DNA from: an uncultured bacterium
GTDB taxonomy: Bacteria; CAIJMQ01
DNA length: 13,209 nucleotides
NCBI GenBank assembly: GCA_964573245.1
Contig: CAZNJA010000026.1
Location: forward strand, 1-13,209
Direction: 5' to 3'
The stretch's first letter is position 1. Each line of letters starts with the position of its first letter. The position numbers and the translations under genes were made by a program. This document shows, one piece after another, positions 1 through 13,209 of the stretch. The notes beneath the pieces were generated by a model, which had not been told where the DNA came from, ran no database searches, and saw nothing but the letters and a program-made list of their open reading frames with translations.

Positions 1-2
1 GA

Positions 3-1172
3 CTGGCGAAACTGCAAAAAACAATGATAAATATGTATCTTGATAAGATGGGCGTTTATCAGAGCGAAATGGGGTTTCCATTTACGAATCACGAAATAAG
101 CTATATCAATGCCAATCTTGAACTTAAAAAAATGGGCGCTTTCAAATCGCTTATCCTTTCAGGATGGTCCAGACCTGTAATTAAAGATATAGAAAAATCG
201 CTGAAACTTACCAACGTTAAGGATATGAATATATCTGTATCTACTTCCAACCAGATGCTTGACAGTAAGTTTGGAGGCAAATATTCTAAAGACGACATAA
301 TCAGAATGATAACCGATGCCACACAGTTTGCTAAAAAAGAAGGCATTAAGGCAATAGGTGTAAATGCAGAAGACGCTTCCAGGTCTGATATGGATTTTCT
401 TGTGGATTTTATAATCGCTGCTAAGGAAGCCGGAGCGGACAGGTTCAGATACTGCGATACTTTGGGATATGACGACCCTTTCACAATCTATGAAAGAATA
501 TCGAAAATACTCAAAAAAGTTAAAATACCCATAGAACTTCATTGCCATAACGATTTGGGAATGGCTGTTGCAACTTCCATAGGTGGAGCAAAAGCGGCCA
601 TTGACAGCGGGGTAGATGCTTATATAAACACGACTGTCAACGGAATGGGCGAACGAGCGGGCAACGCAGATTTAATTTCCGTTATTTTGGCTGTGAAAAA
701 AGCCAGTGGGTTGCATGATAAATACGCGATGGACGACAATATAGATTTAAAAATGGCATGGAAAATTTCCAGATATGTATCCTATGCTTTTGGAGTTCCG
801 ATTCCCATCAATCAGCCGGGAGTGGGGGATAATGCTTTCGCGCACGAATCTGGCATTCATGTTGATGGCGCATTGAAAGATTCCAAAAACTATGAACTTT
901 ATCACTATGAAGAATTGGGCAGGGGAGAGCCGGAGATTATCGAGACCGGAAGAAAAATAACGGTCGGCGAATATAGCGGTATAAAGGGCTTCTGGAATGT
1001 TTACGGCAAATTGGAAATAGCATTCAAAGATGATAAAGAAGCAACGCAAATATTGGAACTTGTCAGATACGCAAATGTGCATACTCAAAAACCTCTAGTT
1101 GAAGACGAGTTGAAATTTATTGCCTCTTATCCTAAAATAGCAAAGCAGATTATGACGGTTACACCGCCATAG
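3..1172 (+). CDS. Homocitrate synthase / LeuA-family DRE-TIM acyltransferase (possibly Re-citrate synthase), 5'-truncated by the window edge
   Basis: Motifs NAEDASR, YCDTLG, ELHCHNDLGMAVA, TTVNGMGERAGNA and VGDNAFAHESGIHVDG. The frame is open upstream of ATG 24 (LAKLQKT-M) and the N-terminal D-x-T-x-R-D-G motif is missing, so the true start lies before position 1. No LeuA regulatory domain at the C-terminus. Substrate cannot be fixed from sequence. Confidence 0.88.
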   Translation: MAKLQKTMINMYLDKMGVYQSEMGFPFTNHEISYINANLELKKMGAFKSLILSGWSRPVIKDIEKSLKLTNVKDMNISVSTSNQMLDSKFGGKYSKDDIIRMITDATQFAKKEGIKAIGVNAEDASRSDMDFLVDFIIAAKEAGADRFRYCDTLGYDDPFTIYERISKILKKVKIPIELHCHNDLGMAVATSIGGAKAAIDSGVDAYINTTVNGMGERAGNADLISVILAVKKASGLHDKYAMDDNIDLKMAWKISRYVSYAFGVPIPINQPGVGDNAFAHESGIHVDGALKDSKNYELYHYEELGRGEPEIIETGRKITVGEYSGIKGFWNVYGKLEIAFKDDKEATQILELVRYANVHTQKPLVEDELKFIASYPKIAKQIMTVTPP

Positions 1173-1224
1173 TATTAAAAGAAGTAGCGAATAGAAAGTA
1201 GAGAGATACTAAATTTAAACAAAT

Positions 1225-2736
1225 ATGAAAAAGAGTTTTTTGAGTTTTGCATTAATTTTTTTGGTATTTTCCCTCTGTTCGGTGTCTGTTTTCTCGACCG
1301 TATTCGATTCTGAATCAGCCGATAAAGGATTAAAATCAGGAATTCTTTCGCTGAAAGTCGGCGATTACGATGATGCTTTGGGAAAATTTCAAAAGGTGCT
1401 GGATTTGGACCCCATAAATGCTGACGCTTGTTACTATTTAGGAATGACTTATTCTCAAATGGAAGATTCCAATGAAGCCGTTTCTTGCTATCAAAAAGCC
1501 TTAACATTGAATCCCGAATTAACAAAAACGCATTTTCAACTTGGCGTTGCTTATTATCAATTAGAACAATACGCCAACGCGTTAGAATCCTTGTCGCAAG
1601 CGGAAAAATATTCGCCGGAAGATGCCATGGTCTATTATTATCAAGGAGCATCATATTACGAACTTAAGAAATATTACAAAAGTACTCTTCCATTCAGTAA
1701 AATACGGGAGTTTGACTCCACCCTTAGCTCTTTTTCTTATTATTGGGAAGGTGTTGCTCTTTTTCAGCAAGGTTTATATAACAAAGCAAAATATTTCTTT
1801 CAAGAAGTAATTCGTCTATCGCCTGATTCCCAACTTAGCAGTTCTGCCAATGAATTCTTACAAGAAATACAAAAACAAACTAAACCCTTAAATTTCAATG
1901 CAGGTCTTGGCATAGAATATGATGACAATATTACTTTACAACCTGTTGATGAGGATGCTGCTGCGGATATATCTGACAAAGAGGATGAAAGAGCTGTTAT
2001 CAATTTAAAACTTACACATAGAACATTTGTAGAGCCCGGTGAATTCGGCGTTTCTTACGCTTTTTATCAATCCCTGCATCAGGATTTGACCGAGTATAAC
2101 ATTCAGGGGCATACTGGAACGCTGTATTTTGCTTCGAACTTGCGTCCTTTCCAACCCTCTATTCAATACGATTATAACTATTATTTTGTTGACAACGATG
2201 AGTATTTGGAAAAGCATACTCTTACTCCTTCTTTGAATATTTCCGTAGCATCGCCGCATATAACGCAAGTATATTTCCAATATGAAAAACTCAATTATCT
2301 TGTTTCTTTTGAAGAAGACGAATATGACAGGAGCGCTAATGTTAGTGCAATCGGTTTGAATCAGTTTTTTTCTATCATAGAAGATAAGGGTTATGTAAAA
2401 ATTGGTGCGGAATATAAAGGCAACGATGCAGAAGGCGATGACTGGGATTGTTCACGTTCCAAAATTTCGTTAAGCATATATTCGCCAACCCCGATTCCTA
2501 AAATGAATATGGAAATCGGCGGCGAGCAGTCAAACAGTAATTTTTACAATGAAGATTCATCTTTTGATAAGACAAGAAAAGATACAAATACAAGCGGATG
2601 GCTTGAATTTATATACAAATTGGACGAAAATTGGAGTGTGGCTCTAAATTATAAATACATAAATAACCGTTCCAACATAGATTTTTACGAATATAGAAGA
2701 AATATTACCTCGCTATTTTTAAGTTGTAACTTCTGA
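1225..2736 (+). CDS. TPR-repeat protein with C-terminal outer-membrane beta-barrel (SlipAM/DUF560-like)
   Basis: Signal peptide (MKKSFLSFALIFLVFSLCS...), about 5 TPR motifs (YYLGMTY, FQLGVAYY, YYQGASYY, YWEGVALF), then GIEYDDNI, alternating aromatic beta-strands and a terminal Phe (LFLSCNF). Confidence 0.85.
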   Translation: MKKSFLSFALIFLVFSLCSVSVFSTVFDSESADKGLKSGILSLKVGDYDDALGKFQKVLDLDPINADACYYLGMTYSQMEDSNEAVSCYQKALTLNPELTKTHFQLGVAYYQLEQYANALESLSQAEKYSPEDAMVYYYQGASYYELKKYYKSTLPFSKIREFDSTLSSFSYYWEGVALFQQGLYNKAKYFFQEVIRLSPDSQLSSSANEFLQEIQKQTKPLNFNAGLGIEYDDNITLQPVDEDAAADISDKEDERAVINLKLTHRTFVEPGEFGVSYAFYQSLHQDLTEYNIQGHTGTLYFASNLRPFQPSIQYDYNYYFVDNDEYLEKHTLTPSLNISVASPHITQVYFQYEKLNYLVSFEEDEYDRSANVSAIGLNQFFSIIEDKGYVKIGAEYKGNDAEGDDWDCSRSKISLSIYSPTPIPKMNMEIGGEQSNSNFYNEDSSFDKTRKDTNTSGWLEFIYKLDENWSVALNYKYINNRSNIDFYEYRRNITSLFLSCNF

Positions 2737-2781
2737 GTTAATGATTACATAGATTAAAAAAGTATAATAGAGAGAGAAAAA

Positions 2782-3612
2782 ATGAATAAAAATCTGTTAA
2801 AAATAGTTTTTGCAGGTGTTTTACTAATCGCAAGCGCCTCCGTTTCTTTATATGCCCAGGAAGCGGTCGGCAAAGTTATTTCCTTGGAAGGCATAGTAGA
2901 GGCACGACTTAATGAAAGCGGAGCGTGGAGAACATTAAGCGGGAAAAGCGATATTTACGAAAAAGATACGATTAAAACAGGCGAAAATTCCAAAGTGAAT
3001 ATTTTCTTCGTTGACGAAACGAATGTGTCCGTAGGTCCCGAAACGACTATAAAGATAGAAAAACTTTTTTGTTCTCCTGCACAAAACCATCGCGAAGGCA
3101 AATTAAGTGTTATTGCCGGGAAAGCAAGGTTTGATGTGGGAAAACTTTTTTCTAAAGATTCGTCTTTTGAAGTCCGTACGCCTACGGCAGTAGCGGGCGT
3201 CAAAGGAACAAGTTTTATCGTTCATGTAACATCCGAACAGATGACGCAACTAATCGGTTTAAGCGGTGTCGTGACCATAACAAGTATTTCGCCCGAAATC
3301 GGAGGCGAAATGCTTTTGACAAGCGGCTTTATTATATCGGTTGAAGACGGCGCGCCGCCGGGCGACCCGATACCTATAAGTTTTGATGAACTATTGGATT
3401 TGCTGCAAAGTTTAGGACTCATTAATGGGGGAGATGATAGGGGAGGCGGCACAGGAAATACCGGAGGAAATGCATTGAGAAATCTTGGCCCGATTACTCC
3501 ACCGGGCGGGCAAACCAATATAATTGACCAGCCCATAGAAACAAAACCGGGGGATTTACCGGAACCGCCGCCGCCGCCTAATGGTGATGGAGAATCCGGG
3601 GGGACTATCTAA
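2782..3612 (+). CDS. Secreted/periplasmic FecR-domain protein with Gly/Pro-rich tail
   Basis: Signal peptide ending LYA-QE; FecR motifs DTIKTGENSKVNIFFVDET..VGPET and FEVRTPTAVAGVKGTSF; tail PEPPPPPNGDGESGG. Confidence 0.88.
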   Translation: MNKNLLKIVFAGVLLIASASVSLYAQEAVGKVISLEGIVEARLNESGAWRTLSGKSDIYEKDTIKTGENSKVNIFFVDETNVSVGPETTIKIEKLFCSPAQNHREGKLSVIAGKARFDVGKLFSKDSSFEVRTPTAVAGVKGTSFIVHVTSEQMTQLIGLSGVVTITSISPEIGGEMLLTSGFIISVEDGAPPGDPIPISFDELLDLLQSLGLINGGDDRGGGTGNTGGNALRNLGPITPPGGQTNIIDQPIETKPGDLPEPPPPPNGDGESGGTI

Positions 3613-3626
3613 AGAGTCGTAAGTAG

Positions 3627-3656
3627 TCGACAGGTGAAAAGGGGTTATGGTATAGT
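3627..3656 (+). promoter_or_regulatory. Putative sigma70 promoter for the C11 protease gene
   Basis: TCGACA (3627-3632), 18-bp spacer, TATAGT (3651-3656) with an extended -10 TG at 3648-3649; RBS GAGGA just upstream of ATG 3680. Confidence 0.5.
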
Positions 3657-3679
3657 AAGCTCTAAATTAGAGGATAAGC

Positions 3680-6577
3680 ATGTATAAAAAAATAAATTTA
3701 TTTTTAATAGTGTTTTTTCTGTTTTTATCAATTCTTTTCTCTGCAAGTATCTTGGCTGCTGAATACGAATCAGAGGCCTGGTCTCAAAACTGGAATACTG
3801 GAACCCAATATATGGTTCAATTCAAAGTTGAAGACCCGAGTCATGATGCCATTTCCGTAGAGATCGCAGGCCCTGGGATTGAGGTTTTGAGTCTTGACTA
3901 TGACGTTAACGAAAACAATTGGAATTCTTGGTGGAATAGCAAAAGTTTAGATTTTGGAGGTTCTCCACCAACACCACCGCTTGAGTATACATTTACTATC
4001 GTCGACTCTCTTGGTACAACAATTGAGACTGATACGGTAGAAAGGTTTGTTGAGGTATCTGCTACTGATCTTTCACCAATAGAGACTGTAACCGGTCCGC
4101 TGGTGGTTTTTTCATGGACGGGAGTTGAACTAGGCTACTCCCACACCTACGCGGTTGAACTTAATGATGCAGAGAGTACCCGTATATGGAATGTTTATGG
4201 GTTGGTCGATACATCGGTAAATTATGACGGTCCAGCACTGACTTCCGGGGCAGAATACTCCTATGACGTAGTAGTGGTAGATGAATACGGAAATCAGTCG
4301 TTTGCCGGCGGGAGTTTTATATATCAGACAGGAGAGTCCGAATGGCTTTTTATGGTGTATATGGCTGGCGATAATGATTTGGAAGATGACCTTATTGGCG
4401 ATTTTCTGGAGATGGCTGAAGTGGGCTCCAGCGATACGGTTAATTTAGTAGTTCAGTTGGATAGAATTGATGGCGGATATAGCGGATATGGTAATTGGAC
4501 TGATGCACGTCGAGGTCTTGTAGTTAAAAACAGTGAGCCACACACGTCCTGGGGGGAAAGTATCGGAGAAGTAGATATGGGAGATACTCAAACTTTAGTT
4601 AATTTTGTTGAGTGGGCTGTTTCCAATTATGGTGCTCCTAACATTGCTCTTATATTCTCAAACCATGGCGATGGCTGGAGAAGCAGAATTGAGGAACTAA
4701 GAAGTTTGTTAGCGGCAAAAAGCAGCGAACTTTCCTTGAGTGAAAGAGATAATATAATTAGAGAAATAGGAATTCTTGAGAGTAAACTTGAGAGTGAAGA
4801 AGGTCTTTTGAAAGCAGTATGTTCGGATGATACGGATGAAGATGTGCTCTATACAAACGAGGTAGGAGAGGCTTTGAATTATTTATATGTATATGGAGCA
4901 GCAGGGTATGGAATAGATATTAATCTCGTAGGTTTTGATGCGTGCCTTATGGGTATGCTTGAAGTTGCACATGAGATAAAGGGTTATGTTGCATATGGTA
5001 ATTCTGTAATGGTGGCTTCCGAGAAAAGCGAGCCGCTTGCCGGATGGCCTTATAATACAATACTTTCGGATTTGACTGATTCTCCGATTATGGATGTTTA
5101 TAATTTAGCCGAGACGATAGTAAACAGATACGGAGAATATTATGTCGGTTCTATTTATGGCGACCAAACTCTTTCAGCAGTAAATCTTAGCGCGTACGCT
5201 GTGGAAAGGGCTGAAGCTCCCCCCGGTGGTGTAAACGTTCTTTCGGCTGCTGTTAGTAATTTTGCTGATACAGTAATTACACAAAATACTGATTGGGATG
5301 TAATATACGAGGCAAAACAACAGGCAGGATATTACAGTTATTCTTATTACAGAGATTTAAGAGGGTTCATGGAGGGTGTTGTGTTGCATGCAAGAAATGA
5401 AGCAATTAGAACAGCTGCTTTTAGTGTTATAGTTGCGCTTGACAGTTGTATAGTTGCTAATCACAGCTCTTTTGCTGATGGGGGTAACGGTTTATCTATA
5501 TATTTTGCGGATTGGCAGGGAACCGTAGATGCTGATTATAATGCTGCAACTCTTCTTTTTGCTGCCGATACTTCATGGGACGAGTTTCTTGCTGCGTATG
5601 TAGGTGCTCCTCTTGTTGGGGAGCAACCCGAATCGTATGAATATTCCAGAGAAGTTCCTGCTTCGCAATATGTTATGGTTTCTTCTCCCGTAACACCAAG
5701 CAATTCAGACCCTGTAGTAAATCTTCAGGATGATTTGGGAAATTATGATAAAACTGTATGGCGGTTATTTAGATGGAATTCTCTTTCGGCGATATATAGA
5801 GAATATCCTTTCTACGGCCAGGAAGTTATTCCCGGAAAAGGATACTGGCTTATTTCCAAAGATGCAAAAAATATTGATATATATGGCGTTCCGGAAGATA
5901 CTACCTTTCCTTTCTGTATTCCTCTTTATCCGGGTTGGAACCAGATCGGAAATCCGTTTGATTTTGATATTGACTGGGATTATGTTTATGTATTACAGTT
6001 GAAACCGCCTTATGCTTATTACTATGTAACTTCTTCTGAAAACATCCTAACTTATAAAACACTCTGGAGATATAGTAATGGAGGATATAGTGCTGCCGCT
6101 ACTATGGTGTCGGGTGAAGGATACTGGGTCAAAAACCTTACCGCAGATTGGGTTTATCTTGTTGTTATTCCGGCTGAATCACAATTGGAAAAAGAAAATA
6201 TAGTTTTATTGGAATCTCTTCTTACAGGATTTGGAAGCTCAGAAGAAAGCCCTCCTGCTCCACCTGATAGTAACGGTGATGAAGTGAGTGAATCTTCAGA
6301 TGGAGGCAGCGGCGGCGGAAGCGGGTGTTTTATCGCCACGGCGAGTTTCGGTTCGCCGATGGCAGGAGAAGTCGACATTTTAAGAAATTTCAGGGATAAA
6401 TATTTATTGTCCAATCCGATCGGACAACTTTTCGTTTCCACATATTACAGATATTCTCCCAAAGTTGCGGATTTCATAGCAAAACATAATTTCTTGAAAG
6501 TTTTGGTCAGGTCCACTTTATATCCTCTAGTTAAAGGATGTGGAGTCTTAGACGAAACCCCGTACCGTTCCGAATAA
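3680..6577 (+). CDS. Secreted clostripain-family (peptidase C11) protein with N-terminal Ig/FN3-like region and CFI-box-CTERM tail
   Basis: Signal peptide; WLFMVYMAGDNDLE, NLVVQLDR, EVDMGD; catalytic His in LIFSNHGDGW (4664-4666) and Cys in GFDACLMG (4943-4945); MVASE, GWPY, TLSAV, GLSIYF. A duplicated PGKGYW/GEGYW module is followed by a Gly/Ser linker and GCFIATASFGS...LRNFRDKYL...YYRYSP. Confidence 0.88.
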   Translation: MYKKINLFLIVFFLFLSILFSASILAAEYESEAWSQNWNTGTQYMVQFKVEDPSHDAISVEIAGPGIEVLSLDYDVNENNWNSWWNSKSLDFGGSPPTPPLEYTFTIVDSLGTTIETDTVERFVEVSATDLSPIETVTGPLVVFSWTGVELGYSHTYAVELNDAESTRIWNVYGLVDTSVNYDGPALTSGAEYSYDVVVVDEYGNQSFAGGSFIYQTGESEWLFMVYMAGDNDLEDDLIGDFLEMAEVGSSDTVNLVVQLDRIDGGYSGYGNWTDARRGLVVKNSEPHTSWGESIGEVDMGDTQTLVNFVEWAVSNYGAPNIALIFSNHGDGWRSRIEELRSLLAAKSSELSLSERDNIIREIGILESKLESEEGLLKAVCSDDTDEDVLYTNEVGEALNYLYVYGAAGYGIDINLVGFDACLMGMLEVAHEIKGYVAYGNSVMVASEKSEPLAGWPYNTILSDLTDSPIMDVYNLAETIVNRYGEYYVGSIYGDQTLSAVNLSAYAVERAEAPPGGVNVLSAAVSNFADTVITQNTDWDVIYEAKQQAGYYSYSYYRDLRGFMEGVVLHARNEAIRTAAFSVIVALDSCIVANHSSFADGGNGLSIYFADWQGTVDADYNAATLLFAADTSWDEFLAAYVGAPLVGEQPESYEYSREVPASQYVMVSSPVTPSNSDPVVNLQDDLGNYDKTVWRLFRWNSLSAIYREYPFYGQEVIPGKGYWLISKDAKNIDIYGVPEDTTFPFCIPLYPGWNQIGNPFDFDIDWDYVYVLQLKPPYAYYYVTSSENILTYKTLWRYSNGGYSAAATMVSGEGYWVKNLTADWVYLVVIPAESQLEKENIVLLESLLTGFGSSEESPPAPPDSNGDEVSESSDGGSGGGSGCFIATASFGSPMAGEVDILRNFRDKYLLSNPIGQLFVSTYYRYSPKVADFIAKHNFLKVLVRSTLYPLVKGCGVLDETPYRSE

Positions 6578-6612
6578 GGGACTGGTGCGCGTAAACTGAC
6601 TATAGAAGATTA

Positions 6613-6718
6613 ACCCCTACACCAATTTCTTTAAGTATTTCCCCTCACACAATTGAATAGTAGGATGAAGATTTAGTATACTGATAAATATCAAAACTAT
6701 AACAATTGGTGTGGGGGT
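6613..6718. repeat. 15-bp inverted repeat pair flanking the cyclase promoter region
   Basis: ACCCCTACACCAATT (6613-6627) versus AATTGGTGTGGGGGT (6704-6718), 14/15 complementary; a third degenerate copy CCCCTCACACAATT at 6641-6654. Confidence 0.75.
6653..6682 (+). promoter_or_regulatory. Putative sigma70 promoter for the cyclase gene
   Basis: TTGAAT (6653-6658), 18-bp spacer, TATACT (6677-6682), about 40 bp upstream of the TTG start. Confidence 0.5.
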
Positions 6719-6721
6719 AAA

Positions 6722-8965
6722 TTGAAAAGACTCCGTTTAATCAATTCATATACCATCGGCTTTTTTACCATTGCAGTAATCATTTTCCTTTATTTTATCC
6801 CGATAGATTTCATCGCCCAACTTGAACTTAAAACACTTGATTTAAGATTTAGGACTTTTCAGAAAACAGTTCCCTCACAAAATATCGTTATTGTTACCAT
6901 AGACAACAAATCCGAAGATAAAATCGGACAATTCCCGTGGCCCAGAGACACATACGCAAAAGTTATAGATAACTTGAGCAGGTGGGGTGCGAAAGTTATC
7001 GGCATCGATGTTCTTTTTTCCGAGAAAGAAAATAATCCATTATTGGAAGTCCTTGATAAGACGGATTTAGAAGAAAGAGTCTCTGCAGGTCTTATAGAAG
7101 AATATCAGAAACAATTCGATAGCGATAAACTACTGGCAGATTCCATTAAGAGAGCGGGCAATGTAGTGCTTGGGTATTATTTTTTTACAGAGGGCGACGA
7201 ACAGGTAAAACACCTTACTGAGGCGGAAAAACAAAAGGCAGAAAAAATAATTTTGAAAGGTATGATTCCTTTGGTAAGGTCCAAAGTTAAAGATAATGAA
7301 GAGTTTCTGGTCAGAAGGGGTTATGGGATAGAAACAAGTATAGAGAGTATATCGCGTGCTTGTAAAAATTACGGATTCCTGAACATATTTCCGGATTCAG
7401 ACGGAGTATTAAGAAAAGTAACACTGCCGATGAAATATGAATATGAAAAGGATTGGTATGGTTCGTTTCCTTTACAGATATTGAAAAATTATTTTGATGA
7501 GAATATACAACTTGAAGTTTCATCGGAAGGCATATCAGCTCTTACTTTGGGAGAAAAAAATATTCCCATTGATACAAGCGGAGCGATGCTTCTTGACCAG
7601 AGTGCTTCACTTGATTCTTTCCCTACCTATTCATTCGTCGATGTTATGGATGGCACAGTTGATAGCCCGGCGAAATTCAAAGATAAAATCGTCCTTATCG
7701 GCATAACAGACCCCGGTCTTATGAGGGATACATGGGCTACACCGACTGATACTGTGGTTGCGGGTATAAAAATACATGCTCAAACCATATATACGATACT
7801 TAATAATTGGTTCATGTCTTATTCGCGTACACTTATAAGTAATGTTCATCCCAACACAATCCTAAAAGATGAATTTGTATATTATTCTGATGAAGTAAAT
7901 CTTGCCAACATTTTAACCATAATCTTATTGGGTGGAATACTTGTACTTGCTATCCCGAAATTTGCTCATGCAAGTTATGGCGCTTACACAGCTATTTTAT
8001 TGCTTGTCGGTTATAGTTTAGCAGCCTTCCTTCTGTTAAAAAATATGCGGTTGTGGCTTAATATGGTTTATCCTATTTCAAGTATTGCCCTTGTTTACAC
8101 AACTGAAACTTTATACAGAGCATTGACTACAGAACGAAAGGCGCGCGAAATACGGGGAGCTTTCCAGACATATGTTCCTCCTCAAATTGTCGATGAACTT
8201 ATAAAGAATCCGGAAAAATTGAAGCTGGGCGGAGAAAGAAAAACTGTTTCTATACTTTATTCGGATGTAAAGGGTTTTACGACTATCTCGGAGAAGCTTT
8301 CTCCCGAAGAACTTGTAGAATTTATGAATAATTATCTTACGCCTATGAGCGATATAGTATTTAAATATGAAGGGACGCTGGACAAATATATAGGGGATGC
8401 GGTTTTGGCTTTTTACGGGGCGCCGCTTCTGCAGGAAGACCATCATTTAAGAGTTGTCCTTTCCGCGTTGGATATGATAAGCGCCCTAAAGAAATTGCGG
8501 AAAAAATTAAAGGAGCAAAACAAACCCTCAATAGATATAGGAATCGGCATAAATACGGGCGAAGTATCCGTGGGGAACATGGGTTCTAAGACACGGCTTG
8601 ACTATACGATAATGGGAGATAACGTAAATCTCACGCAGCGCATAGAAGAATTGACCCGAATATATAAAAACAATATATTGCTAAGCGAATTTACTTATCG
8701 GGAAATAAAAGAACAAATCCTTTGCAGAGAGATTGACGAAGTTACGGTAAGGGGAAGAACGCAAGGTGTAAAGATTTATGAACCGATTTGCAGAATGGAA
8801 GAAAAAACGGCAGAAACCGAGGAAATCGTCAAGCATTTCGAAACGGGACTTAGTTTATATAGGGCTAAAAATTTTTCCGAAGCTGAAAAAGAATTTGAGG
8901 AAGTGTTGAAACTTGCACCTGAAGATGGCCCGAGTAAGTATTATTTGGAGAAGGGTAAGAAATGA
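6722..8965 (+). CDS. CHASE2-domain class III adenylate cyclase with C-terminal TPR-like helices
   Basis: N-terminal TM; CHASE2 motifs IVIVTID, GQFPWPR, GAKVIGIDVLFSE, PDSDGVLR, FKDKIVLIG, GIKIHA; three TM helices; cyclase motifs LYSDVKGFT, DKYIGDA (Lys indicates ATP specificity), GIGINTG, GNMGS..RLDYT.MGDNVN..QR. TTG start with a GGGGG RBS. Confidence 0.93.
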   Translation: MKRLRLINSYTIGFFTIAVIIFLYFIPIDFIAQLELKTLDLRFRTFQKTVPSQNIVIVTIDNKSEDKIGQFPWPRDTYAKVIDNLSRWGAKVIGIDVLFSEKENNPLLEVLDKTDLEERVSAGLIEEYQKQFDSDKLLADSIKRAGNVVLGYYFFTEGDEQVKHLTEAEKQKAEKIILKGMIPLVRSKVKDNEEFLVRRGYGIETSIESISRACKNYGFLNIFPDSDGVLRKVTLPMKYEYEKDWYGSFPLQILKNYFDENIQLEVSSEGISALTLGEKNIPIDTSGAMLLDQSASLDSFPTYSFVDVMDGTVDSPAKFKDKIVLIGITDPGLMRDTWATPTDTVVAGIKIHAQTIYTILNNWFMSYSRTLISNVHPNTILKDEFVYYSDEVNLANILTIILLGGILVLAIPKFAHASYGAYTAILLLVGYSLAAFLLLKNMRLWLNMVYPISSIALVYTTETLYRALTTERKAREIRGAFQTYVPPQIVDELIKNPEKLKLGGERKTVSILYSDVKGFTTISEKLSPEELVEFMNNYLTPMSDIVFKYEGTLDKYIGDAVLAFYGAPLLQEDHHLRVVLSALDMISALKKLRKKLKEQNKPSIDIGIGINTGEVSVGNMGSKTRLDYTIMGDNVNLTQRIEELTRIYKNNILLSEFTYREIKEQILCREIDEVTVRGRTQGVKIYEPICRMEEKTAETEEIVKHFETGLSLYRAKNFSEAEKEFEEVLKLAPEDGPSKYYLEKGKK

Positions 8966-8998
8966 TGCTGGATACTAGATACCAGATTCTAGATACTA
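8964..8998. repeat. Degenerate heptamer tandem repeat (5 x GATACTA-like)
   Basis: GATGCTG GATACTA GATACCA GATTCTA GATACTA, overlapping the cyclase stop codon. Confidence 0.8.
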
Positions 8999-9031
8999 GT
9001 AAAAGCGACTGTTCAATGATGTATGTTAGCC
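8998..9031 (+). repeat. 34-bp direct repeat copy 1; putative attI-like cassette integration site (core GTTAGCC 9025-9031)
   Basis: AGTAAAAGCGACTGTTCAATGATGTATGTTAGCC, 31/34 identical to 11708-11741. It ends in a GTTRRRY core exactly complementary to the R'' (GGCTAAC) of the next attC. No hairpin, so it is not an attC. Confidence 0.7.
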
Positions 9032-9044
9032 AATAAAGGAAACA

Positions 9045-10064
9045 ATGACTACTTCTCGGAATGATATTTCTAAACTGATAGAGAGAATCCAGAAAAACAA
9101 TTCCATTCTGGATTCGATAAAGCCGTCTTTATTCGAGAGTGTTGTTGCGGAGGCAATCACTCGTAACAACCAATTGATAGAGATAAGCAAGAATGCAACC
9201 GAAAGTTTAGACTTTATAGGAAAGTACAAAGATCAATTTGACAAAATAAATTCTTTTGCAATTGAGACAAAACAATTTCAAAAAGCTGTTGAAGCCGCGC
9301 AAATTCATTCACTAGCTGCTAAAGCTTCTCAGCTTAACATTGACAAGAGCTATCTAATAACTAACTCCAAATTTACTAGTGCAGCTTTAGAGGCTGCTGC
9401 GTCGTATAAATCGCAACTAGAATTGATAGATCGTTCAGGTTTGAATACCCTTATCGAACAATACCGAGTTGATAGGGAGCTATTTTCTAATTCTATCGCG
9501 GCGCATATTTCGGCTCTTGAATCAAGAAGAATATTGACTCTTGATGATCCAGATCCAAACGTCATAGATGCGATAAATCTAGAAGAACTAGAAATAGCTG
9601 AAGATGAAAAATCATCTTTAATAATTGTTGATCGTTTGCCTCTTCGGCTACTATCAAAAATCTTAAGAAGTCCATCTGAAGTAAGGAATATTACTCCTCG
9701 TCAGTTTGAAGAATTTATCGCAAAGTTATTGAGTGAACTTGGTTTCAATAACGTAATCCTTACACCGAGATCGGGTGATGGTGGTAAAGATGTTATCGCA
9801 AGTCATAGCGTACAAGGCATTCCACTAACGTTTTACTTTGAGTGCAAGAAATATGCAGAAGGCAATAAGATTCAATTAGACACAATGCGATCACTACTGG
9901 GAACAGTGGCCCATGATTCCAGAGAGGTAAATAAAGGCATACTGGTCACAACATCAACCTTTACCAAAGGTTGTAAGGAGTTCATCTTGGCAGAGTCAAG
10001 AGTGGATGGAAAGGACTATGATGGGGTGTTGGGCTGGGTAGATGAAATACGTAAAGAAATTTAA
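9045..10064 (+). CDS. Mrr-like restriction endonuclease (C-terminal Mrr_cat PD-(D/E)xK domain) with helical N-terminal region; cassette gene
   Basis: ITPRQFEEFIAKLLSELGF, TPRSGDGGKDVIA, FECKKY, GILVTTSTFT; RBS AAAGGA at 9035-9040. Confidence 0.88.
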   Translation: MTTSRNDISKLIERIQKNNSILDSIKPSLFESVVAEAITRNNQLIEISKNATESLDFIGKYKDQFDKINSFAIETKQFQKAVEAAQIHSLAAKASQLNIDKSYLITNSKFTSAALEAAASYKSQLELIDRSGLNTLIEQYRVDRELFSNSIAAHISALESRRILTLDDPDPNVIDAINLEELEIAEDEKSSLIIVDRLPLRLLSKILRSPSEVRNITPRQFEEFIAKLLSELGFNNVILTPRSGDGGKDVIASHSVQGIPLTFYFECKKYAEGNKIQLDTMRSLLGTVAHDSREVNKGILVTTSTFTKGCKEFILAESRVDGKDYDGVLGWVDEIRKEI

Positions 10065-10070
10065 ATTAAT

Positions 10071-10158
10071 GGCTAACAAGGCAAATGCACTCGGACGGTA
10101 AAAAGCGCCGCTCGTTCCTCGCTTTGCTTTTTTCTGCCGGTGATGCGTGGCGTTAGAC
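10071..10158 (+). other. attC site 1 (88 bp)
   Basis: R'' GGCTAAC (10071-10077) to R' GTTAGAC (10152-10158); imperfect palindrome GCACTCGGACGGTAAAAAGC / GCTTTTTTCTGCCGGTGATGC; begins 7 bp after the Mrr stop. Confidence 0.9.
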
Positions 10159-10187
10159 CTAAATGGTTAAATAGGAGAGTAAATTTA

Positions 10188-10691
10188 ATGGGATATAATA
10201 AAATTAGTAAAATCTGGCCCAATAATACTGAATACTTTTTTAGGGATTATAATTTAAAGCCATTAAAACAAAAAGGAACTTATTGCGTTTCAACATCGTT
10301 GGCAATAATTACTGGTGAAACTCCAGAATATTTTCAGAAATTAATTAATACTCAAGACTCAATATCATGGTCAGAAGCTTTACGTAAATTTAACATGAAA
10401 CTTGCTTATTGTCCCGTCGATATAAGAAAAATTAAATTCTATATTAACGAATTAATAGCGTTGGACGATTTATTTTTATTGTCATATTATTCCCCAATTG
10501 GCGAAGAAATTCTTAAAGATCCTGATCATAATGGCTGGTTAGTAAGTTCACATATTGTAGTTTTACATAGGAGTATTATCTTAGACTCTAAGAGCGGAAA
10601 TATTTCACATGCACTAAAACATGAATGTAACTCACATCATACAAAACGAACTTTTAGAGTTATACCTTTAAATCATTCTAGGGGATTATAA
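10188..10691 (+). CDS. Hypothetical protein, probable papain-fold (peptidase C39-like) Cys-His-Asp enzyme, 167 aa
   Basis: Start moved to ATG 10188 (RBS AGGAG 10173-10177), because the GTG at 10140 lies inside the attC. Motifs KQKGTYCVSTSLAII and SHIVVL...ILD. Confidence 0.6.
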   Translation: MGYNKISKIWPNNTEYFFRDYNLKPLKQKGTYCVSTSLAIITGETPEYFQKLINTQDSISWSEALRKFNMKLAYCPVDIRKIKFYINELIALDDLFLLSYYSPIGEEILKDPDHNGWLVSSHIVVLHRSIILDSKSGNISHALKHECNSHHTKRTFRVIPLNHSRGL

Positions 10692-10736
10692 TTTTGATAA
10701 TTACGATACAAATAAATTAACAGGAGAAGATCATAA

Positions 10737-11573
10737 ATGGCTAAAGAAATATCTTGGTCAGACGTAAGTTCTAAATTTCGAGAAGTCTTTCCTGACAAAA
10801 AACCGGATAAATGGCGTATTATTCATTTGCTTTTCCATAATCATTTAACTAAATCTGGTGATATTCAAAGAACAGTTGAGATTTGTCTTGAATCTAATAT
10901 TGATAGTTTAACAGAATATGAATGGAGAATTCCATTGCCTGTGCCAAAGCAAAATAAAGTCCATGGATTATCTATTCGTGATGCATCAGGTGAATTGCTC
11001 GAATATGAATTAAGTTATTATAAAAAGGATGGAACTGTTGAAATTAATAATCCTGATTTTGCACTATTAAAAATCTTCTTTAATCCAATTAACAAGGGTA
11101 ATAAAAGAACGATAAAGTTTGGATATTTTATTGAAAATTATACAACCATATTAAGCAAGGGGGTTTTCAGTAGCTTGTGGAAATATTCATGGAGCTATAG
11201 AATCCATAGTGAGACAAGGAAGTTTGAATATCGAGTTATAATTCCTCAAAAATGTAAAATAATAAAAAATGGTTTTTCTACAAATATGCCAAGTCCTCCT
11301 TTTAGTTTTAGCTATGGTGAAAAGGAAACTATGATTTGGATGGCTGATAATCCTAGTACTGGTGATTTTATTGGAGAAGTAAGATATAAGCAAGAATCTC
11401 CAATAGGGTTGAATACTGTTAGTTTAGCGAGTGGAGCTTTTATTGGTGCATTAACGAGTTTATTTACAAGCCCCCAATCATTGTATGCTACTATCTTAAT
11501 ATTTCTTATTCCAATAGTGGTTGTATTTGGAACTATAAATTTGGCTAAAATATTATTACCCTCTCAAAAATGA
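10737..11573 (+). CDS. Hypothetical protein with beta-rich soluble domain and two C-terminal transmembrane helices
   Basis: 278-aa ORF with AGGAG upstream; hydrophobic segments TVSLASGAFIGALTSLF and LYATILIFLIPIVVVFGTINLA; no signal peptide. Confidence 0.75.
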   Translation: MAKEISWSDVSSKFREVFPDKKPDKWRIIHLLFHNHLTKSGDIQRTVEICLESNIDSLTEYEWRIPLPVPKQNKVHGLSIRDASGELLEYELSYYKKDGTVEINNPDFALLKIFFNPINKGNKRTIKFGYFIENYTTILSKGVFSSLWKYSWSYRIHSETRKFEYRVIIPQKCKIIKNGFSTNMPSPPFSFSYGEKETMIWMADNPSTGDFIGEVRYKQESPIGLNTVSLASGAFIGALTSLFTSPQSLYATILIFLIPIVVVFGTINLAKILLPSQK

Positions 11574-11623
11574 GTTAAAACGTGTAAATAAAAGAGAAAT
11601 TAAGTAAAGAAATTAAGGGTCAG

Positions 11624-11664
11624 GTCTCCCTCCTCTGATTTCTCCGAAATCAAGAAGAGGGGAC
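11624..11664 (+). other. Imperfect hairpin (terminator-like, REP-like or decayed attC)
   Basis: GTCTCCCTCCTCTGATTTC-TCC-GAAATCAAGAAGAGGGGAC; perfect inner stem TGATTTC/GAAATCA; no poly-T tail. Confidence 0.55.
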
Positions 11665-11673
11665 TTCGCAAAA

Positions 11674-11701
11674 TTGACAGAATAGAGTTATCTGTTATTA
11701 T
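11674..11701 (+). promoter_or_regulatory. Near-consensus sigma70 promoter (Pc-like) upstream of the second cassette sub-array
   Basis: TTGACA (11674-11679), 16-bp spacer, TATTAT (11696-11701) with an extended -10 TG at 11693-11694; predicted start site near 11708. Confidence 0.65.
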
Positions 11702-11707
11702 AAACAA

Positions 11708-11741
11708 AGTAAGAGTGACTGTTCAATGATGTGTGTTAGCC
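11708..11741 (+). repeat. 34-bp direct repeat copy 2; putative attI-like site (core GTTAGCC 11735-11741)
   Basis: AGTAAGAGTGACTGTTCAATGATGTGTGTTAGCC; the core is complementary to R'' GGCTAAC at 12338-12344. Confidence 0.7.
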
Positions 11742-11760
11742 CTTAAAATGAGAAAAAAAA

Positions 11761-12333
11761 TTGGTAGCTAAAAAATCATCCCCTGCCCGAAAAAATTCGA
11801 AACAATCCCGTTCTCCAAGCTCCAAAATACTTATGAGAAAGTACCGGTATTTTAATCGTAAAATTGAGCGTCTTTGGAGTAAAAGGCAAAGGATTGAATC
11901 TATTTTATATATGGGCATATTGATTGAATATTTGGTGAAGGAATCTATTTTCCTCTTTGAAAAAATTGTTGAGGGAGCTTCTTACAGAGCGAAGGTTGGA
12001 TTCAATCCACGAAACCTTTGCAGCAAAAAGGACATTGAAAATCAACCCCTAGGTTATTTGATAATGATTCTTAATACTTACACAAAAGATAAAATTCTAA
12101 TTCGAGATTTAAAAAAGTTTTCAAAAAAGAGAAATGACATTATTCATAAACTTTTCTTTCAAGATATTAGTAAGGTTAATAAACAATTAAAAGATTTTAA
12201 CGTTTTCTTTTATGAACTCATGATTATGTTGTTAAAACTTTTAATTAGCTTAGAGAACCACGTAAAAAAAGAATTTGTTTATGTTTGTGATGACTGCTTT
12301 AAGGATATAAATCATACTTGTATTAAATTATGA
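11761..12333 (+). CDS. Hypothetical HEPN-like protein (Rx4H motif); cassette gene
   Basis: All-helical appearance; ILIEYLVK, PLGYLI and KKRNDIIH (R-x4-H). Start codon uncertain (TTG 11761). Confidence 0.62.
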   Translation: MVAKKSSPARKNSKQSRSPSSKILMRKYRYFNRKIERLWSKRQRIESILYMGILIEYLVKESIFLFEKIVEGASYRAKVGFNPRNLCSKKDIENQPLGYLIMILNTYTKDKILIRDLKKFSKKRNDIIHKLFFQDISKVNKQLKDFNVFFYELMIMLLKLLISLENHVKKEFVYVCDDCFKDINHTCIKL

Positions 12334-12337
12334 AATT

Positions 12338-12410
12338 GGCTAACAAGGCGCTCCACCTGACTTTTTCCGCGACTTCGCCGCTCCAAAAGGCAGCTGATTT
12401 TGTGTTAGGC
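12338..12410 (+). other. attC site 2 (73 bp)
   Basis: R'' GGCTAAC (12338-12344) to R' GTTAGGC (12404-12410); arms CACCTGACTTTT / AAAAGGCAGCTG. Confidence 0.88.
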
Positions 12411-12420
12411 ACAGGAGATT

Positions 12421-12999
12421 ATGACTTACAAGAAATTTGTTCCGATTAAAGAGCTCGCTAAAGGGCATTGTCTTGCGGTCGAGAACGCTTATCGCTTGGT
12501 TCAAGATGGAGAGGTGTTGTTAAATGGCCAGCGCTATTTGAGCGCAATTAATCTATTTCGCCTCGCCTGCGAAGAACTCGCTAAAGCCCATATCATTACA
12601 CAGGCAATTTGTTATTCGGAAGACGATGAGAAACAATGGGATTGGTTCTGGTTTGCTTTCAGCGACCACCGTGAAAAGCTCAGGATCTTAGAGTATGAAT
12701 TTCATTGGAAGGGCTATAAGGCCAAAGATGAATTTCATCGTCGAGTCAACCTCTTGAGGCAGCAGAGAGAGGACACCTTGTATGTTGGCCTCGATGCCAA
12801 CGCGAATCAATTTCAGAAGGCTGGCACCTTGGTTGGTGAAGAAAAGGACTTTGCTGAAGTCGAGTATCGTTACGTCCTTAGACTTATGAAGTTTTTCCTT
12901 TCTACCGGCGGCCTCCCTACCCCTGACATTATGGAAGATGCTTATACCAATATGGCAAAGAAATTCTGGGCGAAAAAAAAGGCATCTGTGGGTGACTAA
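12421..12999 (+). CDS. abiV: AbiV-family abortive infection protein (HEPN_AbiV); cassette gene
   Basis: ENAYRLVQDGEVLL...YLSAINLFRLACEELAKA, FSDHREKL and RQQREDTLYV fit the AbiV pattern (NA..L..DA..L, A.EE.GK, H..K, R...LYV); RBS AGGAG 12413-12417. Confidence 0.82.
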   Translation: MTYKKFVPIKELAKGHCLAVENAYRLVQDGEVLLNGQRYLSAINLFRLACEELAKAHIITQAICYSEDDEKQWDWFWFAFSDHREKLRILEYEFHWKGYKAKDEFHRRVNLLRQQREDTLYVGLDANANQFQKAGTLVGEEKDFAEVEYRYVLRLMKFFLSTGGLPTPDIMEDAYTNMAKKFWAKKKASVGD

Positions 13000-13069
13000 C
13001 AAGTCGTTGCAACCGACGCCCACCACCCGCTTCGCGGTCGGCGGGCGCAGCTGAACTCTAACGTTAGAG
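12994..13069 (+). other. attC site 3 (76 bp)
   Basis: R'' GACTAAC (12994-13000) overlaps the abiV TAA stop; R' GTTAGAG (13063-13069); arms CAACCGACGCCCACCACCCGC-TTC-GCGGTCGGCGGGCGCAGCTG. Confidence 0.9.
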
Positions 13070-13081
13070 GAAAAGTTTGAG

Positions 13082-13165
13082 ATGGTAGATTCCATTAAAG
13101 CAAGGATTGAAACAATTACATTCTCTTCAGATACACAGCAAGAGACTTCACTATTTCCCCGATAA
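13082..13165 (+). pseudogene. Short ORF, probably the truncated 5' end of a further cassette gene (MVDSIKARIETITFSSDTQQETSLFPR)
   Basis: ATG 13 bp after attC3, the usual cassette gene position, but it stops after 27 codons and no attC follows. Confidence 0.4.
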
Positions 13166-13178
13166 TAGTTTCACTTAA

Positions 13179-13208
13179 TTGACACCCTGTATAAAACTAA
13201 CTTAAAAT
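13179..13208 (+). promoter_or_regulatory. Putative sigma70 promoter pointing out of the window
   Basis: TTGACA (13179-13184), 18-bp spacer, TAAAAT (13203-13208). Confidence 0.5.
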
Positions 13209-13209
13209 A

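What the first reader, a model, noticed from the sequence alone, without database searches (positions are those of the whole stretch)
8998..13069. Two cassette mini-arrays, each starting at a copy of a 34-bp attI-like site, with no adjacent integrase
Seen: a 34-bp direct repeat at 8998-9031 and 11708-11741 (31/34 identical, 2710 bp apart). Each copy ends in GTTAGCC, similarity stops right after that core, and an unrelated gene follows whose attC begins with the exact complement GGCTAAC. Neither copy forms a hairpin. Copy 1 abuts an adenylate cyclase gene, where intI would normally sit. Established: IntI inserts cassettes at G/TTRRRY; a classical integron has one attI beside intI; CALINs lack the integrase. 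Inference: the conserved 28 bp left of the crossover is a repeated solo attI-type landing pad served by an integrase in trans, i.e. a distributed or multi-attI integron. Conservation in two copies argues against chance secondary-site insertion.
Basis: partly seen in the sequence, partly recalled or inferred. Interest (0 to 1): 0.85.

Follow-up and report, generated by a model that had tools for sequence, protein, structure and literature searches.

The report
Repeated promoter-bearing attI site in integrase-less array
The repeated 34-base sequence is the docking site (attI) of a lineage-specific integron, present twice in one gene-cassette array of a small uncultivated bacterium that has no integron integrase gene of its own, which shows that such docking sites, with their promoter, can be scattered through cassette arrays.

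Summary
The repeat at 8998-9031 and 11708-11741 is real, and each copy ends exactly where a cassette begins.

It is the core of a roughly 68-nt module: a sigma-70-type promoter, a short leader, and the sequence GTTCAAT-N7-G|TT. I found about 30 distinct copies in relatives and metagenomes.
- Each copy is followed by a different cassette.
- The first bases of that cassette are the complement of the cassette's own attC start.
- One cassette occurs after an attC in one contig and after the module in another, with the break exactly at G|TT.
- In a class-level relative (L097) the module lies just upstream of, and divergent from, a true integron integrase gene. That is the canonical intI/Pc-attI layout.

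So this is an attI. The window holds one contiguous array between a cyclase gene and a conserved right flank, not two mini-arrays.
- Copy 1 is cut down to about 31 nt by a dispersed repeat.
- Copy 2 is complete and closes an "attC-genes-attI" unit. That architecture is known as the delta-attI-type cassette of class 1 and 2 mobile integrons.

G000, G002 and G003 encode only XerC and XerD, and no integron integrase. How cassettes turn over there (integrase in trans, or integrase lost) remains open. I class it as a new variant of a known kind.

The parts
6722..8965 (+). Left flank: CHASE2 adenylate/guanylate cyclase gene. It occupies the position where intI would sit in a classical integron.
   Evidence: Pfam: CHASE2 1.3e-56 and Guanylate_cyc 6.3e-25. 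The gene is syntenic in G002, G003, L046, L047 and L051, each time directly followed by a copy of the module.
8960..9006 (.). Segment of a genome-wide dispersed short repeat. It replaces the promoter half of module copy 1.
   Evidence: blastn-short hits on 12 other contigs of G000, on both strands. Metagenome contigs carry the stretch 8971-9005 with different flanks (table 7).
8997..9027 (+). attI copy 1, truncated. About 31 nt remain (profile positions 42-72), with the core GTTCAAT-N7-GTT. The crossover lies between G9025 and T9026.
   Evidence: nhmmer 25.4 bits, E 1.7e-5. The junction GTTAGCC is the complement of the attC start GGCTAAC at 10071.
9026..10152 (+). Cassette 1: Mrr-type restriction endonuclease gene (9045-10064) plus attC (10071-10158).
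   Evidence: Pfam Mrr_cat 1.9e-36. PADLOC PDC-S02 and mREase_IV. attC model 30.8 bits; this site was not in the seed.
10153..11735 (+). attI-type unit (attC-genes-attI). It holds two genes of unknown family (10188-10691 and 10737-11573), a hairpin (about 11615-11660), and the complete promoter-attI module in place of an attC.
   Evidence: No Pfam or PADLOC family for either gene. Hairpin fold. No attC model hit between 10158 and 12338.
11675..11737 (+). attI copy 2, complete. It has the promoter TTGACA-16-TATTAT preceded by TG (11674-11701), the leader, and the core GTTCAAT-N7-GTT. The crossover lies between G11735 and T11736.
   Evidence: nhmmer 50.6 bits, E 2e-13. The promoter scores 11 of 12, joint best in the region. 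The junction GTTAGCC is the complement of GGCTAAC at 12338.
11736..12404 (+). Cassette 3: gene of unknown family (11761-12333) plus attC (12338-12410).
   Evidence: attC model 42.3 bits. No Pfam hit.
12405..13063 (+). Cassette 4: AbiV-type HEPN gene (12421-12999) plus attC (12994-13069).
   Evidence: Pfam HEPN_AbiV 5.9e-16. attC model 58.1 bits. The bottom strand folds at -19.9 kcal/mol, z = -3.86.
13070..13209 (+). Conserved right flank of the array, with a promoter-like site (13179-13208) facing the downstream histidine-kinase gene. The scaffold gap follows directly.
   Evidence: 92% identical to the right flank in G002 and 81% to that in L047. Promoter 11 of 12. The run of N starts at 13210.

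Best explanation
**What it is.** The repeat is the recombination core of the attI site of a lineage-specific chromosomal integron class. This class is found in small-genome uncultivated bacteria; the record title of relative G002 reads "Candidatus Omnitrophota".

**The full module.** It is about 68 nt long and has three parts:
- a sigma-70-type promoter that would act as Pc (TTGACR, 17 nt, TAYCWT, often with TG in front);
- a leader of about 30 nt;
- a core that looks like a double-stranded simple site. It has a left box GTTCAAT (of RYYYAAC type), a 7-nt spacer and the right box G|TT, whose last four bases are supplied by the incoming cassette.

**How it works.** An integron integrase inserts circular cassettes by attI x attC recombination at G|TT. 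This explains two things. Similarity stops at that point, and each cassette begins with the complement of its own attC start.

**The window.** It holds one array between a cyclase gene and a conserved right flank:
- attI copy 1, which lost its promoter half to a dispersed repeat;
- an Mrr-type cassette;
- a unit of two unknown genes closed by a complete promoter-attI module instead of an attC (attI copy 2);
- two more cassettes, one of unknown family and one AbiV.

**How the internal copy got there (inferred).** A segment ending in attI was excised as a circle and re-inserted at an attC, as proposed for delta-attI-type cassettes. Alternatively it arose by unequal exchange. Either way it gives the distal cassettes their own promoter and a second entry point.

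**The integrase.** This genome and its two best-assembled congeners encode no integron integrase, only XerC and XerD. The array is therefore formally a CALIN that has kept its attI sites.

**Shown:** site identity, crossover position, multiplicity, the link to intI in a relative, and absence of intI from the assemblies.

**Inferred:** promoter activity, the route that made the internal copy, and whether cassettes still move here.
For: 1. **Twenty-two non-redundant copies align.** Positions ACTGTTCAATG and TGTT are invariant or nearly so. There is no consensus after GTT.
2. **Junction test.** I asked whether the reverse complement of the junction word occurs in a copy's own 2 kb downstream, compared with downstream of other copies. 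For the 7-mer it does in 13 of 18 own against 28 of 300 other. For the 8-mer it is 11 of 18 against 11 of 306.
3. **Junction test on further genomes.** Fourteen copies in G009, G010, G012 and G014 were examined. Seven had a model-detected attC downstream in the stretch I held. All 7 matched 7-9 of 9 bases.
4. **The same cassette in two contexts.** The sequence is 123 of 123 nt identical from GTT onward. In L046 it follows an attC; in G002 it follows module copy 2. The 40 nt upstream are 10 of 40 identical.
5. **Orientation.** All 26 of 26 attC hits in 13 module-bearing loci are co-oriented with the module.
6. **The attC sites are genuine.** The consensus hairpin has 14 pairs, 8 of them with compensatory changes, and a bulged base. 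The model also finds sites that were not in the seed.
7. **Link to intI.** In L097 (G014) the module lies at 178 to 123 on the minus strand (nhmmer E 2.2e-8). The intI ORF lies at 294-1526 on the plus strand (TIGR02249 409 bits, cut-off 265), so the two are divergent.
8. **A multi-copy genome with an integrase.** G009 has 6 copies of the core and also has an intI (384.6 bits), truncated at a contig end.
9. **Promoter.** Copy 2 scores 11 of 12 with a preceding TG, and the hexamers are conserved across copies.
10. **No hairpin.** The site does not fold and gets no attC model hit.
11. **Known precedent.** The architecture is published as the delta-attI-type cassette, including one complete attI1 duplication (PMC12901181: abstract, section 5 and passages read).
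Against: - No integron integrase gene is present in G000 (93% complete, 110 contigs), G002 (10 contigs) or G003. None is found in any of the 9 genomes the tool places in the phylum. Activity of the site in this organism is therefore unproven.
- The arrays of G000, G002 and G003 share no cassette, while their flanks are only 82-86% identical. Turnover need not be recent.
- No excision or deletion joint was seen in four metagenome runs, but these were low-depth contigs only.
- Only one module copy is seen next to an intI. That genome and G009 are MAGs, and their kinship to G000 rests on one protein (68-70% identity). G009's intI sits on a 3.6-kb contig that could be mis-binned.
- The bases after G|TT often depart from RRRY. 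For example CGCA, CGGT and TGGC.
- In 5 of 18 copies the exact 7-mer test failed.
- The seed attC sites were chosen through the junction rule, so only the non-seed hits are independent.
- Promoter function and integrase binding were not and could not be tested here.
Confidence: 0.8

Rival explanations
1. The site is an attI, but the second copy arose by ordinary segmental duplication or unequal homologous exchange of the region "cyclase 3' end - attI". It was not mobilised by an integrase as an attI-bearing circle. The arrays are now frozen relics of an integron whose intI was lost.
For: - Internal copies in G002 and L047 carry remnants of the cyclase 3' end upstream: 75 nt, 25 codons at 84% identity, in G002.
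- Homologous internal modules (L051 copy 3 and G002 copy 2) have left edges that do not coincide with a G|TT crossover.
- No intI is present in G000, G002 or G003.
- No joints were seen in the reads.
Against: - In the window the internal unit starts exactly at the G|TT of attC 10071-10158.
- In L053, L051 and G003 the module follows an attC by only 33-194 nt, with no cyclase remnant.
- The same cassette is found after an attC and after the module, which argues for site-specific exchange at this site.
- G009 combines an intI with 6 copies.
Confidence: 0.25
2. The conserved block is only a shared promoter and 5' leader, a regulon signal for defence genes. Cassettes landed behind it by chance secondary-site (attG-type) insertion, favoured by selection for expression.
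For: - The block contains a near-consensus promoter.
- IntI can insert cassettes at short GWT sites across a genome, and attI may derive from such hotspots (10.1101/2022.09.11.507474, passages read).
Against: - About 30 distinct copies all break at the same base.
- Copy 1 has lost its promoter yet keeps the 31-nt core and still has a cassette at G|TT.
- The block sits in the canonical attI position next to intI in L097.
- The most conserved part is the core, not the promoter hexamers.
Confidence: 0.05
3. The repeat is the 3' half of a truncated attC, or the end of an insertion sequence or MITE.
For: It ends in a GTTRRRY-like core, as an attC does.
Against: - It does not fold and the attC model does not hit it.
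- The upstream part is a conserved promoter, not a left-hand attC box.
- All copies point the same way as the attC sites, and no inverted partner copies were found.
- No transposase is associated with it. Conservation is bounded to about 68 nt on both sides.
Confidence: 0.02
4. A recombinase other than IntI turns over cassettes at this site in the integrase-less genomes. Candidates are the resident XerC/XerD pair, or the IS200-like Y1 transposases seen in some arrays.
For: - XerC and XerD are the only tyrosine recombinases in G000, G002 and G003.
- Cassette content differs completely between congeners.
- Y1_Tnp genes lie inside the arrays of G003 and L051.
Against: - The attC sites have the canonical IntI architecture.
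- A true IntI sits beside the site in L097.
- G002 has no Y1_Tnp gene at all.
- No comparison with the dif site was made.
Confidence: 0.05

Closest known systems
attI sites of characterised integrons (attI1, attI2, attI3, VchattIA)
   Same: - It lies at the head of the cassette array.
- The crossover is at G|TT of a 7-bp core whose distal bases come from the cassette.
- It is not a hairpin.
- A cassette promoter lies beside it.
- In the relative L097 it is divergent from intI.
   Different: - The sequence is specific to this lineage.
- It is present in 2-6 copies per genome.
- In this genome there is no intI.
- The box layout GTTCAAT-N7-GTT is read from conservation only. The comparison with attI1's L and R boxes is recalled, not tested.
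Delta-attI-type gene cassettes of class 1 and 2 mobile integrons (Partridge 2009, as cited in Gonzales Machuca et al. 2026, PMC12901181)
   Same: It has the architecture attC-ORF-attI, with an attI piece replacing the attC of a unit inside the array. The paper shows that IntI1 can excise and insert such units (abstract and section 5 read).
   Different: - In the paper the remnants are mostly 14-18 nt. There is one of 244 nt and one complete 65-bp attI1.
- They are rare (96 in 1,685 class 1 integrons) and sit on mobile resistance integrons.
- Here the piece is the whole 63-68-nt module including the promoter.
- It recurs in most arrays seen, in chromosomal arrays, and in genomes without intI.
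- The paper's supplementary table could not be opened.
CALIN (cluster of attC sites lacking an integron integrase; Cury et al. 2016, PMC4889954)
   Same: It has three attC sites and no intI nearby or in the genome.
   Different: [quoted passage not shown] This one keeps its attI and promoter, in two copies, at a locus that is syntenic across species.
attG secondary genomic insertion sites (Loot et al., 10.1101/2022.09.11.507474)
   Same: It is a double-stranded, non-attC target with a short G-W-T crossover motif. It is a possible route to isolated cassettes in genomes without integrons.
   Different: attG sites are numerous and share only GWT. Here 17-31 nt are conserved in about 30 copies, and the site is paired with intI in a relative.

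Membership tests
integron attI site | Cassettes join it at G|TT of a GTTRRRY-type core, and the bases after G come from the cassette | tested here: met
   Junction complement test: the 7-mer is found in 13 of 18 own downstream regions against 28 of 300 others. A further 7 of 7 copies match 7-9 of 9 bases. One identical cassette occurs in two contexts, broken exactly at G|TT.
integron attI site | It lies next to intI, usually divergent from it | tested here: not met
   Not met in this window or genome: a cyclase gene is on the left, and no IntI is found in G000. Met in the relative L097/G014, where the module is divergent from an intI scoring 409 bits.
integron attI site | It is a double-stranded site, not an attC-type hairpin | tested here: met
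   Fold z-scores are +0.47 and +0.84. The attC model gives no hit on either copy.
integron attI site | It is bound and recombined by the cognate IntI | not testable with these tools
   This needs an in vivo or in vitro recombination assay.
integron attI site | A cassette promoter (Pc) lies upstream and reads into the array | tested here: inconclusive
   Copy 2 has TTGACA-16-TATTAT with a preceding TG, 11 of 12, and the hexamers are conserved in most copies. Copy 1 lacks it. No RNA data are available.
attC sites / gene cassettes | Inverse cores RYYYAAC...GTTRRRY, paired L boxes with a bulged base, and a variable loop | tested here: met
   The consensus structure has 14 pairs, 8 with compensatory changes, and one bulge. 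The three window sites score 30.8-58.1 bits. IntegronFinder's own model was not available.
complete integron | An intI gene with the IntI-specific extra domain | tested here: not met
   The best TIGR02249 hits in G000 score about 81 and 77 bits against a cut-off of 265. Those two genes score over the XerC/XerD cut-offs instead. There are only two PF00589 genes in the genome.
CALIN | At least two attC sites with no integron integrase nearby | tested here: met
   Three attC sites lie in 10071-13069, and there is no IntI on the contig or in the genome. The scaffold gap at 13210 leaves the downstream side unseen.
delta-attI-type cassette (attC-ORF-attI) | A unit inside the array that starts at the G|TT of an attC and ends in attI sequence instead of its own attC | tested here: met
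   The unit 10153-11735 starts at attC 10071-10158, ends in module copy 2, and has no attC model hit inside it.

The most novel reading that the evidence does not exclude
In this lineage the attI site together with its promoter has itself become a mobile module. The integrase spreads it through cassette arrays, sometimes with no gene attached: in L053 and L051 only 163-194 nt separate an attC from the module. This cuts long arrays into independently transcribed sub-arrays, each with its own entry point. The modules persist and keep accepting cassettes in genomes that have lost intI, so an integrase must come in trans from co-resident relatives or mobile elements. That would make this a distributed, partly communal integron in organisms with genomes of about 1.4 Mb.
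Probability: 0.3. Interest if true: 0.75.

Novelty: new variant of a known kind. Interest (0 to 1): 0.6.

Why it matters
- **A new attI.** attI sites are known for only a handful of integron classes, and current software cannot search for the rest (PMC4889954). Here comparative sequence alone defines the attI and likely Pc of an uncultivated lineage, down to the crossover base.
- **Multiple entry points.** The classical picture has one attI and one promoter per integron. That leaves distal cassettes silent and gives a single entry point. Arrays studded with complete promoter-attI modules would change both expression and capture dynamics. They would also extend the delta-attI-type cassette idea from rare oddities of clinical integrons to a regular feature of chromosomal arrays.
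- **CALINs that are not inert.** At least some "CALINs" keep a functional-looking platform minus the enzyme. This bears on the open question of whether CALINs are relics or are served in trans.
- **Defence cargo.** The cassettes seen are largely defence-type: Mrr, AbiV, another HEPN protein and an HNH nuclease. This is in line with the preprint [quoted passage not shown], which I saw only as a search listing.

Tried and rejected
- **Home-made attC scanners.** The scans (inverse-core words plus folding, or regular expressions) were too unspecific, giving hundreds of hits. I replaced them with a covariance model.
- **Alignments.** The three-sequence alignment was too poor for a model. In the 17-sequence alignment, two rows (w1 and L030) were misaligned and were dropped before the model was built.
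- I abandoned that step and gave the sites by coordinates instead.
- **Rfam**. There was only a sub-threshold CRISPR-DR7 match at 13075-13113 and a chance snoRNA hit.
- **Chance pattern matches.** About half of the 35 metagenome matches, and about half of the 19 genome-contig matches, lack the upstream conservation and are chance hits. Among them are L024 and L052. There the motif lies inside a Xer-like gene that is not an IntI (79 bits).
- **G001.** The 3-mismatch match in G001 is not a real copy.
- **Neighbourhoods of metagenome contigs.** Their wider surroundings could not be searched. tblastn with the two Xer proteins found no recombinase in any module-bearing locus I held.
- **RNA data.** No RNA holder was listed, so promoter activity is untested.
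- **Laid contigs.** No joints were found. The depth is too low to say anything about excision.
- **Literature.** One search returned only "attitude" papers and was useless. Searches found no description of multi-attI chromosomal arrays or of integrons in this lineage. That is absence in those three searches only.

Full report
**1. Observation**

The window is the first 13,209 bases of a 17,889-base scaffold. A run of N starts at 13210. The genome is a 1.46-Mb MAG in 110 contigs, 93% complete, with 38% G+C.

The direct repeat is real:
- It spans 8998-9031 and 11708-11741, 31 of 34 identical.
- Chance expectation is 0.00 in 200 shuffles.
- These are the only two copies in the genome, by pattern search and by profile search.
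- Both copies end in GTTAGCC, and the first attC after each begins with GGCTAAC.
- Neither copy folds better than shuffled sequence.

The gene to the left is a CHASE2 adenylate/guanylate cyclase. A separately assembled metagenome contig (L048) contains both copies and everything between them. It differs from the window only by an 11-nt indel at 9667-9677. The arrangement is therefore not an assembly chimera.

**2. The cassettes**

An attC covariance model was built from 15 sites, 2 from the window and 13 from relatives. Its consensus hairpin has 14 pairs, 8 with compensatory changes, and a bulged base in the L helix.

The model hits exactly three places in G000, all in the window: 10071-10158, 12338-12410 and 12994-13069. 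The first of these was not in the seed. It also finds non-seed sites in G002, G003 and G009-G013.

The cassette genes are as follows:
- an Mrr-type endonuclease at 9045-10064;
- two genes of unknown family at 10188-10691 and 10737-11573;
- one gene of unknown family at 11761-12333;
- an AbiV-type HEPN protein at 12421-12999.

**3. The repeat is part of a longer module found in relatives**

A search of the family with up to 3 mismatches found copies in G002 (2) and G003 (2). There was also a spurious hit in G001.

A metagenome scan gave 35 loci. About half are chance matches. The others share about 68 nt of conservation: TTGACR, 17 nt, TAYCWT, then a leader ending in ACTGTTCAATGRTRTRTGTT.

Twenty-two non-redundant copies give the consensus "..tgaac..A.TaA..GtaACTGTTCAATGaT.TaTGTT". 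There is no consensus after GTT.

In the window, copy 2 has the whole module. Its promoter at 11674-11701 scores 11 of 12 with a preceding TG, joint best in the region. Copy 1 keeps only the last 31 nt or so. The stretch 8960-9006 belongs to a dispersed repeat with hits on 12 other contigs.

**4. One array at a syntenic locus**

G002 has the same upstream genes in the same order: HMGL-type synthase, TPR, FecR, C11 peptidase and cyclase. After them come a module copy, three cassettes, a unit ending in a second module copy, two cassettes, and a right flank 92% identical to window 13098-13209.

G003, L046, L047 and L051 also place a copy directly after the cyclase gene. The flanks are 82-86% identical between species, but the arrays share no cassette.

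Several copies per array are usual:

| Locus | Copies |
|---|---|
| window | 2 |
| G002 | 2 |
| G003 | 3, on two contigs |
| L051 | 3, within 4.2 kb |
| L053 | 2 |
| L032 | 2 |
| L047 | 2 |

All 26 of 26 attC hits in 13 module-bearing loci point the same way as the module.

**5. The module's GTT is a cassette crossover point**

A cassette inserted by attI x attC recombination begins with TT plus bases that complement the start (R'') of its own attC.
- I tested 18 copies with at least 600 nt of downstream sequence. Before the count I dropped one degenerate copy (L047 at 2205) and any copy with less downstream sequence.
- The exact reverse complement of the junction 7-mer occurs in a copy's own 2 kb downstream in 13 of 18 cases. 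Downstream of other copies it occurs in 28 of 300.
- For the 8-mer the figures are 11 of 18 against 11 of 306.
- In 14 further copies from G009, G010, G012 and G014, 7 had a model-detected attC in the stretch I held. All 7 matched 7-9 of 9 bases. The other 7 had at most 1,500 nt available, and L097 only 122 nt. Two of the 7 are the same sites as metagenome loci already counted.

One cassette gives direct evidence. It occurs after an attC in L046 and after module copy 2 in G002. It is identical at 123 of 123 positions from GTT onward, while the 40 nt before GTT are 10 of 40 identical.

**6. The link to an integrase**

*Genomes without one.*
- In G000, G002 and G003, the only genes with a tyrosine-recombinase domain are two per genome.
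- In G000 both score above the XerC/XerD cut-offs. They reach only 136 and 141 bits on the integron-integrase model, whose cut-off is 265, and they lack its central stretch.
- None of the 5 genomes of the order, and none of the 9 of the phylum as held by the tool, has an IntI.

*Genomes with one.*
- A scan of species-representative genomes found real module copies in five more genomes, G009-G013.
- G009 has 6 copies of the 16-nt core and also a true integron integrase (384.6 bits), cut by a contig end.
- The closest relative of that gene (89% identity) is in L097/G014, where it scores 409 bits over model positions 4-314.
- There the module lies on the opposite strand, at 178 to 123. It sits about 100 nt from the earliest possible start codon of intI (294) and reads away from it.
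- This is the canonical intI / Pc-attI arrangement.

*How close these genomes are.* They are roughly class-level relatives of G000. One housekeeping protein is 68-70% identical, against 72% for a genome the tool labels "same class".

**7. Interpretation**

The element is an attI with its cassette promoter. The invariant part reads GTTCAAT, a 7-nt spacer with purine transitions, then GTT. That matches an RYYYAAC-type box facing a GTTRRRY-type box. This reading comes from conservation only; the likeness to the L and R boxes of attI1 is recalled, not tested.

The window's array reads as follows:
1. attI copy 1 (truncated);
2. the Mrr cassette;
3. a unit of two genes plus a hairpin plus the complete promoter-attI module (10153-11735);
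4. a cassette of unknown family;
5. the AbiV cassette;
6. the right flank.

The internal unit has the architecture attC-ORF-attI. This is described for class 1 and 2 mobile integrons as the delta-attI-type cassette. Those are mostly 14-18-nt remnants, with one complete attI1 duplication, and IntI1 can excise and insert them (PMC12901181: abstract, section 5 and passages read).

How the internal copies arose is inferred, and the evidence points two ways:
- Some follow an attC by only 33-194 nt with no gene (G003, L053, L051). That fits a small mobile promoter-attI unit.
- Others carry remnants of the cyclase 3' end (G002, L047). That fits derivation from the primary site by recombination at a secondary site, or by unequal exchange.

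**8. What remains open**

- Cassettes may still move in G000. An integrase could arrive in trans, or sit on an unbinned replicon or in the unassembled gap. Alternatively the array may be a relic.
- G002's locus is complete in a 234-kb contig and has no intI beside it. Loss of intI from the locus is therefore real in at least that genome.
- No RNA runs hold the region.
- Laid metagenome contigs showed no joints, but the depth was low. They did show the cores of attC 10071-10158 and attC 12338-12410 attached to other flanks, as expected for shared attC types.

**9. Novelty**

CALINs, attI sites, attG sites and delta-attI cassettes are all known (PMC4889954, 10.1101/2022.09.11.507474 and PMC12901181; passages read). 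What is new here:
- the attI/Pc of an uncultivated small-genome lineage is defined from sequence alone;
- complete promoter-bearing attI modules recur regularly inside chromosomal arrays;
- they are retained in genomes without intI.

My three usable literature searches found no description of this. The supplementary tables of PMC12901181 could not be opened.

Noticed in passing
window 8960-9006: This is a short dispersed repeat built on CTAGATAC-like units. It has blastn-short hits on 12 other contigs of the genome, on both strands. In metagenome contigs the same 35 nt form one arm of an inverted repeat. It has displaced the promoter half of attI copy 1.
   Followed up: partly
window 13075-13113; G000 contig C5 about 18001-18107: A single 39-nt stretch in the conserved right flank resembles a CRISPR direct repeat (Rfam CRISPR-DR7, 29.6 bits, below the gathering score of 37). 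Contig C5 holds two similar units 73 nt apart. No array was seen. In G002 and L047 the right-flank copy is interrupted by a 32-nt palindromic insertion.
   Followed up: partly
many contigs of G000 (e.g. C5, C7, C48, C50, C55, C79): A motif of the type TCTAACGGGGT recurs across the genome. It turned up while I was scanning for attC-like words, and it may be another dispersed repeat family.
   Followed up: no
window 9667-9677: Metagenome contig L048 is identical to window 8437-12613 except that these 11 nt are missing. That would frameshift the Mrr-type gene just before its nuclease domain. Short-read contigs also break at 9672/9678.
   Followed up: partly
L013 3020-3706 (G003:C31); G003:C33:31060-31383; L051 near its 3' end: IS200-like Y1 transposase genes (Pfam Y1_Tnp, 4.3e-16) sit inside or beside cassette arrays. 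G002 has none in its genome.
   Followed up: partly
L066 (G002:C11:194001-206000): This is a second small attC cluster in G002, with two sites. It starts at what looks like the 3' half of a truncated attC and has no copy of the attI module.
   Followed up: partly
L046 about 700-886: Between the cyclase stop codon and the attI module lies a fragment of about 50 codons. It corresponds to the 5' end of the histidine-kinase gene that normally follows the array. This hints at an older duplication or insertion event at this locus.
   Followed up: no
L047 (reverse strand) about 2170-2205: A degenerate further attI copy, preceded by a cyclase 3' remnant, lies beyond the "right flank". In that genome the array therefore continues past the point where the window ends in a gap.
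   Followed up: partly
L013 3808-4290; L012 12123-12641: Cassettes in relatives also encode defence-type proteins: HEPN of pEK499_p136 type (1.9e-34) and an HNH endonuclease (7.3e-14).
   Followed up: no
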